Part shown: piece after piece, positions 1-64,000 of the stretch
Layout of the letters: every line of letters starts with the position of its first letter
Numbering within the stretch: position 1 is the stretch's first letter
Assembly: GCF_013122565.1 (NCBI RefSeq)
Contig: NZ_CP053258.1
Reading direction: 5' to 3' (one strand)
From: Escherichia coli
GTDB taxonomy: Bacteria; Pseudomonadota; Gammaproteobacteria; Enterobacterales; Enterobacteriaceae
DNA: 64,000 nucleotides
Position numbers and translations under genes: made by a program
The notes under the pieces: generated by a model
Database searches by the model: none
Seen by the model: the letters and a program-made list of their open reading frames with translations, nothing else
What the model was told of the DNA's origin: nothing

Positions 1-84
1 TAAGTTTTCAGATAGCGCCTCTCTTAATGCCGCTGCGATCGGGTATACTCGGGCGGCAATCTGGGATTTCCGGGGGGAGACAAT

Positions 85-2073
85 TTGCGCGTAAGTCGCT
101 CGTTAACAATCAAGCAGATGGCAATGGTGGCAGCCGTTGTCCTGGTGTTCGTTTTTATTTTTTGCACCGTTTTGCTGTTCCATCTGGTCCAGCAGAATCG
201 CTATAACACGGCTACGCAACTGGAAAGCATTGCTCGCTCTGTCCGCGAACCCTTATCTTCAGCTATTTTGAAAGGCGATATTCCCGAAGCGGAAGCTATT
301 CTTGCCAGCATTAAACCGGCTGGCGTGGTCAGCCGTGCCGATGTAGTGCTGCCTAACCAGTTCCAGGCGCTGCGTAAAAGATTTATTCCAGAGCGTCCGG
401 TGCCGGTAATGGTTACTCGCCTGTTTGAGCTACCGGTTCAAATCTCGCTGGGCGTCTACTCGCTCGAACGTCCGGCAAATCCGCAGCCAATTGCCTATCT
501 GGTGCTACAGGCGGATTCCTTCCGTATGTATAAGTTCGTGATGAGCACCCTCTCAACGTTAGTGACCATTTACTTACTTTTGTCGCTTATCCTGACCGTC
601 GCCATCAGCTGGTGTATTAATCGACTGATTTTACATCCGTTACGCAATATTGCTCGCGAACTTAACGCCATCCCTGCCCAGGAGCTTGTTGGTCACCAAC
701 TGGCATTACCACGTCTGCATCAGGATGATGAAATCGGTATGTTGGTGCGCAGTTACAACCTTAACCAGCAATTGCTGCAGCGCCATTATGAAGAACAGAA
801 CGAAAATGCGATGCGCTTCCCGGTGTCGGATTTGCCGAACAAAGCCTTGCTGATGGAGATGCTGGAGCAGGTTGTCGCGCGTAAACAAACCACCGCGCTG
901 ATGATCATCACCTGTGAAACCCTGCGTGATACTGCGGGCGTGCTGAAAGAGGCGCAACGAGAAATTCTGCTGCTGACGCTGGTGGAAAAACTCAAATCGG
1001 TACTGTCGCCACGTATGATCCTCGCGCAGATTAGCGGTTATGACTTTGCTGTCATTGCCAATGGTGTACAGGAACCGTGGCACGCAATCACCTTAGGTCA
1101 GCAAGTGCTCACTATCATGAGCGAGCGCCTGCCGATTGAACGTATTCAACTCCGTCCGCACTGTAGCATTGGCGTGGCGATGTTCTACGGCGATCTCACC
1201 GCCGAACAGCTTTACAGTCGCGCTATTTCTGCGGCATTTACCGCTCGCCATAAAGGCAAGAATCAGATTCAGTTCTTTGATCCGCAGCAGATGGAAGCCG
1301 CCCAGAAGCGGTTGACGGAAGAGAGCGATATCCTTAATGCACTGGAAAATCATCAGTTTGCTATTTGGTTACAGCCACAGGTCGAGATGACCAGCGGTAA
1401 ACTGGTCAGTGCGGAAGTGTTACTGCGTATCCAGCAACCGGATGGCAGTTGGGACCTGCCGGATGGCTTAATCGATCGCATTGAGTGCTGTGGGCTGATG
1501 GTTACCGTCGGTCACTGGGTGCTGGAAGAGTCCTGTCGATTGCTTGCAGCCTGGCAAGAGCGCGGCATTATGCTGCCCTTGTCGGTAAACCTCTCTGCGC
1601 TGCAACTGATGCACCCAAATATGGTGGCGGATATGCTGGAACTGTTAACCCGCTATCGCATTCAGCCGGGAACACTGATTCTGGAAGTGACAGAAAGCCG
1701 ACGTATTGACGACCCTCATGCTGCGGTGGCAATCCTCCGTCCGCTGCGCAATGCCGGAGTTCGGGTGGCGCTGGATGATTTCGGCATGGGCTACGCAGGG
1801 CTGCGTCAGCTGCAGCATATGAAATCGTTGCCAATCGACGTACTGAAAATCGACAAAATGTTTGTTGAAGGCTTGCCGGAAGATAGCAGCATGATTGCTG
1901 CAATTATCATGCTGGCGCAGAGCCTGAACTTACAAATGATTGCCGAAGGCGTGGAGACTGAAGCACAACGCGACTGGCTGGCAAAAGCGGGCGTTGGTAT
2001 TGCCCAGGGCTTCCTTTTTGCTCGCCCACTCCCTATTGAAATCTTCGAAGAGAGTTACCTGGAAGAAAAGTAG
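85..2073 (+). CDS. pdeK: c-di-GMP phosphodiesterase PdeK (YhjK), membrane-anchored HAMP / degenerate GGDEF / EAL protein
   Basis: 662-aa ORF with hydrophobic N-terminus; C-terminal EAL-type domain (EVLLR variant); no canonical GGDEF motif; position upstream of dctA. Start uncertain: ORF opens with TTG at 85, first ATG at 118. Confidence 0.85.
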
Positions 2074-2219
2074 CTACCCCAAACTGATTACAAAACTTTA
2101 AAAAGTGCTGGTTTGTGCGAGCCAGCTCAAACTTTTTAACCTTTTTGTTTCAATTATGATCCAGGTACATTTCTGTGATGTTGTCTGGGTGTTATTTTAA
2201 GGCCGCAGGTACCCCATAA

Positions 2220-3542
<1,323 letters not shown>

Positions 3543-3556
3543 TCTCATCACTTATG

Positions 3557-3588
3557 CCCGCACTCCCTTCCCCGAGTGCGGGTGTTTG
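3557..3588 (+). terminator. Putative intrinsic terminator of dctA
   Basis: GC stem cccgcactc / gagtgcggg with 8-nt loop followed by tgtttg, 15 nt after the dctA stop. Confidence 0.5.
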
Positions 3589-3762
3589 CGCATAATTGAC
3601 CCCTGTGCCTGAACTTACCACCTGGGTGAGTTCAGGTTTATTTCACTTCTTCCGTGACATTTTCATGTTCTTGCGGTCTAACACGAAGTGTTTTTAACGT
3701 CATTTAGACTGACCGACAACGGGCAGTTTTTTTATTACCAGGATAGTTGATCAGGGGTTCAC

Positions 3763-5259
3763 ATGCAGGGCACAAAAATTCGACTTTTAGCGGGCGGTTT
3801 GCTGATGATGGCCACTGCTGGCTATGTGCAGGCAGATGCGCTCCAGCCTGATCCAGCATGGCAACAGGGGACGCTTTCCAACGGTTTACAGTGGCAAGTG
3901 CTGACCACCCCCCAGCGTCCCAGCGATCGTGTTGAAATTCGCCTGCTGGTTAATACCGGTTCGCTCGCCGAAAGTACACAACAGAGCGGGTACAGTCACG
4001 CCATCCCTCGTATTGCGCTAACGCAAAGCGGTGGCCTTGACGCAGCACAGGCGCGTTCATTGTGGCAGCAGGGGATCGACCCTAAACGCCCTATGCCGCC
4101 GGTAATTGTCTCTTATGACACCACGCTGTTTAATCTGAGTTTGCCCAATAACCGTAACGACTTGCTGAAAGAAGCGCTCTCTTATCTGGCAAATGCCACT
4201 GGCAAACTGACCATCACACCAGAAACCATCAACCACGCGCTGCAAAGTCAGGACATGGTGGCAACCTGGCCTGCCGATACTAAAGAGGGCTGGTGGCGTT
4301 ATCGTCTGAAAGGATCAACCCTGTTAGGTCACGATCCTGCCGATCCGCTGAAACAACCCGTTGAAGCGGAAAAAATTAAAGATTTCTATCAGAAATGGTA
4401 CACCCCGGATGCAATGACGCTGCTGGTGGTGGGAAACGTTGATGCGCGCTCGGTCGTCGACCAAATCAACAAAACGTTTGGCGAACTGAAAGGCAAACGT
4501 GAAACGCCAGCTCCGGTGCCGACGCTTTCTCCGCTGCGTGCGGAAGCGGTGAGTATTATGACTGACGCGGTGCGTCAGGACCGGTTATCTATCATGTGGG
4601 ATACGCCGTGGCAGCCGATTCGTGAATCAGCCGCACTGCTGCGCTACTGGCGTGCGGACCTGGCCCGTGAGGCGCTGTTCTGGCATGTTCAGCAAGCGTT
4701 AAGCGCCAGTAACAGCAAAGACATCGGTCTTGGATTTGACTGCCGTGTGCTGTATCTGCGTGCGCAGTGTGCCATCAACATCGAATCACCAAACGACAAG
4801 CTGAACAGCAACCTTAATCTGGTGGCGCGTGAACTGGCGAAGGTTCGCGATAAAGGTCTGCCGGAAGAAGAGTTCAATGCGTTAGTGGCGCAAAAGAAAC
4901 TGGAGCTGCAGAAACTGTTTGCCGCCTATGCGCGAGCTGATACCGATATTCTGATGGGCCAGCGGATGCGTTCGTTGCAAAATCAGGTTGTCGATATCGC
5001 GCCGGAGCAATATCAGAAACTGCGCCAGGATTTCCTTAATAGCCTGACGGTAGAGATGTTAAATCAGGATCTGCGTCAGCAGTTGTCGAATGATATGGCA
5101 TTAATACTGCTGCAGCCTAAAGGCGAGCCGGAATTTAACATGAAAGCGTTGCAGGCGGCCTGGGATCAAATCATGGCCCCATCTACCGCCGCTGCGACCA
5201 CCTCTGTCGCCACGGATGACGTACATCCTGAAGTTTCGGATATTCCACCCGCACAGTAA
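3763..5259 (+). CDS. yhjJ: YhjJ, periplasmic M16-peptidase-family protein (probably non-catalytic)
   Basis: 498-aa ORF with N-terminal signal peptide (MQGTKIRLLAGGLLMMATAGYVQA); M16-like N-terminal region reads SHAIPR where active enzymes have HxxEH. Confidence 0.85.
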   Translation: MQGTKIRLLAGGLLMMATAGYVQADALQPDPAWQQGTLSNGLQWQVLTTPQRPSDRVEIRLLVNTGSLAESTQQSGYSHAIPRIALTQSGGLDAAQARSLWQQGIDPKRPMPPVIVSYDTTLFNLSLPNNRNDLLKEALSYLANATGKLTITPETINHALQSQDMVATWPADTKEGWWRYRLKGSTLLGHDPADPLKQPVEAEKIKDFYQKWYTPDAMTLLVVGNVDARSVVDQINKTFGELKGKRETPAPVPTLSPLRAEAVSIMTDAVRQDRLSIMWDTPWQPIRESAALLRYWRADLAREALFWHVQQALSASNSKDIGLGFDCRVLYLRAQCAINIESPNDKLNSNLNLVARELAKVRDKGLPEEEFNALVAQKKLELQKLFAAYARADTDILMGQRMRSLQNQVVDIAPEQYQKLRQDFLNSLTVEMLNQDLRQQLSNDMALILLQPKGEPEFNMKALQAAWDQIMAPSTAAATTSVATDDVHPEVSDIPPAQ

Positions 5260-5266
5260 TAAATAA

Positions 5267-5298
5267 CCCGGCAGCGTTTCTTCTGCGCTGCCGGGATT
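5267..5298 (+). terminator. Putative hairpin terminator after yhjJ
   Basis: Stem cccggcagcg / cgctgccggg directly after the yhjJ stop; weak T tract. Confidence 0.4.
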
Positions 5299-5457
5299 AA
5301 CGGTAATGAATAAGTTGCCGTGATATACCCGCAGAGATTTTTCCAGGCACGGCGGTAGCGTGCAGATAACCATTCATTATTAGAATAAACTTACGGCTGT
5401 GTGAGTTTAATTATTTATTGGCTGAATAAATTGCCAGGAAATAGATGGTGTTAAATA

Positions 5458-5718
5458 ATGGCCTATCATATAGAAATATGGGAAATTGAAGAAACTGATA
5501 AAGTAGTAAAATATGAATTTGGACCTATATCTTCTGACTATTGTAGATCTGATTACGGCGAGTTCGTGATAGATAAAAGAACGGGGGAGATGACATTAGT
5601 CAGACTGGTTAAAAACGATTCGGCTAATAAATTTTATTTGCGAGCGAGTTTTAAGATTCTGACCTGTTGGCGAAAGGGCTATTTGCCAAAAACAAGGAAT
5701 GAGCTTCTTAATAAGTAA
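5458..5718 (+). CDS. Hypothetical small protein (86 aa), AT-rich accessory ORF
   Basis: ATG-initiated ORF, very low GC, first of five co-directional small ORFs; no family recognised. Confidence 0.4.
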   Translation: MAYHIEIWEIEETDKVVKYEFGPISSDYCRSDYGEFVIDKRTGEMTLVRLVKNDSANKFYLRASFKILTCWRKGYLPKTRNELLNK

Positions 5719-5779
5719 CTTTGCATAATAAGTGAATTTTCCCATTTTTGGGGGGCAGTCGTTGATTCTTACACAGTTT

Positions 5780-6028
5780 ATGTTATGGGTGCAGAAAAAC
5801 ACTGGGCATAATATTAAAAGCAATGCCAATACCTTATCAACCAGCATAGTTATTGATTTTGATAATGATATCCATATTGCCAGATTTACAGGTTGGGATG
5901 ATTTAAGTTGTATGTCAGAAGTTATATGCGTTGAATCGGGTGATTATAAATTAAATCAGCGAAATGAATTCCATACTTATGATTCGCTAAGGATAATATT
6001 TGATGCTTTAATAGAAAGCATACAGTAA
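5780..6028 (+). CDS. Hypothetical small protein (about 82 aa from first ATG; 98 aa if non-ATG start at 5732)
   Basis: ORF in the same AT-rich cluster; start codon unclear and no convincing RBS. Confidence 0.3.
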   Translation: MLWVQKNTGHNIKSNANTLSTSIVIDFDNDIHIARFTGWDDLSCMSEVICVESGDYKLNQRNEFHTYDSLRIIFDALIESIQ

Positions 6029-6088
6029 CTTTTTTCTTAGTAAGAAAATAATATACACGAGTATATCTAATTAAATTTAGGATAGGCT

Positions 6089-6568
6089 ATGGATTTTCAC
6101 CTGGATATTTTGCTCCCTACACGTTTCGCTCCAGAGGAACTAGATCTACAAGAGGTTATGGTTCACTGGGGTGGGGAAACCTTTCATCGCGACCCTCCTG
6201 TATACGCCTGGTGTAATCATTATCTCTTGCAGAGATGTAATATACCGATTACTTATGGCCAACCTTTAGATGAGCACATAGACTTTAATGAATACCATAT
6301 TTACAACTTCAATGGTTCTATAGTCGATGAGCTGGAAATGGCTGTGAATAAAGGAAAGGATATTTCAACCGATCCTATAATTAAAATTATTAACAACCTG
6401 ATTAGCAAAAAGTACAGGGGGTGGTTAATCTTGTCATTAGATGATGAAAAAATAGAAGTAATTAAAAATATAAGTTCCCAGTGTTCTTTTCAATCGTTAT
6501 TAGTTGATGGACTAAAATGGGAAAGACCACATGGGGTGGCAATATTATATAATTCACACTTAATTTAA
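6089..6568 (+). CDS. Hypothetical protein (159 aa), AT-rich accessory ORF
   Basis: ATG start preceded by aggatagg RBS-like sequence; no recognised motifs. Confidence 0.45.
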   Translation: MDFHLDILLPTRFAPEELDLQEVMVHWGGETFHRDPPVYAWCNHYLLQRCNIPITYGQPLDEHIDFNEYHIYNFNGSIVDELEMAVNKGKDISTDPIIKIINNLISKKYRGWLILSLDDEKIEVIKNISSQCSFQSLLVDGLKWERPHGVAILYNSHLI

Positions 6569-6585
6569 TTAATGAAAGGAAACAT

Positions 6586-6888
6586 ATGTATCGTGCAAAG
6601 GTTGTTTGGCTTACAGATAAAGAAGGTGGTAGAAGGAGCGCTCCTCCCATCGGTAGATACTATCCCGTCTCCAGATTTCCAGAGGAGCAAACTGACTGGC
6701 AAAATAATGCATGGAGTGTTGTTTTTGAATTGGAAAAACCTAATGTAACCGATGGACGTATCGTTTCAATGGGGGGCGTTCAGTTCCTTTTCGATACTGC
6801 CCCTGCACAATGGATGACTAAGTACGAGGCATTTGAAATCTACGAAGGACCAAGAAAAGTCGCAGATGTATTCTTGATAGAAAATTAA
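6586..6888 (+). CDS. Hypothetical protein (100 aa)
   Basis: ATG start preceded by aaaggaaa RBS; 17 nt after the previous ORF stop, suggesting an operon. Confidence 0.45.
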   Translation: MYRAKVVWLTDKEGGRRSAPPIGRYYPVSRFPEEQTDWQNNAWSVVFELEKPNVTDGRIVSMGGVQFLFDTAPAQWMTKYEAFEIYEGPRKVADVFLIEN

Positions 6889-6948
6889 TTTTATTTATGT
6901 CAGTCAATTTAAGCATATTTGCGACTCAACGCATGTTCAGGAGTGTAA

Positions 6949-7482
6949 ATGCGCTACAAAAAAGTCATGCTATTATTGCTAACAGTCATTCTTTGCTTAA
7001 CCGGTCTTTATTCCTGCAACAAAAATTTTCTCTTACTCTGGGATGCCAATAATATTTATGTCAGTACAAAAAATAATATCGATAAAGACAAGGTGAAAAT
7101 AGAATTCGGCATCAGCGTCAACACGATCAACCGAGAAACGGATGCCGAATTATTTGCTGACAGAGATAAGTATACCGTGCTCTTCGATGGTAGCCTGAAA
7201 AGCAAGATGATAAACGAGTACGGCGAAAATGATTTTTTAATTACCTACGATGACCGCTGCTATTTATCATTTCGTCAATTTAAAACCAATCGTCGTCATC
7301 AACATGACTATTATTTTTACTTCTTTAACAAGGATGGGAATGTCTTCGTCACGGTCGAAATTAAAGGTGAGAACCCGCTTAAATTTACACGTAGTTTAAA
7401 TGATATGCGTCAGCAGTTTTCACCATTCCGTAAGGGTAGCACTTCTCACTCCTGCAAGGTTATTTCTTCAGATCCTTCTTAA
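6949..7482 (+). CDS. Hypothetical putative lipoprotein (177 aa)
   Basis: ATG with aggagtg RBS; N-terminal signal-like sequence ending LTGLYSC (lipobox-like cysteine); 3' end overlaps the convergent lipoprotein gene by about 23 nt. Confidence 0.45.
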   Translation: MRYKKVMLLLLTVILCLTGLYSCNKNFLLLWDANNIYVSTKNNIDKDKVKIEFGISVNTINRETDAELFADRDKYTVLFDGSLKSKMINEYGENDFLITYDDRCYLSFRQFKTNRRHQHDYYFYFFNKDGNVFVTVEIKGENPLKFTRSLNDMRQQFSPFRKGSTSHSCKVISSDPS

Positions 7483-9502
7483 ACACTGGTTCTGGACAAT
7501 CACGACCAAAATGCGCAGCCCAGTCAAAAAATTTACCGTTTTTCACGTAGCGTTGATAAATTAATGCACCGGTTTCTGGATCAAGATATCTGACCCAACT
7601 TGCAGCATGGCATAAGACGGCAGCCCATGCTTGGGTTTTAGGGTGAAGTAAATAGGCAGATTGTTCGGCCCATTCCGCAGCCTGCCAGCGGTAATGCAAA
7701 AAGTGATCATCAGCGGTGGGGATCGCGTGGCGAATACGTTTATTTTCTTTACGACTTATCCATTGATCGTTATTGCTGTATTCAAAGGGGGACGAATATT
7801 GCCCGCTGGTAATGGCATAATCGGGATACATTTCATAAGCCACTAATTCGATACCACTGAAACGCAAAAGCCGCGCAGCTTCGTATTGTGCCTGGGCGCG
7901 TTGCTTATCAGGGATGTTTTTATTTTTCGCTATCGCCATTAAATCAGCCAGTTTTTGTGCGGCCTGGCGATAATTGGGAATATCAAACCAATTGATGGCC
8001 TGCTGATATTGACCATGACGTATTAATCGTCTCCCTAATAGCGCACGTAATTTAACATCCGTTGGAATGATATCTGGCGAAATATAATAACCGTAATTGC
8101 TATTGTTTAAATCTACAGGTTTTAAAGGGTGCTGAGGTGCCGGTACGTTGTTTTCAACAAACGCCTGTAACTCCGGCAAGGTCAAAACGTTTTCTGCAAC
8201 CCAGGCTAAATCGGCCCAATAGAGATCTTTCGCCTGGTAAAACAATGCAGCCGCCTGAAGATAATCATCGCGTTTTAATGCTAAAATCGCCTGCTCACTG
8301 GCAATACGGCAAGATGGGATAGTAACTTTATCTCCATGATAATAAGGGCTTTCCTGGTCCATACTTCCCCACATTTCATCGGTCGGGAACAGCGGGACTG
8401 CGCGAGCATAGTGACGCGTTGCCAGTGGAATATCTCCGGCTCGTAATGCCATTTTTGCTTTTAACCATTCGCTTAATCCACTTTCTGGCGCATCCTCCAA
8501 CAGCGTTTGTGCTAACGAATAATTTCCTGCCCGATACGCCAGTGCTGCCAGTCGATCGCTATAACTAAATCCTTTAACTCTGTGTTGACTTAGCAACTTA
8601 ATTAAACGGTCGCGATGCGTTGGACAGGTATAATCTACAAGGTCTTCAGTACAGGCTTCGCTAACATACCCCCAGTCATGACGAATAAAGAGCTCTGCGA
8701 TTACCAGTTGCTGAACCAGTGGATCATCAATAACCGATTCCAGCAGTGGTAAATTTTTCTCCCTGGTTAGATATAGCGAAATCATTCGTAACGAAGCTTT
8801 CCCGGAGGGCGAACCCTGGGCCGCTTGCCGGGCATAAATTTTTACTGCCGCAGCGACATCACCTTTTTTCAGATAATAATGCCCAATCTGACCGAGACTG
8901 GCGAGAGAGAGCTGCTCAGGATCGGCTGCGCCATTACGGACCTCTTCAATGATTTGCTGATAACGTTGTATGGCCTGCTCAGCAATTTCCTGATTAAAGC
9001 CGCCTTTATTGATTATAAGATCGAGATTGTCGTCAGTGGCATCAAATCCCCCTCTTGCCAGACTATATAGCGCAGCAAGACGCCATTCCCCTTGCTCTGT
9101 TTTCGGTAAGGCTAATAATTGCTGAAAGTAAGGGCTATCGTATTTTCCCTGATGAAAATCCTTAGCTCCTGAATAATAAAGCCACTGCGCATCAGATAAT
9201 GGTTTCTGCAATTTTTGCGCGATTTCCAGTGACCTATTTTGCACAGGAGACTCAGCATCATCATCTGTATTTTCCTGCGTTGCCTCCGCGGGCGTATTTT
9301 CATGCCATATTGGTAAACCAGGATCGCGTTTAGCCAACTGTTGTACTTCAAAGACAAAACTGCCATTTGGCATTTCCAGCAGTGCGCTATTGCGGTCAGT
9401 TAACAGATGGTTAGGAATAAATGGTCCACAGGCATTAACATTGGCGCTAATTAGTGAGAGAAATACAATAACGGAAATCCGCGATCTATTAGGGGATAAC
9501 AT
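7460..9502 (-). CDS. Putative outer-membrane/periplasmic lipoprotein with TPR/Sel1-like helical repeats (about 681 aa)
   Basis: Long ORF; most plausible start is the ATG preceded by aaggagag RBS giving MLSPNRSRISVIVFLSLISANVNAC (signal peptide plus lipobox-like Cys); several degenerate A/Y/L-rich helical repeats. Function unknown. Confidence 0.6.
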   Translation of the reverse strand: MLSPNRSRISVIVFLSLISANVNACGPFIPNHLLTDRNSALLEMPNGSFVFEVQQLAKRDPGLPIWHENTPAEATQENTDDDAESPVQNRSLEIAQKLQKPLSDAQWLYYSGAKDFHQGKYDSPYFQQLLALPKTEQGEWRLAALYSLARGGFDATDDNLDLIINKGGFNQEIAEQAIQRYQQIIEEVRNGAADPEQLSLASLGQIGHYYLKKGDVAAAVKIYARQAAQGSPSGKASLRMISLYLTREKNLPLLESVIDDPLVQQLVIAELFIRHDWGYVSEACTEDLVDYTCPTHRDRLIKLLSQHRVKGFSYSDRLAALAYRAGNYSLAQTLLEDAPESGLSEWLKAKMALRAGDIPLATRHYARAVPLFPTDEMWGSMDQESPYYHGDKVTIPSCRIASEQAILALKRDDYLQAAALFYQAKDLYWADLAWVAENVLTLPELQAFVENNVPAPQHPLKPVDLNNSNYGYYISPDIIPTDVKLRALLGRRLIRHGQYQQAINWFDIPNYRQAAQKLADLMAIAKNKNIPDKQRAQAQYEAARLLRFSGIELVAYEMYPDYAITSGQYSSPFEYSNNDQWISRKENKRIRHAIPTADDHFLHYRWQAAEWAEQSAYLLHPKTQAWAAVLCHAASWVRYLDPETGALIYQRYVKNGKFFDWAAHFGRDCPEPVFKKDLKK

Positions 9503-10694
9503 TGAACTCTCCTTGTATTTTTTTATTGCAGCGCGCCCATCCCAGCGGACTGCTTTCTCCGGCACGCAGCTGCCTGTCGCTTATCCTTACAAAATGCAGG
9601 CTGGATGAGCCAGGTTGCACCTGATAGTGGCTTACTCCATCAGCGAATAGACAATCTGCATTGGGCAGAATTATTTGTTTTGGCAACGGCGCATCAATTA
9701 CGCCGCTGTTTTTAAAGGCCAGATCAAAAAGTTGCTTGTCTGTATGTTGAGTAATTATTAACGACCAGCGCGGAGTCAGCGGTTGATGTCGAATCACGGC
9801 TTCCAGTGTTGTCAGTGACCAGGCGCGGCGATCGCCTGCTAACGGTAGCCGAAACCATACCAACCCCTGTAATCCACGCGGTGGTTGCTGTTCTATATAT
9901 TGAATAAACTCGGCAATCGTTTGTGGAGATACACTTAGTTCTTGCATTTCATCAGCAACGTATAGCGGGGATTCGCTTTCGACACGATTATCACTGGTGA
10001 GTGCGGAGCCATAAGCGGGCAATGCGATGAAAAAAGGGTGCGTGGTTTGCCTGGCATATTGCTTTACCCAACGCTGCGCCAGACTGACATCTAACAGGCC
10101 TTTTTCGGGCGACAGCACGTTATGTACCTGGAAAACCGAAGTGTCCGCAATCCGCAATAATCGAGCGAGATGTGGTGATTCAAGCCAGGTGGGCAGGGCG
10201 GTAACGCTGAGTTTTAGATTTGTGGGAAGTGCCTGATGTAACGCACTAAGTAGGGTCTGATATTCCGGCAATTTTGCTGTTGGCGCGTCATAATCAATTT
10301 CCACCCCTGCCAGTGTAATACCTGCGTTTTGCCACTCACGTTGGGTTTGTTGAATATGCTGTATTATTTGCTGGTTATTAAGCCCTGTTAGCTGACCATC
10401 GAGTCGCGCGACCAGCCAGACCGGGCGACCATCCTGCTTAATAAGCGAAGTATTCACCGCAAAATGTCGGATGCCTTCCTGTAGATGAAATTGCATCCCG
10501 AGTATGCGCAGTGTAGAAAAAAGTGAACGGCTTTGTTTTAGAGCGCTGGTATGTTCTGCTGTCCATACACGTTGCCAGATATAGGCTTGCTGATCAAAGC
10601 GAAGCGGCTGTGAGGGGGTAAATAAATTATGCAGCCCATAACCCAGGCAGATCAGAAGAAGTGAAGCTGCAATAATCCTTTTGCAAGATGGCAT
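9489..10694 (-). CDS. Putative secreted or membrane-anchored protein (401 aa), DUF3142-like by recollection
   Basis: ORF with N-terminal hydrophobic segment (RIIAASLLLICLGYGL); stop overlaps the start of the downstream lipoprotein gene by about 14 nt, suggesting translational coupling. Confidence 0.6.
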   Translation of the reverse strand: MPSCKRIIAASLLLICLGYGLHNLFTPSQPLRFDQQAYIWQRVWTAEHTSALKQSRSLFSTLRILGMQFHLQEGIRHFAVNTSLIKQDGRPVWLVARLDGQLTGLNNQQIIQHIQQTQREWQNAGITLAGVEIDYDAPTAKLPEYQTLLSALHQALPTNLKLSVTALPTWLESPHLARLLRIADTSVFQVHNVLSPEKGLLDVSLAQRWVKQYARQTTHPFFIALPAYGSALTSDNRVESESPLYVADEMQELSVSPQTIAEFIQYIEQQPPRGLQGLVWFRLPLAGDRRAWSLTTLEAVIRHQPLTPRWSLIITQHTDKQLFDLAFKNSGVIDAPLPKQIILPNADCLFADGVSHYQVQPGSSSLHFVRISDRQLRAGESSPLGWARCNKKIQGEFNVIP

Positions 10695-10788
10695 ATTGTC
10701 ACGGCATAACGATCATCAACAGGGCGGTAGTGTACTGCCGAAACTATTAACGGAGAACGAATATCTACCCGTTCTCCGTCAAAAACCA

Positions 10789-11718
10789 TTATGCAGGCAT
10801 TGCTTCACGCGGGATAATCGCGCCGCGATACTGAATAACGGTACTTGCGGTCAGGTGCCCGCGTTTCGCCGCGTCTTCCGCACTGCCGCCCGTCAAACGT
10901 ACCGCCAGATAACCGGCACTGAAAGAGTCGCCAGCTGCGGTGGTATCGATCACTTTTTCTTTCGGCAGTTTCACCGCTGGAACATCCACTAACCCTTCGC
11001 CAGCAATAGACACCAGGCAAGAATCCGCCCCGCGTTTCACCACCACTTCTTTCACGCCCGCGTTATGGGTGCGCGCAATGACGTCTTCCACCGGCTGTTG
11101 ACCCCACAGCGCGTCTTCATCGTCCAGCGTCAGGAAGGCGATATCCGTGCATTCCAGCATTTGTTGGTACACCTGCTGTGTCTCTTCTTTGCTGGCCCAC
11201 AGGCGCGGACGATAGTTATTGTCGAAAATCACTTTTCCGCCGTTGGCGCGGCATTCGCGCAGCAGGGAAAGCAGCTTTTCGCGGCTGGTCGGGCTTAAGA
11301 TCGCCAGGCTAATCCCGCTCAGGTAGAGATAATCGAAATTCGCCAGCTCTGCACAAATCGCCGCAGACTGCTCGCTCTCCAGCCAGAATTTGGCAGCGGC
11401 TTCGTTACGCCAGTAGTAGAACGTACGTTCGCCGGTGCTGTCGGTTTCAATGTAGTAAAGGCCCGGCAGACGGTTTTCCATCCGTTGGGTCAGGGAAGTA
11501 TCAACGTTCTCGCCGTGCCAGGCGTCCAGCATCTGCTGGCTAAAACTGTCCGTTCCCAGCGCCGTTACGTAATGAACGGTTAATGCCGCAGGATCGACCT
11601 GACGGGCGATATAGACGGAAGTGTTCAGGGTATCGCCGCCGAAACCGCGCTTAACGTCCGCGCCTTTCTCGGAAAGCTCAATCATGCATTCGCCAATCAC
11701 GGCAATCTTTTTGGACAT
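10789..11718 (-). CDS. kdgK: 2-dehydro-3-deoxygluconokinase KdgK
   Basis: 309 aa from MSKKIAVIGECMIEL; PfkB-family sugar kinase; the ORF track extends 28 codons further upstream. Confidence 0.9.
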   Translation of the reverse strand: MSKKIAVIGECMIELSEKGADVKRGFGGDTLNTSVYIARQVDPAALTVHYVTALGTDSFSQQMLDAWHGENVDTSLTQRMENRLPGLYYIETDSTGERTFYYWRNEAAAKFWLESEQSAAICAELANFDYLYLSGISLAILSPTSREKLLSLLRECRANGGKVIFDNNYRPRLWASKEETQQVYQQMLECTDIAFLTLDDEDALWGQQPVEDVIARTHNAGVKEVVVKRGADSCLVSIAGEGLVDVPAVKLPKEKVIDTTAAGDSFSAGYLAVRLTGGSAEDAAKRGHLTASTVIQYRGAIIPREAMPA

Positions 11719-11948
11719 AGTCGTGAACCTGATCTGTAAAAAATTAGCGTTAGTTTGCGCTGTGGTGGTTTGCTGGTCAACCATATTAAAACAGTGTTCC
11801 ATTATTTTTTTGAGCCAGAACGTATTCCTGAAAGATTCCGTTGTAGAGGGGGAAATTTACCCCGGCCAGGCGGTAAAGTTCTGCCCTTGCGCGCCGATAA
11901 TCTTTGTCGAGTCCGGGCAGCATCACTTTTAAACACAGGACATCTTTG

Positions 11949-12716
11949 ATGATAAGGCAGGTTATCCAGCGAATAAGCAACCCTGAAGCAAGCATCGAGA
12001 GCTTGCAGGAACGGCGTTTTTGGTTGCAGTGTGAGCGTGCTTACACCTGGCAGCCGATCTATCAAACATGCGGACGGTTAATGGCCGTGGAGCTATTAAC
12101 GGTGGTCACGCATCCCTTGACCCCTTCGCAACGCCTGTCGCCGGATCGCTATTTTACTGAAATCACCGTCAGCCATCGGATGGAGGTTGTGAAAGAGCAG
12201 ATTGATTTGCTGGCGCAAAAAGCCGACTTCTTTATAGAACACGGCCTGCTGGCATCGGTCAATATTGATGGCCCTACGCTCATCGCTCTGCGTCAGCAAC
12301 CAAAAATCCTGCGCCAGATTGAGCGTCTTCCCTGGCTGCGTTTCGAACTGGTGGAACACATCCGTCTGCCGAAAGATTCAACCTTTGCCTCGATGTGTGA
12401 ATTTGGCCCGCTGTGGCTGGATGATTTTGGTACCGGGATGGCAAATTTCTCTGCGCTAAGTGAAGTGCGTTATGACTACATCAAAATCGCGCGAGAACTG
12501 TTTGTGATGCTGCGTCAGTCGCCGGAAGGCCGCACACTCTTTTCTCAGCTTTTACATCTAATGAATCGCTATTGTCGCGGGGTGATTGTCGAGGGCGTAG
12601 AAACACCGGAAGAGTGGCGTGATGTTCAGAACTCGCCCGCATTCGCCGCACAAGGCTGGTTTCTTTCACGCCCGGCACCGATAGAAACGCTGAATACGGC
12701 GGTTCTGGCGCTATAA
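11949..12716 (+). CDS. pdeH: c-di-GMP phosphodiesterase PdeH (YhjH), EAL-only protein
   Basis: 255 aa from MIRQVIQRISNPEA; EAL domain with ELL variant motif. Confidence 0.9.
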   Translation: MIRQVIQRISNPEASIESLQERRFWLQCERAYTWQPIYQTCGRLMAVELLTVVTHPLTPSQRLSPDRYFTEITVSHRMEVVKEQIDLLAQKADFFIEHGLLASVNIDGPTLIALRQQPKILRQIERLPWLRFELVEHIRLPKDSTFASMCEFGPLWLDDFGTGMANFSALSEVRYDYIKIARELFVMLRQSPEGRTLFSQLLHLMNRYCRGVIVEGVETPEEWRDVQNSPAFAAQGWFLSRPAPIETLNTAVLAL

Positions 12717-12785
12717 GCTGCCTCATTTTCCGCCTGGCTGGACTATCTTTAGGACTGGCACAGGAAGAATATGAGGAAGCGAACG

Positions 12786-14846
12786 ATGAGCAAGGCAGGC
12801 AAAATAACCGCTGCGATTTCAGGGGCTTTCTTGTTGTTGATTGTCGTGGCGATCATTTTGATTGCAACTTTTGACTGGAATCGACTCAAACCGACCATCA
12901 ACCAGAAAGTCTCTGCGGAGTTGAATCGTCCGTTCGCTATCCGTGGCGATCTGGGCGTGGTGTGGGAGCGGCAAAAACAGGAAACCGGCTGGCGCAGCTG
13001 GGTGCCGTGGCCCCATATACACGCGGAAGACATCATTCTCGGCAACCCACCAGATATTCCCGAAGTCACGATGGTGCATTTGCCACGCGTAGAGGCAACG
13101 CTGGCACCGCTGGCGCTGCTGACCAAAACGGTCTGGCTGCCGTGGATCAAGCTCGAAAAGCCCGACGCGCGCCTGATTCGCCTCTCTGAAAAGAACAATA
13201 ACTGGACGTTTAATCTTGCCAACGATGACAACAAAGACGCGAATGCAAAGCCGTCGGCATGGTCGTTTCGGCTGGATAATATTCTGTTCGATCAAGGGCG
13301 GATCGCTATTGATGACAAAGTAAGCAAAGCGGATCTGGAAATTTTTGTTGATCCGTTAGGCAAGCCGCTGCCGTTCAGTGAAGTTACTGGATCGAAAGGT
13401 AAAGCGGATAAAGAAAAGGTCGGCGATTACGTTTTTGGCCTGAAGGCGCAGGGACGTTATAACGGTGAACCGCTCACGGGTAAGGGGAAAATTGGCGGTA
13501 TGCTGGCGCTGCGTGGCGAAGGGACGCCGTTTCCGGTACAGGCTGATTTCCGTTCAGGTAATACCCGTGTTGCTTTTGATGGCGTCGTGAATGACCCAAT
13601 GAAGATGGGCGGTGTCGATTTACGGCTTAAATTTTCTGGCGATTCACTGGGTGATCTCTATGAACTGACGGGCGTTCTGCTGCCCGATACCCCGCCGTTT
13701 GAAACGGATGGTCGGCTGGTAGCGAAAATCGACACAGAAAAATCGTCGGTCTTTGATTATCGCGGCTTTAATGGGCGCATTGGCGATAGCGATATCCACG
13801 GTTCTCTGGTCTACACCACCGGCAAGCCACGACCAAAACTGGAAGGTGATGTCGAGTCGCGGCAATTGCGGCTGGCGGACCTGGGACCGTTGATTGGCGT
13901 TGATTCCGGGAAAGGAGCAGAAAAGTCGAAACGGTCTGAACAGAAGAAGGGTGAAAAAAGCGTTCAGCCTGCGGGCAAAGTGCTGCCTTATGATCGCTTC
14001 GAAACCGATAAATGGGACGTTATGGATGCCGATGTTCGCTTCAAAGGCCGACGTATCGAGCATGGCAGTAGCCTGCCGATTAGCGATCTTTCTACTCATA
14101 TCATCCTCAAAAATGCTGACCTGCGCCTGCAACCGCTGAAATTTGGCATGGCGGGCGGCAGCATTGCGGCGAATATTCATCTGGAAGGCGATAAAAAGCC
14201 GATGCAGGGGCGGGCAGATATTCAGGCTCGTCGACTGAAACTGAAAGAACTGATGCCCGATGTGGAACTGATGCAGAAGACGCTGGGGGAAATGAACGGT
14301 GACGCGGAACTACGCGGTAGCGGTAACTCGGTGGCGGCACTTTTAGGCAACAGTAACGGCAACCTGAAACTGTTGATGAATGACGGGCTGGTGAGCCGCA
14401 ACCTGATGGAGATTGTTGGGCTGAATGTCGGCAACTACATTGTCGGTGCGATATTTGGTGACGATGAGGTGCGGGTGAACTGCGCGGCGGCGAATCTTGA
14501 TATTGCCAACGGCGTGGCGCGCCCGCAGATCTTTGCTTTCGATACGGAGAACGCGTTGATTAACGTTACCGGCACGGCAAGTTTTGCTTCGGAACAGCTG
14601 GATTTGACTATTGATCCGGAGAGTAAAGGAATTCGGATTATCACACTGCGTTCGCCGCTGTATGTGCGTGGGACGTTTAAAAATCCGCAGGCTGGGGTGA
14701 AAGCCGGGCCGTTGATTGCTCGCGGAGCCGTTGCGGCGGCACTGGCAACGCTGGTTACGCCAGCGGCGGCGTTACTGGCGCTGATCTCACCTTCCGAAGG
14801 GGAGGCTAATCAGTGTCGGACGATTTTGTCGCAGATGAAGAAGTGA
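12786..14846 (+). CDS. yhjG: AsmA-family protein YhjG
   Basis: 686 aa from MSKAGKIT; N-terminal TM anchor then large periplasmic domain typical of the AsmA family. Confidence 0.85.
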   Translation: MSKAGKITAAISGAFLLLIVVAIILIATFDWNRLKPTINQKVSAELNRPFAIRGDLGVVWERQKQETGWRSWVPWPHIHAEDIILGNPPDIPEVTMVHLPRVEATLAPLALLTKTVWLPWIKLEKPDARLIRLSEKNNNWTFNLANDDNKDANAKPSAWSFRLDNILFDQGRIAIDDKVSKADLEIFVDPLGKPLPFSEVTGSKGKADKEKVGDYVFGLKAQGRYNGEPLTGKGKIGGMLALRGEGTPFPVQADFRSGNTRVAFDGVVNDPMKMGGVDLRLKFSGDSLGDLYELTGVLLPDTPPFETDGRLVAKIDTEKSSVFDYRGFNGRIGDSDIHGSLVYTTGKPRPKLEGDVESRQLRLADLGPLIGVDSGKGAEKSKRSEQKKGEKSVQPAGKVLPYDRFETDKWDVMDADVRFKGRRIEHGSSLPISDLSTHIILKNADLRLQPLKFGMAGGSIAANIHLEGDKKPMQGRADIQARRLKLKELMPDVELMQKTLGEMNGDAELRGSGNSVAALLGNSNGNLKLLMNDGLVSRNLMEIVGLNVGNYIVGAIFGDDEVRVNCAAANLDIANGVARPQIFAFDTENALINVTGTASFASEQLDLTIDPESKGIRIITLRSPLYVRGTFKNPQAGVKAGPLIARGAVAAALATLVTPAAALLALISPSEGEANQCRTILSQMKK

Positions 14847-14885
14847 TGAGGTTGGATTGTGTTTGCTGGTGAGTTCGGGAGCAGC

Positions 14886-15075
14886 GTGTTCCCCTCACCC
14901 TAACCCTCTCCCCAAAGGGGCGAGGGGACTGTTTTGTGCGTGTTGAAACAACGAGTACCGCTTTTCCGTTCACTTTCTGGGGGGAGGGCTGTTATGTTCG
15001 CGATATAACATCTCGCTCCGCTTTTCTCCCTCTCCCTTTCAGGGAGAGGGCTGGGGTGAGGGTGGCAGCCCGCAC
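14886..15075. repeat. Intergenic palindromic repeat unit: two inverted copies of a ccctcaccctaaccctctcccc-type motif
   Basis: cccctcaccctaaccctctccccaaaggggcgagggg near 14890 and its reverse complement (gggagagggctggggtgaggg) near 15040; a third copy lies at about 16724. Family name not assigned. Confidence 0.5.
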
Positions 15076-15080
15076 GATAC

Positions 15081-16403
15081 TTACAACGACTGATGTCGCG
15101 TCTCATGGGTCAGCAGCAGGGCGATTAACGTCAAGCCAGCCATCGCCGCCAGATATAACCCCACCGCACCTAACCCGTAGTTAGTCTGCAACCAGGCTGC
15201 GATATACGGCGCAACGGAAGCCCCGAGAATCGACGATACGTTGTAAGAGAACGATGCTCCGGTGTAACGCACTTCTGTCGGAAACAGCTCTGGTAACAGC
15301 GCACCCATCGGCCCGAAGGTCAGCCCCATCAGACTTAACCCCAGCAGCAGGAAGGCAAAAACCAGAATGGGGTTGCCAGAACCGAGCAGCGGGTTAAAGG
15401 CGAACAGCGCGAACAGGATGATCAGCGTGGTGATAATTACCATGCTTTTACGGCGACCAAAGGCATCAGCCAGTAATCCGGCGACTGGCACCATCACGCC
15501 AAAACCAATAACTGCCATCATCAGCATCCACAACACTTCGTTACGTGGCAGGCCAAGCCCAACTGGCGCGGCGGCGGTACTAAAGGTCATAGAGTAGACC
15601 GTCATGATGTAAAACAGCGTATAGGTTGCCAGCATGATGAAGGTACCGAGCACCGTGACGCGAACATGTTTGGTCAGCAGCGTACCCAGCGGGATCTTCA
15701 CCTGTTTTTTCGCTTTAGCGACTTTCTCAAACACCGGCGACTCATGCAGCGACACGCGAACATACAGGCCGATAATGACCAGCACCGCCGAGAAGATAAA
15801 CGGCACACGCCAGCCCCAGCTCATAAACTGCTCGTCGGTCAGTAGCCAGGAAAGCAGCAAGAAAGTGCCGTTGGCAAAGAAGAAGCCAATCGGTGCGCCC
15901 AGCTGCGGGAAGGAGCCATACAGTGCACGTTTACGCGGTGGGGCGTTTTCAGTCGCCAGCAGCGCCGCGCCGCCCCATTCACCGCCTAAGCCCAGACCCT
16001 GACCAAATCGAGCCAGCGCCAGCAGCAGCGGGGCGAAAATACCAATCGTGGCATAGCCCGGCAGCAGACCAATCACCACGGTCGAAATCCCCATCGTTAG
16101 CAACGAGGCGACCAGCGTCGCTTTACGCCCAACGCGATCGCCAAAATGACCAAATACGGCAGAGCCAATGGGGCGCGCGACGAAGGCGATGGCGAAGGTG
16201 GCGAGCGACTGTAGCGTTGCTGCCGTTGGATCGCCCTGCGGAAAGAAGATATGCGGAAACACAATAACGGCCGCAGTGGCGTAAATGTAAAAGTCGAAGA
16301 ACTCAATGGCCGTGCCAATGAGAGAGGCGACAAGGACTTTATTACGCGAGTTGATCGGCGTGTATTCTTGCTCGTGGTCGAGTGTTGTGGCTGTTGCTTG
16401 CAT
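15081..16403 (-). CDS. yhjE: MFS transporter YhjE
   Basis: 440-aa ORF with 12 predicted TM helices; recognised as YhjE. Confidence 0.9.
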   Translation of the reverse strand: MQATATTLDHEQEYTPINSRNKVLVASLIGTAIEFFDFYIYATAAVIVFPHIFFPQGDPTAATLQSLATFAIAFVARPIGSAVFGHFGDRVGRKATLVASLLTMGISTVVIGLLPGYATIGIFAPLLLALARFGQGLGLGGEWGGAALLATENAPPRKRALYGSFPQLGAPIGFFFANGTFLLLSWLLTDEQFMSWGWRVPFIFSAVLVIIGLYVRVSLHESPVFEKVAKAKKQVKIPLGTLLTKHVRVTVLGTFIMLATYTLFYIMTVYSMTFSTAAAPVGLGLPRNEVLWMLMMAVIGFGVMVPVAGLLADAFGRRKSMVIITTLIILFALFAFNPLLGSGNPILVFAFLLLGLSLMGLTFGPMGALLPELFPTEVRYTGASFSYNVSSILGASVAPYIAAWLQTNYGLGAVGLYLAAMAGLTLIALLLTHETRHQSL

Positions 16404-16721
16404 AATCTTTTCTTATTTTTTGGCTAACGAATAGCCATATTACGCACAGCAAAAGTGATATTTCAATGTGTAACAAATCGCGGAAATGGTCAAAAATAAG
16501 GCAAAAAGGGGATAATGTTTAGGCCAGTGATTTTTCTTCTATGAAATGCTTCACATAATTTTATAAATAGTGGATAAAACTGGTTTCAGGTTAAATAAAA
16601 GTTACCAACTGGATTTATATGCTGGGGTTATGAGTTGGTATGAAATTGTTTGCTCCTGAAGAGATGTGGTTTCAGGTGGTTATGTGCATGTCATTGCCTG
16701 GTCTCTGGCTGGCTTGTACCC

Positions 16722-16765
16722 CCTCACCCTAACCCTCTCCCCGGAGGGGCGAGGGGATCGACCGT
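16722..16765. repeat. Third copy of the ccctcaccctaaccctctcccc-type intergenic repeat
   Basis: ccccctcaccctaaccctctccccggaggggcgagggg, near-identical to the copy at 14890. Confidence 0.45.
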
Positions 16766-16794
16766 GCGTTTATCAGGCATTATAAACCAATGAA

Positions 16795-17808
16795 TTACCG
16801 CTGCGTTTTCCCCGGCATTCGCGGGTCGTCTTTATATTCGGCGGTGGCAATCCACGCCGCGCAAAACAGCGTCAAACGGGCGAAGAAGTAGAAAAATGCC
16901 ATCAGCCCCAGCACGGAACCAAATGCTGCGCCAGAGGGGGATTTCATCAACGATGGCAGGGTGTAGGTCATCACGATTTTAATCACTTCAAAACCAATAG
17001 CAGCCAGAAATGTTCCGCGAATCAGGGCTTTTTTGCGCGGACGGTGGCGCGGTAACCGCCAGAAGATCCAGAAGAAAAGCAGATAGTTGGCGAAGATGGA
17101 AATCGCCAGGCCAATCAACCGCCACGTCGGTTTCAGCCACTCAATGCTGTTCAGGTGCAGGGCGCTAATAATCATTTGCTGCGCCGAACCGGCAACCGAG
17201 GTGATCGAAAGCGTCACAATCAGCGCAATCAACAAACCAATCAGCGAAATAAAATCACGCAGATATTTTACCCAGAACTTCTCCTGATCTTGCGGCGAGC
17301 GTTCCCAGACATCGCGCGACTGGGCACGAATCGCTTCACGCAGGTTACCCATCCAGTTGATGCCGGAATAAAGTGCCACCGCCAGGCCGACAAGCCCTAC
17401 AGTCGTACGCTGCTGAACGGCGGTGTTGATGGTGTTTTTCAATGTGGCGGCTAGCGTCGGATCGCTGATGTTTTGCAGAATTTTGTCGAAGATATCCTGT
17501 AGCAACATCGGATGGGAGGCCAGCACAAAGCCCCCTGCGGCAAACGACACCATCAAAATCGGGATCATCGACAAAAATGAGAAATAGGTGATAGCTGCAC
17601 CAAACTGGTTACCCAGCCGATCGTTAAAGCGTTCTGTCGCGCGAATCAGGTGCGCAATAACCGGTTGGCGTTGGACTTTTTCGGCAGTGGTGGTGACGGT
17701 TTCCAGCGCCTGGCTAACTTTGCCGCCTTTCTCGCTATTATCCAACGGCTTAATCGGCTCGTGCTCCAGATCCTGGGTGGGACGTTTGATCTCGTTTTCC
17801 TGCGTCAT
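16795..17808 (-). CDS. yhjD: Inner-membrane protein YhjD (YihY/RNase BN-like family)
   Basis: 337-aa ORF; hydrophilic N-terminus followed by multiple TM segments. Confidence 0.9.
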   Translation of the reverse strand: MTQENEIKRPTQDLEHEPIKPLDNSEKGGKVSQALETVTTTAEKVQRQPVIAHLIRATERFNDRLGNQFGAAITYFSFLSMIPILMVSFAAGGFVLASHPMLLQDIFDKILQNISDPTLAATLKNTINTAVQQRTTVGLVGLAVALYSGINWMGNLREAIRAQSRDVWERSPQDQEKFWVKYLRDFISLIGLLIALIVTLSITSVAGSAQQMIISALHLNSIEWLKPTWRLIGLAISIFANYLLFFWIFWRLPRHRPRKKALIRGTFLAAIGFEVIKIVMTYTLPSLMKSPSGAAFGSVLGLMAFFYFFARLTLFCAAWIATAEYKDDPRMPGKTQR

Positions 17809-17856
17809 CCGCTCTTTTGTCCTTCTGTCGTGGTCATTCTTAAAAAGTATAGTCGG

Positions 17857-18756
17857 TCAGTCCAGGTACTCTTTCATTACGCCAGCCAGCCACTGCATAA
17901 ACAGGTTTACACGCCGGGAAAGCTCCCGACGCTGCGGATAAACCAGCGAAAGGGAGAGCGGCTCGGCACGGTAGCCTGGCAACACTTCAATAAGCCGCCC
18001 GGCACGCAGGGCTTCGCGCACGGCAATGCGCGGGATCTGAATAATCCCCAGACCGGCAAGACCGGCGGCGAGATAGTTTTCGCTACTGTTTACCGTCAAC
18101 ATGCCGCCAGACTTAAACCACTGGACGCCATTAACGCTGGCAACCTCAAAACCTAACGGATGTACACCCAGGTGCGGTGTATAACGCACTATTGCGTGTG
18201 AAGTCAGATCATCGGGGCTTTGCGGATAACCAAAGCGCGTCAGATAGTGCGGACTGGCACAGTTGACCATGGTCAGTTTGCCGAGGGGACGGGCGATAAC
18301 GCCATCTTCCGGTAACGCGCCAGTGCGTATCACGCAATCAAAACCATCATGAAGAATATCTACCGGACGGTCATGGCTACTCAGTTCCAGCTCAATTCCC
18401 GGATGCAGATAGAGAAATTCCGACAGGCGCGGCAGTAACAGGCTTTTCGCGATTCCTGGCGGGATGTCGATGCGTAATTTACCGCTGATACTGGTGGCAT
18501 CCTGTTGAAACAGACCGTCCAGTTCGCTGAGATTACTCAACACATCTTTTGCCCGTTGATAATAGGTCATGCCTTCTGGCGTGAGTTTGACCCGTCGCGT
18601 GGTGCGCTGGAGAAGCTGGGTGCCAAGTTGATGTTCCAGTGCCTGTATCTGGCGCGAAACACTTCCCTTTGGCAAAGCAAAGAAATCCGCCGCGCGGGAA
18701 AAACTTTCCAGCTCCGCGACTTTGATGAACAACTGCATTGCGTGAATTTTATCCAT
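17857..18756 (-). CDS. yhjC: LysR-family transcriptional regulator YhjC
   Basis: 299 aa from MDKIHAMQLFIKVAE; N-terminal HTH plus LysR substrate-binding domain; track ORF has a 24-codon N-terminal extension. Confidence 0.85.
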   Translation of the reverse strand: MDKIHAMQLFIKVAELESFSRAADFFALPKGSVSRQIQALEHQLGTQLLQRTTRRVKLTPEGMTYYQRAKDVLSNLSELDGLFQQDATSISGKLRIDIPPGIAKSLLLPRLSEFLYLHPGIELELSSHDRPVDILHDGFDCVIRTGALPEDGVIARPLGKLTMVNCASPHYLTRFGYPQSPDDLTSHAIVRYTPHLGVHPLGFEVASVNGVQWFKSGGMLTVNSSENYLAAGLAGLGIIQIPRIAVREALRAGRLIEVLPGYRAEPLSLSLVYPQRRELSRRVNLFMQWLAGVMKEYLD

Positions 18757-19274
18757 TTCTTTGACCGATTGTTGTTCACAGCGAAACAGTAACGCGCATA
18801 TCGCATTGTTTATTGTTTTTTCTAACATCTAATGCCGGGTTTCACAATGTTGTCATAACGAATGTGGCGATTTCTCAGCAGGAAAAGGGCGGAATAGCTT
18901 TATGAGAAGGTGAATCCCCTTAAACAGAGCGTATTTTTCAGCGATTCCCTTTAAAGTGAATAGAGGATGTATTGGCTATTTGTGCTTATTTTTGTCTCAT
19001 TGCCGTTTGTTATTTTGGCTTGTGGTCGCGGAATTTCATTTTTAATTGCATGCGTACTAACCACCAATATAAGGAAATCCTCAAAATTGTTTTAAATAGT
19101 GCCCTCGACATGTAATTTCAGGCGTTTAGCTGTAACTATTTATATCGGTAACTATTTTCTACGCGTCATCTCTGTAGAATGGCCACCGCCAAATGGCGAA
19201 TTCTTATTTTTTCTCGCGGGTAATACCCTTCCACTACTTAAGTCTTTTTAACGTATTCAGGTGGAGATTCAGTT

Positions 19275-19877
19275 ATGCAAATAGTCATGTTTGACAGGCA
19301 GTCAATATTTATTCATGGAATGAAAATCAGTTTACAGCAGCGTATTCCAGGAGTGAGTATTCAGGGGGCCAGTCAGGCAGACGAGTTATGGCAAAAGCTG
19401 GAAAGTTACCCTGAAGCCTTAGTTATGCTCGATGGCGATCAGGATGGTGAGTTTTGCTACTGGTTGCTGCAAAAAACCGTGGTGCAATTTCCTGAGGTTA
19501 AGGTGTTAATTACGGCGACGGATTGCAATAAACGGTGGTTACAGGAAGTTATCCATTTTAATGTGCTGGCCATTGTGCCTCGTGATTCAACCGTCGAGAC
19601 ATTTGCGTTGGCGGTAAATAGTGCGGCGATGGGGATGATGTTTCTGCCTGGAGACTGGCGAACGACGCCGGAAAAGGACATTAAAGATCTCAAATCGTTA
19701 AGCGCCCGCCAGCGGGAGATTTTAACCATGTTAGCGGCGGGTGAATCAAATAAAGAGATCGGCAGGGCGCTGAATATCAGTACCGGAACGGTAAAAGCGC
19801 ATCTGGAATCCCTGTATCGCCGTCTGGAAGTGAAAAATCGCACCCAGGCGGCAATGATGTTAAATATCTCCTCCTGA
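19275..19877 (+). CDS. yhjB: LuxR/FixJ-type response-regulator-like protein YhjB
   Basis: 200-aa ORF with C-terminal LuxR HTH (LSARQREILTMLAAGESNKEIGRALNISTGTVKAH). Confidence 0.9.
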   Translation: MQIVMFDRQSIFIHGMKISLQQRIPGVSIQGASQADELWQKLESYPEALVMLDGDQDGEFCYWLLQKTVVQFPEVKVLITATDCNKRWLQEVIHFNVLAIVPRDSTVETFALAVNSAAMGMMFLPGDWRTTPEKDIKDLKSLSARQREILTMLAAGESNKEIGRALNISTGTVKAHLESLYRRLEVKNRTQAAMMLNISS

Positions 19878-19886
19878 AGAGGATAA

Positions 19887-19926
19887 TTTTACAGCCAGCA
19901 GGAAGTTAGCGGCTGGCTGTAAAAAT
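19887..19926. terminator. Bidirectional intrinsic terminator between convergent yhjB and treF
   Basis: Stem cagccagc / gctggctg flanked by tttt upstream and aaaaata downstream. Confidence 0.6.
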
Positions 19927-19927
19927 A

Positions 19928-21607
<1,680 letters not shown>

Positions 21608-21981
21608 TTATCGGGCTTTTCTTTAAGGGTAGTCATTCGCTCCGCCTGGTGGGCGACAAAGCGTGCGGTGGATCACGTTTATTAACCTGTCAAAAAATAT
21701 AACGCACTAATATCCATGGAATTTATAAAAATACAGATTTCGTGTTGTTTTTCATTTTCAGAACATTCAATCCTGCTCTCGCCGCAATCATGATATGCCA
21801 TTCCTGATCTGGGTAATAGGCACAGGCTATCTTATTGATAGTTTATATTCATGTAATTGATTGATTCCTATCAAAAAGCGTATCTCCCTGTTTTTTATGA
21901 TGGCTTTGTCTCGCAGAGACGTTTGCAGCATTCTGGAAAATTTTCTGGGTCACAATAACTCACCACCGTGAGGGAAGAATA

Positions 21982-23379
21982 ATGAAAATGGTCTCACGTA
22001 TTACCGCGATCGGCCTGGCTGGCGTCGCGATTTGCTATTTAGGGTTATCTGGTTATGTGTGGTACCACGATAATAAACGTAGTAAACAGGCCGATGTTCA
22101 GGCATCTGCTGTCAGTGAAAATAATAAGGTTTTAGGCTTTCTCCGCGAAAAAGGATGCGACTATTGTCATACGCCTTCGGCAGAATTACCCGCCTATTAT
22201 TATATTCCTGGCGCGAAACAGTTGATGGATTACGACATAAAGCTTGGATATAAATCTTTTAACCTCGAGGCCGTGCGTGCGGCTCTGCTGGCTGATAAAC
22301 CCGTTTCGCAAAGCGATCTGAATAAGATTGAATGGGTGATGCAGTATGAAACTATGCCGCCAACGCGTTATACCGCGCTACACTGGGCGGGTAAGGTGAG
22401 TGATGAAGAGCGCGCGGAAATACTCGCCTGGATTGCAAAACAGCGCGCGGAATATTACGCCAGCAATGATACTGCTCCGGAGCATCGCAATGAACCGGTG
22501 CAGCCCATCCCGCAAAAACTGCCTACCGATGCGCAAAAAGTGGCGTTGGGCTTTGCGCTGTATCACGATCCCCGTTTATCGGCTGATAGCACCATTTCAT
22601 GCGCTCATTGCCATGCGTTGAATGCGGGGGGTGTCGATGGCAGAAAAACATCGATTGGTGTTGGTGGCGCAGTTGGGCCGATTAACGCGCCGACGGTATT
22701 TAACTCAGTATTTAACGTTGAGCAGTTCTGGGATGGTCGTGCGGCAACATTGCAGGATCAGGCTGGTGGACCGCCGTTGAACCCGATTGAAATGGCGTCG
22801 AAATCCTGGGACGAAATTATTGCTAAGCTGGAAAAAGATCCGCAGCTTAAAGCGCAGTTCCTCGAAGTCTATCCGCAAGGTTTCAGTGGCGAAAATATTA
22901 CTGATGCCATTGCTGAATTTGAGAAAACATTAATTACGCCGGATTCCCCATTTGATAAATGGTTACGTGGAGATGAGAATGCGCTGACGGCGCAACAGAA
23001 AAAAGGCTATCAATTATTTAAAGATAATAAATGTGCAACTTGTCATGGTGGAATTATTCTCGGCGGACGTTCCTTCGAACCGTTGGGGCTGAAAAAAGAC
23101 TTTAACTTTGGGGAAATTACGGCGGCGGATATTGGTCGTATGAATGTGACTAAAGAAGAGCGTGATAAATTGCGTCAGAAAGTACCCGGTTTACGTAACG
23201 TTGCTTTAACGGCACCGTACTTCCATCGCGGTGACGTGCCGACGCTGGACGGGGCGGTGAAACTGATGTTGCGCTATCAGGTAGGCAAAGAGCTGCCGCA
23301 GGAGGATGTGGATGATATCGTAGCTTTCCTGCACAGTCTGAACGGGGTGTACACGCCGTATATGCAGGATAAACAATAA
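21982..23379 (+). CDS. ccp: Di-haem cytochrome c peroxidase Ccp (YhjA)
   Basis: 465-aa ORF with N-terminal anchor and multiple CxxCH haem-binding motifs (CDYCH, CAHCH, CATCH). Confidence 0.9.
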   Translation: MKMVSRITAIGLAGVAICYLGLSGYVWYHDNKRSKQADVQASAVSENNKVLGFLREKGCDYCHTPSAELPAYYYIPGAKQLMDYDIKLGYKSFNLEAVRAALLADKPVSQSDLNKIEWVMQYETMPPTRYTALHWAGKVSDEERAEILAWIAKQRAEYYASNDTAPEHRNEPVQPIPQKLPTDAQKVALGFALYHDPRLSADSTISCAHCHALNAGGVDGRKTSIGVGGAVGPINAPTVFNSVFNVEQFWDGRAATLQDQAGGPPLNPIEMASKSWDEIIAKLEKDPQLKAQFLEVYPQGFSGENITDAIAEFEKTLITPDSPFDKWLRGDENALTAQQKKGYQLFKDNKCATCHGGIILGGRSFEPLGLKKDFNFGEITAADIGRMNVTKEERDKLRQKVPGLRNVALTAPYFHRGDVPTLDGAVKLMLRYQVGKELPQEDVDDIVAFLHSLNGVYTPYMQDKQ

Positions 23380-23387
23380 TTAATTTG

Positions 23388-23421
23388 ATCGCCCGAACAG
23401 GAATGTTTGGGCGATTTTTAT
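23388..23421 (+). terminator. Putative intrinsic terminator of ccp
   Basis: Stem atcgcccgaaca / tgtttgggcgat followed by ttttta. Confidence 0.5.
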
Positions 23422-23490
23422 TACGATAATAAAGTCTGTTTTTAATATTATCATGTTAAATGTTTATATTATAAAAAGTCGTTTTTCTGC

Positions 23491-23510
23491 TTAGGATTTT
23501 GTTATTTAAA
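23491..23510 (+). promoter_or_regulatory. GAD box (GadE/GadX-W binding site) upstream of gadA
   Basis: Exact match to the 20-bp motif ttaggattttgttatttaaa, about 80 nt upstream of the gadA start. Confidence 0.65.
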
Positions 23511-23589
23511 TTAAGCCTGTAATGCCTTGCTTCCATTGCGGATAAATCCTACTTTTTTATTGCCTTCAAATAAATTTAAGGAGTTCGAA

Positions 23590-24990
23590 ATGGACCAGAA
23601 GCTGTTAACGGATTTCCGCTCAGAACTACTCGATTCACGTTTTGGCGCAAAGGCCATTTCTACTATCGCGGAGTCAAAACGATTTCCGCTGCACGAAATG
23701 CGCGATGATGTCGCATTCCAGATTATCAATGATGAATTATATCTTGATGGCAACGCTCGTCAGAACCTGGCCACTTTCTGCCAGACCTGGGACGACGAAA
23801 ACGTCCATAAATTGATGGATTTGTCGATCAATAAAAACTGGATCGACAAAGAAGAATATCCGCAATCTGCAGCCATCGACCTGCGTTGCGTAAACATGGT
23901 TGCCGATCTGTGGCATGCGCCTGCGCCGAAAAATGGTCAGGCCGTTGGCACCAACACCATTGGTTCTTCCGAGGCCTGTATGCTTGGCGGGATGGCGATG
24001 AAATGGCGTTGGCGCAAGCGTATGGAAGCTGCAGGCAAACCAACGGATAAACCAAACCTGGTGTGCGGTCCGGTGCAAATCTGCTGGCATAAATTCGCCC
24101 GCTACTGGGATGTGGAGCTGCGTGAGATCCCTATGCGCCCCGGTCAGTTGTTTATGGACCCGAAACGCATGATTGAAGCCTGCGACGAAAACACCATCGG
24201 CGTGGTGCCGACTTTCGGCGTGACCTACACCGGTAACTATGAGTTCCCGCAACCGCTGCACGATGCGCTGGATAAATTCCAGGCCGACACCGGTATCGAC
24301 ATCGACATGCACATCGACGCCGCCAGCGGTGGCTTTCTGGCACCGTTCGTCGCCCCGGATATCGTCTGGGACTTCCGCCTGCCGCGTGTGAAATCGATCA
24401 GTGCTTCAGGCCACAAATTCGGTCTGGCTCCGCTGGGCTGCGGCTGGGTTATCTGGCGTGACGAAGAAGCGCTGCCGCAGGAACTGGTGTTCAACGTTGA
24501 CTACCTCGGTGGTCAGATTGGTACTTTCGCCATCAACTTCTCCCGCCCGGCGGGTCAGGTAATTGCACAGTACTATGAATTCCTGCGCCTCGGTCGTGAA
24601 GGCTATACCAAAGTACAGAACGCCTCTTACCAGGTTGCCGCTTATCTGGCGGATGAAATCGCCAAACTGGGGCCGTATGAGTTCATCTGTACTGGTCGCC
24701 CGGACGAAGGCATTCCGGCGGTTTGCTTCAAACTGAAAGATGGTGAAGATCCGGGATACACCCTGTACGACCTCTCTGAACGTCTGCGTCTGCGTGGCTG
24801 GCAGGTTCCGGCCTTCACTCTCGGCGGTGAAGCCACCGACATCGTGGTGATGCGCATTATGTGTCGTCGCGGCTTCGAAATGGACTTTGCTGAACTGTTG
24901 CTGGAAGACTACAAAGCCTCCCTGAAATATCTCAGCGATCACCCGAAACTGCAGGGTATTGCCCAGCAGAACAGCTTTAAACACACCTGA
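23590..24990 (+). CDS. gadA: Glutamate decarboxylase alpha
   Basis: 466 aa from [20 protein letters not shown]; PLP-dependent decarboxylase; called gadA rather than gadB because gadX follows it. Confidence 0.9.
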
Positions 24991-25009
24991 TAACATAACG
25001 TTGTAAAAA

Positions 25010-25054
25010 CCGAATGCCCAGCCTTTAAAAAAACAGCTGGGCATTCGGTTGCTT
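25010..25054 (+). terminator. Putative intrinsic terminator of gadA
   Basis: 13-bp stem ccgaatgcccagc / gctgggcattcgg after the gadA stop. Confidence 0.55.
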
Positions 25055-25359
25055 ATTAATCGCAATAATATATTGGCTGTCTATTCATCGTGTTAATAAG
25101 ATATATGCTATATGAATGTTTATTAAATGTAGCGATTATATGTAATGTCACGAAAAGGGATTATTTGCTTACTATTAATTTCCCTACGTTCTTAAACATG
25201 TTTTTTGTATTATAAATCCAGTCATCCTGCCCGTAGAACATCACACATTATCATCCTGTTCTCCCGCTTCGTTTAAATTTTTTATCAATCAATTTGACTT
25301 AAGAGGGCGGCGTGCTACATTAATAAACAGTAATATGTTTATGTAATATTAAGTCAACT

Positions 25360-26184
25360 ATGCAATCACTACATGGGAATTGTCTAATTGCGTACGCTAG
25401 ACATAAATATATTCTCACCATGGTTAATGGTGAATATCGCTATTTTAATGGCGGTGACCTGGTTTTTGCGGATGCAAGCCAAATTCGAGTAGATAAGTGT
25501 GTTGAAAATTTTGTATTAGTATCAAGGGATACACTTTCATTATTTCTCCCGATGCTCAAGGAGGAGGCATTAAATCTTCATGCACATAAAAAAGTTCTTT
25601 CATTACTCATTCATCACTGTAGCAGAGATATTCCTTTTTTTCAGGAAGTTGCGCAACTATCGCAGAATAAGAATCTTCGCTATGCAGAAATGTTACGTAA
25701 AAGAGCATTAATCTTTGCGTTGTTATCTGTTTTTCTTGAGGATGAGCACTTTATACCGCTGCTTCTGAACGTTTTACAACCGAACATGCGAACACGAGTT
25801 TGTACGGTTATCAATAATAATATCGCTCATGAGTGGACACTAGCTCGAATCGCCAGCGAGCTATTGATGAGTCCAAGCCTGTTAAAGAAAAAATTGCGCG
25901 AAGAAGAGACATCATATTCACAGTTGCTTACTGAGTGTAGAATGCAACGTGCTTTGCAACTTATTGTTATACATGGATTTTCAATTAAGCGAGTCGCAGT
26001 GTCCTGTGGATATCACAGCGTGTCGTATTTCATTTACGTCTTTCGAAATTATTATGGGATGACGCCCACAGAGTATCAGGAGCGATCGGCGCAGGGATTG
26101 TCGAACTGTGACTCGGCGGCAAGTATGGTTGCGCAAGGAAATTTTTACGGTATTGACTGTTCTGCGGAAGAAATAAGATTATAG
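25360..26184 (+). CDS. gadX: AraC-family acid-resistance regulator GadX
   Basis: 274-aa ORF with C-terminal AraC-type HTH. Confidence 0.9.
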   Translation: MQSLHGNCLIAYARHKYILTMVNGEYRYFNGGDLVFADASQIRVDKCVENFVLVSRDTLSLFLPMLKEEALNLHAHKKVLSLLIHHCSRDIPFFQEVAQLSQNKNLRYAEMLRKRALIFALLSVFLEDEHFIPLLLNVLQPNMRTRVCTVINNNIAHEWTLARIASELLMSPSLLKKKLREEETSYSQLLTECRMQRALQLIVIHGFSIKRVAVSCGYHSVSYFIYVFRNYYGMTPTEYQERSAQGLSNCDSAASMVAQGNFYGIDCSAEEIRL

Positions 26185-26200
26185 AGTTTTACTCAGGCAT

Positions 26201-26306
26201 AAAAAAAACCCGGCATAGGGGACCGGGAAGAGGATAGTCTGCCGTCTCCAGACTAATAAACCGTTATAACACTCCCTGTTGGCACGGGAAACTTTGTGCT
26301 CTCAGT
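26201..26306 (-). ncRNA. gadY: Small regulatory RNA GadY (antisense to the gadX 3' end)
   Basis: Minus-strand sequence ACTGAGAGCACAAAGTTTCCCGTGCCAACAGGG...CCCCTATGCCGGGTTTTTTTT matches GadY as I recall it, ending in a GC hairpin plus U8; lies in the gadX-gadW intergenic region. Confidence 0.7.
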
Positions 26307-26552
26307 AAGTTAAATATAACTTTTACTGGAAATAAGATCAGCCATTTTTTTATAAACATAAGCTATACGCTGTGTGAAAATATATTCTTATTGCATTTAC
26401 TAATTTTTAATCAACTGTTATGCAAAACTACTTTTTGGATAAATTTTGGTCCTACCAAATATGGCAGTTTTTGCACTAAGAAACAGTCTGGCATCATTTC
26501 ATTAGTATACTGAAATTGAAATAATCGCAGTAATGAAATATAAGGGATAATC

Positions 26553-27281
26553 ATGACTCATGTCTGCTCGGTGATCCTCGTTCGTCGTTCATTCGATATT
26601 TATCATGAACAGCAAAAAATATCGCTGCATAACGAGAGTATCCTGCTGCTGGAGAAAAATTTGGCAGACGATTTTGCGTTTTGTTCACCGGATACGCGAC
26701 GACTGGATATCGATGAGCTGACAGTTTGCCATTACTTACAAAATATTCGTCAGCTACCACGCAATTTAGGGTTACATAGCAAAGACCGTTTGTTAATTAA
26801 CCAGTCACCCCCCATGCCACTGGTGACGGCGATTTTTGATAGCTTCAATGAATCCGGGGTAAATTCACCGATACTGAGCAATATGCTCTACCTTTCCTGT
26901 TTATCGATGTTTTCTCATAAGAAAGAACTTATCCCCTTACTTTTCAATAGCATCAGCACTGTTTCAGGAAAAGTTGAACGCCTTATTAGCTTTGATATCG
27001 CTAAACGTTGGTATCTGCGCGATATCGCGGAAAGAATGTATACCAGCGAGAGTCTCATCAAAAAAAAGTTGCAGGATGAAAACACCTGTTTCAGTAAAAT
27101 ATTACTCGCCTCCAGGATGTCGATGGCCAGACGATTACTCGAGTTACGTCAAATTCCTCTGCATACTATTGCGGAAAAATGTGGCTATAGCAGTACATCG
27201 TACTTTATAAACACATTTCGACAATATTATGGTGTAACGCCACATCAGTTTGCGCAACATTCGCCAGGTACCTTTTCCTGA
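26553..27281 (+). CDS. gadW: AraC-family acid-resistance regulator GadW
   Basis: 242-aa ORF, paralogous to GadX, C-terminal AraC HTH. Confidence 0.9.
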   Translation: MTHVCSVILVRRSFDIYHEQQKISLHNESILLLEKNLADDFAFCSPDTRRLDIDELTVCHYLQNIRQLPRNLGLHSKDRLLINQSPPMPLVTAIFDSFNESGVNSPILSNMLYLSCLSMFSHKKELIPLLFNSISTVSGKVERLISFDIAKRWYLRDIAERMYTSESLIKKKLQDENTCFSKILLASRMSMARRLLELRQIPLHTIAEKCGYSSTSYFINTFRQYYGVTPHQFAQHSPGTFS

Positions 27282-27643
27282 CATATTTCGCATTTGAATA
27301 TTGGTCAGGATCTCACACCTGCTTCATGTGAAACTCTTCCCTGATGATTTCTGCCGGGCTACCGGCTAGTTCTCTTTCGCAGTTTGCCAGGCGGTATAGG
27401 TATTTTCAGGAGGAAAAGACTCGGCATGTTTGGGATTATTAAGCTGACAATTCATACGATTACGGGAATGTGGGTCAGTATTGTGTTGTTCAAATTGATG
27501 ACGAATGGCTGGAGTGGTTTCTACTTTCAGTGCTGTGTACTAAGCCTGGTATTCCTGACGGTTAGCTGGTTGTTGAGTGGTGAATGGTTAGCAGGAAAGA
27601 GTAAGGCTGAACCCTCACGTTCAACCTTACTCTCATTTACACG

Positions 27644-30600
27644 TTACGCTTTTTTAAAGCGGACAAAGAGATGTTCCACTACAACAAAAAAGACCGGAAC
27701 GAAGTAAATTGCCAGCACTGTTGCGGCAAACATCCCGCCCATCACGCCGGTACCTACCGCGTTTTGCGCGCCAGAACCGGCACCATGACTGATAACCAGC
27801 GGCAGCACGCCGAGAATAAAGGCCAGAGAGGTCATCAGGATTGGGCGTAAACGCATCCGTGCCGCTTCGATGATTGCCTCTATCGGCGTTTTCCCTTCTT
27901 TCTGCATCATCTCAACGGCAAATTCGACAATCAGGATGGCGTTCTTGGCGGAAAGCCCGATGGTGGTCAGCAAACCAACCTGGAAGTAGACGTCATTACT
28001 TAAGCCGCGCAGATCGGTGGCCAGTAATGCGCCAACGACGCCTAACGGAACAACCAACATCACCGAGAACGGAATTGACCAGCTCTCATAGAGTGCGGCG
28101 AGGGCGAGGAACACCACGACCAGTGAAATGGCATACAGTGCAGGAGCCTGGTTTGAGGATAACGCTTCCTGATACGACAGCCCGGTCCATGAGTAGCCGA
28201 CGCCTGCCGGAAGTTTAGCGACCAGGTCTGCCATAAATTTCATAGCGTCGCCGGTACTTTTCCCGGCCGCCGCTTCACCTAAAATCTCCATTGACGGGAT
28301 GCCGTTGTAGCGTTCCAGTCGCGGTGAACCATAGGTCCATTCGGTAGACGAGTAGGCAGAAAGCGGTGCCATCGTGCCAGAGGCGTTGCGTACATACCAT
28401 TGGTTGATGTTATCCGGCAACATACGGAATGGCGTGCCTGCCTGGACATACACTTTTTTCACCCGCCCCTGGTTGAGGAAGTCGTTCACGTAGCTGCTGC
28501 CGAAGGCGGTGGAAATTGTCTGGTTGATATCAGACAGCGCCACGCCCATCGCTTCAGCTTTCGCAGCGTTGACGTTGACTTTGAACATCGGCGTATCTTC
28601 CAGGCCGTTCGGGCGTACCCCGGTGACCTGATTCGGTGATTGCGCTGCCAGTGATAACAGCTCGTTTCGCGCCTGGGTTAGTTTTTCGTGCCCCAGGTTA
28701 CCGTTGTCCAGCAGTTCCATATCAAAACCTGACGCGGTACCCAGTTCAGCCACCGCGGGTAAGTTGAATGGGAAGACGACGGCTTTATTGATACTGCTTA
28801 ACGCAATCATTGCCCGCTGAATGATCGCGGTAACCGAGTTTTCCTCACCGACACGTTCAGACCACGGCTTGAGACTGATAAACGCCAGGCCGTTGTTTTG
28901 CCCCTGGCCGCTGAAGCCAAAGCCGCCAACGGTAAATACCGACTGGACATTATCTTTCTCTTTAGTCAGATAATAATCCGTCACCTGTTGCAGCACTTTC
29001 GTGGTGTTAACCATGGTGGCACCGGAAGGTAACTGCGCGGTGGTCATAAATACCCCCTGATCCTCTTCTGGTAAGAAAGAGGTCGGCGTGCGCAGGAACA
29101 GCACCGCCATCCCGGCGCAAATCAGGAGGTAGACCACCATGTAGCGACCGGTACAACGCAACAGCGAGCGGGTGCTATCGGTATAGTGCTGAGTTGATTT
29201 TTCAAACAGCGTGTTGAAGCGTGCGAACAGGGCGTTAGGTTTATGACCGCCTTCCGGCGCGGCTTTCAGAATGGTGGCGCACAGGGCAGGGGTCAGGCTC
29301 ATTGCCACAAATACTGAAAGCAGCATGGAGGAGATCAGCGTGATGGAGAACTGGCGGTAGATCTCCCCGGTTGCACCGCTCATAAAGGCCATCGGCATAA
29401 ACACTGCGGAAAGAACAACGGCAATCCCGACCAGCGCACGTTGGATCTGCCCCATCGATTTATGCGTCGCTTCCTTCGGCGGTAGCTTATCTTCCGCAAT
29501 GACACGCTCGACGTTCTCCACCACCACGATGGCGTCATCCACCAGTAACCCTATCGCCAGCACCATCCCGAACATAGTCAACGTGTTGATGGTGAAACCG
29601 ACCGCCGACAAGATCGCAAACGTCCCGAGAATAACCACCGGTACGGCAATCGTCGGGATGATTGTGGCACGGAAATTCTGCAAAAACAGATACATGACCA
29701 GGAAGACGAGGATGATAGCCTCAACCAGTGTTTTGAAAACTTCCTGAATAGAAATTTCGATAAACGGCGTGGTGTCGTAAGGATAAACCGTCTTCAGACT
29801 TGCCGGGAAATAGGCTGATAAGCGGTTCAGTTCCTCTTTGACTGCCCGCGAGGTATCCAGGGCGTTTGCTCCGGCAGCCAGTTTGATGGCGATCCCGGCA
29901 GCAGGTTTGCCGTTATAGCGCGCCACGGTGGAATAATCTTCCGCCCCAAGTTCGACGCGGGCGACATCACGCAGCAGCACTTGCGAACCATCTTGCTGAA
30001 CTTTCAACAGGATTTTGCCAAATTCTTCCGGCGTTTGCAGACGCGTCTGCACAATGATCGAGGCGTTTAGTTGCTGGTCTGCTGCCTGTGGCATGCCACC
30101 CAGTTGACCACCAGAAATCTGGTTGTTCTGCACCTTAATCTGGGAAATAACATCGGAAGGTACCAGGTTATATTTATTGAGTTTTTGCGGATCCAGCCAG
30201 ATCCGCATGGCGTACTCGGAACCAAAGAGCTGTACGCTACCAACGCCCGCGGTACGGCTTAGTGGGTCTTTGATATTAGACGCTACATAGTCCGCGATAT
30301 CGTACTGGTTGAGGCTGCCGTTATCAGAAATAAACGCCGCTACCATTAGGATATTACTGCTCGATTTATCGACGCTAATCCCCTGCTGCTGCACTGCTTC
30401 AGGTAATGAAGGCATAGCGAGTTGCAGTTTATTTTGCACCTGAACCTGTGCGATATCAGGAGATGTCCCAGTCTCGAAGGTCAGAGTGATAGAGGCATTA
30501 CCCGCCGCATCACTGGTTGAAGACATGTACATCAGGCCATCAAGCCCATTCATATTTTGCTCAATCACCTGAGTGACCGAGTCTTCTACCGTTTGCGCAT

Positions 30601-30757
30601 CGGCACCCGGATAGGTAGCGCTGACGGTAATGGTCGGTGGCGCAATCTGCGGATACTGCGCAACCGGTAAGTTCATGATCGCCAGACCACCTGCAAGCAT
30701 CATAATAATGGCAAGTACCCAGGCAAAAACCGGGCGATCAATAAAATAGTTAGCCAT
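27644..30757 (-). CDS. mdtF: RND multidrug efflux pump permease MdtF
   Basis: 1037-aa AcrB-like RND transporter. Confidence 0.95.
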
Positions 30758-30781
30758 GAAAGTCCCCTTAAGCCTGCAACG

Positions 30782-31939
30782 TTATTGTTTCGATTCGGTG
30801 CTGGCGTTTTCCTGGCCGGAGGAAATTGCTCGTGCTTTGATACCCGGACGAATGCGTTGCAAACCGGAAACGATCACCCGATCGCCAGCCTGCAAGCCAG
30901 AGGTGACGACCCACTGGTCGCCGATGGCTTTGCTGGCTTCAATTTCGCGTAGCTGCACGACATCGTCTTTATCCAGAATGAGCGCCGTTGCTTTACCCTG
31001 GGCGTTGTGGGTGACGCCTTCCTGCGGCACCAGTAATACATTCTGGCGGCTACCTTCATCCACTAATGCCGTGACATACATGCCAGGCAGCAAGTCACCA
31101 TTTGGGTTGGGGAAAATCGCCCGTAACGTCACGGAGCCCGTGGTTTCATCCACCGTCGGGTCGGAGAATTTCAACGTGCCGGTCTGGCTGTAACGTTTAC
31201 CATTTTCCAGATTGAGCTGTACTGGCGTACTGCCCTGAATCTGTTTGATTTGCCCATTGGCGACCTCTTCTTTCATACGCAAGAAATCCTGCACCGACTG
31301 CGTGAGATCGACATAAATCGGGTCCAGACGTTGTATGGTAACCAGCGAATCTGCCTGATTAGCGGTAACGAGTGCGCCAACGGTCACCGACGATTTCCCG
31401 CTGACGCCCGTAATCGGCGAGGTGACATTCGCGTATTGCAGATTGATCGTCGCCTGTTCAACAGCCGCTTTGGCGACGGTGACATTGGCTTCTGCTTCAT
31501 TCAGCTGGGTGCGCGCGGTGTCGTAATCCTGACGGCTAACGTAGTTGGTCTTCAGCAACGATGCCTGGCGGTTAAAGGTGATGCGGGCATTGCTGGCGGT
31601 AGAGAGCGCTTTCGCCAGCGAGCCTTTGGCGGAGTTTAGCTCGGCCTGTAAAGGTGCAGGGTCAATCTGGTACAGCGAATCGCCCTGGTTCACTTTATCG
31701 CCTTCGATAAAGTTGCGTTTAATGATAATACCACCCACCTGGGGACGTATCTCGGCAACTTCATAAGGAACGGTTCTACCGGGCAATTCGCTCAACACAT
31801 TGACCGAACCGGGGGAGAGTGTGACGACACCGACCTCAGGCGTCATGGCGGCGGCGTTTTCCGCCGATTTGTCATCGCAGGCGGTGAGCATCGCGCCGCA
31901 GAATAACAACGGTATTAACAGCTTTCTTCTTCTGTTCAT
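30782..31939 (-). CDS. mdtE: RND efflux membrane fusion (periplasmic adaptor) protein MdtE
   Basis: 385-aa ORF with lipoprotein signal (LLFCGAMLTAC); AcrA-like; 24 nt upstream of mdtF. Confidence 0.95.
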   Translation of the reverse strand: MNRRRKLLIPLLFCGAMLTACDDKSAENAAAMTPEVGVVTLSPGSVNVLSELPGRTVPYEVAEIRPQVGGIIIKRNFIEGDKVNQGDSLYQIDPAPLQAELNSAKGSLAKALSTASNARITFNRQASLLKTNYVSRQDYDTARTQLNEAEANVTVAKAAVEQATINLQYANVTSPITGVSGKSSVTVGALVTANQADSLVTIQRLDPIYVDLTQSVQDFLRMKEEVANGQIKQIQGSTPVQLNLENGKRYSQTGTLKFSDPTVDETTGSVTLRAIFPNPNGDLLPGMYVTALVDEGSRQNVLLVPQEGVTHNAQGKATALILDKDDVVQLREIEASKAIGDQWVVTSGLQAGDRVIVSGLQRIRPGIKARAISSGQENASTESKQ

Positions 31940-32277
31940 TTTAGTCCCTGAAAATTCTTGAGAAATAACGGTTCTTTAAATTGCGCGCGAGGAGAGATAT
32001 GAGGGATTTACAGACCAGCGGCATAGTGGGGTTGTCAGCCAGTAAGGTGGGATACAGGCACAGTGATCGACATGGTGAGGTCAACGACAAAAAAAATGTT
32101 GCCGTTCTGCCAACAGTTCCTGCCAGCATTCGGGCAACGAAGGGTTCTACTGGTGGATACACATACCAGGGGAATAAAGTCGTTTTAGCCTCTCCTTTAG
32201 TAATCACCGGGGGTAATGAAATCAGCATCTGCATCCCTCGTCATGCCAGCCATCAATTTCAGTTGCTTATGTCCTGA

Positions 32278-32805
32278 CTAAAAATAAGATGTGATACCCA
32301 GGGTGACGATGTCGCTCATACGTCTTAGTTTCAGCTTGTACATAATGTTGAATTTCTGAATCTTTAATGTTTGTTGCGAAATATTGAGCGTCGACGTGAT
32401 ATTGCTTTCATTTTTATTTTTCAGAATCAGTTGCATAATTTTGAACTGATTATGTGAAAAACATAATTCTGAATTCTTATGGGGCAAGTGTTTACCATAA
32501 GTAATCTCAAGAAGATTTTTGATACTTTCTTTGCGGCTGACAAAATAAATAGGCGCTTTAGCTTTTAGTTTACTGATGTGATAAGGTGCCAAAACAATAA
32601 TTCTCTCGGCATCTAATTTCTCCAGAAATTTAATCGCTTCTTCATCAAGGATATGATTGTGATAGGTATCAATGATAACCTTGAAGGGTTTATTGCCTAC
32701 TTTTTTGATCTCTGACAGGGAATTGATTTTTATCATTTCGTGATTATCTTTCAACTGCCAAAAGCCCTGTAAAAGAAAAGAATCTTTCGTCATGAGAAAA
32801 ATCAT
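32278..32805 (-). CDS. gadE: LuxR-family acid-resistance master regulator GadE
   Basis: 175 aa from MIFLMTKDSFLLQGFWQL; track ORF has a 26-codon N-terminal extension. Confidence 0.9.
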   Translation of the reverse strand: MIFLMTKDSFLLQGFWQLKDNHEMIKINSLSEIKKVGNKPFKVIIDTYHNHILDEEAIKFLEKLDAERIIVLAPYHISKLKAKAPIYFVSRKESIKNLLEITYGKHLPHKNSELCFSHNQFKIMQLILKNKNESNITSTLNISQQTLKIQKFNIMYKLKLRRMSDIVTLGITSYF

Positions 32806-33603
32806 AACTTGCTCCTTAGCCGTTATCGTTTCGAACATGTCATCCTTTTCATTATTTACATCCTTGTCCGAATCGTTGTTCAATATAGTAAACGCCTATA
32901 AGAACTTTGCCCTTCGTGAACTAATACGTCTATTAACACTAATCAATACTTCAGATTTATCCATCACGCACTCCATATATTGATCCTAAGTAAAATTCCT
33001 GGTTGTTATCAATTTGTAAACAGTGAACAAAAAGTTAACGTTTGCGGATTACTGCCCAAGAATAAGTTATCAATAACCAGTTTGTGATCTCTGAAGAATA
33101 TTACTAAAGTTAAAATGTAATCCGATTTAAATATCGAGTCTCCTTGTTTCGACTTAAGCTGGCAATTGGATTGCCAGCTTTCTTTTAACGCATTGAAATT
33201 ACCTGAGTAAATAACGCATTCATGTCTTCAGGTTTTTATATAGCGTCTGGAGACACGGATATTTATGCAATGTAATCAACGCCAGTTGCAATAAAATGAA
33301 CCCGGATTACTTATTTAACCGCCCATATCATCAACGCTTACGGAACTCTTTGTTCACTTTCCCACAGCACTTTTAAAACATTAAACCTGACTACGGAAAA
33401 TATCAGCCATGATAATGTTTGAAATGGCTAATTTGCCATGGAATGAAAAAATTTAGATTAAATTCAGTAGGTTGAAATAATCACCAGCAGGTGATTATTT
33501 CAATGATAGTGCGAAAATGATCTGCAACGCTGTGAAGCGGAGAGAGTATTAATTAGATCATAGTCACATCAAGTGACTATGATCCAGATGACAACCGGGA
33601 TAA

Positions 33604-43666: not shown

Positions 43667-45019
43667 TTAACGCATTGTCACGAACTCTTCTGCCGCCGTT
43701 GGGTGAATGGCGACGGTATTGTCGAAGTCTTTTTTGGTTGCGCCCATCTTCAGCGCCACCGCGAAGCCCTGCAACATTTCGTCCATACCAAAGCCAATGC
43801 CGTGAATACCGACAATCTTCTCTTCTGGCCCAACGCACACCAGCTTCATGCGGCACGGCTGGCGGTGAGTGGTGACGGCGGTATACATCGCGGTGAAAGA
43901 GGATTTATACACTTTCACCTGATCGTCGCCGTACTGCTCGCGCGCCTGCGGTTCCGTTAAACCAACAGTACCAATCGGCGGATGGCTGAAGACCACGGTC
44001 GGAATGTTGCTGTAATCCAGATGCTCATCCGGCTTGTTATTAAACAGGCGTTCAGAGAGGCGGCGACCCGCTGCAACTGCCACCGGTGTCAGTTCTACTG
44101 CACCCGTGTTATCGCCCACCGCGTAAATACCTTCAATGTTGGTGTTTTGATATTTATCGACGACGATATAGCCTTTTTCGTTGGTTTTAACGCCAGCGGC
44201 TTCGAGGTTGATGTTGTCATTGGCAGGCTCGCGACCAATCGCCCAAATCAGGCAATCCACCGTTTCACTGCGACCATCTTCCAGCTCCAGCGTCAGGCTA
44301 CCATCGGCATTTTTCACTACCGCTTTCGGGATGGCGTTGGTGTGCAACTGCGAGCCTTCGGCGTTCATCACTTCGACCAGCGTTTCAGAGATCATCGGGT
44401 CGAAGCTGCGCAGCGGCGCATGTTTACGCACAAACAGATGCGTTTTCGCGCCGAGGCCGTTAATCACGCCCGCCAGCTCAACGGCGATGTAACCCGCGCC
44501 AACAACCGCCACGCGCTCTGGCAAAGCAGGAAGGGCGAAGAAGCCATCAGAATCAATACCGTATTCCACGCCCGGAATATCCGGGTGGCTCGGACGACCG
44601 CCGGTGGCGATCAGAATATGATCGGCCGTGATGGTTTCACCGTTAACTTCCAGCGTTTTGGCATCAACGAAGCGGGCAAAGCCTTTGATTACATCAACGT
44701 TATTTTTACCGAGCACGTTTTCATAGGAAGTATGAATACGGTCGATATAGGCGGTACGGCTGGCGATCAACGTTTCCCAGTTGAATTTATTGATCGTGGT
44801 ATCGAAACCATAATCCGGACCGTACATGTGGATCGCTTCACGGATTTGCGCCGCGTGCCACATCACTTTCTTCGGTACGCAGCCGACGTTCACGCAGGTG
44901 CCGCCCAGCTCTTTGGCTTCAATCAGCGCGCATTTCTGACCGTACATAGCCGCGCGGTTGATGGAGGCAATACCGCCGCTGCCGCCGCCGATGGCGATGT
45001 AATCATAGTGTTTAGTCAT
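43667..45019 (-). CDS. gor: Glutathione reductase Gor
   Basis: 450-aa ORF with FAD-binding GGGSGG motif and redox-active CVNVGC disulfide. Confidence 0.95.
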
Positions 45020-45090
45020 GACAGAGTGTCCTTATCGTTGATTACCGCGATTGTAGCGCGAGACGTAATAGGTGCCAGCGATGGCTGCAA

Positions 45091-45933
45091 TTACTCCGGC
45101 ACGATCCAGCTTACGGTGGCGTGCCCGGTGCCAGCCGGAACCAGTTTGCTGTGCAGCCACGGCAGCACGTTATTCATCTGCTGTTCCAGCTTCCACGGCG
45201 GGTTAATCACAATCATGCCGGAAGCGGTCATGCCACGGCGATCGCTGTCTGGCAGTACCGCCAGTTCAATTTGCAGAATTTTGCGAATGCCAGTCGCTTC
45301 CAGGTCGTGGATCATGCGCTTAATTTGCTGACGCAGCACCACTGGATACCACAATGCGTAAGTGCCAGTGGCGAAACGTTTGTAGCCTTCTGCTATCCCG
45401 CTGACCACCGCCTGATAGTCGATTTTCATTTCATACGGCGGGTCGATAAGGATTAAACCACGGCGGGAAACCGGCGGCAGCTTGGCTTTAAGCTGCTGGA
45501 AACCGTCGGCTTTTTCCACGCGTGCGCGGCTGTCTTTCTGAAATTCAGAACGCAGCAACGGGTAATCGCTCGGGTGCAGTTCGGTCAGTTGCAGGCTGTC
45601 CTGTTCACGCAGTAACTGACGAGCAATCAACGGCGAACCGGGGTAGTAACGCAACTGACCGCTACGGTTGAAGTGTTTTACCACATTGATGTACGGCTCA
45701 AGCTCCGCAGGCAAATCGTCCTGCTGCCAGATACGGGCGATACCTTCGAGATATTCGCCGGTACGCTCGGCATGTTCGCTGCCTAACTGATAACGCCCGG
45801 CCCCTGCGTGGGTATCGAGATAGAGAAACGGTTTATCTTTCTCTTTCAGCGACTCGATGATCAGGCTCTGAACGGTATGTTTAAGGACGTCGGCGTGGTT
45901 GCCAGCGTGAAAGCTGTGGCGATAACTGAGCAT
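45091..45933 (-). CDS. rlmJ: 23S rRNA m6A2030 methyltransferase RlmJ (YhiR)
   Basis: 280 aa from MLSYRHSFHAGNHADVLKH; track ORF has a 17-codon N-terminal extension. Confidence 0.9.
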   Translation of the reverse strand: MLSYRHSFHAGNHADVLKHTVQSLIIESLKEKDKPFLYLDTHAGAGRYQLGSEHAERTGEYLEGIARIWQQDDLPAELEPYINVVKHFNRSGQLRYYPGSPLIARQLLREQDSLQLTELHPSDYPLLRSEFQKDSRARVEKADGFQQLKAKLPPVSRRGLILIDPPYEMKIDYQAVVSGIAEGYKRFATGTYALWYPVVLRQQIKRMIHDLEATGIRKILQIELAVLPDSDRRGMTASGMIVINPPWKLEQQMNNVLPWLHSKLVPAGTGHATVSWIVPE

Positions 45934-46135
45934 GGGTAAAGGTGTTCCGGTAAGTAAAAATCGGCCCGTATTCGGGGCGCACAAAAGTCTATCAGGACAG
46001 TATACCGAAAAGAGGCCGCCGCCGCGAAAGCGTAACGTTTCTCATTGAAATTCACTACACTTAACCCCATGCTACACACATTATGTAAAGCGCCTGTTGA
46101 GCGCTTCCTTAACCTCTTTAACCAGGACTGCGCTA

Positions 46136-48178
46136 ATGACGAATCCGTTACTGACTCCCTTTGAATTGCCTCCGTTTTCTAAAATTCTCCCGGAACATGT
46201 CGTTCCAGCCGTGACTAAGGCATTGAACGACTGCCGCGAAAACGTGGAGCGCGTAGTAGCGCAAGGGGCACCGTACACCTGGGAAAATCTCTGCCAGCCG
46301 TTGGCGGAAGTGGACGATGTGCTGGGGCGTATCTTCTCCCCGATCAGCCACCTGAACTCGGTGAAAAATAGCCCGGAACTGCGTGAAGCGTACGAACAAA
46401 CCCTGCCGCTGCTGTCGGAATACAGCACCTGGGTAGGGCAACATGAAGGGCTGTATAAAGCGTATCGCGACCTGCGCGATGGCGATCATTACGCCACGCT
46501 GAACACGGCGCAGAAGAAAGCGGTTGATAACGCACTGCGCGACTTTGAACTCTCTGGCATCGGTCTGCCGAAAGAGAAACAGCAGCGTTACGGCGAAATT
46601 GCTACCCGTCTTTCTGAACTGGGCAACCAGTACAGCAACAACGTCCTCGACGCGACGATGGGCTGGACCAAACTCGTTACCGACGAAGCGGAACTGGCGG
46701 GAATGCCTGAAAGCGCGCTGGCTGCGGCAAAAGCCCAGGCTGAAGCGAAAGAGCTGGAAGGCTACCTGCTGACGCTGGATATCCCAAGCTACCTGCCGGT
46801 AATGACCTACTGCGACAACCAGGCTCTGCGCGAAGAGATGTATCGTGCTTACAGCACCCGCGCTTCCGATCAAGGTCCGAACGCCGGTAAGTGGGACAAC
46901 AGCAAGGTGATGGAAGAGATCCTCGCGCTGCGTCACGAACTGGCGCAACTGCTGGGCTTTGAAAACTACGCCTTTAAATCCCTTGCCACTAAAATGGCAG
47001 AAAACCCGCAGCAGGTGCTTGATTTCTTAACCGATCTGGCAAAACGCGCGCGTCCGCAAGGTGAAAAAGAGCTGGCGCAACTGCGTGCCTTCGCTAAAGC
47101 CGAATTTGGCGTGGATGAGTTGCAGCCGTGGGATATCGCGTACTACAGCGAAAAACAAAAACAGCACCTCTACAGCATCAGTGACGAACAGCTGCGTCCG
47201 TACTTCCCGGAAAACAAAGCGGTTAACGGCCTGTTTGAAGTGGTTAAGCGTATTTACGGCATCACCGCTAAAGAGCGTAAAGATGTTGATGTCTGGCATC
47301 CGGATGTACGTTTCTTCGAACTGTATGACGAGAACAACGAACTGCGCGGTAGCTTCTACCTCGACCTGTATGCCCGTGAAAACAAGCGCGGCGGGGCGTG
47401 GATGGATGACTGCGTAGGCCAGATGCGCAAAGCTGACGGTTCTCTGCAAAAACCGGTCGCGTATCTGACCTGTAACTTTAACCGCCCGGTAAATGGTAAA
47501 CCGGCGCTGTTCACTCACGACGAAGTGATCACCCTGTTCCACGAGTTCGGTCACGGCCTGCACCATATGCTGACCCGCATTGAAACCGCCGGTGTTTCCG
47601 GGATCAGCGGGGTGCCGTGGGATGCGGTCGAACTGCCGAGTCAGTTTATGGAAAACTGGTGCTGGGAGCCGGAGGCGCTGGCGTTTATCTCCGGACACTA
47701 TGAAACCGGCGAACCGCTGCCGAAGGAGCTGCTGGATAAAATGCTGGCGGCGAAGAACTACCAGGCGGCGCTGTTTATTCTGCGCCAGCTGGAGTTCGGC
47801 CTGTTCGATTTCCGCCTCCATGCCGAGTTCCGCCCGGATCAGGGAGCGAAAATCCTCGAAACTCTGGCAGAAATCAAGAAACTGGTTGCCGTAGTACCGT
47901 CTCCATCCTGGGGCCGTTTCCCGCATGCTTTCAGCCATATTTTCGCCGGTGGTTATGCCGCAGGTTACTACAGCTACCTGTGGGCCGACGTGCTGGCGGC
48001 AGATGCCTTCTCGCGCTTTGAGGAAGAGGGCATTTTCAACCGTGAAACCGGGCAGTCGTTCCTCGACAACATTCTGAGCCGTGGCGGTTCAGAAGAGCCG
48101 ATGGATCTGTTCAAACGCTTCCGTGGTCGTGAACCGCAGCTGGATGCGATGCTGGAGCATTACGGCATTAAGGGCTGA
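46136..48178 (+). CDS. prlC: Oligopeptidase A (PrlC/OpdA), M3 zinc metallopeptidase
   Basis: 680 aa from [14 protein letters not shown]; HEFGH zinc-binding motif present. Confidence 0.95.
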
Positions 48179-48185
48179 TCATTCA

Positions 48186-48938
48186 GTGAAAATCTGCTTA
48201 ATTGATGAAACAGGCACCGGAGACGGTGCCTTATCTGTTCTGGCGGCCCGCTGGGGGCTGGAGCACGATGAAGACAACCTGATGGCGCTGGTGTTAACGC
48301 CGGAACATCTGGAATTGCGCAAGCGTGATGAGCCAAAACTTGGCGGCATCTTTGTTGATTTTGTTGGCGGAGCGATGGCGCACCGACGCAAATTCGGCGG
48401 TGGTCGCGGTGAGGCGGTGGCGAAAGCGGTGGGCATTAAAGGCGATTATTTGCCGGATGTGGTGGACGCCACCGCAGGGCTGGGGCGCGATGCCTTTGTG
48501 CTGGCTTCAGTCGGCTGCCGCGTGCGGATGCTGGAGCGTAATCCAGTCGTTGCCGCATTGCTCGACGACGGCCTGGCGCGTGGTTATGCGGATGCGGAAA
48601 TCGGCGGCTGGTTGCAGGAGCGGTTGCAGTTAATTCACGCCTCCAGCCTGACGGCGCTAACCGATATTACCCCACGCCCGCAGGTGGTCTATCTCGATCC
48701 GATGTTCCCGCATAAGCAGAAAAGCGCGCTGGTGAAAAAAGAGATGCGCGTGTTTCAGTCGCTGGTGGGACCGGATCTTGATGCCGATGGATTACTGGAG
48801 CCTGCACGCTTGCTGGCGACCAAACGCGTGGTGGTAAAGCGCCCGGACTACGCGCCACCGCTGGCGAATGTCGCCACGCCAAACGCGGTAGTCACTAAAG
48901 GGCATCGCTTTGATATTTATGCCGGAACGCCGGTGTAA
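48186..48938 (+). CDS. rsmJ: 16S rRNA m2G1516 methyltransferase RsmJ (YhiQ)
   Basis: 250 aa if initiated at GTG ([10 protein letters not shown]...), 8 nt after the prlC stop; the track ORF extends upstream into prlC. Confidence 0.85.
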
Positions 48939-48986
48939 AAGTAAAGCGGGGTAGCGATAACGCTACCCTGCTTTCTGCAAGAATAA

Positions 48987-50456
48987 TTAATGGCTTTCCG
49001 GCGTCGCAATCATGCGTTTCAGCCACGGCACCATCAACAGCATCACAACTGCAACGCCCAGCGTGACCAGACCAATCTTACCAAACACGTTGGTATAGAC
49101 GGGCAACGTCTCAAGCGGATCGGTAATGTTGTCCGGCACCGCGGTAAATGTTGCCACATAGCCGCCCAGCAAGAACGCGGCAGCCTGCGTCAGGAACCAC
49201 ATCCCGAGAATAAAGCCCATCAAATGCTGCGGCACCAGGGCAGCAATCATCGCCAGGCCAAGGGCGCTAATAAACAGTTCACCTAAGCTCTGGAATAAGT
49301 ACACCAGCACGATAAACCATGGCGATGTCAGCCCTTGTGCATCCGCAAACCACATTCCCGCAGCTGCCGCCGTCAAAAAGCCCAGTGAGCACATAAACAT
49401 GCCGAGAGTAAATTTCATCGGCATCGAGAGGTCTTTGCCTTTGTTACCCAGATGCGTGTAAATGCCTGCCAGTATTGGGCTGGCGAGTACCACCCAGAAC
49501 GGGTTAAGCGCCTGGAAGCTGACCGGGTTGATGGAAAAACCGAGAATTTCATGATGCACGTTGTTGATGGCAAAGAAGTTCAGCGATGTTGGCATCTGGG
49601 CGTAGAGAATGTAAAACACCACCGCTTCGAGCATCAGGACAAAGGCGACAAACATTTTATTGCGCCCGGTTTTATCCAGCTTGAATGCCTGACGAAAGAA
49701 GATGATGGTGACGACGATGGAGAGAACAATCAGCACCAGATTGGCGACTTCTACGTTGTGCATCAGCCAGGCACAGACGAAGATCATCACCACGCTGCCA
49801 AGTAACACGTACAACAGTTTGCTGAAGCTCATCGGCCGGAAGTCGGGTTCAGAACCAATGTCTTTCACCATTCCACGACAGGCGATGTAAACCAGTAATG
49901 CGATAATTAACCCCGCCCCGCACAGGTTGTAGGTGACAGAATAACCGAATCTATCAGCGATCACAGGGGCCAGCGATAACGCTATCAACGAGCCGATATT
50001 GATCGACATATAGAACAGGGTGAATGCGCCATCAAGCCGCGGATCTTTCGGCGGATAGCACTTCGAAAGCAAGCTGGCTGGGTTAGCTTTAAACAGGCCG
50101 TTACCGACAGCGATAGTCCCCAGGGCGATGAAAATCAGGTCAGGCTTAAGTAGCGACAGGCCGGTCATGAAGTAGCCAATCGCCAGCACAAGTGCTCCGA
50201 GAACGATGGTGCGTTTGGTCCCCAGCAGGTGGTCGCCGACATAGCCGCCAATGGAAATGAGGCCATAGACCAGCGCAGCAAAAGCACCAAAAGTGACAAA
50301 AGCCTGCTCTTGCGAGAATCCAAGCTGTTTAACGAAGAAAACCGCCAGTACGCCCTGCACGCCGTAGTAGCCGAATCGCTCCCATAACTCGACAAAAAAG
50401 ATCATGAAAAATGGGCGAGGTTGCTGCAGCATCCCCATGGGTGTTGTTGTATTCAT
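48987..50456 (-). CDS. dtpB: Proton-dependent di/tripeptide transporter DtpB (YhiP)
   Basis: 489-aa POT-family membrane protein. Confidence 0.95.
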
Positions 50457-50670
50457 ATTTATTAACCTTCCAATACCATCCTGAAAAGTATGAACGCGTA
50501 AGGGATAACGCGCGAAAAAGTTTACATCTGTCAGAGATTCTTAATATTGATGCGGTGAATAGATTAATACACTATTACAACAGAAAATAACCAGCTGATC
50601 ACACTAATGATGGAAAATATGATGGTGTTAAATGTTGTATTGGCAGGGGGTTTTGATTGCGTGCGCAGAT

Positions 50671-50704
50671 CGTAGGCCAGATAAGGTGTTTACGCTGCAT
50701 CAGG
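50671..50704. repeat. Single REP unit
   Basis: gtaggccagataaggtgtttacgctgcatcagg resembles the REP consensus. Confidence 0.45.
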
Positions 50705-50719
50705 TAACAAGGCGCGCCA

Positions 50720-50748
50720 AAAAGCAAAACGCCCGCATATGCGGGCGT
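50720..50748 (-). terminator. Intrinsic terminator of uspA
   Basis: Palindrome acgcccgcat / atgcgggcgt followed on the minus strand by a T-rich run, about 25 nt after the uspA stop. Confidence 0.55.
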
Positions 50749-50773
50749 TCAGGAACACGTCGTGGAGAGAAGA

Positions 50774-51208
50774 TTATTCTTCTTCGTCGCGCAGCGGAAC
50801 AATCAGCATATCAACGTGAACGGTGTTGATCAGCTGACGTGCGGAAGACATCAGTTTGCTCCAGAAGTCCTGGTGGTGACCACAAACCACCAGATCCATA
50901 TCGTATTTCTTGATTGCATCGACCAGAACCTGGCCCAGGTCGCCGCTGCCGCTCAGGGTTTCAGTGATTGGGTAGCCTGCATTAGTGGAAAGCTCGGTCA
51001 GCGCATGATGTGTCTCTTCAGAGATGCGTTTCTGCATATCACCCAGATTCACATCAATAAGCCCGGTGTATAGGTCAGAGTAGTTTACATCTACGTGGAT
51101 CAGAGAAACTTTCGCATTATAGGGGCGAGCCATAGAGACTGCTTTCTCTACCAGAACTTTGCTTTCCGGGGAGAGATCGACCGCGATGAGAATGTGTTTA
51201 TAAGCCAT
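50774..51208 (-). CDS. uspA: Universal stress protein A
   Basis: 144-aa ORF recognised as UspA. Confidence 0.95.
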
Positions 51209-51598
51209 AGTGTTACTCCTTCCATAAAGTTGTCGATGACTGGCCAGCTAGCGTTTCTTGTGCCGTTACGTCACCCGCGTCCTGCGAACTACGTGCGCGG
51301 GGCTAACCCAGCCGTAAAGATTCAGTGTTAAGACCATCCTTACCTTATAGCGACCCGGATGATCCGTCAATCCGCCTTGCTTACCCGTTAGATAAACAAA
51401 TTTTCGACATGAATATATTGATAGTGGTTAACCTTCTGGAAAAAAAACAACCTGATCTCCTACACTATCTATAGAGCCGCTCGGATGTTGGTCACCACAA
51501 AAGCGGTTTCTCCAGGACCTGGTGTTAACTGATTGGCAGCGTATCGGGAGCGGTAGCCCCGGGGTGGAACTCCGCGGGCAGGTCGCCGGGGAGGAGGT

Positions 51599-51934
51599 AT
51601 GATAAGCACCGTCGCATTATTTTGGGCTTTATGTGTCGTTTGCATTGTTAACATGGCGCGCTATTTCTCATCACTACGCGCGTTGTTAGTGGTACTGCGT
51701 AACTGCGATCCATTGCTCTATCAATATGTTGATGGAGGGGGCTTTTTTACCTCACATGGTCAACCCAACAAACAGGTGCGTCTCGTTTGGTATATCTATG
51801 CCCAACGTTATCGCGATCATCACGATGATGAGTTTATTCGCCGCTGTGAGCGGGTGCGTCGGCAGTTTATTCTGACCAGCGCATTGTGTGGTCTGGTGGT
51901 GGTCAGCCTGATTGCGTTGATGATTTGGCATTAA
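51599..51934 (+). CDS. uspB: Universal stress protein B (small membrane protein)
   Basis: 111-aa ORF with two hydrophobic segments; divergent from uspA. Confidence 0.95.
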
Positions 51935-52011
51935 GCACTTCAGCAATAATAACGCATAAAAAAAGCGGGCCAGTAAACTGATCCGCTCGAGACTGATTAC
52001 AAACGCAAAAT

Positions 52012-52111
52012 TGCCTGATGCGCTACGCTTATCAGGCCTACATAATCTCTGCAATCTATGGAATTTGCATGTTTTTGTAGGCCGGATAAGGCGTTCACGC
52101 CGCATCCGGCA
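52012..52111. repeat. REP/BIME element (two inverted REP units) between uspB and pitA
   Basis: gcctgatgcgctacgcttatcaggcctac and tgtaggccggataaggcgttcacgccgcatccggca. Confidence 0.6.
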
Positions 52112-52177
52112 TGAACAAAGCGCACTATGTCATAATCTGAAGCGGGCCAGCTGACCCGCTCGTTTTGGTGTGTACGA

Positions 52178-53677
52178 TTACAGGAACTGCAAGGAGAGCC
52201 AGTACAGCCCGCCGGAAAGCAGTACCGCAGCCGGAAGGGTAAACACCCAGGCCATCAGAATGCTGGTCACGGTTTTACGCTGTAAGCCGCCACCATCTAC
52301 CACCATCGTCCCCGCGACAGAAGAGGAGAGTACGTGAGTAGTGGAAACCGGCATCCCGGTATAACTCGCCAGGCCGATAGACACTGCCGCAGTCATCTGG
52401 GCAGACATCCCCTGAGCGTAGGTCATGCCTTTCTTACCGATTTTCTCACCGATAGTCGTTGCCACACGACGCCAGCCAATCATCGTACCGATACCTAACG
52501 CCAGCGCGACCGCCATGATGATCCACACCGGTGCATACTCGATGGTGCTAAGCATGTCGGACTTCAGTTTCTTCAACAGGCGCTGATCGTCAGCACTCAC
52601 GCCAGGCATCTTCACCACTTTGTCGATAGTGTCAGAAACGCACAGCATAATGCGGCGCATCTGGCTACGTTGATCAAGCGACAGCTTGTCGTAGCTTTCC
52701 ACATCGGTAGTCAACATGCCTTTCAGGCGATTGAGCGCGTTAATGGTATTCGACGGATGGCAATGGAACTCCGCAGGTTGCGTTGCGCCAGCTTCCGGAG
52801 CCGGTACTAACTGATCAGCACCGGTAGCTTGTTTCAGCAGCGCAGGATGCTGCTCAAAGTAAGCTTCGACGTTGTTGATGGCATCACGGGTACGGGTAAT
52901 TTCGTAGCCAGTGGCATTCATGTTCACCACGAAGCCTGCTGGTGCGACACCAATCAATACCAACATAACCAGACCAATGCCTTTCTGACCATCGTTCGCG
53001 CCGTGCGAAAACGCCACGCCGATAGCGGAAAGGATCAGCGCAATACGCGTCCAGAACGGCGGCTTTTTCTTGCCGTCTTTCTTTTCACGCTCCGCTGGGG
53101 TCAGGTGGATACGGGCGCGTTTCTTGGTGCCGCTCCAGTAGCGACGCAGCAAGAAAATCAGACCGCCAGCAAACACCAGGCCGACAATAGGGGAAACGAT
53201 CAGAGAACCGAAAATACTTAATACTTTCGGGATATTGAGTGCATCCACCACTGACGTCCCGGTCATCAACGCATTGGTTAAACCAATCCCGATGATCGCG
53301 CCAATCAGCGTATGAGAGCTGGATGCAGGTAAACCAAAGTACCAGGTACCCAGGTTCCAGATAATCGCTGCCAGCAACATAGAGAACACCATGGCAAGGC
53401 CATGAGACGATCCCATATTAAGCAGCAGATCCGTCGGCAGCATATGCACAATGGCATAGGCAACACTCAGACCACCCAGCAAAACACCCAAAAAGTTGAA
53501 CACCGCCGCCATAACCACGGCGAGCTGAGAACGCATCGCGCGGGTATAGATAACGGTTGCCACGGCGTTGGCTGTGTCATGGAAACCATTGATGGCTTCG
53601 TAGAACAGCACAAAAGCCAGTGCAAGCAATAATAACAGCCCGGTATGCAAATCCAGGCCAGCAAACAAATGTAGCAT
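52178..53677 (-). CDS. pitA: Low-affinity inorganic phosphate transporter PitA
   Basis: 499-aa polytopic membrane ORF recognised as PitA. Confidence 0.95.
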
Positions 53678-53908
53678 AGGACGTTACGCCATTTTGAGGA
53701 CATGAACGCGGCGCATTATCAGTGACTTTCGCGGCGCGGGCAAAGTGAAATATAGACTTTTTTTGATTTGCCTCCTGTATGGATTTCACTCAAAAAATAA
53801 TTATCTTATATAATTCAGGCAAATACTTCCTTTTAGTAATATTGATGCTGGTGCGACCACTGAGGAATCTTTACAATTCACGCCCGTTTTTTCTTAGAGG
53901 AGCGCAAC

Positions 53909-55111
53909 GTGGAAAGGTTTGATGCCATTATTATAGGCGCTGGTGCGGCGGGTATGTTCTGTTCTGCGCTGGCAGGTCAGGCAGGACGCCGGGTTCTGCT
54001 GATCGATAATGGTAAAAAACCAGGGCGCAAAATCCTCATGTCTGGCGGTGGGCGCTGCAACTTTACCAACCTTTATGTCGAACCGGGCGCTTATCTGAGC
54101 CAGAATCCGCATTTTTGTAAGTCTGCACTCGCGCGTTTTACCCAGTGGGATTTCATTGATCTGGTCAATAAACACGGCATCGCCTGGCACGAGAAAACGT
54201 TAGGACAACTCTTCTGCGATGACTCCGCGCAGCAGATTGTCGACATGCTGGTGGATGAGTGCGAGAAGGGCAATGTGACCGTCAGATTGCGTAGCGAAGT
54301 GCTGAGCGTGGCGAAGGATGATACAGGCTTCACGCTTGAACTGAACGGCATGACTGTCGGTTGCGAAAAGCTAGTCATCGCGACCGGTGGACTGTCAATG
54401 CCGGGGCTGGGCGCGTCGCCGTTTGGTTATAAGATTGCCGAACAATTTGGCCTCAACGTGCTGCCGACCCGCGCGGGTCTGGTGCCATTCACTCTGCATA
54501 AACCGTTGCTCGAAGAGTTACAGGTGCTGGCGGGCGTGGCGGTGCCTTCTGTGATTACCGCTGAAAACGGCACCGTTTTCCGTGAGAACTTACTCTTCAC
54601 CCACCGCGGCTTGTCTGGACCGGCGGTGTTGCAAATTTCCAGCTACTGGCAACCGGGGGAATTTGTCAGCATCAATCTGCTACCGGATGTGGATCTCGAA
54701 ACCTTCCTGAATGAGCAGCGTAACGCACATCCGAATCAAAACCTGAAAAACACACTGGCGGTTCATCTACCGAAGCGGTTGGTTGAACGCTTACAGCAAC
54801 TCGGGCAAATCCCGGATGTCTCGCTAAAACAGCTCAACGTGCGTGACCAACAGGCACTGATTAGCACATTGACCGACTGGCGCGTACAACCCAACGGCAC
54901 TGAAGGCTATCGCACTGCCGAAGTGACGCTCGGCGGCGTGGACACCAACGAACTCTCTTCACGGACGATGGAAGCGCGCAAAGTGCCTGGGCTGTACTTT
55001 ATCGGCGAAGTGATGGACGTTACCGGCTGGCTGGGGGGCTATAACTTCCAGTGGGCGTGGTCGAGTGCGTGGGCTTGTGCGCAGGATTTGATTGCAGCGA
55101 AGTCGTCCTGA
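53909..55111 (+). CDS. yhiN: Putative FAD-dependent oxidoreductase YhiN (HI0933-like flavoprotein)
   Basis: 400-aa ORF with N-terminal dinucleotide-binding motif GAGAAG. Confidence 0.9.
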   Translation: MERFDAIIIGAGAAGMFCSALAGQAGRRVLLIDNGKKPGRKILMSGGGRCNFTNLYVEPGAYLSQNPHFCKSALARFTQWDFIDLVNKHGIAWHEKTLGQLFCDDSAQQIVDMLVDECEKGNVTVRLRSEVLSVAKDDTGFTLELNGMTVGCEKLVIATGGLSMPGLGASPFGYKIAEQFGLNVLPTRAGLVPFTLHKPLLEELQVLAGVAVPSVITAENGTVFRENLLFTHRGLSGPAVLQISSYWQPGEFVSINLLPDVDLETFLNEQRNAHPNQNLKNTLAVHLPKRLVERLQQLGQIPDVSLKQLNVRDQQALISTLTDWRVQPNGTEGYRTAEVTLGGVDTNELSSRTMEARKVPGLYFIGEVMDVTGWLGGYNFQWAWSSAWACAQDLIAAKSS

Positions 55112-55372
55112 GCTATTTTTCCTAAAGATGAAAATTATTAGAGTCGCATTAAAAATGAGCTAATTTTGATAGTGGCTATCTTGTGATTATTTTCTAATGA
55201 GCCCGTGAACTGACCCCCCCATGCTTAATATAAGGTGGAGGGAAAGGTGATTGAAAACTCACCCAGTGGGCTGATCTTTATAAAATATGAACAGGTTGAA
55301 AAAAACAGTAACTTTGCTGTTTTTTATACTTAACCACTATGCATTAATGCTGCGTTATTTCATTCTACCTAA

Positions 55373-55412
55373 GAAAAACCAGCGTTACGCAAATGGTCAA
55401 CGCTGGTTTTAT
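55373..55412 (-). terminator. Putative intrinsic terminator of yhiM
   Basis: Stem aaccagcgtt / aacgctggtt followed on the minus strand by tttttctt, just downstream of the yhiM stop. Confidence 0.5.
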
Positions 55413-55426
55413 CCGGTACGTTGCAA

Positions 55427-56479
55427 TTATTTTTTAGCAGAACCCGCTTCTAATATTGAAACGATTGAGAACAACGTAAAGCATACCGCTCCCAAACCGA
55501 CCAGAACCCGCGAAGGAATAAAATATCCCATGTCGGTCTGCGCCATTTCCGCTAGAAACGATGCCAGGAAAAGGCAAAACAGGCAGGTGAAGACGGGAAT
55601 CATCGGTATTCTGTTGGCTAAAGAACAGGTCCGTCTCCAGACCAGTGCCAGTAGCCAGACTTTTGAGAATATGCTGTAACAGATCATTCCGAGGCAAATG
55701 AGAATAATGCCGGGGGCCAGTCGGGCGCTTGCATCGGAACTGACTAACACATATATGCCCTGCAGCACCGTGATTGAGCCGAGAAAAATAACCCAATAAC
55801 ACCACAGCCAGTGCTCTTTGGAAGAGAACGTATTACGTGTTTGATGGACGATTGTGGCAACAAGGCCAATTAGACAGGCACAGATTGCGGTTAACCCAAG
55901 CAATACGTGACCGGCGACATAATGCGGAGTTATGTCGGCACTACGTAACAGCGTAATAGACCAAATGAAACCGAGCAGAGTGAGCAAAACGGGAACGGCA
56001 ATGAGGCAATTACCGATTAATGAAGAATAAGCCTGTACCGGTGTTCCGTCGCTCTTGCTCCCCGCTGCGTTTTTAGGAATGAGCAGAAAGTGACCGGATG
56101 ACGCTGCCACCGTCGATACACAGGCGGCAATCATACCAACGCCGAAAATAACATGGCCGGCGACAAACTCGTCTGCCATCACATCATTACCTGCTAACAG
56201 TGTCCAACCCCATATCATGGTGATAATTGACCCCGCATAGCCAATAATGGGGAACAATGTATTGTAAAACGTATTAACGCCGCGCGTGAGCTGCGAAATG
56301 ATAATAAATGCGGTAGTGAATAATGCCAGGCATATGGCTGCCAGAGAAATCAGCACATGACCCGCGACGAAATACTCGCTTTGCCCTGAACTTTCCAGCA
56401 CAAAGCCACCTAACGCGATACAAATCAAGCCCATAATTAAAGGGATTAATTTGAAAAGCCACCCGATATATATGTTCAC
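55427..56479 (-). CDS. yhiM: Inner-membrane acid-resistance protein YhiM
   Basis: About 350 aa from VNIYIGWLFKLIPLIMGL (GTG start); repeated FVAGHV motifs in TM helices; track ORF extends 33 codons upstream. Confidence 0.85.
   Translation of the reverse strand: MNIYIGWLFKLIPLIMGLICIALGGFVLESSGQSEYFVAGHVLISLAAICLALFTTAFIIISQLTRGVNTFYNTLFPIIGYAGSIITMIWGWTLLAGNDVMADEFVAGHVIFGVGMIAACVSTVAASSGHFLLIPKNAAGSKSDGTPVQAYSSLIGNCLIAVPVLLTLLGFIWSITLLRSADITPHYVAGHVLLGLTAICACLIGLVATIVHQTRNTFSSKEHWLWCYWVIFLGSITVLQGIYVLVSSDASARLAPGIILICLGMICYSIFSKVWLLALVWRRTCSLANRIPMIPVFTCLFCLFLASFLAEMAQTDMGYFIPSRVLVGLGAVCFTLFSIVSILEAGSAKK

Positions 56480-64000: not shown

Follow-up and report, generated by a model that had tools for sequence, protein, structure and literature searches.

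Comparative sequence analysis places the translation start of Escherichia coli pdeK at an invariant TTG codon and assigns to the phosphodiesterase a highly conserved N-terminal tail

Positions 85–2073 of the plus strand of the E. coli DNA analysed here (the window, 64,000 nucleotides in total) encode PdeK, a 662-residue inner-membrane c-di-GMP phosphodiesterase which, judged from the comparison of homologous loci, is very probably translated from a TTG codon at position 85 (TTG85). The gene, also known as yhjK and named hmsP in RefSeq, is a known and already characterised gene and no chance pattern. A preliminary description had correctly pointed to TTG85 and to an in-frame ATG at position 118, and had left the true N-terminus undecided between the two. 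On the sequence evidence assembled below, this ambiguity appears to be resolved in favour of TTG85, in agreement with current RefSeq and with the UniRef-named 662-residue entry. That homologues uniformly begin at one and the same codon is, moreover, the very observation on which the preliminary description proposed to give up its own ambiguity. The features of the locus are collected in Table 1.

Table 1. Coordinates of features at the pdeK locus (window positions).
Feature	Position	Strand	Basis or remark
bcsC stop codon TAA	1–3	+	RefSeq annotation of three genomes (locus position 1503 = window position 3)
Shine-Dalgarno sequence GGGGGGAGA	72–80	+	GGAG core at 76–79, 5 nt before TTG
TTG start codon of pdeK	85–87	+	TTG in 85/85 aligned sequences; RefSeq; NF008807
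N-terminal cytoplasmic tail, 12 residues, net charge +3	85–120	+	100% column conservation
Internal Met codons ATG118 (Met12) and ATG124 (Met14)	118–126	+	Starts of older annotations, 651 and 649 residues
TM segment 1, about residues 13–35	121–189	+	Kyte-Doolittle 19-residue window maximum 3.14; GAPES3 begins at residue 36
GAPES3 periplasmic sensor domain, residues 36–155	190–549	+	Pfam PF17154, E = 5e-46, 156 bits vs cut-off 27
TM segment 2, about residues 151–178	535–618	+	Second hydropathy peak
HAMP linker, residues 178–231	616–777	+	Pfam PF00672, 21.2 bits, just under cut-off 25
Degenerate GGDEF domain, residues 247–394	823–1266	+	Pfam PF00990, 43.9 bits
SGYDF motif (GGDEF position), residues 317–321	1033–1047	+	HMMER alignment to solved proteins
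EAL domain, residues 415–648	1327–2028	+	Pfam PF00563, E = 3.8e-60
EVL motif (EAL position), residues 444–446	1414–1422	+	HMMER alignment to solved proteins
pdeK stop codon TAG	2071–2073	+	ORF end
dctA	2256–3542		Downstream of pdeK

The identification of the gene as pdeK, already made in the preliminary description, is borne out by its architecture, its profile match and its location. The single ORF of 662 codons begins 81 nt downstream of bcsC, with which the cellulose synthase operon ends, and the order bcsC, hmsP (pdeK), dctA, which is the neighbourhood expected of HmsP/PdeK and matches the RefSeq genomes, is constant in annotated E. coli genomes; a homologue in Pectobacterium sits between bcsG and dctA. 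The 2.4 kb around pdeK find a match of at least 95% identity in 5424 of 5426 complete E. coli genomes. In three of the genomes, the K-12 MG1655 assembly included, the RefSeq coding sequence corresponds exactly to window positions 85–2073, and in a fourth E. coli RefSeq genome the same TTG85 start is annotated, but pdeK is there a truncated pseudogene. The protein scores 782.7 bits against the NCBIfam HmsP equivalog model NF008807 (cut-off 733), with residues 2–659 aligned to profile positions 1–663 of 670, and Pfam matches together with two hydropathy peaks yield the TM-GAPES3-TM-HAMP-degenerate GGDEF-EAL arrangement of HmsP/PdeK, the GAPES3, GGDEF and EAL matches exceeding their cut-offs and the HAMP match being sub-threshold. 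The remainder of the 64-kb window is an ordinary E. coli yhj/gad/ars region.

For the start codon, one locus per species was taken from 80 Enterobacteriaceae genomes representing more than 20 genera (among them Escherichia, Citrobacter, Salmonella, Enterobacter, Klebsiella, Raoultella, Kluyvera, Kosakonia, Buttiauxella, Cedecea and Atlantibacter) at 65–97% protein identity. Together with four loci from more remote Enterobacterales (Pectobacterium, Sodalis and two others) and the window itself, this gave 85 sequences. The aligned start position reads TTG in all of them, where it has to be borne in mind that the 84 loci share phylogeny and do not amount to 84 independent observations, although saturated synonymous sites indicate ample divergence. 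Within the window and the 80 Enterobacteriaceae loci, the N-terminal 12-residue peptide is invariant and codons 2–11 differ by synonymous changes only; in the four more distant loci, residues 3–5 are altered. Among 78 distinct sequences, codons 2–11 are represented by 29 codon alleles versus 10 amino-acid alleles, and variation is confined to 11 columns, 10 of them third codon positions and the other the synonymous first position of Leu7 (TTA/CTN); random placement of the variable columns would produce such a pattern with a probability of about 3.7e-7. The coding signature sets in precisely at position 85, in line with a conserved N-terminus of the HmsP/PdeK type that begins at the TTG codon, and position 1 of the NF008807 profile aligns to residue 2. 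TTG85 is the first canonical start codon after an in-frame TAA at 25–27, and in the aligned loci the closest in-frame stops precede the TTG by only 4 codons. Just 5' of the TTG, conservation collapses between genera, with the exception of the GGAG core.

This core lies 5–8 nt 5' of the TTG in 83 of the 85 aligned sequences. The predicted duplex of the Shine-Dalgarno (SD) sequence at TTG85 with the anti-SD has an energy of -9.4 kcal/mol, stronger than the 1st-percentile value of the window background (-8.65). Counting against TTG85, SD and start codon are only about 40% unpaired in the predicted mRNA fold. A consensus scan of positions 1–84 yielded no terminator-like and no sigma-70 site; a TATACT at 44–49 resembles a -10 box and is without a matching -35 element. 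Transcripts of the bcs operon may continue into pdeK, or pdeK may possess a non-consensus promoter of its own. Overlapping ORFs at 27–206 (+) and 24–167 (-) were rejected, as the sequence upstream of the SD is unconserved between genera. An RNA-level cause of the conservation of 85–120 was likewise rejected, because synonymous positions vary freely and no Rfam match falls there.

The start ambiguity had a real counterpart in the databases, as an exact-sequence look-up finds the identical K-12 protein deposited at 662, 651 and 649 residues. The shorter versions are common (649 residues on more than 1000 contigs, 651 residues on 360 contigs), and UniRef lists the 662-residue form as 'Probable cyclic di-GMP phosphodiesterase PdeK', RefSeq as HmsP. 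What the preliminary description had overlooked is ATG124. Richter et al. (2020; PMC7397504) number the first residues of the EVL motif as E431/V432, the catalytic glutamate as E611 and the C-terminus as 649, corresponding to E444/V445, E624 and 662 in the 662-residue protein; the offset of 13 means that their numbering runs from ATG124. Historically, ATG124 is a more important alternative start than ATG118. An in-frame GTG is also found at 127–129.

Two alternatives to exclusive initiation at TTG85 deserve discussion. If ATG118 (651 residues) or ATG124 (649 residues) were the sole true start, 85–117 would be a 5' untranslated leader. In favour of this, ATG is used as a start codon more often than any other, the identical K-12 protein has been deposited in both shorter versions, the 649-residue numbering has entered the literature (PMC7397504), and within the Enterobacteriaceae Met12 never varies and Met14 hardly ever. 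We nonetheless consider initiation solely at an ATG extremely improbable, since neither codon is preceded by a ribosome-binding site: the predicted SD:anti-SD energies are +0.1 kcal/mol for ATG118 and -1.6 kcal/mol for ATG124, with -2.2 kcal/mol for GTG127, compared with a background mean of -2.2 kcal/mol. ATG124 is, in addition, fully base-paired in the predicted fold, and 88–117 combines codon periodicity, synonymous-only variation and an invariant peptide, quite unlike an untranslated leader. Distant homologues that retain the tail carry Thr or Ala instead of Met14, and a protein beginning with MAMVAAVV... would be devoid of positive charge ahead of TM1. A main product from TTG85 accompanied by a minor, tail-less isoform from ATG118 or ATG124 is very improbable as well. 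In its favour, E. coli genes with internal in-frame starts have been described (the topic of a retapamulin profiling preprint), two conserved Met codons follow 11 and 13 codons downstream, and ATG118 is predicted to be 61% unpaired. Against such dual initiation stands that neither ATG has an SD ahead of it, and that Met12 and Met14 belong to a conserved protein segment, which accounts for their own conservation; in the case of Met14 this conservation fails more widely. Among experimental sources, the TRAINSPOTTER N-terminomics supplements (PMC13245402) hold no entry for pdeK, yhjK, b3529 or P37649, and two Yersinia hmsP papers yielded nothing on the translation start. Translation of PdeK from TTG85 is the reading that we adopt in the following.

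What depends on the choice of start is a charged cytoplasmic extension. The preliminary description had assumed that the start codon affects the length of the first TM or signal segment; the hydrophobic segment of about residues 13–35 is in fact identical for every start candidate, and it is the presence of an 11–13-residue tail with a charge of +3, polar in its first 11 residues, that differs. Over the window and 79 full-length Enterobacteriaceae orthologues, column conservation in this tail is 100%, versus 0.79–0.90 in the annotated domains and 0.52 in the C-terminal tail, such that the N-terminal tail, by this alignment, is the most conserved stretch of PdeK. Its RSLTIKQM core persists in most of the distant Enterobacterales homologues that were read, at approximately 50% identity (Pantoea, Sodalis, Pectobacterium, Brenneria and others), with QSLTIKQM in the LUAb1 homologue; Met14 is often Thr or Ala in Enterobacterales homologues of about 50% identity. 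These distant N-termini stem from a protein-database search in which residues 1–253 served as the query; its matches are all at most about 440 residues long and do not constitute a full-length census.

According to the positive-inside rule, the tail would set the N-in orientation of TM1, the first of the two TM regions reported to flank the periplasmic loop of PdeK (PMC7397504). Turning to the start codon, TTG is a weak one, and it would appear plausible that this invariant codon holds PdeK at a low level. We would go further only tentatively: that the invariant tail and the invariant TTG are specific functional features, beyond generic signals for topology and expression, may be the case but seems rather doubtful to us. 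The tail could then be a contact or regulatory element, for example one acting on the HAMP linker or on a partner protein of the cellulose synthase complex, and the TTG could be selected for a low PdeK copy number that suits a local c-di-GMP sink.

The cytoplasmic part of the protein conforms to what the preliminary description had read from the sequence, namely the lack of a GGDEF or GGEEF motif and the EVL variant of the EAL motif. In HMMER alignments, 'ISGYDFAVI' of PdeK lies opposite 'LGGDEFIIL' of 5m3c_A and 'MGGDEFTLL' of 4rnh_A, and 'AEVLLR' lies opposite 'AEALVR' and 'AEALLR' of solved GGDEF-EAL proteins. The set of EAL active-site residues is complete (E444, R448, N502, E534, E537, D564, D565, K588, E621, E624 and Q641), comprising the E-x-L motif, the Arg, the Asn, ExxE, DD, the Lys, the EGVE Glu and the Gln of an active EAL domain, and these catalytic residues are 95–100% conserved among orthologues. 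The EVL variant is neutral, as orthologues alternate at the motif between EVL (35) and EAL (41). The preliminary description was right to conclude that PdeK acts as a phosphodiesterase and not as a cyclase, and this had already been published: phosphodiesterase activity was shown in vitro (PMC7397504), and SGYDF/EVLR is tabulated for YhjK along with the EAL residue string in PMC3484386. The HAMP linker, too, has been described for PdeK (PMC7397504).

Judged by its SGYDF motif, the GGDEF domain is catalytically dead as a cyclase. The motif departs from the consensus at the first Gly and at the two positions of the catalytic carboxylates, GG[DE]EF was found in none of 80 aligned sequences (the window and 79 orthologues), and the RxxD inhibitory site is missing, LSPR of PdeK lying opposite RDVD of 5m3c_A. 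One may still ask whether the domain is inert. In Caulobacter crescentus PdeA, the GGDEF domain binds nucleotide and regulates the EAL domain allosterically. A corresponding role in PdeK, or alternatively a residual cyclase activity, could be read from the retention of the domain, with about 82% column conservation across orthologues, similar to that of the EAL domain, and from its persistence in lineages from which the EAL domain has disappeared. [quoted passage not shown]

In terms of function, the work of Richter et al. provides the framework. The purified cytoplasmic part of K-12 PdeK is a highly active c-di-GMP phosphodiesterase in vitro, and this activity is abolished by E431A/V432A (EVL to AAL) as well as by E611A (PMC7397504). 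PdeK makes contact with the cellulose synthase subunit BcsB through its TM regions and with the MASE2 domain of the cyclase DgcC through its periplasmic loop, and it antagonises DgcC as a local c-di-GMP sink at the cellulose synthase (PMC7397504). Docked on BcsB and DgcC, PdeK is described as draining c-di-GMP locally and thereby damping cellulose synthesis. Full-size PdeK caused only weak phenotypes in vivo, and the authors suggested that the membrane/periplasmic part inhibits PdeK pending a signal (PMC7397504). YhjK behaves as a phosphodiesterase in strain CFT073 as well (PMC3484386).

Our findings are of little import beyond bookkeeping, as earlier publications already cover the gene and its phosphodiesterase activity along with the degenerate GGDEF domain and the EVL motif. 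Mildly noteworthy are the invariance of a weak TTG start codon across the whole alignment and the fact that the most conserved tail is left out of the 649-residue numbering. In practical terms, residue numbers in the main PdeK paper (PMC7397504) are shifted by 13 relative to the 662-residue protein, and constructs derived from the 649- or 651-residue annotation would miss the most conserved dozen residues of PdeK, which is relevant to work on its membrane insertion, topology and signalling. If the published 'full-size' PdeK constructs follow the 649-residue annotation, the tail would be missing from them.

Among known systems, the closest is K-12 PdeK itself (YhjK, b3529; WP_001266293.1, 'biofilm formation regulator HmsP'), which shares the locus bcsC-pdeK-dctA-yhjJ and the same 662-codon ORF. 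Within 2400 nt it deviates from the window by 18 nucleotide and 3 amino-acid differences (S99R, K199Q, G599E), all substitutions lying outside the motifs, and the two sequences agree throughout the start region, in SGYDF and EVL, and at every catalytic residue. A locus of Salmonella enterica subsp. arizonae, 85% identical to the window, has the same TTG, SD and tail. The Salmonella Typhimurium orthologue of PdeK, STM3615 (YhjK), is needed for the enhanced rdar morphotype of dsbA/dsbB mutants (PMC4143323), which differs from the PdeK phenotype. Yersinia pestis HmsP, the namesake of NF008807, is likened to PdeK via this profile model, which the window protein matches over its whole length; HmsP has been described as a phosphodiesterase opposing the production of biofilm exopolysaccharide, and the matrix that it controls is Hms (poly-GlcNAc) rather than cellulose.

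The best PDB matches, 5m3c_A ('Diguanylate cyclase'), 4rnh_A ('Motility regulator') and DosP (E = 1e-66, 1.9e-61 and 3.8e-52, respectively), cover residues 246–660. All three have EAL active-site motifs in common with PdeK and are without its GAPES3/TM/HAMP N-terminal module, and 5m3c_A and 4rnh_A possess intact GGDEF motifs where PdeK has SGYDF. LapD-type receptors (NF045673), which match residues 14–650, show the same layout of TM segment, periplasmic domain, TM segment, HAMP, GGDEF and EAL. With 121.9 bits against a cut-off of 1020, PdeK does not belong to this family. In LapD, the EAL domain is degenerate and non-catalytic and binds c-di-GMP; PdeK, by contrast, retains the complete set of catalytic EAL residues and is active.

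The first 12 residues of PdeK, encoded at positions 85-120, are completely conserved in the 80 aligned sequences (the window protein and 79 full-length Enterobacteriaceae orthologues), exceeding every domain of the protein (100% versus 0.79-0.90). The weak TTG start is not replaced by ATG or GTG in any of the 85 sequences compared, despite saturation of synonymous sites nearby.

A working EAL domain is missing from HmsP/PdeK homologues in several Enterobacterales lineages, as seen in the four more distant loci that we compared (see table). The Pectobacterium homologue carries no EAL remnant, and similar proteins of about 383-394 residues occur in many Pectobacterium species, one cluster of such proteins comprising 295 member sequences (database search with the N-terminal part of PdeK, returning proteins of up to about 440 residues). 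All four homologues nevertheless start with TTG, and three of them keep the GGAG ribosome-binding site and the peptide RSLTIKQM, the LUAb1 homologue having GGGGGA and QSLTIKQM instead. Retention of the N-terminal module and its start signals in EAL-defective homologues suggests that the sensor and membrane module of HmsP/PdeK has a role apart from phosphodiesterase activity.

Within the Enterobacteriaceae, the EAL glutamate (residue 444) is lost in 4 of 80 aligned orthologues, namely those of Kosakonia arachidis (KAL), Enterobacter sp. JUb54 (KVL), Enterobacter sp. Bisph1 (HAL) and Klebsiella indica (KVH), where the motif replacing EAL/EVL is given in brackets. The Bisph1 orthologue additionally shows the active-site changes E534A, E537D, K588N and E621A. 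Judged from these substitutions, the four proteins are probably catalytically dead. A different alteration was encountered in E. coli NBRC 3301, where the EAL domain of pdeK is fused internally to that of pdeH, with deletion of dctA, yhjJ and kdgK; each half is annotated as a partial pseudogene in RefSeq. Recombination between the paralogous EAL domains of the two genes appears to have produced the fusion.

Features located in the window and in comparison loci
Feature	Location	Strand	Description
pdeK-pdeH fusion	L089 (E. coli NBRC 3301, NZ_CP048439.1) 2585-4836		window 85-1755 joined to pdeH
Pectobacterium homologue	L084 3001-4185		394 residues, GAPES3-HAMP-degenerate GGDEF; between bcsG and dctA
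Sodalis homologue	L085 3001-4936		frameshifted
L086 homologue	L086 3001-4728		EAL remnants decayed
LUAb1 homologue	L087 3001-4320		truncated
GadY	window 26196-26309	-	Rfam match above gathering score
ES205	window 32089-32160	-	Rfam match above gathering score
AgrB	window 41590-41673	-	Rfam match above gathering score

The bcsC stop is separated from the pdeK start by 81 nt, and scanning of this gap (window 1-84) revealed neither a terminator-like hairpin nor a promoter of the sigma-70 consensus type. At 44-49, inside GGGTATACTC, lies a TATACT that is kept in Escherichia, Citrobacter and Salmonella, and not beyond. Past the pdeK stop, inspection by eye showed a hairpin-like GCTGG...CCAGC at 2106-2140, whose loop is 9 nt long and after which the sequence is T-rich. 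This hairpin was not among the results of the terminator scan, in which loop lengths of 3-8 nt were allowed; it may represent a weak terminator of pdeK upstream of the dctA promoter region. Elsewhere in the window, the small RNA matches GadY, ES205 and AgrB are as expected for the gadX-gadW and dinQ regions of E. coli.

Follow-up and report, generated by a model that had tools for sequence, protein, structure and literature searches.

The closest described system to the locus analysed here is the Escherichia coli protein YhjJ as characterized by Park et al. (PNAS 2025; PMC11789061), who found in an alignment with PqqL and PtrA that it is without the HxxEH motif and who renamed it BipP. [quoted passage not shown] The role of BipP as a non-proteolytic brake on NlpI–Prc is therefore already known (PMC11789061), and this function has been echoed in a 2026 review (PMC13204101) and in PMC12569750.

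Several lines of evidence have been reported for this function. In vitro, neither NlpI binding nor inhibition was detectable with the wild-type protein, and it is a hyperactive triple mutant (N130K/N225K/Q284R) that delays the in vitro degradation of the three hydrolases by Prc when this is NlpI-dependent, but not when it is NlpI-independent (PMC11789061). The triple-mutant protein pulls down NlpI, and Prc only via NlpI, and it is displaced from NlpI by MepS, MltD and MepH (PMC11789061). [quoted passage not shown] The effect of BipP is lost upon substitution D30R, A32F or A390D in BipP itself, or R28D or I32Y in NlpI; more specifically, suppression in vivo is abolished by D30R and A32F, and A390D is a loss-of-function mutation (PMC11789061). 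A low-resolution cryo-EM map contains extra density where the model predicts it, and the basis for the interface is the AlphaFold model, the point mutants and this low-resolution map, not an atomic structure (PMC11789061). The authors have proposed that the in vitro assays lack a signal, one that would make BipP–NlpI binding stronger when endopeptidase activity is low, and their tests with peptidoglycan (PG) and PG fragments were negative (PMC11789061).

The closest active relatives with solved structures are PqqL and the Pectobacterium protein FusC (6b03), with which YhjJ can be aligned over their N-terminal halves (PqqL over residues 27–444, FusC over about 10–243). All three proteins are periplasmic, and in the analysis by Grinter et al. 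their clusters lie near each other (PMC6071955). In contrast to YhjJ, PqqL and FusC have an intact HxxEH motif and intact downstream glutamates as well as two additional M16 domains (~930 aa in all), they share only ~16–25% identity with it, and their genes are linked to TonB-dependent receptors (TonB-dependent import systems). As functional analogies, the BipP authors have named EnvC and NlpD, which have degenerate LytM (M23) domains, and YejM, an antagonist of LapB–FtsH (PMC11789061). Like BipP, each of these controls an envelope enzyme by binding, as an anti-adaptor or as an enzyme homologue that has lost catalysis. However, the folds and targets are unrelated to those of BipP; EnvC and NlpD activate amidases, and YejM blocks the contact between adaptor and protease, whereas BipP blocks that between adaptor and substrate.

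In this study, we followed up a first-pass annotation of a 64,000-nucleotide stretch of an E. coli genome (assembly GCF_013122565.1, contig NZ_CP053258.1; the whole stretch is referred to below as the window). This annotation had read the yhjJ product not as an active peptidase but as a pseudo-protease or binding protein of the periplasm, a reading that is correct but already published. The identity of the protein, the loss of its metal site, its M16 fold and the conservation of its pocket come from the present analysis, and NlpI binding, substrate competition, in vitro inhibition (by the hyperactive protein only) and the genetic phenotypes come from Park et al. (2025).

Results

Identity and locus of the gene

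3763..5259, + strand: yhjJ (bipP) coding sequence, a single ORF of 498 aa plus stop with an ATG start
3607..3647, + strand: terminator-like hairpin with a T-rich tail, 3' of dctA and between dctA and yhjJ (13-bp stem followed by TTATTTCACT)

The gene in the window is E. coli yhjJ, which has been renamed bipP. Its product matches YhjJ of E. coli K-12 MG1655 (b3527) at 496 of 498 residues, and the two changes, V466A and T492S, are located at the end of the last helix and in the disordered C-terminal tail of our AlphaFold2 model, respectively. This near-identity, together with the position beside dctA, assigns the protein to the BipP orthologous group. The strand opposite 3763..5259 is rich in stop codons. 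The order of pdeK (85..2073, coding for an EAL/GGDEF/GAPES3 protein), dctA (2256..3542, a dicarboxylate symporter) and yhjJ is that of K-12, and the 220-bp region between dctA and yhjJ is identical to the K-12 sequence; the hairpin within it probably acts as a terminator. On the other side, yhjJ is followed by an island of small ORFs, a gene for a DUF3142 protein and kdgK (PfkB kinase), and the low-GC island between yhjJ and kdgK distinguishes this strain from K-12. DNA of yhjJ was found in 5422 of 5426 complete E. coli genomes at 95–99% identity, where it is labelled 'yhjJ: M16 family metallopeptidase'.

The metal site

3997..4011, + strand: remnant of the HxxEH zinc motif, H79-A-I-P82-R83 (the codons translate to HAIPR)
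4243..4266, + strand: remnant of the downstream ExxxxxxE segment, Q161...T168, opposite E162...E169 of PtrA and E160...E167 of PqqL

It had been claimed in the first-pass annotation, which quoted the string SGYSHAIPRIALTQSG (residues 75–90 of YhjJ), that the second histidine and the glutamate of HxxEH are absent, and this was borne out in three independent alignments. With phmmer, HAIPR aligns with the HxxEH of GVAHFVEHMMF in PqqL (6oft). When the protein was aligned by MAFFT with K-12 PtrA (H88-Y-L-E91-H92) and K-12 PqqL (H80-F-V-E-H84), a comparison with pitrilysin- and PqqL-type proteins that the annotation had itself called for, HAIPR again lay opposite HxxEH, and its placement was the same in a MAFFT alignment with 14 further HxxEH-bearing M16 proteins from a representative library. 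The first histidine is thus kept as H79, the catalytic glutamate has become P82 and the second histidine R83. Further downstream, where active enzymes have E-R-x-x-V-x-x-E, YhjJ reads Q161-S-Q-D-M-V-A-T168. The loss of this downstream glutamate pair had not been mentioned in the first-pass annotation.

In PtrA, the zinc ligands are H88, H92 and, as the third ligand, E169, with E91 as the catalytic residue; the HYLEH motif at residue 88 was seen in our MAFFT alignment. Judged by the MAFFT alignments, YhjJ has other residues at four of the five positions that serve metal binding and catalysis in M16 enzymes. A pattern search for H..EH or HE..H (HxxEH or HExxH) across all 498 residues gave no match, and an intact motif elsewhere in the protein, which would have spoken against the annotation, was accordingly found nowhere. 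The argument on the metal site is based on alignments, and because the catalytic glutamate, the second histidine and both downstream glutamates are replaced, it predicts that YhjJ cannot bind a catalytic zinc.

Conservation across the clade

The replacements are shared by the close relatives of the protein. Among 116 full-length close orthologues from Escherichia, Shigella, Salmonella, Citrobacter, Enterobacter, Klebsiella, Lelliottia, Kluyvera, Trabulsiella and other genera, HxxEH is missing in every one, with H79 present in 114, P82 in all 116 and R83 in 115. The eight more distant members of ~500 aa have WLIPQ, SLISK, HLLAR, HLLSQ, HLLTK, FSLFK, VQLIK and TLTPR at the motif, that is W, S, H, F, V or T at position 79, P, S, A, T, F or I at position 82 and Q, K or R at position 83; to judge from these strings, none of them would form a zinc site. 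In our alignment of the clade (A1), none of positions 79, 82, 83, 161 and 168 belongs to the columns that are invariant or nearly so. Such a pattern would be expected for a catalytic site that was abandoned long ago, not for one that has been remodelled. For the active outgroups, the downstream glutamate segment was misplaced by MAFFT --auto, and those two columns were read from local-pair alignments.

When 1.84 billion cluster representatives were searched exhaustively with HMMER, the scores broke sharply: about 10 full-length representatives of ~480–520 aa scored 257–457 bits at 34–45% identity, and the next full-length matches below the break were PqqL/FusC-type proteins of ~930 aa with at most 120 bits.

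M16 homology and fold

3898..4236, + strand: degenerate N-terminal M16 domain, PF00675 (aa 46–158; 27.5 bits against a cut-off of 22.3)
4360..4893, + strand: second M16 domain, PF05193, 'Peptidase M16 inactive domain' (aa 200–377; 86.9 bits against a cut-off of 23, E = 2e-24)

Both M16 Pfam domains of YhjJ exceed their gathering scores, the N-terminal match being weak; on a presumably active relative from Plesiomonas, which is described below, PF00675 scores 78.5 bits as compared with 27.5 for YhjJ. The NCBIfam models YfmF and YfmH were also considered, and were set aside as uninformative at sub-threshold scores of 26 and 23 bits (cut-offs 285 and 250). The best phmmer match among solved structures is 3go9 from Yersinia pestis (E = 2e-198), followed by PqqL (6ofs/6oft) and FusC (6b03/6b05/6brs) with E values between 4e-18 and 1e-16. 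The protein in 3go9 is an orthologue from another genus, which carries the degenerate string H-L-L-P-R in the manner of HAIPR; this structure came from structural genomics, was released in 2009 and is titled 'predicted insulinase family protease'.

An AlphaFold2 model of YhjJ, which was built from a 20-sequence alignment, has a mean pLDDT of 86.5 and a pTM of 0.83, with disorder only at residues 1–23 and 476–498. When it was compared with the PDB by Foldseek, 3go9 came first (E = 7e-66, TM 0.88/0.96, 62% identity) and the N-terminal half of PqqL second (E = 2e-27, TM 0.74–0.80), and the output contained hundreds more M16 chains, including MPP and cytochrome bc1 core proteins. The match between YhjJ and the M16 family is not due to chance, because both Pfam scores are above gathering and the Foldseek E values for solved M16 structures run from 7e-66 to 1e-17. 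Structure prediction, which was among the checks suggested in the first-pass annotation, agrees with the M16 relationship, and the modelled fold can be regarded as securely that of a two-domain alpha/beta M16 half-clamshell.

Export, envelope features and sigma-E

3763..3834, + strand: predicted Sec signal peptide (aa 1–24, cleavage after VQA and before D25; read from the sequence)
4741..4770, + strand: invariant cysteine pair C327 and C336 (invariant in A1; on the adjacent strands 322–330 and 333–341 of the model)
3655..3681, + strand: weak candidate sigma-E promoter TGACATT-N15-TCTAA (from a consensus scan; perfect -10, -35 matching at 4 of 7 positions)

At the N-terminus, where the first-pass annotation had seen a signal peptide, the sequence is of the Sec type in form: K5 and R7 precede the hydrophobic stretch LLAGGLLMMATAG (core residues 8–20), there is a V at -3 and an A at -1, and no lipobox cysteine was seen on inspection of the N-terminal sequence. 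Residues 1–23 have pLDDT values below 50 in the AlphaFold2 model, and A24 is nearly invariant in the clade (A1). C327 and C336 could plausibly form a disulfide bond across a beta-hairpin in the periplasm, since neither varies and the hairpin places them on neighbouring strands.

In E. coli, sigma-E raises the expression of yhjJ 8-fold (PMC2731931), and in Salmonella there is a high-affinity sigma-E ChIP site at yhjJ that lacks a recognisable consensus (PMC4577112). In the 220-bp intergenic region of the window, a consensus scan found, besides the candidate at 3655..3681, only a GAACTT in the dctA terminator hairpin that has no usable -10, and we tentatively propose that the former may be a sigma-E promoter. 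The signal-peptide form, the cysteine pair and membership of the sigma-E regulon all fit with an envelope location of YhjJ.

The NlpI pocket

3850..3903, + strand: N-terminal part of the NlpI pocket, D30, A32, Q34 and L47 (residues from the model of Park et al., 2025)
4927..5007, + strand: C-terminal part of the NlpI pocket, Y389, A390 ... P414, E415 (residues from the same model)

All eight pocket residues in the window protein are the same as in K-12, and so are the three positions of the hyperactive allele, N130, N225 and Q284. In the clade as a whole, three of the eight (D30, L47 and E415) do not vary and the other five (A32, Q34, Y389, A390 and P414) reach at least 90% conservation, and in PqqL-type proteases the pocket residues are not conserved. 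That the pocket is kept while the metal site varies points to selection on the binding surface of BipP, with the metal site drifting. The clade-wide conservation of the pocket thus lends independent support to the published BipP–NlpI interface.

A relative with an intact zinc site in Plesiomonas

Plesiomonas shigelloides has an M16 protein of 943 aa (P0131/P0273, WP_435132562.1), which scored 325 bits, within the high-scoring group of the HMMER search despite its length, and represents a cluster of 241 sequences. The N-terminal half of this protein shares 36% identity with BipP over residues 1–467 and keeps the ALQPDPAW N-terminus and seven of the eight NlpI-pocket residues, the only change being Q34 to Leu. 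Unlike BipP, however, it combines an intact HFLEH motif and an intact AERGVILGE segment with a further M16 half. Neighbour joining on the N-terminal halves unites the degenerate proteins in one monophyletic clade and places the Plesiomonas protein as its sister, both groupings being recovered in 100 of 100 bootstraps. We considered whether it might be the positional orthologue of yhjJ and rejected this, as its gene is not at a dctA locus and adjoins a thioesterase gene, pldA and recQ. A sister with an intact zinc site suggests that a single loss, basal to the BipP clade, removed the zinc site and the C-terminal half, and that the NlpI-docking surface may predate the inactivation.

Discussion

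Taken as a whole, the explanation that we consider very likely is that YhjJ is BipP, an M16-fold protein without a zinc site that regulates by binding NlpI. According to this explanation, the protein would be exported to the periplasm, where it would fold as a two-domain M16 (pitrilysin/insulinase) half-clamshell and act by binding and not by catalysis. A pocket formed by the mature N-terminus (D30, A32, Q34 and L47) together with Y389, A390, P414 and E415 would take in R28 of NlpI, an outer-membrane lipoprotein whose N-terminal helix carries this residue, and NlpI-bound BipP would then compete sterically with the peptidoglycan hydrolases MepS, MepH and MltD. Delivery of these hydrolases to the tail-specific protease Prc would become less efficient, and their levels would rise when DD-endopeptidase activity is limiting. 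The replacement of four of five site residues and the lack of conservation at these positions in the clade support the view of YhjJ as a periplasmic pseudo-protease or binding protein, and the same conclusion has been reached experimentally (PMC11789061).

This explanation could be extended if the former substrate cleft still binds a ligand. The clefts of M16 proteins take up extended peptides through beta-strand addition, and a peptide or muropeptide that reports low cross-link cleavage might occupy the cleft and switch BipP to its NlpI-binding conformation; the dead M16 cleft may, in other words, be the receptor for a low-endopeptidase signal. This would be consistent with invariant columns outside the NlpI pocket, for example W33, W44, W178, R181, TPD at 214–216, W283 and W296 (A1), which are many and more than a simple plug might need. 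It would also accommodate the inactivity of wild-type BipP in vitro and the missing signal proposed by the authors, whose PG and PG-fragment tests, however, were negative (PMC11789061). The conserved residues may, on the other hand, only maintain the fold, and a mechanical cue is equally possible, so that we regard a sensor function of the cleft as rather unlikely.

A second possibility is that YhjJ belongs to a heterodimeric M16B protease as the subunit without catalytic activity and closes the clamshell of an active partner, in the manner of MPP-alpha or of the inactive subunits of the Sphingomonas A1, PA0371/PA0372 and TTHA1264/1265 proteases. The two-domain size of ~50 kDa and the fold are indeed like those of M16B subunits, inactive ones included (Foldseek matches to 3ami, 4nnz, 7v4y and 1hr6, TM 0.56–0.62). 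However, no M16 gene adjoins yhjJ, and a search for an HxxEH-bearing M16 partner gene near it gave none in the window neighbourhood or in K-12. To our knowledge, and as far as we checked this in part, the only other M16 proteins of E. coli are PtrA and PqqL, both of which are self-contained four-domain enzymes. The nearest relatives by sequence and fold are, moreover, the N-terminal halves of four-domain proteases of the PqqL/FusC type and not M16B subunits, and a different partner, NlpI, has been established experimentally (PMC11789061). We therefore think it very improbable that YhjJ serves as such a subunit.

That YhjJ is still an active metallopeptidase with a non-canonical metal site, for instance one made of H79 and other ligands, can hardly be credited at all, even though H79 is kept in nearly all close orthologues, databases call the protein an 'M16 family metallopeptidase' and protease screens include it as a candidate periplasmic protease, since the catalytic glutamate is a proline throughout the 116 orthologues and both downstream glutamates are gone, H79 itself gives way to W, S, F, V or T in distant members so that no metal site is conserved, neither HxxEH nor HExxH occurs elsewhere in the protein, and BipP acts non-proteolytically with NlpI and Prc levels unaltered (PMC11789061).

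With YhjJ understood as an NlpI-binding pseudo-protease, the remaining value of the present work lies in correcting how databases name the protein and in what Plesiomonas suggests about its evolution. The names 'M16 family metallopeptidase', 'insulinase family protein' and 'pitrilysin family protein' under which the protein is listed in RefSeq and UniRef are misleading, and protease screens still count YhjJ among the proteases. As to its evolution, BipP may have originated once from a PqqL-like four-domain periplasmic protease by loss of the C-terminal half and the zinc site, with NlpI docking being older than the inactivation, although we give this scenario as a whole a low probability. If it is true, the 943-aa protein of Plesiomonas would combine M16 protease activity with docking on NlpI, and NlpI would have had, or in Plesiomonas would still have, a second protease client besides Prc. 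The presumably active sister in Plesiomonas offers a way to ask how a protease turned into an anti-adaptor.

Relatives of BipP

A relative of the degenerate BipP clade, the M16 proteins of about 500 aa that lack a zinc site, is a longer protein from Plesiomonas shigelloides:

L004 (P. shigelloides CP195150.1), 8001-10832: four-domain M16 protein of 943 aa (WP_435132562.1)

The two were recovered as sisters in 100 of 100 neighbour-joining bootstraps. The Plesiomonas protein has an intact zinc motif (HFLEH) and keeps seven of the eight residues that have been assigned to NlpI binding in BipP (Park et al., PMC11789061). Its gene adjoins an OmpA-like gene and thioesterase-pldA-recQ.

Sequence context of yhjJ

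Closely following the stop codon of dctA and preceding the terminator-like hairpin, the sequence itself shows an inverted repeat rich in GC (GCCCGCACTC...GAGTGCGGGT, 3557-3584). This repeat could form a second stem-loop or represent a REP-like element. The highest DNA identity found for positions 3500-5400 among 5426 complete E. coli genomes was just 98.0%, and therefore the lineage of this strain seems to be poorly represented among them; despite this, the YhjJ protein is approximately 99.6% identical to that of K-12.

From the yhjJ stop codon (5259) towards the DUF3142 gene and kdgK, the window holds a variable island (approximately 5300-9800) of low GC content (35-46%), whereas in K-12 the gap between yhjJ and kdgK is only about 95 bp. 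Positions 5260-12000 are covered to at least 80% in only two of the 5426 genomes, at just 89.6% identity, and other E. coli genomes carry at the island 'TPR protein / DUF3142 / hypothetical' variants that differ from the one described here. ORFs in this region include:

5458-5718 (+): small ORF
5732-6028 (+): 98-aa ORF, match to Pfam PF24689
6089-6568 (+): small ORF
6586-6888 (+): small ORF
6949-7482 (+): small ORF
7460-9565 (-): 701-aa ORF without a Pfam match, adjoining the DUF3142 gene
9489-10694 (-): DUF3142 protein, 401 aa (DUF3142 match, 252 bits)

The two minus-strand genes lie within the island or at its edge. The PF24689 match ('Immunity protein TriTu') scored 61 bits, and the four small ORFs beside it on the same strand had no match in Pfam. 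The plus-strand run as a whole (5458-7482) resembles an orphan immunity gene array derived from a polymorphic-toxin system.

Follow-up and report, generated by a model that had tools for sequence, protein, structure and literature searches.

Five small genes between yhjJ and kdgK of an Escherichia coli strain probably form a toxin-free array of orphan immunity genes

The DNA analyzed here, a 64-kb window from Escherichia coli, carries five small open reading frames (ORF1 to ORF5; 86, 98, 159, 100 and 177 aa), all on the plus strand between yhjJ and kdgK. They are best explained as immunity genes of unrelated families that lie in tandem on one strand without a toxin gene, i.e., as a heterogeneous polyimmunity (orphan immunity) locus, and a probability of about 0.68 was assigned to this reading. 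Judged by homology or gene neighbourhood, an immunity role fits ORF1, ORF2 and ORF4 only. One transcript would span the array, and each of the small proteins would bind and block one incoming C-terminal toxin domain. Competing Enterobacterales would deliver such domains by Rhs/T6SS (or related) weapons, and carriage of the array would amount to pre-arming against toxins that the cell itself does not encode. On this reading, the array would be expressed and protective.

The arrangement described in the original prediction was found in the ORF list. The gaps from ORF1 to ORF5 are 13, 60, 17 and 60 nt, and the three clear ribosome-binding sites reported ahead of ATG codons are AGGA, AAGGAA and AGGAG upstream of ORF3, ORF4 and ORF5. 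As claimed, the five ORFs are more AT-rich than their surroundings, with a GC content of 0.33–0.43 as compared to 0.54 for yhjJ, 0.55 for kdgK and 0.48 for the whole window. The adjacency of yhjJ and kdgK stated for K-12 was also borne out, as 95 nt separate the two genes in a K-12-like genome.

The end of the island had been placed at 7482, which proved too short, since the strain-variable insert reaches about position 10,790 and adds two genes on the minus strand. ORF6 (7460..9565) encodes a TPR-like predicted lipoprotein of 701 aa when read from a GTG codon, with a probable ATG start at 9502. ORF7 (9489..10694) encodes a DUF3142 protein of 401 aa (Pfam PF11340, E = 5.5e-74), and the annotation of E. 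coli 2013C-4282 likewise lists it as a DUF3142 domain-containing protein. ORF7 is the last gene of the insert on the right, and the kdgK stop lies at 10789. ORF6 is part of the same insert as the five-ORF array, yet it is a separate module. The left junction (5260..5457, plus strand) was derived from an alignment of the window with E. coli 2013C-4282 and the K-12-like empty site; it includes a terminator-like hairpin of yhjJ at about 5267–5295, and a 430-nt deletion scar lies between 5431 and 5432. No integrase or recombinase ORF was found from yhjJ to kdgK in the ORF list or by Pfam, and scans of all seven island proteins against NCBIfam, PADLOC and PHROGs gave no significant match.

ORF2 (5732..6028, plus strand; 98 aa from GTG) is an orphan immunity gene of the TriTu family. 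The likeliest start according to the TriTu alignment is TTG at 5762, preceded by GGGGGG and yielding 88 aa, while a start at ATG 5780 would yield 82 aa. ORF2 matched Pfam family PF24689 (TriTu) with an E-value of 4.4e-15 and TriTu of PDB entry 7zhm_C with an E-value of 5.1e-27 (49 of 85 residues identical, 58%; residues 2–86 of 87). Thus, the statement that none of the five ORFs matches a recognised family is wrong for ORF2. In Salmonella, TriTu confers immunity to the Rhs toxin TreTu, which ADP-ribosylates EF-Tu and is blocked by TriTu acting as a lid on the active site (PMC9825190). The TreTu–TriTu pair is intact in Citrobacter locus L006. In a tblastn search, the 64-kb window yielded nothing resembling TreTu, so ORF2 is an orphan, and at 58% identity to TriTu its cross-protection against Salmonella TreTu is not assured.

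ORF4 (6586..6888, plus strand; 100 aa) represents an unnamed family whose members appear to be immunity proteins against one conserved C-terminal domain of Rhs toxins. At six loci (Citrobacter L006, L021, Yersinia nurmii L023, and metagenome L028, L029 and L030), genes of this family directly follow one conserved Rhs-CT domain, in which a DPxGL linker precedes MVLYRGMSL...GIGPARYA... The toxin domains of L021 and L006 share 68% identity, and in L030 the Rhs core spans 414 aa or more. ORF4-family genes also occur in PAAR-Rhs/barstar arrays (Serratia and L020). Pfam gave no match for this toxin family or for the toxin family cognate to ORF1, and searches of ORF3, ORF4 and the toxins against PDB sequences were equally without match. 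The ORF4-cognate toxin and TreTu have an N-terminal R-x-M-x-x-x-E-Y...TG NAD-contact motif in common. With a match confined to 18 N-terminal residues (E = 0.012 in one hhalign comparison; E = 0.02 by blastp), a relationship between the two toxins is a lead rather than a result.

A similarity of ORF4 to EF-Tu was first suggested by motifs picked out by eye (KEGGR..P and FEIYEGP.KVA), and according to fold searches the predicted fold of ORF4 may resemble the beta-barrel of EF-Tu. Comparison with EF-Tu domain 3 (GTP_EFTU_D3) by sequence gave no confirmation: Pfam returned no match, the ORF4-family profile found no EF-Tu among PDB sequences, hhalign gave an E-value of 0.11, and Smith-Waterman z-scores were 0.5–3.0. 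It is conceivable, though on balance doubtful, that EF-Tu domain 3 was copied as a free-standing protein, the ORF4 family, and recruited as decoy immunity against an undescribed, probably TreTu-like ADP-ribosyltransferase Rhs toxin. The decoy would mimic the EF-Tu surface seen by the toxin, in place of the usual plugging of the active site. TriTu and ORF4 would then constitute an EF-Tu shield, and a strain with this shield would itself encode no corresponding weapons within the window.

ORF1 (5458..5718, plus strand; 86 aa) belongs to an unnamed family of putative immunity proteins of about 80 aa with 16 representatives, for which Pfam gave no match. A gene of this family lies 6 nt 3' of a TcB/TcC fusion toxin of 2,438 aa (L016/L017), and another follows the orphan Rhs-CT of Xenorhabdus griffiniae (L013/L014) at the same distance. 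The TcC tip and the Xenorhabdus Rhs-CT tip beside these genes are 54% identical. In the window, a 1-nt deletion in the A-run at 5688–5692 has replaced the conserved C-terminal ...EWAS by ...TRNELLNK, and ORF1 may be inactive without this C-terminus. ORF1 also matched proteins of 3,597 and 4,839 aa in up to 10 stretches; these matches were judged to be due to chance and reflect a repeated 'F.ID..TG' motif, which we take to be cadherin-like.

The two other ORFs were characterized as follows. ORF3 (6089..6568, plus strand; 159 aa) is restricted to Escherichia and to this locus: it has four homologues in total, and both of those for which contigs were fetched sit between yhjJ and kdgK. No match was found for ORF3 in Pfam, NCBIfam, PADLOC, PHROGs or PDB, and in an AlphaFold model of a linker fusion with ORF4, based on a shallow alignment, the ORF3 half was unusable (pLDDT of 20–50). 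ORF5 (6949..7482, plus strand) encodes a predicted lipoprotein of 177 aa with a beta-sandwich fold, and its family is found mostly in Bacteroidota. The lipoprotein-like signal noticed earlier on the last ORF is present, as the N-terminus comprises a signal peptide and LTGLYSC. In a polyimmunity locus, ORF3 and ORF5 would be immunity proteins as well, ORF5 possibly as a periplasmic lipoprotein acting against an envelope-acting toxin.

Alternatively, only ORF1, ORF2 and ORF4 might be immunity genes, with ORF5 and perhaps ORF3 being unrelated to them, e.g., ORF5 as an envelope lipoprotein derived from Bacteroidota. ORF5 may then be linked to the neighbouring pair of TPR-lipoprotein and DUF3142 genes, and the 3' ends of ORF5 and ORF6 do overlap by 23 nt. 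The fold matches of ORF5 are generic beta-sandwiches, among them TssJ-like lipoproteins; its homologues in Riemerella and a Bacteroidetes MAG have housekeeping or miscellaneous surroundings, no consistent toxin neighbour was found in the Bacteroidota contexts examined, and ORF3 lacks a link to any toxin. By contrast, the 042-type island, which is present in roughly 170 complete E. coli genomes, has kept ORF5 and lacks ORF6 and ORF7. Moreover, the ORF5 homologues of Tenacibaculum and Marivirga lie amid small co-directional genes that include the immunity-type families SMI1_KNR4 and Imm33 as well as DUF1963, which is probably also of this type. The tight same-strand linkage of ORF3, ORF4 and ORF5 has also been kept across lineages, with a dS like that of core genes. 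A mixed island of this kind was considered unlikely.

With regard to the heterogeneous polyimmunity locus, it was relevant whether the island contains a toxin cassette. Searches by tblastn with TreTu, the ORF4- and ORF1-cognate toxins and the end of the Rhs core gave no significant match in the island, and the DPxGL motif is absent in every frame of 5260–10800. A marginal match to the Rhs core end elsewhere in the window (63700–63762; E = 0.005) is antisense to apparent transporter genes and was regarded as noise.

The distribution of the locus was determined among 5,426 complete E. coli genomes. The flanks were matched in 5,422 of them and the cluster of small ORFs in only 200, as anticipated for strain-variable DNA; together with the base composition, this patchy presence backs the proposed horizontal acquisition. 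These approximately 200 genomes (about 4%) carry a variant of the cluster with one extra gene and without TriTu, while only two genomes covered 80% or more of the full-length insert used as query. The extra gene, named EcX141, encodes 141 aa and is the sixth gene of the E. coli versions; in the window it has been lost through the 430-nt deletion. The versions of E. coli 042 and 2013C-4282 show the reverse pattern, with EcX141 present and the ORF2 gene deleted save for its first 60 nt or so. EcX141 was without match in sequence searches of Pfam and PDB; a homologue is located in the Rhs immunity array of L020 (11564–11998; 42% identity, E = 3e-30). An ancestor with the six genes EcX141, ORF1, TriTu, ORF3, ORF4 and ORF5 would explain the two versions by later lineage-specific loss.

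In comparison with E. coli 2013C-4282, the island genes and the flanking core gene yhjJ had about the same dS. This suggests vertical descent of the island at a fixed site and means that open frames have long been retained in AT-rich DNA, in which stop codons readily appear. The dN/dS of the island ORFs was 0.25–0.53 (0.45 for ORF3), that of yhjJ being about tenfold lower (0.03). This difference and the differing deletions in the lineages are compatible with relaxed selection or decay. The array could be what is left, without a current function, of an old Rhs/T6SS toxin-immunity region and persist by weak selection and linkage, as the loss of EcX141 here, the loss of TriTu in E. coli, the 3' frameshift of ORF1 in the window and the lack of the cluster in about 96% of the complete E. 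coli genomes would suggest. Likewise, no promoter-like site in the cluster rises above chance, and no convincing terminator was found there. However, four of the five ORFs are full length when compared with distant homologues, the dN/dS of every ORF is below 1, the core-like dS applies throughout the island, and the ribosome-binding sites are intact. A decaying relic was rated as quite improbable. The five ORFs are also not fragments of one decayed gene, since ORF1, ORF2, ORF4 and ORF5 each have full-length homologues of their own size and the frames differ.

An anti-phage, abortive-infection or toxin-antitoxin module, in one version with ORF3 as toxin and ORF4 as antitoxin, was judged very improbable: the genes are small, tightly spaced, AT-rich and strain-variable, and ORF3 precedes ORF4 by 17 nt, in the place of the toxin in other species, but ORF3 has its own ribosome-binding site and ATG, lacks a DPxGL linker and by hhalign is related neither to the ORF4-cognate toxin family, which makes it an unlikely toxin partner of ORF4, nor to the ORF1-cognate one, Pfam revealed no enzymatic or NTPase domain, the sole PADLOC match in the insert was a non-significant one of ORF6 to Csx1/Csm6 (E = 0.2), all PHROGs matches were non-significant, and ORF1, ORF2 and ORF4 are already explained as immunity families. 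Hence, among the functions that the original prediction had put forward, orphan immunity gained support for ORF1, ORF2 and ORF4, while the abortive-infection, anti-phage and antitoxin options found no support, as PADLOC and PHROGs gave nothing significant and the island has no toxin or enzyme partner.

The locus had further been proposed as an undescribed system; its architecture instead matches the heterogeneous polyimmunity loci defined by Zhang, de Souza, Anantharaman, Iyer and Aravind (2012, Biol Direct 7:18; PMC3482391). Such loci consist of tandem, closely spaced, unrelated immunity genes on the same strand that are probably polycistronic and never interrupted by toxin genes or cassettes; their content varies among strains of one species, and pre-emptive protection against the toxins of non-kin has been proposed as their function (PMC3482391). 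The array in the window is alike in its toxin-free make-up, its single strand, its gaps of 13–60 nt and its lineage-variable content. It is small, with five to six genes, of which three (ORF2, ORF4 and ORF1; four with EcX141) have a link to toxin loci and to unrelated immunity families. In contrast to the described loci, its families, TriTu aside, lie outside the catalogued Imm families and Pfam, and it has no adjacent recombinase and occupies a fixed site between core genes, with apparently vertical descent and losses. An adjacent recombinase was given for 'several cases' of polyimmunity loci and hence is not obligatory (PMC3482391).

Three other known systems were compared. First, ORF2 can be aligned over its full length with TriTu of the TreTu/TriTu pair, which belongs to Rhs-main of the SPI-6 T6SS in Salmonella Typhimurium (Jurenas et al. 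2022, NAR; PMC9825190; PDB 7ZHM), but the window has no TreTu or rhs gene anywhere in its 64 kb. Second, the acquired interbacterial defence (AID) clusters found in gut Bacteroidales (Ross et al. 2019; bioRxiv 10.1101/471110) are also arrays of orphan immunity genes against the T6SS toxins of others, and the Bacteroidota-type ORF5 is common ground; the window differs by its Escherichia host, the lack of an integrase, recombinase or mobile element, and the implication of Rhs tips from Enterobacterales. Third, orphan Rhs-CT/immunity arrays (Salmonella rhs-orphan, and Citrobacter, Serratia and Yersinia here) have the TriTu, ORF4 and EcX141 families and the tight spacing in common with the window. 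These arrays alternate toxin fragments and immunity genes beside full-length rhs/vgrG, whereas the array in the window holds immunity genes only and adjoins no secretion-system gene.

As the class of locus has been described before, the findings extend its catalogue and do not introduce a new principle. They add two putative toxin-immunity pairs that are not in Pfam, i.e., the Rhs-CT with the ORF4 family and the TcC/Rhs-CT with the ORF1 family, and EcX141 as a third candidate immunity family. They also raise the hypothesis of an immunity protein derived from a domain of EF-Tu, the likely target of the toxin. A block of hypothetical proteins found in about 4% of the complete E. coli genomes, the enteroaggregative reference strain 042 among them, is probably a defence against interbacterial toxins, and such genes could affect which Escherichia survive contact with T6SS-armed Salmonella, Citrobacter, Yersinia and Serratia in the gut.

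At its left end, the window contains, by E. coli annotation, the + strand genes pdeK (yhjK), dctA and yhjJ; kdgK, on the minus strand from 10,789, is followed by pdeH. Between the stop codons of yhjJ (5259) and kdgK (10,789), 5.5 kb were present that are missing in K-12-like genomes; in a K-12-like genome, the two genes are spaced by 95 nt. The first 2.2 kb of this insert are occupied by five + strand genes, ORF1 (5458-5718; 86 aa), ORF2 (5732-6028; 98 aa from a GTG), ORF3 (6089-6568; 159 aa), ORF4 (6586-6888; 100 aa) and ORF5 (6949-7482; 177 aa), with gaps of 13, 60, 17 and 60 nt between them. Clear Shine-Dalgarno sequences were found at ORF3, ORF4 and ORF5, and the GC content of the five genes (0.33-0.43) was lower than that of yhjJ and kdgK (0.54-0.55). 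Thus, coordinates, GC content and spacing confirmed the five small co-directional, AT-rich ORFs of the original prediction. The island does not end at 7482, as had been proposed, since the insert extends further with a second module (7460-10694) of two minus-strand genes that converge with the small ORFs: ORF6 (7460-9565), encoding a TPR-like predicted lipoprotein of 701 aa, and ORF7 (9489-10694), encoding a DUF3142 protein of 401 aa (Pfam E 5.5e-74). With 0.45-0.49, the GC content of this module exceeded that of the small ORFs.

Heterogeneous polyimmunity loci are tandem, same-strand arrays of closely spaced genes from unrelated immunity families, uninterrupted by toxin genes or cassettes and differing between strains, often but not always with a recombinase nearby (PMC3482391). 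The five-gene array shares this architecture, and three of its five genes are assigned to immunity families; a recombinase is absent from the array. No Rhs-sized ORF or toxin match was found in the 64 kb. The locus most likely represents an orphan heterogeneous polyimmunity array, which has undergone partial erosion in this strain. Functions beyond homology and gene neighbourhood are those we infer.

Pfam family PF24689 ('Immunity protein TriTu') matched ORF2 with E 4.4e-15, the sole significant Pfam match among the concatenated ORFs. Among PDB sequences, TriTu itself (7ZHM chain C, 87 aa) aligned end-to-end with ORF2 (E 5.1e-27; 49/85 residues identical). By this alignment, translation likely starts at the TTG at 5762, giving 88 aa; a GGGGGG run lies six bases before this codon. 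In Salmonella Typhimurium, the T6SS protein Rhs-main has TreTu as its C-terminal toxin, which ADP-ribosylates EF-Tu at Asp21; TriTu neutralises TreTu by closing over its active site and trapping NAD+ (PMC9825190). Since no TreTu-like sequence was found anywhere in the 64-kb window, ORF2 is, by homology, an orphan immunity gene.

The ORF4 family comprised 12 clusters among 5.8 billion proteins. In Citrobacter werkmanii, an ORF4 homologue lies in an orphan-cassette array downstream of vgrG-DUF2169-rhs, which also contains TriTu, preceded by an orphan TreTu (7zhm_A, E 1.5e-53). A 98-aa ORF ends 22 nt before the start of the homologue, and reading in frame upstream of this ORF revealed the Rhs core-end motif PLSWIDPLGL. 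At five more loci, DPxGL is followed by the toxin domain of the 98-aa ORF and then, within 17-22 nt or overlapping, by an ORF4-family gene. The toxin-immunity pairs were located in Citrobacter (L006; 9600-9978), on an ENA contig (L021; toxin at 1011-1598), in Yersinia nurmii (L023; 2046-2663) by screening species-representative genomes with a degenerate pattern, and at three metagenome loci (L028, L029 and L030) by screening for a motif conserved in the toxin itself; at one of the latter, an Rhs core of at least 414 aa runs off the contig. ORF4 homologues in Serratia marcescens, Burkholderia and the L020 contig were located in Rhs arrays or arrays of small genes, where no toxin adjoins them. 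Because of the six conserved toxin-immunity adjacencies, there is a strong case, from gene neighbourhood only, that ORF4-family proteins are the cognate immunity proteins of an Rhs toxin not described before. This toxin is an Rhs C-terminal domain of about 100 aa, and the ORF4-family gene is always next at the six loci.

Three aligned copies of the toxin domain were about 64-68% identical, with the consensus ...YRGMSLDEY..LMK.G...MEGKWFAES...DPHLDGIGPARYA...C, and neither a Pfam match nor a PDB sequence match was obtained. Only an N-terminal stretch is common to this toxin and TreTu (YR[SG]MSLDEY..LMK.G versus GRWMGPDEYQQMIDTG). TreTu residues contacting NAD+ include R6 and E12 (PMC9825190), and by residue count from the motif, the Arg and Glu of the common stretch were identified as putatively these two. 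Since the N-terminal match was weak (hhalign E 0.012 in a single comparison), we propose as a hypothesis, not as a finding, that the toxin may be a TreTu-like ADP-ribosyltransferase.

ORF4 was modelled as a linker fusion with ORF3 from an 8-row alignment, and its half of the model was a beta-barrel with pLDDT of 50-80. Of the 50 best Foldseek matches in the PDB, almost all were EF-Tu, EF1A or eRF3 (E 1e-3 to 2e-2); the shorter alignments spanned about 100-117 columns, and many of the bacterial EF-Tu entries were 16-22% identical. Sequence methods did not reach significance between ORF4 and EF-Tu. For three of the four family members tested, the best local alignment with a hand-entered EF-Tu sequence covered the initial strands of domain 3 (residues ~305-326, '...SKDEGGRHTP...'). 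The fold of ORF4 is thus probably EF-Tu-domain-3-like. Because of this modelled fold and the possibly EF-Tu-directed toxin, immunity by target mimicry is suggested; nothing matching EF-Tu-like or mimic immunity proteins was found in the open-access literature. Genes for TriTu and for an ORF4-family protein share an array in three independent settings, namely the window, the Citrobacter locus (8492-10303) and L020 (9680-11998), where only 57 nt separate the two genes. Either the two are transferred jointly as one linked cassette, or the toxins concerned are EF-Tu-directed in both cases.

An exhaustive HMMER search yielded 16 representatives of the ORF1 family, most of 79-85 aa. Among 13 aligned members, the 12 besides the window's ORF1 all end in W/F/Y-[AS]-[SA]. 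This C-terminus is intact in the E. coli copies and lost from the window copy, in which a 1-nt deletion in the A-run 5688-5692 alters the final residues (three-way DNA alignment). On two metagenome contigs, an ORF1-family gene lies 6 nt 3' of the gene for a TcB/TcC fusion, an ABC/Tc toxin component of 2,438 aa with SpvB, TcdB-mid and RHS domains (L016/L017; 2678-9994). The same 6-nt distance was found in Xenorhabdus griffiniae, 3' of a 154-aa orphan Rhs tip beginning ...PAKWVDPYGL, and another family member apparently continues from the end of the same toxin, by either a true fusion or a gene-calling error. Over the C-terminal ~125 residues, the TcB/TcC fusion and the Xenorhabdus tip were 54% identical (E 1e-43); for this toxin domain, Pfam and the PDB gave no match. 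From homology and gene neighbourhood, ORF1 is assigned as the immunity partner of this second toxin family. Since the TcB/TcC fusion and the Rhs tip carry the same toxin domain, the pair is common to Tc-type and Rhs-type delivery scaffolds. In X. griffiniae (CP133647.1, about 3.669-3.696 Mb), at least three tandem copies of a ~6.65-kb unit lie downstream of an rhs gene. Each encodes a primase-like protein, a tyrosine integrase, an orphan Rhs-CT toxin, an immunity protein of the ORF1 family, SymE and an HTH regulator, and the unit resembles a cassette that carries Rhs tips and moves or amplifies.

ORF3 had only four homologues, and the two whose contigs were inspected lie at the yhjJ-kdgK locus in Escherichia; it gave zero library matches and an unusable structural model, and is an immunity candidate by position. 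ORF5 starts with a signal peptide and a lipobox-like LTGLYSC, and its 172 homologues were mostly from Bacteroidota (Riemerella, Tenacibaculum, Marivirga, Cyclobacteriaceae), with which it shares 50-60% identity. This identity to Flavobacteriia/Cytophagia lipoproteins (L011, L018, L019, L026) is unusually high for Escherichia versus Bacteroidota and points to a fairly recent passage between phyla. The unannotated family has an invariant core, YGENDF..TYD....SFRQFK.NRRHQHDY. The Tenacibaculum homologue lies among small co-directional genes including DUF1963 and SMI1_KNR4, and that of Marivirga near Imm33; in Riemerella and a Bacteroidetes MAG, the neighbours are housekeeping genes or a Fic protein. 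A role of ORF5 in periplasmic immunity is plausible.

Among 5,426 complete E. coli genomes, the best match to the core flank (12,000-20,000) was 97.9% identical, and a protein identical to ORF5 is recorded under an E. coli label; by these matches, the window is therefore assigned to a divergent E. coli lineage. The small-ORF cluster was matched in 200 of the 5,426 genomes (170 over at least 80% of its length), always chromosomal and single-copy, and including strain 042. Only two, one of them 2013C-4282, covered 80% or more of the 5.65-kb query for the entire insert with ORF6/ORF7. In the three-way DNA alignment, E. coli versions carry a 141-aa gene, EcX141, directly 5' of ORF1 with overlapping stop and start; it is cleanly deleted in the window (junction 5431/5432). 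A 340-nt deletion in the E. coli versions takes out ORF2 except its first ~60 nt. An EcX141 homologue (42% identity) lies in the L020 Rhs array alongside TriTu and the ORF4 homologue. The simplest history would be an ancestral six-gene array followed by losses lineage by lineage. Compared with 2013C-4282, dS of the island genes (0.08-0.14) was like that of yhjJ (0.14), and dN/dS was 0.25-0.53 versus 0.03, which indicates that they have long resided at this site under relaxed, yet still purifying, selection. A 2.76-kb contig labelled 'MAG: Collinsella sp.' (L024, JAIJJM010000440.1) consists of the 042-type island and the end of kdgK, and is almost certainly a binning contaminant in this actinobacterial MAG. 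In GCA_019430965.1 (L009), the bcsC-pdeK-dctA-yhjJ-island-kdgK region is split into many short gene calls, suggesting a frameshift-rich, low-quality assembly, not true pseudogenes.

Of the roles first guessed for the island, anti-phage and toxin-antitoxin functions are unsupported, and ORF3 is unrelated to either the ORF1- or the ORF4-cognate toxin family; the third, orphan immunity genes of polymorphic toxins, was right in kind. Acquired interbacterial defence (AID) clusters of Bacteroidales differ from the array, which is without any mobile-element context. Rhs orphan-cassette arrays have gene families in common with it; unlike these, it contains no toxin fragments and has no rhs, vgrG or T6SS gene nearby. 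As an orphan heterogeneous polyimmunity array, the locus is of a type already defined (PMC3482391) and not the undescribed system that had been envisaged. New here are two or possibly three immunity families that had no name, the hitherto uncharacterised toxin domains cognate to them, and the EF-Tu-like fold predicted for the ORF4 family.

Follow-up and report, generated by a model that had tools for sequence, protein, structure and literature searches.

The sole characterised member of the DUF3142 family is TfeC of Yersinia pseudotuberculosis (Zhu et al., Nat Microbiol, doi 10.1038/s41564-025-02208-z, as cited in PMC13162877 and PMC13008689), which was described only recently. PMC13162877 presents TfeC as an antifungal effector delivered by the type VI secretion system T6SS4 and aimed at fungal cell wall structures, and PMC13008689 calls it a chitinase. 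Its PDB entries 8Y6T and 9VTV carry the depositors' molecule name 'DUF3142 domain-containing protein' under a title that calls it a chitinase. In the literature searched, DUF3142 was mentioned once in passing and PF11340 nowhere, and searching by the PDB codes returned unrelated papers only. Envelope proteins with tetratricopeptide-like (TPR-like) folds provide the second point of comparison. The outer-membrane lipoproteins LpoA and NlpI and the periplasmic CpoB (YbgF) are envelope TPR proteins that regulate cell-wall enzymes, and in the Pel, Pga, Bcs and alginate systems an envelope TPR-like protein (PelB, PgaA, BcsC or AlgK) is encoded beside a periplasmic enzyme of glycoside-hydrolase fold (PelA, PgaB or BcsZ), as at the locus described here.

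We analysed a window of 64,000 nucleotides from Escherichia coli (contig NZ_CP053258.1) in which two minus-strand genes sit between yhjJ and kdgK, their flanks in the window being yhjJ, a small-ORF island and kdgK. The DUF3142 gene (9489..10694, minus strand) is an open reading frame for 401 aa assigned by Pfam PF11340, and the gene of its TPR-like partner (7460..9502, minus strand) encodes an all-alpha protein of 680 aa with a signal peptide and an invariant A24-C25-G26. The initial annotation had reported two translationally coupled genes on this strand with an overlap of about 14 nt; both reading frames are present and the overlap is exactly 14 nt (9489-9502). The length that it gave for the upstream product stood, and its 'about 681 aa' for the downstream one is corrected to 680 aa counted from the ATG at 9502, which is the start rather than 9505. 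The coupling junction (9489..9513, minus strand) comprises a Shine-Dalgarno sequence AAGGAG (9513-9508) placed 5 nt ahead of the partner ATG (9502-9500) and the TAA stop of the DUF3142 gene (9491-9489). The same two genes with the same overlap are found in the RefSeq annotation of other E. coli strains. In 84 of the 86 loci, including those from Enterobacterales, Pseudomonas and Iodobacter, a start codon precedes the DUF3142 stop by exactly 14 nt. The overlap also recurs in two further members that are ~28-32% identical to the window proteins. Its conservation is far beyond chance, and a translationally coupled two-gene operon of DUF3142 and its partner is supported. Two reading frames in which both genes appear fused (P0330 and P0346) weakly suggest a gene fusion; P0330 still contains the ACGPDFP motif and a signal peptide inside the frame, so that a frameshift at the 14-nt overlap, or an artefact of gene calling there, is equally likely.

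In each of the 80 genome loci examined DUF3142 is followed by its partner, and across 22 loci from different genera these two genes alone are conserved, with no third gene. The cassette occurs in many Proteobacteria and is conserved in Serratia, fluorescent Pseudomonas, Klebsiella and a minority of E. coli; DUF3142 itself is a sizeable family of 1,514 representative clusters at 50% identity, and at least 453 of 100,044 species genomes contain relatives. The pair is carried by 30 genomes (all 30 were listed) among the 5,426 complete ones of E. coli, always at the yhjJ-kdgK site, and K-12 is absent from these carriers, in agreement with the initial annotation. The earlier suggestion of an old module lost from K-12 fits a syntenic copy of the pair in Escherichia sp. 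E1V33 and the patchwork formed by partial islands in E. coli. The spacer between yhjJ and kdgK in this species emerges as a decaying ancestral island and is usable as a marker of lineage history. The GC content of the pair, first described as nearer to the core genome than to the small-ORF island, was measured as intermediate, with 45.1% for the partner gene and 48.6% for the DUF3142 gene whereas the island has 36% and the core genes on either side have 54-56%; at third codon positions the values (GC3) are 0.39-0.44 in the pair and 0.57-0.64 in core genes.

The 401-aa protein matches Pfam DUF3142 (PF11340) with an E value of 7.7e-75 over model positions 1-201 of 202, which bears out the family suggested in the initial annotation, and PF11340 is matched by all 114 aligned relatives too. 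In its AlphaFold model (pLDDT 94.8, pTM 0.89) the N-terminal signal or anchor noted earlier is seen as a membrane helix (residues 2-25) with the positive residues K5 and R6 before it, and a canonical lipobox is present in ~42% of the DUF3142 representatives (48/114, by the pattern used). Residues 34-301 form a GH18-like (beta/alpha) barrel with an invariant E132-x-D134-x-D136, and residues 310-400 form a C-terminal beta-sandwich in which C348 and C389 are nearly invariant. A glycoside hydrolase or TIM-barrel fold had been proposed as something to look for in this protein, and Foldseek with the model recovered the GH18-like barrel: the best 13 PDB matches are GH18 chitinases, SleL and 'Chitinase TfeC' (8y6t/9vtv), with E values of 6e-12 to 2e-8, and the rest of the best 50 PDB matches are mostly GH18 enzymes. 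The invariant residues, which include E132, D134 and D136, were taken from 114 diverse sequences; 17 of the 18 invariant columns fall in the barrel, at or just past the C-terminal strand ends, which in such barrels are the active-site face.

The partner model (pTM 0.81) contains 34 helices and zero strands by DSSP and has no beta-barrel porin domain. Its helical-hairpin superhelix is TPR-like in a generic sense only and matches the fold of TPR proteins, including the periplasmic YbgF/CpoB and BamD, so the fold part of the TPR/Sel1-like assignment held. At the level of sequence the TPR signal is weak: no significant Pfam TPR match to the partner was found (best i-E 0.074), TPR_12 reaches E<=0.001 in only 3 of 53 homologues, and a PDB sequence search with the partner profile returned only designed or consensus TPR proteins. 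The lipoprotein signal read as ISANVNAC is present, and the Cys that follows the signal peptide, with Ala at -1, is invariant in 53/53 homologues. The partner is probably a lipoprotein because this invariant Cys follows the signal peptide. Many homologues have LAC, AAC or IAC, while position -2 is Q, Y, H or R in others; the V-N-A-C of the window is not a textbook lipobox ([LVI][ASTVI][GAS]C), so cleavage by signal peptidase I is possible. An N-terminal C-G-P-D-F-P motif is invariant, and many invariant polar residues are spread along the whole partner length, a pattern that could reflect an activity of its own rather than a passive scaffold.

We propose, giving the proposal about an even chance, that the pair is a self-contained envelope cassette in which a periplasm-facing GH18-like glycosidase acts on a GlcNAc-containing glycan together with a coupled TPR protein. 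The DUF3142 protein would be held at the inner membrane by its N-terminal helix, and by a lipid anchor instead in many other species, with the GH18-like barrel and the C-terminal beta-sandwich facing the periplasm. As E132-x-D134-x-D136 stands at the end of strand 4, in place of the GH18 D-x-D-x-E catalytic motif, we infer a retaining, substrate-assisted glycosidase that would cut next to N-acetylhexosamine. The candidate substrates are chito-oligosaccharide or chitin, the glycan strands of peptidoglycan, or a PNAG-like polymer. The partner would be exported and probably lipidated on Cys25, where Gly at +2 predicts outer-membrane sorting, and it may serve as a scaffold, localiser or regulator of the enzyme. 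The conserved 14-nt overlap would enforce roughly equimolar co-synthesis, which points to a complex of both proteins. Such an arrangement would be comparable to the control of cell-wall enzymes by the outer-membrane TPR lipoproteins LpoA and NlpI or by the periplasmic CpoB. The partner, however, has no sequence homology to these proteins and is much larger, the DUF3142 enzyme is neither a penicillin-binding protein nor an endopeptidase, and the link to peptidoglycan is one of several possibilities.

The proposal gives the larger two-domain branch of DUF3142 a predicted periplasm-facing enzyme locked to a specific TPR-like partner, and it offers the complex, the lipidation and a GlcNAc-polymer substrate as testable hypotheses for a conserved envelope module. 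The data establish the genes, their coupling geometry, both folds, the conserved residues on the catalytic face and the strict co-occurrence. The proposal overturns nothing known, the enzyme fold being familiar and the function inferred. A bolder version, which we regard as unlikely, is an undescribed trans-envelope glycan-processing machine: the GH18-like enzyme, tethered to the inner membrane or by a lipid, would be active only in an obligatory complex with the outer-membrane TPR lipoprotein, the C-G-P-D-F-P motif and invariant polar residues of the latter would contribute to activity or gating, and the substrate of the machine would be the peptidoglycan of the cell itself or another GlcNAc polymer. 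If true, this would add a new and regulated class to the periplasmic glycosidases of Proteobacteria.

The comparison with GH18 enzymes bears both on the glycosidase that we favour and on a non-catalytic reading. Chitinases, hevamine, EndoH and SleL have the same barrel fold as the DUF3142 protein (Foldseek E 6e-12 to 1e-5, probability 1.0); in both, an acidic motif lies where strand 4 ends, and the same face of the barrel displays invariant residues that are aromatic or polar. Unlike GH18, the window family has E-x-D-x-D and not D-x-D-x-E, and unlike the GH18 enzymes, the DUF3142 protein is membrane-tethered with an obligate TPR partner. The strict DxxDxDxE motif was not found in the 114 sequences, which have Asp at the Glu position and lack the first Asp. 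Pfam Glyco_hydro_18 (PF00704) matched none of the 114 members at E<=0.001, and sub-threshold matches were obtained for 5 of them at E<=0.1 (best 4.2e-3). A weak profile alignment places E132, D134 and D136 on the H, D and E of the GH18 motif of SleL, a spore cortex-lytic N-acetylglucosaminidase. The replacement of the catalytic Glu by Asp counts against a hydrolase and, with the loss of the first Asp, would suit a GH18-like glycan-binding lectin or sensor that serves envelope sensing or adhesion together with a TPR adaptor, with no hydrolysis. Catalytically dead GH18-like lectins and inhibitors such as XAIP share the GH18 fold, lectins and inhibitors of this fold (XAIP, 3o9n, and the chimerolectin 2gsj) are among the Foldseek matches, and a two-component system lies directly upstream of the pair in two distant loci. 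We nevertheless consider this reading improbable, as the invariance of E132, D134 and D136 in 114 diverse sequences is more typical of catalysis than of binding, and as the same D-x-D motif (IDFD) occurs in TfeC, which is called a chitinase in the PDB title and in a review (PMC13008689).

When the proposed periplasm-facing glycosidase is set against TfeC, both fall in the same Pfam family; the window-family profile matches the 8y6t sequence (E 1.3e-13), and Foldseek aligns the DUF3142 model with TfeC at an E value of 2e-9 (TM-score 0.74, relative to TfeC). In both proteins strand 4 ends in an I-D-[FY]-D core, whereas TfeC has Q at the position of the invariant E132. TfeC is short (262 aa in the deposited chain) and 18-19% identical to the window protein, with sequence similarity detected over ~85 residues only, and the beta-sandwich of the window protein falls outside the aligned part. 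An 84-residue TfeC fragment used as query returned only partial proteins. Export differs as well, TfeC leaving by the T6SS and the window protein having a Sec-type anchor that orients it to the periplasm.

That TfeC, alone characterised in its family, is a weapon secreted against fungi also lends something to a hydrolase-inhibitor or toxin-immunity-like pair, in which the DUF3142 enzyme could endanger the wall of the producing cell, the partner would be its dedicated inhibitor or chaperone, and the enzyme may be released against fungi or bacteria. Effector-immunity pairs typically show such strict 1:1 coupling with the downstream gene, and the best structural matches include SleL-like GH18 enzymes that act on peptidoglycan. 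This is, in our judgement, quite improbable: T6SS, Rhs or PAAR context was not found around the pair, where DUF3142 has its own Sec-type anchor or lipobox instead, and no T6SS genes are conserved near it in the 22 loci from different genera. Moreover, with 680 aa the partner exceeds typical immunity proteins in size by far, no partner gene lies downstream of the short DUF3142 genes in two TfeC-like loci, and PADLOC and PHROGs gave no match.

The initial annotation had speculatively likened the pair to PelA/PelB and PgaB/PgaA, that is, to an exopolysaccharide modification or export module of the Pel, Pga, Bcs or alginate type in which the TPR lipoprotein would guide a polymer that the DUF3142 enzyme trims or processes. 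The pairing of a periplasmic glycoside-hydrolase-fold enzyme with a TPR-like envelope protein is in its favour, two JGI partner homologues are auto-named 'cellulose synthase operon protein C', and glycosyltransferase, acyltransferase and methyltransferase genes lie upstream in one Pseudomonas locus. However, the pair differs from those systems in having no beta-barrel, no synthase, no conserved third gene and a different enzyme fold. The missing barrel is in itself compatible with them, AlgK being an all-alpha lipoprotein without a barrel in exopolysaccharide systems; but a synthase, glycosyltransferase, transporter, porin or c-di-GMP receptor is not conserved beside the pair in the 22 loci, and the PelA, PgaB and BcsZ structures are absent from the 50 best PDB matches of this GH18-like fold. 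The partner scores 16.1 bits with PrsT (TIGR02917, the TPR lipoprotein of the PEP-CTERM system) against a cut-off of 312.2, and the position of the pair near bcs is specific to Escherichia. The analogy was therefore not upheld, and we regard such a module as very unlikely. An enzyme clearly unrelated to envelope polysaccharide, which had been named as a finding that would speak against that analogy, did not emerge distinctly either, the closest relatives being enzymes that cut GlcNAc polymers (chitin, spore cortex peptidoglycan). A defence-system or prophage reading was dropped, as NCBIfam, PADLOC and PHROGs gave nothing significant for both proteins and the five small ORFs.

As to the expression of the proposed glycosidase cassette, a scan of positions 7200-11000 gave promoter-like sites at chance level (6 vs 6.4 +/- 2.6), and the terminator-like sites from the same scan fall inside coding sequence. 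A hairpin with a 9-bp stem and a 10-nt loop is located at 10751..10778 (minus strand), between the kdgK stop, which it directly follows, and the DUF3142 start downstream of it. This hairpin may act as a terminator or attenuator of kdgK, in which case the pair may have its own weak promoter or receive read-through from kdgK. Four Escherichia sequences keep the hairpin, strain 2013C-4282 with compensatory changes.

Between yhjJ (3763-5259, plus strand) and kdgK (10789-11718, minus strand) lie a DUF3142 gene (401 aa, 9489-10694) and a partner gene (680 aa, 7460-9502), both on the minus strand. The two overlapping genes put forward in the initial annotation were confirmed by the ORFs, the junction sequence and RefSeq, and we regard the pair as a real, conserved and uncharacterised module, of which the new aspect is a GH18-like DUF3142 enzyme coupled with an obligate TPR partner. 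The raw ORF listing began the partner at GTG 9565, and reading of the junction placed its actual start at ATG 9502-9500, which corrects the proposed length of about 681 aa to 680 aa. An AAGGAG (9513-9508) is located 5 nt 5' of this ATG, and the overlap of the partner start with the DUF3142 TAA (9491-9489) is exactly 14 nt. In other E. coli strains RefSeq gives the same two genes an identical overlap and names their products 'DUF3142 domain-containing protein' and either 'tetratricopeptide repeat protein' or 'hypothetical protein'. The pair has a GC content of 45-49%, between the 36% of the neighbouring small ORFs and the 54-56% of the flanking genes, and its GC3 is 0.39-0.44 as compared to 0.57-0.64 in the latter. 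Directly 3' of the kdgK stop is a 9-bp hairpin (10751-10778, minus strand), which is conserved across four Escherichia sequences, strain 2013C-4282 showing compensatory changes in it. As the hairpin lacks a clear T-run, it is uncertain whether it acts as a terminator.

The 401-aa protein belongs to Pfam DUF3142 (E 7.7e-75), the family that had been suggested for it beforehand, and 1,514 relatives were found among 1.84 billion representative proteins. Alignment of 114 relatives revealed 18 invariant positions, namely Y38, W40, W44, R97, E132, D134, D136, T165, P168, W170, Q189, H191, Y228, E241, W280, F281, P284 and D288. The AlphaFold model (pLDDT 94.8, pTM 0.89) comprises a helix (residues 2-25), a (beta/alpha) barrel (residues 34-301) and a beta-sandwich (residues 310-400). 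In this model the invariant residues of the barrel fell at or just past the C-terminal strand ends, the side on which barrels of this type usually have their active site. With K5 and R6 ahead of the hydrophobic helix and two nearly invariant cysteines (C348 and C389) in the C-terminal domain, the protein fits an N-in, periplasm-facing topology. A canonical lipobox replaces the anchor in 48 of the 114 representatives (~42%, by the pattern used).

The top Foldseek matches in the PDB were GH18 enzymes, including the spore cortex-lytic enzyme SleL and chitinases of Clostridium, Chromobacterium and Bacillus; hevamine and EndoH ranked lower. Among the matches was also 8y6t/9vtv, 'Chitinase TfeC from Yersinia pseudotuberculosis' (E 2e-9, 18-19% identity, TM-score 0.74 relative to TfeC). 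The 8y6t chain was named 'DUF3142 domain-containing protein' by its depositors, and the DUF3142 profile matches its sequence with an E of 1.3e-13. Two reviews describe TfeC as a T6SS4-delivered antifungal effector that targets fungal cell wall structures (PMC13162877) and as a secreted antifungal chitinase (PMC13008689), both giving as their source Zhu et al., Nat Microbiol, doi 10.1038/s41564-025-02208-z. In a weak profile alignment, E132, D134 and D136 align with H, D and E in the GH18 motif of SleL, and sub-threshold Glyco_hydro_18 matches were obtained for 5 of 114 family members. The 401-aa protein is thus GH18-like in its fold and in the position of its acidic motif. The strict DxxDxDxE signature of GH18 is absent from the DUF3142 family, which carries Asp where GH18 has its catalytic Glu, as does TfeC (IDFD). 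No partner gene accompanied the short, TfeC-like DUF3142 genes in the two such loci that were read. A gene of this short type in Cronobacter sakazakii (L091, 1-402), truncated at the contig end, adjoins cueR-copA, and no T6SS gene occurs in the 8 kb read there.

The 680-aa partner had no significant Pfam or NCBIfam match, its best TPR i-E in Pfam being 0.074 and its PrsT score in NCBIfam 16 bits, where the cut-off is 312. A search for its relatives returned 105, with identities as low as ~25%; they come from the genera in which DUF3142 also occurs (Escherichia, Pseudocitrobacter, Serratia, Klebsiella, Budvicia and Pseudomonas) and from Rhodanobacteraceae as well. All 53 aligned partners share A24-C25-G26, which follows the signal peptide directly and is part of the consensus ACGPDFPxRLL, and conserved residues are distributed over the full length. 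The residues leading to this Cys are LAC, AAC or IAC in many homologues and V-N-A-C in the window. From these sequence features, the partner is likely to be lipidated on the Cys after the signal peptide. Under the +2 sorting rule, Gly at +2 directs a lipoprotein to the outer membrane, so the predicted lipoprotein, if lipidated, would be sorted there.

A scan of one genome per species detected relatives in 453 genomes, and in all 80 loci kept from it the partner gene is located 3' of the DUF3142 gene on the same strand. When the window and five other loci with both genes were added, the partner start codon lay exactly 14 nt before the DUF3142 stop in 84 of 86 loci, usually preceded by AAGGAG; the two exceptions were L085, with a TTG 11 nt before the stop, and L019, with two tandem partner paralogues (8150-12233). 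Pairing also held for distant members with 28-33% identity to the window proteins, where the overlaps were 14, 14, 20 and 23 nt, and one distant locus had the reverse order, partner then DUF3142, plus a second DUF3142 copy. When every ORF in 22 loci drawn from different genera was clustered, DUF3142 and the partner were the only conserved families, the other multi-locus clusters being antisense shadows of the two genes or single-lineage synteny.

Some loci showed further arrangements. In locus L003 (6414-6806) and also in L015, L016 and L019, the gene immediately 5' of DUF3142 encodes a GNAT (PanZ-like) acetyltransferase of ~130 aa, an arrangement restricted to the Chania/Serratia-group lineage; in L003 this gene overlaps the DUF3142 start by 4 nt. 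Downstream of HisKA_3/GerE-type two-component systems we observed DUF3142, partner and DUF3142 in succession (L087, 2388-7230) and a partner with no adjoining DUF3142 (L005, 5767-10172). A single ORF covers both DUF3142 and partner in P0330 (1176 aa), which retains an internal signal peptide and the ACGPDFP motif, and in P0346 (981 aa); the two may be genuine fusions or may reflect a frameshift artefact within the 14-nt overlap.

No description of the pair was found in the literature searched. The observations support a self-contained cassette whose two products would be made in a fixed ratio and exported to the periplasmic side of the envelope. Since the GH18-like protein keeps an intact, invariant acidic motif, we infer that it most likely acts as a glycosidase on a glycan containing GlcNAc, which could be a chito-oligosaccharide, peptidoglycan or a PNAG-like polymer. 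The TPR-like, predicted lipidated partner would most likely bind this enzyme as a scaffold, localiser or regulator in a putative complex. A non-catalytic lectin with the same GH18-like fold is possible at a lower probability, as is a toxin-immunity or hydrolase-inhibitor function for the two coupled products. The exopolysaccharide module initially suggested by analogy with PelA/PelB or PgaB/PgaA fails its defining tests, as the partner lacks a beta-barrel, neither a synthase nor any other gene is conserved beside the pair in the 22 loci, and the enzyme fold differs.

Within E. coli, to which the flanking core DNA is ~98% identical, the pair was present in 30 of 5,426 complete genomes, K-12 not being among them, and was always chromosomal and at the yhjJ-kdgK site. 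This spacer is variable, with four configurations: empty in most genomes, the low-GC small-ORF island only in about 200 (e.g. strain 042), a 177-aa ORF with the pair in 28, and everything in 2 genomes plus the window. In the cryptic-clade Escherichia sp. E1V33, yhjJ, the 177-aa ORF, the pair and kdgK are syntenic at about 92-93.5% identity. Because the pair is in synteny there, the island appears to predate the species and to have been mostly lost since, and the configurations look like differential decay of this older island.

The small-ORF island (5458-7482, plus strand, 36-37% GC) has five ORFs of 86, 98, 159, 100 and 177 aa, and the genomes carrying it mostly lack the DUF3142 pair. None of the five had a significant match in NCBIfam, PADLOC or PHROGs, nor did the 159-aa and 177-aa ORFs, the two run against Pfam. 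The 177-aa ORF (6949-7482, plus strand) has a lipoprotein-like N-terminus (..LTGLYSC) and is convergent with the partner gene, overlapping its 3' end by 23 nt. It travels with the pair in E. coli and E1V33 and not in other genera, and strain 042, which lacks the pair, has a longer version that extends into the 3' end of kdgK. In one genome, E. coli strain E22 (NZ_CM143899.1), an IS5-like ISKpn26 was inserted within the DUF3142-partner region.

Follow-up and report, generated by a model that had tools for sequence, protein, structure and literature searches.

Why do two convergent genes of different composition and ancestry run into each other's coding sequence in this Escherichia coli genome, and does the segment that they share tie them together in regulation? 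In the window, a stretch of 64,000 nucleotides (nt) of contig NZ_CP053258.1 (assembly GCF_013122565.1), a plus-strand open reading frame (ORF) for a 177-aa protein (6949–7482) ends inside the 3′ end of a minus-strand gene for a 680-aa, TPR-containing putative lipoprotein (7460–9502). Their convergent overlap is 23 nt long (7460–7482) and in phase 123:132, with the plus strand encoding ..VISSDPS before its stop and the minus strand ..(F)KKDLKK before its own. The plus-strand stop is a TAA at 7480–7482 and the minus-strand stop is likewise a TAA, with its complement at 7460–7462. Both can be seen in the ORF list and in the sequence itself, which bear out the overlap as a sequence-only reading of this DNA had described it. 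That reading went further and proposed that the two modules may be linked through antisense regulation or transcriptional interference.

The two genes and their tails

First, are both partners real genes? The 177-aa ORF is preceded by an AGGAG Shine–Dalgarno sequence 6 nt upstream, and its product comprises a signal- or lipoprotein-like N-terminus, a beta-sandwich at residues ~35–150 and, at residues 158–177, a tail that is poorly conserved and evolves fast. Compared with the lipobox motif ([LVI][ASTVI][GAS]C), the N-terminus (..LTGLYS followed by Cys) has a Tyr at −2, and the Bacteroidota homologues are without that Cys. An AlphaFold (AF2) model built from 77 sequences has a pLDDT of 87 and consists of an N-terminal helix, either a signal or an anchor, followed by a beta-sandwich at residues 35–149; its confidence goes from above 90 to 73, 63 and then 52 across residues 151–177. 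Pfam and NCBIfam searches with the ORF returned no family, and a Foldseek search of the PDB with the model gave no match at E ≤ 0.001 and only weak similarity to Ig-like or transthyretin-like beta-sandwiches. The protein has 172 database relatives, few of them from Escherichia or Shigella and most of them unnamed metagenomic sequences; the other relatives that carry an organism name all belong to the Bacteroidota, at 40–60% identity. Many residues are invariant among these relatives and every one of them is retained in the Escherichia versions. Judging by its dN/dS of 0.09–0.28 within Escherichia, at dS up to ~1, the core is under purifying selection in this genus.

Beyond the core the picture changes. 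Conservation across the family ends at about residue 150–157 (..KFTRSLNDMRQQF), after which a further conserved segment, KYxCNxPxDSAGxIYNMIE, is found in the Bacteroidota members and is absent from the Escherichia versions. The latter carry instead one of three alternative tails, which yield proteins of 171, 176/177 and 193/194 aa. It could be argued from the missing motif and its three different replacements that the 177-aa ORF, or at least its 3′ part, is not a functional gene but a remnant in decay, with a frame that by chance is still open into the TPR gene, making the overlap an artefact of annotation; the want of a Pfam or NCBIfam assignment and the truncated or frameshifted variants in the protein database (P0014–P0017) would fit such decay. 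A remnant would, however, hardly be expected to keep so low a dN/dS over its core, all of the family-invariant residues, a good Shine–Dalgarno sequence, a confidently predicted fold and a frame that is intact in all lineages examined, and stop codons, unlike starts, are not an annotation choice. We regard this explanation as very unlikely. A wrong choice of start or stop was considered separately as the source of the overlap and rejected, the stops being unambiguous and the PGAP annotation giving the same pair.

The minus-strand partner is the second gene of an operon, whose first gene (9489–10694, minus strand) encodes a DUF3142 protein (PF11340, E 5e-75) and precedes the TPR gene in every locus examined. 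The longest ORF of the TPR gene extends to 9565. It probably begins with the ATG at 9502, which follows an AAGGAG Shine–Dalgarno sequence, agrees with the 680-aa PGAP models and produces a 14-nt co-directional overlap with the DUF3142 gene that is the same in other loci. The N-terminus of the TPR protein (..ANVNA followed by Cys) has an Asn at −2 as compared to the canonical lipobox, and the Cys is conserved as ACGP in homologues. Pfam and NCBIfam searches with the 680-aa protein gave only weak, sub-threshold TPR matches; its 105 relatives are spread across the Gammaproteobacteria (Serratia, Klebsiella, Pseudocitrobacter, Pseudomonas, and others). Towards the C-terminus the family shares the motif FG.xCPxPxF (in Serratia, Klebsiella, Chania, Pseudocitrobacter, and others), the last Phe codon of which lies at 7481–7483 in the window. 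What follows the motif varies in length and content: no residue in Chania (which ends ..CPAPEF), 3–10 residues in Serratia and Klebsiella, 7–17 in Pseudocitrobacter-like members and, among more remote relatives in the family, a transmembrane tail. Given the homologues, dN/dS and confident fold on the one side and the 105 homologues on the other, the 177-aa ORF and the TPR gene are both genuine protein-coding genes.

The part of the TPR gene that is overlapped (7460–7480) consists of KKDLKK and the stop, all of it variable tail, so that neither product has anything in the overlap but its tail, which is non-conserved and probably disordered. As these tails are short as well, encoding both in the same 23 nt would cost little. 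Could the overlap instead have been selected, either for compaction or for the tails themselves, for example if the TPR lipoprotein needed its Lys-rich KKDLKK and thereby constrained the other frame? In a small sample, the Escherichia alleles do differ conservatively here (KKDLKK, RKELKK, RMELKK), as such a need would have it, but other family members end in unrelated tails of 0–20 residues, and the L009-type Escherichia-like allele has TTLINR or TAVIKR in this place. Selection for compaction or for the tails thus strikes us as most improbable. As a practical caution, the last ~20 residues of either protein should not be taken as functionally meaningful.

A variable island between yhjJ and kdgK

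Second, how did the two genes come to lie tail to tail? In the window, the Escherichia chromosome runs hmsP/pdeK, dctA and yhjJ (3763–5259), then the island under discussion, then kdgK (10789–11802, minus strand); in K-12, just 95 nt of unrelated sequence lie between yhjJ and kdgK. We found nothing relevant in the literature on DUF3142 or on a yhjJ–kdgK island. Four forms of the island can be told apart. The window and genomes of the 2013C-4282 type have four small ORFs and the 177-aa ORF, on which TPR and DUF3142 converge. TUM13936, SMS-3-5 and Escherichia sp. E4742 have only a 176-aa ORF, followed by TPR and DUF3142. In the 042 type, TPR and DUF3142 are both missing, and the small ORFs are accompanied by a 194-aa form of the ORF that converges directly on kdgK. 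Lastly, in L009, a metagenomic contig, a 171-aa homologue is separated from TPR and DUF3142 by five more small ORFs and then 100 nt of spacer. The four small ORFs of the window (5390–6900, plus strand), one of which matches the TriTu immunity family, form a low-G+C block whose presence or absence is independent of the 177-aa ORF.

The sequence-only reading had placed a boundary between compositionally distinct blocks at the overlap, and this holds: G+C steps from 0.36–0.37 to 0.45–0.49, and the blocks are evolutionarily distinct as well. The values are 0.357 for the block of small ORFs and 0.373 for the 177-aa ORF, as against 0.451 for TPR and 0.486 for DUF3142, with flanking core genes at ~0.54. 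Neither unit is consistently tied to the other. The ORF/TPR junction occurs in 30 of 5426 complete E. coli genomes, and ~170 of the 5426 have the small ORF without TPR or DUF3142. The three Bacteroidota loci examined carry a gene of the ORF family without TPR or DUF3142, and other genera carry the operon without the small ORF.

Comparison among the island forms brings the joint into view at nucleotide resolution. Homology between the window and genomes of the 042 type extends to 7464 (..CTGCAAGGttATT). The latter then go on with AACGGAGAACGAATATCTACCCGTTCTCCGT, the inverted repeat that the window has at 10749–10779, where its perfect 11-bp arms (AACGGAGAACG..CGTTCTCCGT) come directly after the end of kdgK. 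These genomes are without 7465–10748, a segment flanked on both sides by a 3-nt ATT (7462–7464 and 10746–10748), and the two types thus differ by a 3.28-kb indel that covers exactly TPR and DUF3142. Going by the 3-nt microhomology and the poorly aligned tail of L009, from which the order of events would have to be read, the 3.28-kb difference is most simply a microhomology-mediated deletion. In the 042 type the small ORF goes on for another 23 codons: it passes through the hairpin repeat, which is translated within the 194-aa ORF, and overlaps kdgK by 29 nt; the small ORF thus reads into whatever adjoins it. The 171-aa homologue of L009 ends at a stop of its own, which falls opposite window codon 7465–7467 (in a tail that aligns poorly), and the TPR gene of L009 is homologous to the window only from about 7480 onwards. 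This leaves 16 nt at 7465–7480 that are homologous neither to the plus-strand continuation of the ORF in the 042 type nor to the L009-type TPR tail, and both frames cross these 16 nt before meeting a stop within the other gene's native sequence.

These observations lead us to believe that the overlap is, in all probability, an incidental scar of genome rearrangement in the variable yhjJ–kdgK island. Two unrelated units would have been brought together at their 3′ ends, leaving hardly any spacer, one of them a low-G+C, Bacteroidota-like gene for a small, predicted exported beta-sandwich protein and the other the enterobacterial DUF3142–TPR operon. At the joint, the small gene may have lost its own stop, the one aligned to 7465–7467 in its relative, and would then read six extra codons (SSDPS) to a TAA or TGA, which would be supplied by the complement of the conserved TPR Phe codon together with the first base of the following Lys or Arg codon. 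The TPR gene in turn would read six variable codons (KKDLKK) past ...CPEPVF to a TAA whose complement, TTA, belongs to the native tail of the small gene. Afterwards the arrangement may simply have been inherited within Escherichia. The length of the overlap calls for no special explanation: each ORF reads on for 6 codons past its conserved or native part, the median stop spacing in the same antisense frames is 15 and 8 codons, and the overlap length is within chance expectation.

Retention, termination and possible coupling

Third, does the persistence of the overlap betray a function? The 23-nt overlap is likewise annotated by PGAP in E. coli 2013C-4282, TUM13936 and SMS-3-5, and the gene calls of Escherichia sp. 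E4742 contain the overlap as well. It is kept, together with both stop positions, in all five sampled Escherichia lineages with the junction (the window, L001, L002, L005 and L007/L008), one of which has a TPR allele that is just 64% identical. Against the origin as an incidental scar, it may be said that the keeping of both stop positions in every sampled junction-bearing lineage could reflect selection. Common descent, combined with the locking of one stop by the conserved Phe codon, would nevertheless account for this retention within Escherichia, and selection on the overlap itself is not needed. One of these lineages, Escherichia sp. E4742, shares 78% identity with the window over the whole island. 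Within the overlap, 4 of 23 positions differ, and the surroundings, taken in bins of 150 nt, are 86–97% identical. In the tail of the plus-strand ORF the replacements are radical (S>F, D>V), and those in the TPR tail (K>R, D>E) are conservative. We considered excess conservation of the overlap and rejected it, the four differences falling within the range of the surroundings. The sequence-only reading had also allowed that, in homologues, one of the ORF ends might turn out to be an artefactual extension: both ends do prove to be lineage-specific extensions past conserved cores, but the stops that close them are genuine in Escherichia.

The same reading was right that no terminator lies between the genes. 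Scans for terminator and promoter consensus sequences over 6500–8000 and 5200–11000 found no terminator-like site at or near the junction, nor any promoter there, with counts at the level of shuffled sequence. No stable RNA fold was predicted at the junction either, where 7400–7560 on the plus strand and 7380–7540 on the minus strand fold more weakly than their shuffles (z +1.18 and +1.53, respectively), and Rfam gave no match over 5200–11000 at E ≤ 1. A bidirectional intrinsic terminator, that is, a G+C-rich hairpin with A- and T-tracts, was looked for between the two stops and not found at the junction, where the genes overlap and leave zero spacer. Elsewhere, the DUF3142–TPR operon is followed by a spacer of 59–231 nt in Serratia, Pseudocitrobacter and Klebsiella, which in Serratia and Pseudocitrobacter contains a strong hairpin. 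That of Serratia (L011) is a textbook bidirectional terminator (AAAAAAGCCCGGCTAGCCGGGCTTTTT) located before rpoH.

What would happen when transcription enters such a junction from both sides? Lacking an intrinsic terminator, the convergent transcripts would need Rho-dependent termination or the polymerases might collide. It is conceivable, then, that the terminator-less overlap is a cis-antisense or transcriptional-interference device, in which one module represses the other through complementary 3′ ends or colliding polymerases. The lack, on both strands, of an intrinsic terminator and of a stable hairpin, the keeping of the overlap in all sampled Escherichia lineages that have both units, the divergent TPR allele included, and the precedent of mscL/arfA (PMC10070815) for regulation through a convergent 3′ overlap all speak for it. 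Yet the pair is not consistently linked among E. coli genomes, five ORFs intervene between its members in L009, and the operon occurs in other genera without the small ORF, being followed by a strong hairpin in Serratia and Pseudocitrobacter; moreover, the junction is unstructured (z > +1 on both strands), and the overlap is no more conserved than what surrounds it. On balance we consider such a device unlikely. A more specific version, a convergent-transcription switch that sets the low-G+C, immunity-like array against the DUF3142–TPR envelope operon, in either direction and by polymerase collision or 3′ antisense pairing, seems quite improbable to us. Judged on genome comparisons, the antisense coupling of the two modules put forward by the sequence-only reading gains no support.

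Additional constraints may come from general features of the cell. In E. coli, H-NS usually silences acquired DNA of low G+C, and Rho usually puts an end to antisense read-through that is not translated. Silencing and Rho together might further limit any interaction between the two units. The overlap should not, in our view, count as evidence for a functional link between the array of small ORFs and the DUF3142–TPR operon.

Comparison with known convergent gene pairs

Finally, how does this locus compare with systems already described? Bidirectional intrinsic terminators occupy the same position between convergent 3′ ends, and the orthologous operon of Serratia has one. The window differs in having neither hairpin nor spacer, and the terminator was either lost or never brought in.

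A closer parallel in layout is mscL–arfA, a pair that co-localizes more often than expected across the Enterobacterales, has an RNase III-processed stem-loop in the 3′ coding sequence of arfA and is subject to antisense RNA regulation in E. coli with measured reciprocal effects on expression (PMC10070815). The pair described here resembles it as a tail-to-tail arrangement of genes with overlapping 3′ ends in the Enterobacteriaceae. It differs from mscL–arfA in two respects, as it shows no consistent linkage and has no structured RNA element at the junction.

Convergent overlapping pairs can arise from the loss of a stop codon and 3′ elongation, an account also attributed to Fukuda et al. (2003). 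In E. coli K-12, 58 convergent overlaps have been counted; 123:132 is the commonest phase among those of at least 5 nt, and mutation of the stop codon is their main origin (Lillo & Krakauer, 2007; PMC2174442). Convergent overlaps of the size and phase seen here are thus fairly common after stop-codon loss (PMC2174442), and the overlap matters little on its own. Like the 3′-elongation pairs of that survey, the present pair joins two genuine genes through a short shared 3′ segment in phase 123:132, has extensions that are not conserved, has non-overlapping relatives with earlier or different stops, and is of a length that fits random read-on. The best-supported conclusion is that the overlap is an ordinary convergent overlap by 3′ elongation, a fresh example of a familiar class. 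It departs from typical members in that the stop was apparently lost at a rearrangement junction, marked by the ATT microhomology, and not through a point mutation, and in that one and the same ORF reads on into TPR in one genome type and into kdgK in another, with a different tail in each. The locus thus offers a clear case in which a neighbour placed by rearrangement sets both the C-terminal tail of an ORF and its convergent overlap.

Variability at the yhjJ–kdgK site

In Escherichia, the yhjJ–kdgK intergenic site (window 5260-10790) is a hot spot of variation: the K-12 site is empty, at 95 nt, whereas at least four different layouts of an island occur outside K-12. Three components, namely the small-ORF block, the 177-aa gene and the DUF3142–TPR operon, come and go there independently of one another, and the bcs cellulose cluster lies within a few kb of the island. 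Directly 3′ of kdgK stands a perfect 11-bp inverted repeat (window 10749-10779; 4567-4597 in L003, the 042-type locus), which carries an A-run on one flank but, read in the direction of kdgK, has no T-run. The strain 042 copy of this repeat falls within an annotated 194-aa CDS; the tail of the encoded protein is therefore the translated hairpin followed by antisense kdgK.

Small ORFs and the 177-aa gene

Within the low-G+C block of four small ORFs (5390-6900, +), the 98-aa ORF (window 5732-6028, +) has a Pfam match to the TriTu family of immunity proteins (E 7.5e-17), and no toxin gene was found near it. Judged by sequence, the ORFs of the block appear to form an orphan immunity-type gene array. 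The annotation of strain 2013C-4282 gives its ORFs 1 and 2 as 141 and 84 aa, unlike those of the window.

The 177-aa protein (window 6949-7482, +) belongs to a family without a name, whose organism-named relatives beyond Escherichia/Shigella are exclusively Bacteroidota (Riemerella, Tenacibaculum, Marivirga and Cyclobacteriaceae), at 40-60% identity. Its G+C content in Escherichia is 37%, which suggests that the gene arrived by cross-phylum transfer. Its neighborhood was compared in three Bacteroidota loci (L010, L014 and L015). The Marivirga and Tenacibaculum homologues sit within small-ORF arrays that include the Imm33 and SMI1_KNR4 immunity-type families, unlike the Riemerella homologue, which is flanked by a redoxin gene and rpmA/rplU.

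The DUF3142–TPR unit and its alleles

The DUF3142 gene (window 9489-10694, −) and the TPR putative lipoprotein gene that follows it (7460-9502, −) overlap by 14 nt. The pair, including this overlap, is a conserved unit in Serratia, Klebsiella and Pseudocitrobacter (L006, L011 and L012), where it occupies unrelated chromosomal locations; that of Serratia adjoins rpoH. No function for the unit was found in the literature searched.

The body of the window's TPR gene (7650-9450, −) is only 47-72% identical to its counterpart in Escherichia sp. E4742 and the two proteins share 64% amino acid identity, whereas the gene's 3′ end (7500-7649) is 97% identical and the 177-aa ORF and DUF3142 gene are ~85-93% identical. 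This contrast suggests that the TPR gene exists as two alleles of deep divergence, which may have been swapped by recombination, or that diversifying selection may act on the putative lipoprotein.

Follow-up and report, generated by a model that had tools for sequence, protein, structure and literature searches.

Two intergenic spacers flank yhjE in this stretch of Escherichia coli DNA, and both hold the same GC-rich palindromic motif. The question is whether this motif is a device of the locus or a local sample of something wider. An earlier note, made from the letters alone, had placed two copies in the spacer between yhjG and yhjE and one beyond yhjE in the window (the whole stretch of 64,000 nucleotides that was analysed), and it had left the family without a name. 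The gene coordinates agree with this placement: the spacer between yhjG and yhjE contains copies 1 and 2, and that between yhjE and yhjD contains copy 3. Judged by their sequence, the three motifs are members of BoxC, a repeat family also called PIT or TMECO. We consider it highly probable that they are indel-polymorphic BoxC members that are not specific to yhjE and that belong to a family which, as related loci suggest, would have spread through a partnership with DUF559 genes. The features on which the argument rests are the following.

12771-14846, + strand: yhjG.
14850-15080, no strand assigned: yhjG-yhjE spacer; its K-12 counterpart, with a hairpin and two REP sequences, is not homologous to it.
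14884-14941, - strand: extended BoxC unit of copy 1 (about 56 bp), the core with family-conserved flanks.
14884-15075, both strands: head-to-head inverted pair, type A (-) and type B (+), with a 101-nt interior.
14891-14928, - strand: BoxC/TMECO copy 1, type A with one stem mismatch ('A mm'), fitting the published regular expression.
About 14956-15003, + strand: decayed type B BoxC copy, recognised by aligning it to five type B units together with their flanking sequence.
15028-15063, + strand: BoxC/TMECO copy 2, type B-like, with a perfect 9-bp stem.
15081-16403, - strand: yhjE.
16667-16799, no strand assigned: segment of the yhjE-yhjD spacer, standing in place of the 152-bp REP pair of K-12.
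16720-16757, - strand: BoxC/TMECO copy 3, type A mm, fitting the published regular expression.
16795-17808, - strand: yhjD.

Copy 1 reads CCCCTCACCCTAACCCTCTCCCCAAAGGGGCGAGGGGA in the window and CCCTCGCCC-CTTTG-GGGAGAGGG-TTA-GGGTGAGGG on the - strand, and it lies on the downstream side of yhjG, 44 nt from the stop codon. In its core it does not differ from K-12 TMECO numbers 7, 11 and 15 (PMC4666352, Table 1). Its flanks on the - strand, cgcacaaaacagtc on the 5' side and gaacacg on the 3' side, are shared by the K-12 type A copies, which have GYGCNC-N5-6-GTC upstream and GAACAG downstream. Copy 3 (window letters CCCCTCACCCTAACCCTCTCCCCGGAGGGGCGAGGGGA; - strand CCCTCGCCC-CTCCG-GGGAGAGGG-TTA-GGGTGAGGG) lies between yhjD and yhjE, 37 nt past the stop codon of the former and 316 nt upstream of the start codon of the latter; it is 95% identical to copy 1 over 38 nt, at a distance of 1.8 kb. 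Copy 2 (window letters CCCTCTCCCTTTCAGGGAGAGGGCTGGGGTGAGGGT), which can be written as CCCTCTCCC-TTTCA-GGGAGAGGG-CTG-GGGTGAGGG-T, lies 17 nt past the yhjE stop codon and is inverted with respect to copy 1, the 35-nt arms being 83% complementary with 101 nt between them. Its second loop, CTG, recurs in K-12 TMECO number 8, a copy assigned to type B. Each intact copy has 0 or 1 mismatches in its Watson-Crick stem and lies on the downstream side of a stop codon (yhjG, yhjE and yhjD, respectively), at a distance of 17-44 nt.

A 22-mer search of the 64-kb window with up to 3 mismatches returned these three sites only, while 0.00 matches were expected from 100 dinucleotide-preserving shuffles. Together with the positions and the identity values, this supports the description of a repeated, GC-rich, palindromic element in three copies around yhjE. 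The count of three is correct for the intact copies; a decayed fourth, within the pair interior, had been missed. This copy (ccgcttttcc-gttcactttctg-GGGGGAGGG-ctg-ttatgttcgcg) has retained its 5' flank, one G block and its 3' flank, its C block is mutated and the other G block is gone; together with copy 2 it makes up a tandem of about 60 bp. Between the pair interior and the 3' end of ycjD, no more than a weak match (9/12) was noted by eye.

The published consensus of the family is CCCTCNCCC-N3-6-GGGNGAGGG-N3-GGGNGAGGG (Holder et al. 2015, PMC4666352), and a regular expression of it, run over the whole window, matches the three copies and nothing else. A match by composition alone is excluded, because the shuffles give 0.00 and because a genome-wide family was found. 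The name that had seemed unassignable therefore exists in three versions, BoxC (1992), PIT element (2000) and TMECO (2015) (Bergler et al. 1992; Bachellier et al. 1999 survey; Hoyne et al. 2000; Hoyne & Maher 2002; Holder et al. 2015, PMC4666352), and the finding as posed is ordinary and already known, since BoxC is an E. coli repeat described since 1992. A unit is built from a C-rich block and two G-rich blocks: a short loop separates the C-rich block from the first G-rich block, which is complementary to it, and a 3-nt loop separates the two G-rich blocks. The repeat, about 36-56 bp long and strictly intergenic, is dispersed in E. coli and in many other Proteobacteria. K-12 carries 23 TMECO copies, and 1-29 were counted across 56 strains; the second loop defines two subtypes (A, TTA; B, CCG), close inverted pairs are always composed of an A and a B unit, and the location is always intergenic (PMC4666352). 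The window copies follow these rules: copies 1 and 3 have TTA as the second loop, the inverted pair is A(-) with B(+), all five K-12 pairs likewise combining A with B, and every copy is located in the yhjG/yhjE or the yhjE/yhjD spacer. The consensus, the subtypes, the A+B inversion, the intergenic site, the copy number per genome and the variability between strains are thus common to the family and the window. There are also differences. The yhjE locus is not one of the 23 K-12 positions, because K-12 has REPs there, and the pair interior is 101 nt long, as compared to 16-59 nt in K-12, and holds the decayed extra copy. The tail-to-tail pairs of K-12 are separated by a conserved spacer of 27-29 nt.

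BoxC matches were found at 95,090 places in 5425 of the 5426 complete E. coli genomes (median 19 per genome, range 1-34), and 94,725 of these places are chromosomal; the RefSeq records have no feature annotated under the matches in these genome searches. The family was present in 5 of 50,697 phage records and in 502 of 72,556 plasmid records, and several of the best-scoring plasmid records are chromosome-sized (4.8-5.4 Mb) or megaplasmids. This is in line with the report that phages, transposons and typical plasmids do not carry BoxC/TMECO (PMC4666352). Among the matches listed from distant taxa, exact-consensus BoxC occurs in Mitsuaria, Candidatus Contendobacter and a Methylomirabilota metagenome-assembled genome; these matches come from few genomes and indicate presence rather than the full taxonomic range.

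The two sites at yhjE are polymorphic. K-12 carries REP/BIME sequences in both spacers, and window segments 14850-15080 and 16667-16799 have no homology to the K-12 REPs at either site. The yhjG-yhjE BoxC allele, counted as present at at least 80% of the query, was detected in 1598 of the 5426 genomes (29%), and the yhjD-yhjE allele in 600 (11%). In strains TUM14771 and P15-25 a 62-bp deletion has fused the decayed copy to copy 2, and the hairpin of copy 2 is removed in this allele. BoxC may make such spacers liable to slippage or deletion, as the existence of the 62-bp deletion allele suggests. The copies are not a device particular to yhjE; they are indel-polymorphic repeats in tolerant spots just past the stop codons of yhjG, yhjE and yhjD. 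Within a single species, REP and BoxC replace one another at the same pair of intergenic sites, and the locus is a clean case of such alternation. In 1997 Bachellier et al., writing in Genetics, reportedly found that natural isolates have boxC inserted at BIME sites.

How the family spreads has to be approached from other loci: the 64-kb window has no DUF559 gene, so the following link says nothing direct about the three yhjE copies. At 11 out of 11 DUF559 loci examined, from Alpha-, Beta- and Gammaproteobacteria and including E. coli ycjD, the gene is bracketed by BoxC-like units, abuts them or ends inside them. The type of unit tracks the lineage (CCCTCCCCC in Pseudolabrys, CTCTCTCCC in L142, a GCTTGC loop in Mitsuaria). 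In Mitsuaria, inverted units enclose three DUF559 genes, and in Pseudolabrys the DUF559 gene is found with three variant units between pheS and pheT. The stop codon of the DUF559 gene falls within the BoxC hairpin loop in Enterobacter asburiae and Klebsiella quasipneumoniae, and K-12 ycjD ends inside a degenerate BoxC, with the intact TMECO number 9 located 168 nt downstream. The loci of E. asburiae, K. quasipneumoniae and E. coli are all at different sites, and the enterobacterial DUF559 genes have BoxC at the 3' end only, not on both sides. Four further DUF559 loci, two of which were picked for proteins without a recognisable BoxC tail, have the same arrangement.

The proteins carry a trace of this neighbourhood as well. 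BoxC-encoded peptide tails were detected in 59 of 120 homologue clusters with a first query that retained its own BoxC-encoded tail; such a query could bias the word-seeded candidate list, and the analysis was repeated with the tail-less YcjD core (80 of 120 homologue clusters) and by an index-free search (66 of 150 representative clusters). The corresponding controls gave 0 of 134 ORFs and, in a deliberately harsh version, 70 of 711. In a spread sample of 60 E. coli genomes, searched with a chimeric ycjD+BoxC query, ycjD-positive genomes have a median of 21 BoxC copies as opposed to 4 in the others, a gap that is confounded by phylogeny because ycjD is mainly limited to phylogroups A, B1 and C (PMC12817139), and ycjD-negative genomes still have up to 16 copies.

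A gene bracketed by, or ending in, its own inverted repeats in unrelated genomes is thus what we find for DUF559, and by analogy the arrangement resembles the REP-RAYT partnership. Tentatively, and at slightly less than an even chance, we propose from these sequence comparisons that YcjD-type DUF559 (Vsr-like PD-(D/E)XK) genes have BoxC units as their cognate repeats, and that the approximately 20 gene-less units per E. coli genome are non-autonomous derivatives or relics. A DUF559 gene with its flanking units would then be an autonomous selfish element that spreads either through transposition driven by the nuclease or through homing into units already in place, and solo and paired units like those at yhjE would be what is left without the gene. 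The association could equally arise if a DUF559 gene homes into BoxC pairs that were there before it. The action of the nuclease on BoxC is something we infer, and we know of no such activity for any DUF559 protein. The DUF559-BoxC link is a new lead: in the searchable literature we found no description of it, no paper that links BoxC to a protein and no biochemistry of DUF559 on BoxC.

A different reading, put forward by Holder et al. (2015), starts from DNA structure: BoxC units would be triplex/H-DNA hot spots that are kept for generating local variation. A single BoxC strand may form either a hairpin or, in vitro, an intrastrand triplex of the purine motif. The triplex is of class II, built from the triplets G.G:C, A.A:T and T.A:T (PMC4666352), and as far as the letters predict, all three window copies have 9 allowed triplets out of 9. 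[quoted passage not shown] The yhjE locus, with its whole-spacer replacement, decayed copy and 62-bp deletion, would fit this picture. However, the triplex was detected neither by in vivo DMS footprinting nor in duplex DNA (PMC4666352), variability is also expected from a repeat that is just mobile or decaying, and any benefit would be hypothetical. The conserved layout beside DUF559 genes, moreover, points to a protein partner and not to structure alone. We consider adaptive instability unlikely, while giving it more weight than the other alternatives.

Polymorphic BoxC members without a role specific to yhjE are also preferred to a dedicated cis-regulation of yhjG, yhjE and yhjD, in which the hairpins would be terminators or 3'-end mRNA stabilisers selected at this place. 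In folding models the inverted pair can, whichever strand is transcribed, give RNA with a long stem-loop (minimum free energy -95.8 and -85.9 kcal/mol, z -5.6 and -5.1), as the earlier note had proposed for the inverted copies; the DNA hairpin of copy 2 has -11 kcal/mol (z -3.1). Each copy is predicted to give a stable hairpin in a modelled 3' untranslated region; locally, BoxC would put stable hairpins into three such regions. These hairpins, the short distances of the intact copies from the stop codons, the copy 1 hairpin that is followed by ACUGUUUUGUG downstream of yhjG, and the hairpin and REPs that K-12 has at the same positions speak for a regulatory role. REPs are established stabilisers of mRNA 3' ends. 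On the other hand, the BoxC alleles are missing from most E. coli genomes, and the deletion allele destroys the hairpin of copy 2. A scan for consensus terminators and promoters gave no site at any of the three copies, and a GC-rich perfect stem followed by a T run, as in an intrinsic terminator, is found at none of them; copy 1 comes nearest, with a 10-bp stem that has one mismatch and is followed by ACTGTTTTGTG. No RNA family was found at the copies by a gathering-threshold Rfam scan of the whole window, and a permissive scan of 13500-18000 (Rfam 15) gave a chance match to IRES_Bag1 (E = 0.88) as its sole result. To our knowledge, earlier work on BoxC/PIT/TMECO has found neither a function nor associated genes. 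In reporter tests PIT elements had neither promoter nor terminator activity, and the family is unbiased with respect to the orientation and function of the neighbouring genes (summarised in PMC4666352). We regard dedicated cis-regulation as improbable. The roles suggested at the outset were generic; the reporter tests and the negative scan speak against the terminator role, and the properties on record are the in vitro triplex and the greater local variability between strains (PMC4666352).

It is very improbable that the copies are divergent REP/BIME sequences mobilised by RAYT (TnpA-REP). The lifestyle is the same, namely short intergenic imperfect palindromes at the 3' ends of genes that form inverted pairs of two subtypes, and BoxC occupies both spacers where K-12 has REPs. 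The REP consensus (e.g. GCCGGATGCGGCGTGAACGCCTTATCCGGCCTAC) is present in the K-12 alleles, but the window copies bear no similarity to it, and their third, G-rich block has no REP counterpart. The neighbours of BoxC units are DUF559 nucleases and not Y1 transposases; the window's single Y1 transposase is part of an ordinary IS200/IS605 element at a distance of 25 kb. REP/BIME membership is accordingly rejected, as had been surmised from the letters, on the ground that the sequences at both sites are unrelated to the K-12 REPs. Finally, a local duplication, i.e. a 40-bp segment copied twice near yhjE without any wider family, could explain the near-identity of copies 1 and 3 at so short a distance, but its probability is next to nil: the genome-wide count refutes it and establishes a repeat family, so that the refuting condition named in the earlier note, a motif confined to this locus, does not apply; none of the 23 mapped K-12 positions is at yhjE and the motif is also present in distant bacteria.

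As posed, the finding has little significance, since it re-identifies a known family at a place where K-12 carries REPs instead, and it is of use for annotation because the copies are unannotated in the RefSeq records. The wider value lies in the DUF559 lead that came from tracing BoxC elsewhere and that may explain how BoxC spreads. If the partnership is true, the BoxC family, now 30 years old, gains an origin and a testable mechanism, and DUF559, a very large domain family of unknown function (24,568 cluster representatives), gains a candidate biological role.

It is instructive to set BoxC beside other known systems. REP/BIME elements and BoxC are both short intergenic palindromes with two subtypes, inverted pairing and polymorphism between strains, and just as the RAYT gene is flanked by its own REPs, DUF559 genes are flanked by BoxC-like units. 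The sequences of the two repeats are however unrelated, the third block is a feature of BoxC only, and the copy number is about 20 for BoxC and hundreds for REP. The partner protein of REP is an HUH Y1 transposase, whereas that of BoxC would be, from its sequence, a Vsr-like PD-(D/E)XK nuclease. A second comparison is with MITEs. The head-to-head pairs of Mitsuaria are MITE-like, with terminal inverted repeats of about 40 bp plus GAAGA/TCTTC and a variable interior, and the window pair has the same orientation. Unlike MITEs, BoxC has no identified target-site duplication and no associated DDE transposase, the pair interiors are mutually unrelated and often consist of tandem repeats, and single units are as common as pairs. 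A third comparison concerns the nuclease itself. YcjD matches the DUF559 'endonuclease-like protein' of PDB entry 3HRL (E = 1e-27). I-Bth0305I is a Vsr-like (EDxHD) homing endonuclease. A survey of the PD-(D/E)XK superfamily places VSR, DUF559 and DUF2726 in one group, among whose members it mentions a homing endonuclease from a group I intron (PMC3424549). Selfish, site-specific nucleases of the DUF559 fold thus have a precedent. DUF559 genes are free-standing and outside introns and inteins, unlike those of the Vsr-like homing endonucleases, and by analogy DUF559 would recognise repeat units where a homing endonuclease recognises a single allele; the likeness between the two would be one of resemblance rather than of membership.

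The three motifs around yhjE are members of an already known repeat family. According to Holder et al. 2015 (PMC4666352), BoxC (Bergler 1992), the PIT elements (Hoyne and Maher 2000, 2002) and TMECO are one sequence, with the consensus 5'-CCCTCNCCC N3-6 GGGNGAGGG N3 GGGNGAGGG-3' and 23 copies tabulated for K-12 (PMC4666352). Written as a regular expression, this consensus matches copies 1, 2 and 3 and no other place in the window, and a 22-mer search (up to 3 mismatches) returns exactly these 3 sites in 64 kb, where shuffled sequences give an expectation of 0.00. Together with the ORF positions, that search bears out the earlier note, which had placed three GC-rich motifs around yhjE and left the family unnamed. 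The features are listed below; type A and type B are the BoxC subtypes by second loop (TTA and CCG in the earlier definition), mm denotes a stem mismatch, and gene names follow RefSeq, as annotated in matching E. coli records.

BoxC copies and neighbouring genes
12771-14846, + strand: ORF, yhjG
14891-14928, BoxC type A mm on the - strand: copy 1, CCCCTCACCCTAACCCTCTCCCC-AAA-GGGGCGAGGGGA as read in the window
between copies 1 and 2: decayed type B unit; both flanks and one G block kept, C block mutated, other G block gone
15028-15063, BoxC type B-like with perfect stem: copy 2, CCCTCTCCCTTTCAGGGAGAGGGCTGGGGTGAGGGT, an inverted relative
15081-16403, - strand: ORF, yhjE
16720-16757, BoxC type A mm on the - strand: copy 3, near-identical to copy 1, GGA loop
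16795-17808, - strand: ORF, yhjD

Copies 1 and 3 share 95% identity across 38 nt; on the - strand both have the second loop TTA and a single stem mismatch, i.e. they are type A mm. The core of copy 1 is identical to K-12 copies 7, 11 and 15, and the second loop of copy 2, CTG, is that of K-12 copy 8. By a sequence test, allowed purine-motif triplets with the hairpin are present at 9/9 second-G-block positions in every copy. Conservation extends beyond the 36-nt core: the window and K-12 copies share the type A flanks GYGCNC-N5-6-GTC (upstream) and GAACAG (downstream) as well as the type B upstream flank GCAC-N-TTTTCT, which accounts for the older, 56-bp definition of BoxC. The yhjG-yhjE pair is an inverted A + B combination, as are 5 of 5 K-12 pairs. 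The BoxC copies match no Rfam family.

A local duplication at yhjE, the reading that uniqueness of the motif to this locus would have favoured in the earlier note, is ruled out by the genome-wide search, in which the 42-nt unit was located 95,090 times, in 5425 of 5426 complete E. coli genomes (median 19 per genome, range 1-34, nearly all chromosomal). Phage records carry nearly none (5/50,697). Plasmid records with the unit number 502 of 72,556, and several of the best-scoring ones are chromosome-sized (4.8-5.4 Mb) or megaplasmids; weaker relatives (80-90%) were seen in plasmid records of Rhizobium, Sinorhizobium and Azospirillum replicons. Among the matches listed for species-representative genomes, the exact consensus has many copies in Mitsuaria (Roseateles) chitosanitabida, in Candidatus Contendobacter and in a metagenome-assembled genome of Methylomirabilota.

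At yhjE the family is represented by a common, polymorphic allele. The window aligns colinearly with K-12 3.627-3.686 Mb, in reverse orientation and at 97-99% identity, except at a few indels and at the two BoxC-bearing segments, 14850-15080 and 16667-16799. At both positions K-12 has unrelated sequence with classical REP elements, which is why the locus is missing from the K-12 TMECO table. The spacer with the BoxC pair, counted where at least 80% of the query matches, is found in 1598 of 5426 E. coli genomes and the yhjD-yhjE BoxC allele in 600 of 5426; most strains do without BoxC copies at this locus. The decayed type B unit and copy 2 form a tandem of about 60 bp, and strains TUM14771 and P15-25 have a 62-bp deletion between the two units that takes out the copy 2 C block and thereby destroys its hairpin. 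Variation of the same kind was described as mutated or partly deleted TMECO by Holder et al. (PMC4666352).

Several other features of the stretch were recorded. A REP/BIME copy at another locus, 52013-52138, matches the REP/BIME of the K-12 yhjE-yhjG spacer at 86%. Taken in full, 14500-17000 has at most 97.9% identity to any of the 5426 complete E. coli genomes, and identity to K-12 ranges from 95 to 99% across the whole stretch; by these figures the source lineage has no close representative among complete E. coli assemblies and may be Shigella or a divergent Escherichia clade. K-12 lacks a 5.5-kb segment that lies between yhjJ and kdgK (5261-10788); its matches are confined to 200 of 5426 E. 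coli genomes and do not exceed 93% identity. An IS200/IS605-family element (41789-43535) adjoins dinQ/agrB; it is absent at the matching K-12 site and common in E. coli (median 3 places per genome). Rfam detects AgrB, with no match for a separate AgrA beside it, and, above the gathering threshold, GadY and ES205 sRNA matches at 26196-26309 and 32089-32160, as expected in the gad/hde acid-resistance region. The IS5 of K-12 yhiS (3,652,036-3,653,230) is missing at about 37940, so that yhiS is uninterrupted there.

Genes in the 5.5-kb segment and at the IS200/IS605 element
5732-6028, + strand: TriTu immunity protein, 5.5-kb segment
7460-9565, - strand: 701-aa ORF with no Pfam match, 5.5-kb segment
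9489-10694, - strand: DUF3142 protein, 5.5-kb segment
41590-41673: AgrB (Rfam)
41832-43040, - strand: TnpB-like OrfB, IS200/IS605 element
43056-43514, + strand: Y1 TnpA, IS200/IS605 element

As DNA single strands, single units are predicted to fold at -8 to -11 kcal/mol; the copy 2 hairpin clearly beats shuffled sequences (z about -3.1), the A mm copies less so. The suggestion that the inverted pair in the yhjG-yhjE spacer could form a long stem-loop agrees with RNA folding of 14880-15075, which predicts one on either strand (-95.8 and -85.9 kcal/mol, z -5.6 and -5.1). All three intact copies lie 17-44 nt downstream of a stop codon, each forming a hairpin within the 3' untranslated region as modelled. 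A U-rich stretch, ACUGUUUUGUG, follows copy 1 only, read downstream of yhjG, and a consensus terminator scan gave no site at any of the 3 copies. Dedicated regulation by the copies at yhjE is possible but unsupported, since in published tests PIT elements had neither promoter nor terminator activity and RNA polymerase was unaffected; the TMECO triplex formed in vitro and was undetected in vivo (PMC4666352).

In Mitsuaria, two BoxC-flanked ORFs of about 145 aa belong to DUF559 (PF04480, E = 2e-39), a Vsr-like nuclease family. BoxC was first noticed beside envM/fabI, and the K-12 neighbour of fabI, ycjD, is a DUF559 gene. At every locus examined, which were few and some of them chosen for their protein tails, YcjD-type DUF559 genes are physically associated with BoxC-like units of matching variant; the variant differs by lineage, and the stop codon often lies in the unit loop.

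DUF559 genes bracketed by, or ending inside, BoxC-like units (loci outside the window)
L132: K-12 ycjD
L052, L053, L055: Mitsuaria
L133, L134, L137, L139, L140, L142, L143, L145: further related loci

The 3' end of K-12 ycjD lies inside a degenerate BoxC, with the TGA stop in the hairpin loop, followed by a duplicated fragment of the ycjD 3' end and, 168 nt downstream of the gene, the intact TMECO number 9. All three Mitsuaria genes (3/3) are arranged as unit (+)-TCTTCG-gene-CGAAGA-unit (-). Pseudolabrys has the gene together with three variant units (CCCTCCCCC/GGGGGAGGG) as an insertion separating pheS from pheT. The Enterobacter asburiae gene is flanked by hemW and yggM; a type B unit encodes its final seven codons and the stop, and 11 nt beyond that unit comes one of type A. 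Klebsiella quasipneumoniae has the gene at yet another locus, the stop codon again in the hairpin loop. On three metagenomic contigs units overlap the start and stop codons, one contig having the CTCTCTCCC/GGGAGAGAG variant on both sides. Two control loci, whose proteins lack a recognisable BoxC-encoded tail, show the same pattern nonetheless: in the first a unit abuts the stop codon, and in the second variant units stand at both ends, with the TAA stop codon forming the second loop of the unit downstream. Enterobacterial DUF559 genes have units at the 3' end only.

Both K-12 (1,351,240-1,351,400) and a Mitsuaria locus (L052, 6384-6491) have a partial duplicate of the DUF559 3' end placed after the unit nearest the gene and before the next one downstream, an arrangement in common that hints at how copies arise. 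Tandem arrays of other short units often follow, or sit within, BoxC units, e.g. a hairpin unit of about 66 bp in Klebsiella (L137/L138, 2864-3090) and a unit of about 49 bp in L143 (2885-3300). Mitsuaria head-to-head pairs (L018, L019, L036, L075, L080, L114) enclose diverse tandem repeats, and their outer ends have a conserved GAAGA/TCTTC extension.

BoxC-encoded tails of DUF559 proteins are of the types PSPRPSP, PHPNPLPQAGEG and LSRxRER. They were present in 59 of 120 homologue clusters with the Mitsuaria protein as query, in 80 of 120 with the YcjD core without tail, and, when the search was index-free (24,568 family clusters at E <= 0.001), in 66 of 150 representatives. One control gave 0/134 ORFs; a second gave 70 of 711 crude ORFs, from loci selected for containing BoxC. 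The gene ycjD occurs in 3376 of 5426 E. coli genomes; places number 13-29 (median 21, including ycjD itself) in the ycjD-positive members of an evenly spread sample and 1-16 (median 4) in the ycjD-negative ones. The fabI-sapF interval holds ycjD in phylogroups A, B1 and C and the eefRABCD operon in other lineages (PMC12817139); the contrast in copy number tracks phylogroup and is thus not independent evidence for the DUF559 link.

The DUF559 association is the sole part of this analysis that might be new, and we consider it a lead of moderate probability; the searchable, incomplete literature yielded no paper describing it. The window contains no DUF559 gene, and units without a gene, such as those at yhjE, may derive from a DUF559 system. 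The nuclease, we infer, would act on BoxC units by mobilising or homing into them. Among genes that overlap inverted repeats predicting inversions, DUF559 coding sequences are enriched 14-fold (PMC9881135), YcjD matches PDB 3HRL, an 'endonuclease-like protein' (E = 1e-27), and a homing endonuclease is one member of the DUF559/Vsr group (PMC3424549).

Follow-up and report, generated by a model that had tools for sequence, protein, structure and literature searches.

A gadY gene identical to that of K-12 in the gadX-gadW intergenic region of an Escherichia coli acid fitness island

Between gadX and gadW, two genes for AraC-family regulators of acid resistance, the Escherichia coli DNA analysed here (a stretch of 64,000 nucleotides, contig NZ_CP053258.1, referred to as the window) has a gap with no assigned gene. 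Is this gap empty, is it a mere promoter region, or does it hold a gene on the opposite strand? The original prediction had given the whole interval 26185..26552 to the small RNA GadY. This interval is exactly the gap between the gadX and gadW ORFs, 368 nt long. It does contain gadY, but the gene takes up only 106 nt (29%) of it, and the range had therefore been drawn too wide.

We have very little doubt that the minus strand at 26201..26306 is gadY, that it is transcribed from its own promoter as an antisense RNA to the gadX-gadW mRNA, and that the pairing of both RNAs leads to cleavage, to more stable products and to an increase in GadX. The identity of the gene, the match to its structure model, the terminator, the promoter elements, the synteny and the strong conservation were all observed in the present analysis, and we found nothing that contradicts the identification. 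The gene is an exact copy in its canonical place; it is already known and nothing about it is novel. The function of GadY as a regulator in the circuit of glutamate-dependent acid resistance has been characterised, and the value of recognising its gene here lies in the completeness of the annotation, as it prevents the gap from being taken as empty or as promoter region only.

Identity of the gene between gadX and gadW

The scan with Rfam 15, which covered 20000..33000 and then the entire window, gave a match to the GadY family (RF00122) at 26196..26309 on the minus strand with a score of 147.9 bits (E 5e-32), the gathering score being 45. The match spanned model positions 1-114 of 114 and contained no non-standard pairs. 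According to the annotation record, gadY of K-12 MG1655 (b4452) is located at NC_000913.3 3664864..3664969 and is 106 nt long. When aligned to the window it was identical in 106/106 positions, on the minus strand and at exactly the sub-range that had been proposed for the comparison with Rfam and with the K-12 coordinates. The predicted match of the minus strand to GadY was thus confirmed by the family model as well as by the K-12 gene. IS183 is an earlier name of b4452.

The neighbouring genes agreed with this position. The gadX ORF scored 586.6 bits against the GadX equivalog NF007432 of NCBIfam (cut-off 500). For the gadW ORF no NCBIfam equivalog reached its cut-off, and its name therefore rests on synteny and near-identity: it is colinear with gadW of K-12 and with RefSeq GadW of strain ET201, the closest complete genome. 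The gene order ccp-gadA-gadX-(gadY)-gadW-mdtF-mdtE is that of the K-12 acid fitness island, with mdtF on the other strand. GadY is opposite in strand to gadX and gadW. Its 3' end faces the gadX stop codon, which ends at 26184, at a distance of 16 nt, and 246 nt separate its 5' end from the start of gadW. The coordinates are collected in the table.

Table. Coordinates of gadY, its regulatory elements and the adjoining genes in the window
Feature	Coordinates	Strand	Basis or remark
gadX, AraC-family acid-resistance activator, 274 aa	25360..26184	+	NCBIfam NF007432 GadX equivalog; RefSeq name in closest genome
gadY, small regulatory RNA GadY, full-length form 105/106 nt	26201..26306	-	K-12 identity and RF00122
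gadY intrinsic terminator, stem-loop CCCGGTCCCCTATGCCGGG (26227..26209) followed by U8 (26208..26201)	26201..26227	-	terminator scan
Target of GadY, gadX 3'UTR / gadX-gadW intercistronic part of the gadXW mRNA	26201..26306	+	opposite strand
gadY promoter	26313..26345	-	positions computed from the K-12 5' end at 26306
-10 element TATATT	26313..26318	-	positions -12..-7
-35-like element CTGATC	26336..26341	-	weak, 3/6 matches
AppY motif ATGGCTGA	26338..26345	-	positions -39..-32; fits ATGSCWGM
gadY/gadW divergent promoter region (rest of 26185..26552)	26307..26552		SdiA-type motifs by regex
Putative SdiA-type motif AAAAT-N18-TAAAA	26321..26348	-	regex
Putative SdiA-type motif AAAAC-N18-CAAAA	26444..26471	-	regex
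gadW, AraC-family acid-resistance regulator, 242 aa	26553..27281	+	synteny and near-identity

The terminal hairpin and U-tract that had been noticed in the sequence were recovered by the terminator scan as a stem of six pairs, five of them G-C, with a loop of 7 nt and a T8 tail on the minus strand. This was the sole site called in 26100..26650, where shuffled sequences gave 0.3. This hairpin is the third of three in the Rfam consensus, and the minimum-energy fold of GadY contained all of them. In folding energy GadY was indistinguishable from shuffled sequence (z = -0.73). Moreover, the RNA is invariant in the lineages retrieved, except for an unpaired A in strain E69, so that covariation has no variation to work on. 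The structure of GadY therefore rests on the Rfam model.

As the gadX stop codon is followed by the hairpin at a distance of 24 nt, the hairpin and T-run could also be regarded as merely the terminator of gadX, or as a bidirectional terminator, with no separate RNA gene present. On the plus strand, however, A8 precedes the hairpin and AAGAGG comes after it, and a U-run exists on the minus-strand transcript only. The hairpin is for this reason no intrinsic terminator for gadX, in agreement with the gadX-gadW read-through transcripts that have been documented. In addition, the GadY model and the match to K-12 gadY reach approx. 80 nt past the hairpin, and the whole 106 nt are invariant (bar the one insertion in E69), whereas the adjacent spacer of 16 nt varies in the five-lineage alignment described below. 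With no U-run on the plus strand, the gadX terminator as the only content of the gap is effectively refuted, and we give it next to no probability.

A small protein encoded in the intergenic region, instead of or besides an RNA regulator, was considered since ORFs of 31, 40 and 47 aa, called mechanically, overlap 26185..26552. The GadY transcript, however, is interrupted by stops in each of its three frames, and no ORF within 26201..26306 reached 20 aa. The start of the 31-aa ORF, at 26359, is upstream of where GadY begins. No protein is annotated there in K-12, and where PMC3050690 deals with gadY, the gene is described as having no protein product. We rejected a small protein, given that no ORF of at least 20 aa lies inside the transcript, and hold it to be extremely improbable.

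Promoter and divergent regulatory region

The gadY promoter was placed via the K-12 5' end together with the published AppY motif. It was missed by a generic scan for sigma-70 promoters, because the -35-like element matches in just three of six positions. From -1 to -60 the promoter is identical to that of K-12. The ATGSCWGM motif is described as overlapping the gadY -35 element and contributing to the activation by AppY (PMC10057817), and the expression of gadY is described as RpoS-dependent (PMC4152358). Control by RpoS, AppY and SdiA is taken from the literature. Both of the putative SdiA-type motifs have been described in K-12, where according to the authors their binding awaits validation (PMC7286202).

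Compared with K-12 the intergenic region contained 12 differences, all of them in the promoter region or 3' of gadY, and none in gadY itself. One difference was found at 26197, 3' of the terminator; the others were concentrated in the gadY/gadW promoter region at 26376..26412. Within these 37 nt of an otherwise well-conserved divergent promoter region we counted 8 substitutions relative to K-12. Judged by its position, the cluster might touch binding sites of regulators (GadX/GadW, SdiA). Binding sites of 42 bp for GadX/GadW were reportedly described by Tramonti in 2008.

Conservation of gadY and its action on the gadX-gadW mRNA

The 106 nt of gadY were found with at least 99% identity in 5,412 of the 5,426 complete E. 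coli genomes. A stretch of 501 nt around the gene reached at least 99% in only four genomes, as the differences are located in the promoter region and beside the terminator. In all of the 12 RefSeq E. coli records that were sampled, the annotation was blank at the position of the gadY match. ORF-based readings of the island consequently miss GadY, and the original prediction was right in calling it easy to overlook.

Over an aligned 17.3 kb including the island the window is 98.47% identical to K-12, and at this overall identity the probability of 106/106 identical positions is approx. 0.19. The match to K-12 alone is therefore unremarkable, and the case for constraint on gadY rests on more divergent lineages. 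An exact 32-mer of gadY, searched in one genome per bacterial species, was present in three genomes, all of them Escherichia. This taxonomic range is a lower bound, since the probe demands an exact match and misses diverged copies (e.g. in E. albertii or E. fergusonii, if present there). In each of the three genomes the Rfam GadY model matched over its full length, with scores of 142.7 to 150 bits. In an alignment of five Escherichia lineages 1 of the 107 gadY columns varied, due to the extra unpaired A in strain E69, as compared with 46 of the 139 columns (33%) in the flanks (Fisher p 2.5e-12). The 32-mer probe forces 32 of the gadY columns to be identical; with these dropped the comparison was 1/75 against 46/139 (Fisher p 2.5e-9). 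Both p values overstate the independence of the data, as the five sequences share ancestry.

GadY is perfectly complementary to its target because it is made from the other strand. It is described as three species of 105, 90 and 59 nt that have a common 3' end, and its overlap with the gadX mRNA is given as at least 30 nt (PMC3050690). GadY is further reported to bind Hfq (PMC3050690, PMC11300174). According to the account of 2004, as quoted in PMC10057817 and PMC3050690, the message is stabilised when GadY pairs with the 3'UTR of gadX, and the original prediction had stated the same for the gadXW message. In the later view, pairing with the gadX-gadW dicistronic mRNA results in cleavage between the two genes, and the RNAs stabilised after cleavage are both monocistronic products, gadX and gadW (PMC4152358, PMC3919570, the latter written by a co-author of the later GadY cleavage work). 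The predicted pairing and stabilisation are thus those of the 2004 account, while by the later work it is not the intact gadXW message that is stabilised. RNase III participates in the cleavage, and as cleavage persists in an rnc mutant a further double-strand-specific activity has been suggested (PMC4152358, PMC3919570). On the question of RNase E versus RNase III the relevant statements in PMC10783499 are inconsistent with each other.

Every element needed for this mechanism is present in the window and is the same as in K-12. The expression of GadY, its binding to Hfq and the cleavage are taken from the literature. In the host strain transcription of GadY would start at its own promoter, run in the direction of gadX and stop at the intrinsic terminator, 16 nt before the gadX stop codon is reached. 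Pairing of GadY with the gadX-gadW dicistronic mRNA would form a double-stranded region, which would be cut between gadX and gadW by RNase III and at least one other activity. The two monocistronic RNAs released in this way, gadX and gadW, would be more stable, so that more GadX would accumulate and gadA, gadBC and gadE, genes of glutamate-dependent acid resistance, would be induced.

The closest comparison is GadY of K-12 (RF00122, b4452), which has the same 106 nt, three hairpins, terminator, -10 element, AppY motif and opposite-strand position between gadX and gadW. Inside the RNA there is no difference, and the 12 intergenic positions at which the host lineage departs from K-12 are all elsewhere. 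In lambda OOP/cII-O, Sok/hok, IstR/tisB and OrzO/zorO, a perfectly complementary antisense RNA likewise creates an RNase III substrate in its target, and these systems, as is the case for GadY, are described as retaining some cleavage in the absence of RNase III (PMC3919570). The outcome is different: cleavage represses the targets of OOP, Sok, IstR and OrzO, whereas with GadY it leads to stabler products and a positive effect (PMC4152358). SraG, located between rpsO and pnp, is unrelated to GadY in sequence and targets and can be compared by its layout alone.

Pairing in cis cannot keep the sequence of gadY frozen, since any mutation alters both strands and complementarity survives. The 1/107 varying columns, against 33% in the flanks, are accordingly more than cis pairing alone can explain. 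They would also be accounted for if GadY acted mainly in trans, by Hfq-dependent pairing with other mRNAs or by titration of CsrA, the cis effect on gadXW being secondary. Effects of this kind have been described, namely pairing with the sdiA mRNA (PMC11300174) and, on overproduction of GadY, CsrA titration and pgaABCD-dependent biofilm formation (PMC10057817, citing Parker 2017). The trans effects were, however, mostly seen on overproduction, while the best-documented role of GadY, with loss-of-function support, is the one in cis on gadX-gadW. The invariance could equally stem from the hairpins of GadY itself, from Hfq binding, from nuclease recognition or from structure in the plus-strand mRNA. 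We therefore regard a mainly trans-acting GadY as unlikely, and action in trans as a complement to the cis explanation more than its competitor.

For the gene in the window we retain the action in cis on the gadX-gadW mRNA. The excess of constraint may tentatively be ascribed to uncharacterised functions, either trans targets or a structured plus-strand element between gadX and gadW, and we put the chance of this somewhat higher than that of a mainly trans-acting GadY, though still low. That gadY is conserved beyond what antisense pairing requires is a modest point and no discovery; it is the sole new biological question that this locus raised.

Other features of the window and its lineage

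Two further small RNAs were found near gadE. GadF, from the gadE 3' end, is located between gadE and mdtE at 32089..32179 on the minus strand and is identical to K-12 b4718 in 91/91 positions; its 3' 72 nt correspond to Rfam ES205 (RF02754; 105 bits vs 86). The other is ArrS, an antisense RNA to the 5' leader of gadE. It is located at 33117..33186 on the plus strand and is identical to K-12 b4704 in 70/70 positions; at this site no Rfam match reached the gathering threshold.

K-12 carries a tandem pair of Agr antisense RNAs, agrA and agrB, whereas the window has a single copy at this place, at 41592..41673 on the minus strand (Rfam AgrB RF02891, 108 bits). This copy resembles K-12 agrA (97.6%) more than agrB (95.1%). 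Between it and the dinQ toxin gene (43536..43613) lies approx. 1.7 kb (~41789..43535) that is missing from K-12. Elsewhere in E. coli this insert is annotated as an IS200/IS605 element with tnpA and the InsQ/TnpB RNA-guided endonuclease, and in the window it contains an ORF of 402 aa at 41832..43040 on the minus strand. With a query of 2.1 kb, a place with coverage of at least 80% was obtained in 4,306 of the 5,426 complete genomes. In K-12 yhiS is interrupted by an IS5. The window lacks this element (~37938..37940), and yhiS is thus probably intact in the host strain.

Among the complete genomes of E. coli the host lineage is an uncommon one: across the 12 kb at 21000..33000, only seven records reached 99% identity to the window, the best of them 99.3%. 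The sources of the seven close records were beef, human, bear, frog, poultry and pigeon isolates.

Follow-up and report, generated by a model that had tools for sequence, protein, structure and literature searches.

The closest described counterparts of the element reported here are the Rho-dependent transcripts of Dar and Sorek (2018; PMC6061677), whose precise steady-state 3' ends lie directly after stable stem-loops. These stem-loops have neither U-rich tails nor upstream A-tracts, the sequence that follows them is enriched in C over G, and the ends themselves are produced by PNPase and RNase II, which trim the RNA back from diffuse termination sites farther downstream. REP elements, which often act as 3' protective structures (PMC6061677), likewise fold in the mRNA and block 3'-to-5' exonucleases. 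Intrinsic terminators provide a third comparison, and one of these, the terminator of the antisense RNA ArrS, lies close to the element studied here. We compared these systems with a perfect palindrome in a 64,000-nt stretch of Escherichia coli DNA (the window). The palindrome probably serves the hdeD mRNA as a protective stem-loop and marker of its 3' end, upstream of a probable Rho-dependent termination zone; we favor this reading because the features of the locus match those of the Dar and Sorek class. The hdeD stem-loop is stable, lacks a U-rich tail and an upstream A-tract, and in K-12 has a steady-state 3' end directly downstream of it, followed by an excess of C over G and by a bicyclomycin-sensitive region. 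It differs from the class in its unusually perfect stem, and in that its Rho dependence and trimming are features that we infer.

The window covers the Escherichia acid fitness island, in the orientation opposite to that of K-12. The list of open reading frames places mdtE (30782-31939) and gadE (32278-32805) on the minus strand, and hdeA and hdeB on the plus strand. The hdeD coding sequence, a 190-aa ORF recognized through RefSeq annotation of orthologous loci, occupies 33604-34176 on the minus strand (stop codon, 33604-33606, included) and is separated from gadE by an intergenic region of 798 bp (32806-33603). At the distal edge of this region, positions 33556-33584 hold a perfect 12-bp inverted repeat, gatcatagtcac-atcaa-gtgactatgatc, with arms (33556-33567 and 33573-33584) that are 100% complementary and a 5-nt loop (33568-33572). 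Read on the minus strand, it starts 19 nt past the hdeD stop codon; the transcript that carries it is that of hdeD, and it forms a stem-loop in the hdeD 3' UTR. Two GATC sites, at 33556-33559 and 33581-33584, lie 25 bp apart within it. The first-pass annotation had described the palindrome in similar terms, and the sequence agreed with its facts throughout, including the position, the two Dam sites and the lack of a U-tract. Its occurrence is far beyond chance. When perfect hairpins with arms of 12 bp or longer and loops of 3-10 nt were counted, the 64 kb contained three distinct ones, against 0.09 expected from 100 Markov-1 shuffles. With the minimum lowered to 10 bp there were nine, of which three fall in the hdeD-gadE spacer.

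In the hdeD-sense RNA, the stem is longer than the core repeat, with 14 pairs (33554-33586, minus strand) and no bulge. The two pairs added beyond the 12-bp core are G.U and U-A in the window and G-C and C-G in K-12, the outer one covarying between U-A and C-G (alignment columns 4/36). The predicted folding energy of the 14-pair stem was -21.4 kcal/mol in the window (z = -6.7) and -25.0 kcal/mol in K-12 (z = -7.6), and the stem-loops of the Escherichia and Kluyvera sequences ranged from -19 to -25 kcal/mol (z of -4.5 to -7.6). An Rfam 15 scan of positions 32000-35500, at E values up to 1, gave no match at the hairpin. The sole real hit in that scan was a match to the ES205 sRNA at 32089-32160 on the minus strand (105 bits, above the gathering score), just downstream of gadE, where the K-12 annotation has the 3'-UTR sRNA GadF.

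A stable stem at the end of a gene could also be a weak or non-canonical Rho-independent terminator, from which hdeD transcripts would be released at or just after the hairpin despite a poor U-tract. Weak intrinsic termination is the main rival to our reading, and we consider it unlikely. In its favor are the stability of the stem, its G+C content of about 40%, an RNA 3' end in K-12 only 4 nt after the stem (see below), and an A/U-rich tail (UAAUUAAU in the window, AUUAAUAC in K-12). Against it, the tail itself is poor in the expected residues. The hdeD-sense sequence after the stem (UAAUUAAUACUCUCU; as RNA in the window, UAAUUAAUACUCUCUCC) has 4 U in its first 8 nt, and so no U-tract; the K-12 tail has 3 U in the same interval, and that of E. 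albertii (GCGUCAUACUCC) is poorer still. The U-tract of about 7-9 nt that defines an intrinsic terminator was therefore absent from the window and K-12 tails and from that of E. albertii (GCGUCAUA). There was no A-tract upstream of the hairpin, and a consensus terminator scan did not call it, though the same scan called the nearby arrS terminator. The earlier proposal that the palindrome, lacking a U-tract, is not a simple intrinsic terminator was well founded on both the U count and the scan.

The arrS terminator shows what an intrinsic terminator in this region looks like. It lies 370 bp from the hdeD hairpin, at 33156-33186 on the plus strand, as indicated by the K-12 annotation, Term-seq and the terminator scan, and the ArrS antisense sRNA stretch in the window is 33117-33186 (plus strand). 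Its hairpin (33156-33180) is the third perfect palindrome of the spacer, with 11-bp arms followed by TCTTTT. Like it, the hdeD hairpin is located near the end of a transcription unit, and in both cases a precisely placed RNA 3' end follows the stem. Unlike the hdeD hairpin, the arrS terminator has the TCTTTT tail, and its very strong Term-seq 3' ends (K-12 positions 3657984/5; PMC7815308) drew 171,112 to 982,952 reads, compared with 1150 at hdeD.

The palindrome corresponds in K-12 to NC_000913.3 3657587-3657615, on the hdeD-sense strand, where published transcript data could be consulted; all of these data come from K-12 and not from the window strain. Adams et al. 2021 (eLife 10:e62438, PMC7815308) list, in sheet M63 0.4 of Supplementary file 1, a Term-seq 3' end at 3657621 (+), with flanking sequence CCCCGGTTGTCACCCGGATCATAGTCACTTGATGTGACTATGATCCGATT[A]ATACTCTCTC. 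This end falls just downstream of the 14-pair stem, 4 nt from its base. Collinear alignment, together with the equal 798-bp intergenic length, places its equivalent in the window at 33550 on the minus strand. The end is modest (mean of 1150 reads) and appears in the M63 glucose sheet only, being absent from the two LB sheets. Its 'orphan' label comes from distance alone: 54 nt separate it from the hdeD stop codon, beyond the 50-nt cut-off of the 'primary' class. No opposite-strand 3' ends are listed near the palindrome in the same tables. The supplementary tables of Term-seq terminators from TERMITe hold no entry under hdeD or at this coordinate, a weak negative that also counts slightly against intrinsic termination. 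Term-seq had been suggested at the outset as a way to check the palindrome, and the published K-12 end supplies the positive result. We consider it very likely that the hairpin is the structure that defines the end of the hdeD transcript.

Directly 3' of the stem, alignments revealed a conserved block, TTAATACTCTCT (33541-33552, minus strand), that contains the position of the 3' end. It was invariant in all sampled E. coli, with a related TAAYACTCC in other Escherichia, and the invariant tail, ACUCUCUCC, consists of consecutive YC dinucleotides. This block may mark where Rho begins to load, or else help to set the point at which trimming ends.

A Rho-dependent signal has also been published for the region downstream. 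In the DirectRNA-seq experiment with and without bicyclomycin (Supplementary file 2; PMC7815308), a Rho termination region was assigned to 3657733 (+), with a score of 6.83 and a significance of 2e-20. This coordinate is 112 nt downstream of the 3' end at 3657621, maps to 33438 (minus strand) in the window, and lies upstream of the most distant gadE start site, T3 (at -566; PMC3708157). Reads upstream and downstream of it numbered 101 and 28 without the drug, and 251 and 475 with bicyclomycin (PMC7815308). The Rho score compares 800-nt windows, the downstream one of which contains all gadE promoters, and the rise in downstream reads could reflect gadE induction instead of the hdeD read-through that we infer; our literature search on hdeD and bicyclomycin found no report. 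A bicyclomycin-sensitive region just downstream is a further argument against intrinsic termination at the hairpin.

The base composition of the spacer is consistent with Rho loading in the same interval. From 33552 to 33397 (hdeD sense), C/G ratios in 78-nt windows were 1.6-2.1, the highest of the hdeD-gadE span, and fell to 0.36-0.5 just beyond. In all 11 of the Escherichia-type sequences compared, the ratio in the 100 nt after the hairpin was 1.6-3.5. We designate this C-rich, G-poor untranslated stretch (33397-33552, minus strand) a putative rut region.

These features suggest how the hdeD transcript may be completed. RNA polymerase leaving hdeD would transcribe the hairpin and enter the untranslated C-rich, G-poor stretch; Rho would load there and stop transcription within about 100-200 nt, short of P3, the most distant of the gadE promoters. 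The resulting ragged ends would be trimmed by 3'-to-5' exonucleases to the base of the hairpin, which would block their further progress, leaving a short overhang and stabilizing the hdeD mRNA. As a side effect, the gadE control region would be insulated from hdeD-driven transcription. We lean towards this specific route of Rho termination plus trimming. In being extragenic and downstream of a gene, the palindrome resembles the REP stabilizers of mRNA 3' ends; unlike them, it is single-copy and has no REP consensus.

The hairpin and its CU-rich tail might, alternatively, constitute a conditional terminator that sets the level of hdeD read-through into the 798-nt gadE control region. Without bicyclomycin, downstream reads were about one quarter of those upstream, which is compatible with such a role, though we regard it as improbable. 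Such a terminator could be tuned by Rho activity, by hdeD translation, or by a protein that binds the RNA at the stem. Since the hdeD promoter is activated by GadE, regulated read-through would amount to a hidden positive-feedback input to gadE, one that would also interact with the antisense ArrS region.

We assessed conservation within E. coli and beyond it. Among eight sampled E. coli haplotypes, none of the 24 arm positions varied, whereas 31 of the remaining 120 intergenic columns did (Fisher p = 0.002); in the loop, 3 of 5 columns were variable. A 39-nt query around the palindrome found the site in 5412 of 5426 complete E. coli genomes, always at a single locus and with no plasmid among the matches; the two BLAST 'places' reported per genome are the two strands of one palindrome. 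Conservation across strains, which the first-pass annotation had proposed as a check, is evident both in the invariant arms and in the near-universal single locus. The surroundings behave differently. A 211-bp query around the site matched 5410 of the 5426 genomes at only 87-95% identity, whereas the adjacent mdtEF genes are ~99% identical among E. coli. Selection on the stem is unusually strict for a spacer that is otherwise hypervariable.

The polymorphism of this spacer deserves a comment of its own. We describe the hdeD-proximal part (33430-33640 in the window) as unusually polymorphic because of the contrast between 87-95% identity here and ~99% in mdtEF, and several deep haplotypes seem to coexist. 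The haplotype of the window was absent from the complete genomes, its best match being 95.3% identical. One strain, E. coli ES11 (NZ_CM184321.1, locus 1-900), carries an IS5 insertion in the hdeD-gadE spacer just beyond a second palindrome described below; the hdeD hairpin is intact in this strain, and gadE was not seen within the stretch examined. An 8.6-kb contig labeled Flavobacterium paronense (NZ_JAUFQN010000010.1) carries a K-12-like hdeD-gadE region with homopolymer-type indels; the contig almost certainly stems from E. coli DNA contaminating the assembly.

To extend the comparison, we scanned a genome collection with HdeD, which yielded E. albertii, E. whittamii, Escherichia sp. E1V33, MOD1-EC7003 and Kluyvera cryocrescens, as well as two divergent genomes labeled E. 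coli. The hairpin was kept at the orthologous place in all Escherichia found. Across these, a 15-pair helix had 91.3% of its alignment cells paired. In E. albertii, E. whittamii, E1V33 and E69, the GATC..GATC of the arms is CCTC..GAGG, with pairing kept, and the next pair outward alternates between U-A and C-G from lineage to lineage. Two-sided changes affected three well-paired positions, with a weak fourth at the outermost pair; those at columns 6/34 and 7/33 are probably one evolutionary event. The covariation score was 0.221, compared with 0.098 in shuffles (none of 500 reached 0.221) and 0.009-0.077 when the partners were slid. When RNAalifold was applied to about 190 aligned columns from the hdeD stop codon onward in 10 Escherichia sequences, the hairpin was the sole consensus structure. 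Because CCTC..GAGG replaces GATC..GATC without loss of pairing, the conserved property is evidently base pairing and not the Dam sites.

Covariation alone does not identify the strand that folds, and we looked for asymmetric pairs that might. The G.U pairs of E69 and the window are valid on the sense RNA only; in E. albertii, E. whittamii and E1V33, the sense strand shows an A.C, which the antisense strand would read as G.U. We set this approach aside, as its signals were mixed and gave no decision.

Kluyvera cryocrescens provided a more distant comparison. Here hdeD and a gadE-like gene (positions 2501-3654 of the Kluyvera locus for the pair) are convergent and separated by a gap of 56 bp, which contains an unrelated 11-pair hairpin without a U-tract. 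A gap this short leaves no space for a gadE control region, and no promoter is expected in it; the setting is that of a 3' end. The gadE-like gene encodes a LuxR-family protein with 43% identity, and the unrelated hairpin, too, is followed by GTACTCC. In Escherichia, by comparison, hdeD and gadE are co-directional with a spacer of ~720-800 bp, and the long gadE control region may be Escherichia-specific.

Symmetric co-changes are also expected of a palindromic protein-binding site, and the palindrome could be a DNA site for a dimeric regulator acting on the gadE far-upstream region or on hdeD. The perfect symmetry, the invariant arms around an unconstrained center and the matching changes between species would suit a dimer. 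In the gadE region, phosphorylated ArcA shifts a 'P3' promoter fragment that may or may not include the palindrome, and H-NS covers the area (PMC3708157). We nevertheless find a DNA site quite improbable, for several reasons. The GadE, GadW and GadX sites mapped by ChIP-exo (Seo et al. 2015, PMC4918353), at 3655735-70, 3655819-43 and 3656193-227 in U00096.2 coordinates, lie ~100-600 bp further towards gadE, the first two of them around T3. The palindrome, which is 3655610-38 in the same coordinates (offset 1977), has no site in the ChIP-exo tables for these three regulators; it is ~185-213 bp upstream of T3 and is itself part of the hdeD transcript. In Kluyvera, where the two genes converge, the corresponding position next to hdeD is taken by a different hairpin. 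The G.U pairs tolerated in E69 and the window fit RNA and not a DNA half-site. We found no footprint at the palindrome described in the literature, and papers on the YdeO regulon, ArcA and gadE, EPOD chromatin occupancy and HdeD heterogeneity held nothing specific to it. A possible CRP site noted by eye within an arm (TGTGA-N6-TC..) was discarded, as it has only one good half-site. The first-pass annotation had left the choice between a protein-binding site and an RNA-processing element: the latter is close to the best-supported reading, and binding by gadE regulators, which it had proposed to look for in footprinting data, did not hold up for the three regulators mapped by ChIP-exo.

The two GATC sites, invariant in E. 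coli and 25 bp apart, might suggest a Dam-methylation or SeqA-dependent switch, a highly improbable role given that GATC is itself palindromic, so that one in an arm automatically gives two, and that four Escherichia lineages (E. albertii, E. whittamii, E1V33 and E69) have CCTC..GAGG in their place; our search of the literature on GATC, Dam and hdeD returned nothing relevant, and any importance of the two sites is unsupported. The acid fitness island is a lineage-specific insertion, and REP elements can protect 3' ends, as noted above, both of which would accommodate a dispersed repeat copy (REP/BIME or MITE end) or an insertion relic without a function of its own; we give such an origin hardly any credence, in view of the single locus in each of 5412 genomes with none on a plasmid, the lack of an Rfam match, the compensatory change, and arms that are more constrained than their flanks.

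The spacer contains one further palindrome. At 33472-33503, 53 nt from the hdeD hairpin and short of the gadE P3 promoter, lies TTGAAATAATCACC-AGCA-GGTGATTATTTCAA, with 14-bp arms that are perfect in the window haplotype only and have 1-3 mismatches in most E. coli. Its left arm, ATCATTGAAATAA, is conserved across Escherichia. Some 35 nt beyond the palindrome, following a T-run, comes the position equivalent to the published Rho termination coordinate. We considered this palindrome as a conserved RNA structure and rejected it, as it was absent from the consensus fold and imperfect in most strains.

Elements of this kind are well known, and the 3' end of hdeD was already in a published table, but it was unassigned and undiscussed. 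RefSeq annotation of the orthologous loci carries no feature for the hairpin, and we found no description of it in the literature. The palindrome is real and under clear selection but ordinary, most likely not a new regulatory site, and the understanding of acid-resistance regulation is unchanged. The gain is mainly one of annotation: an 'orphan' Term-seq 3' end can be assigned to hdeD, and the hdeD 3' UTR is defined as 54 nt. For promoter fusions, caution is warranted, as those that contain the full 798-bp spacer include, at its distal edge, both an element of the transcript end and a probable Rho terminator. The same edge marks where the 'sensory integration region' of gadE is probably shielded from upstream transcription.
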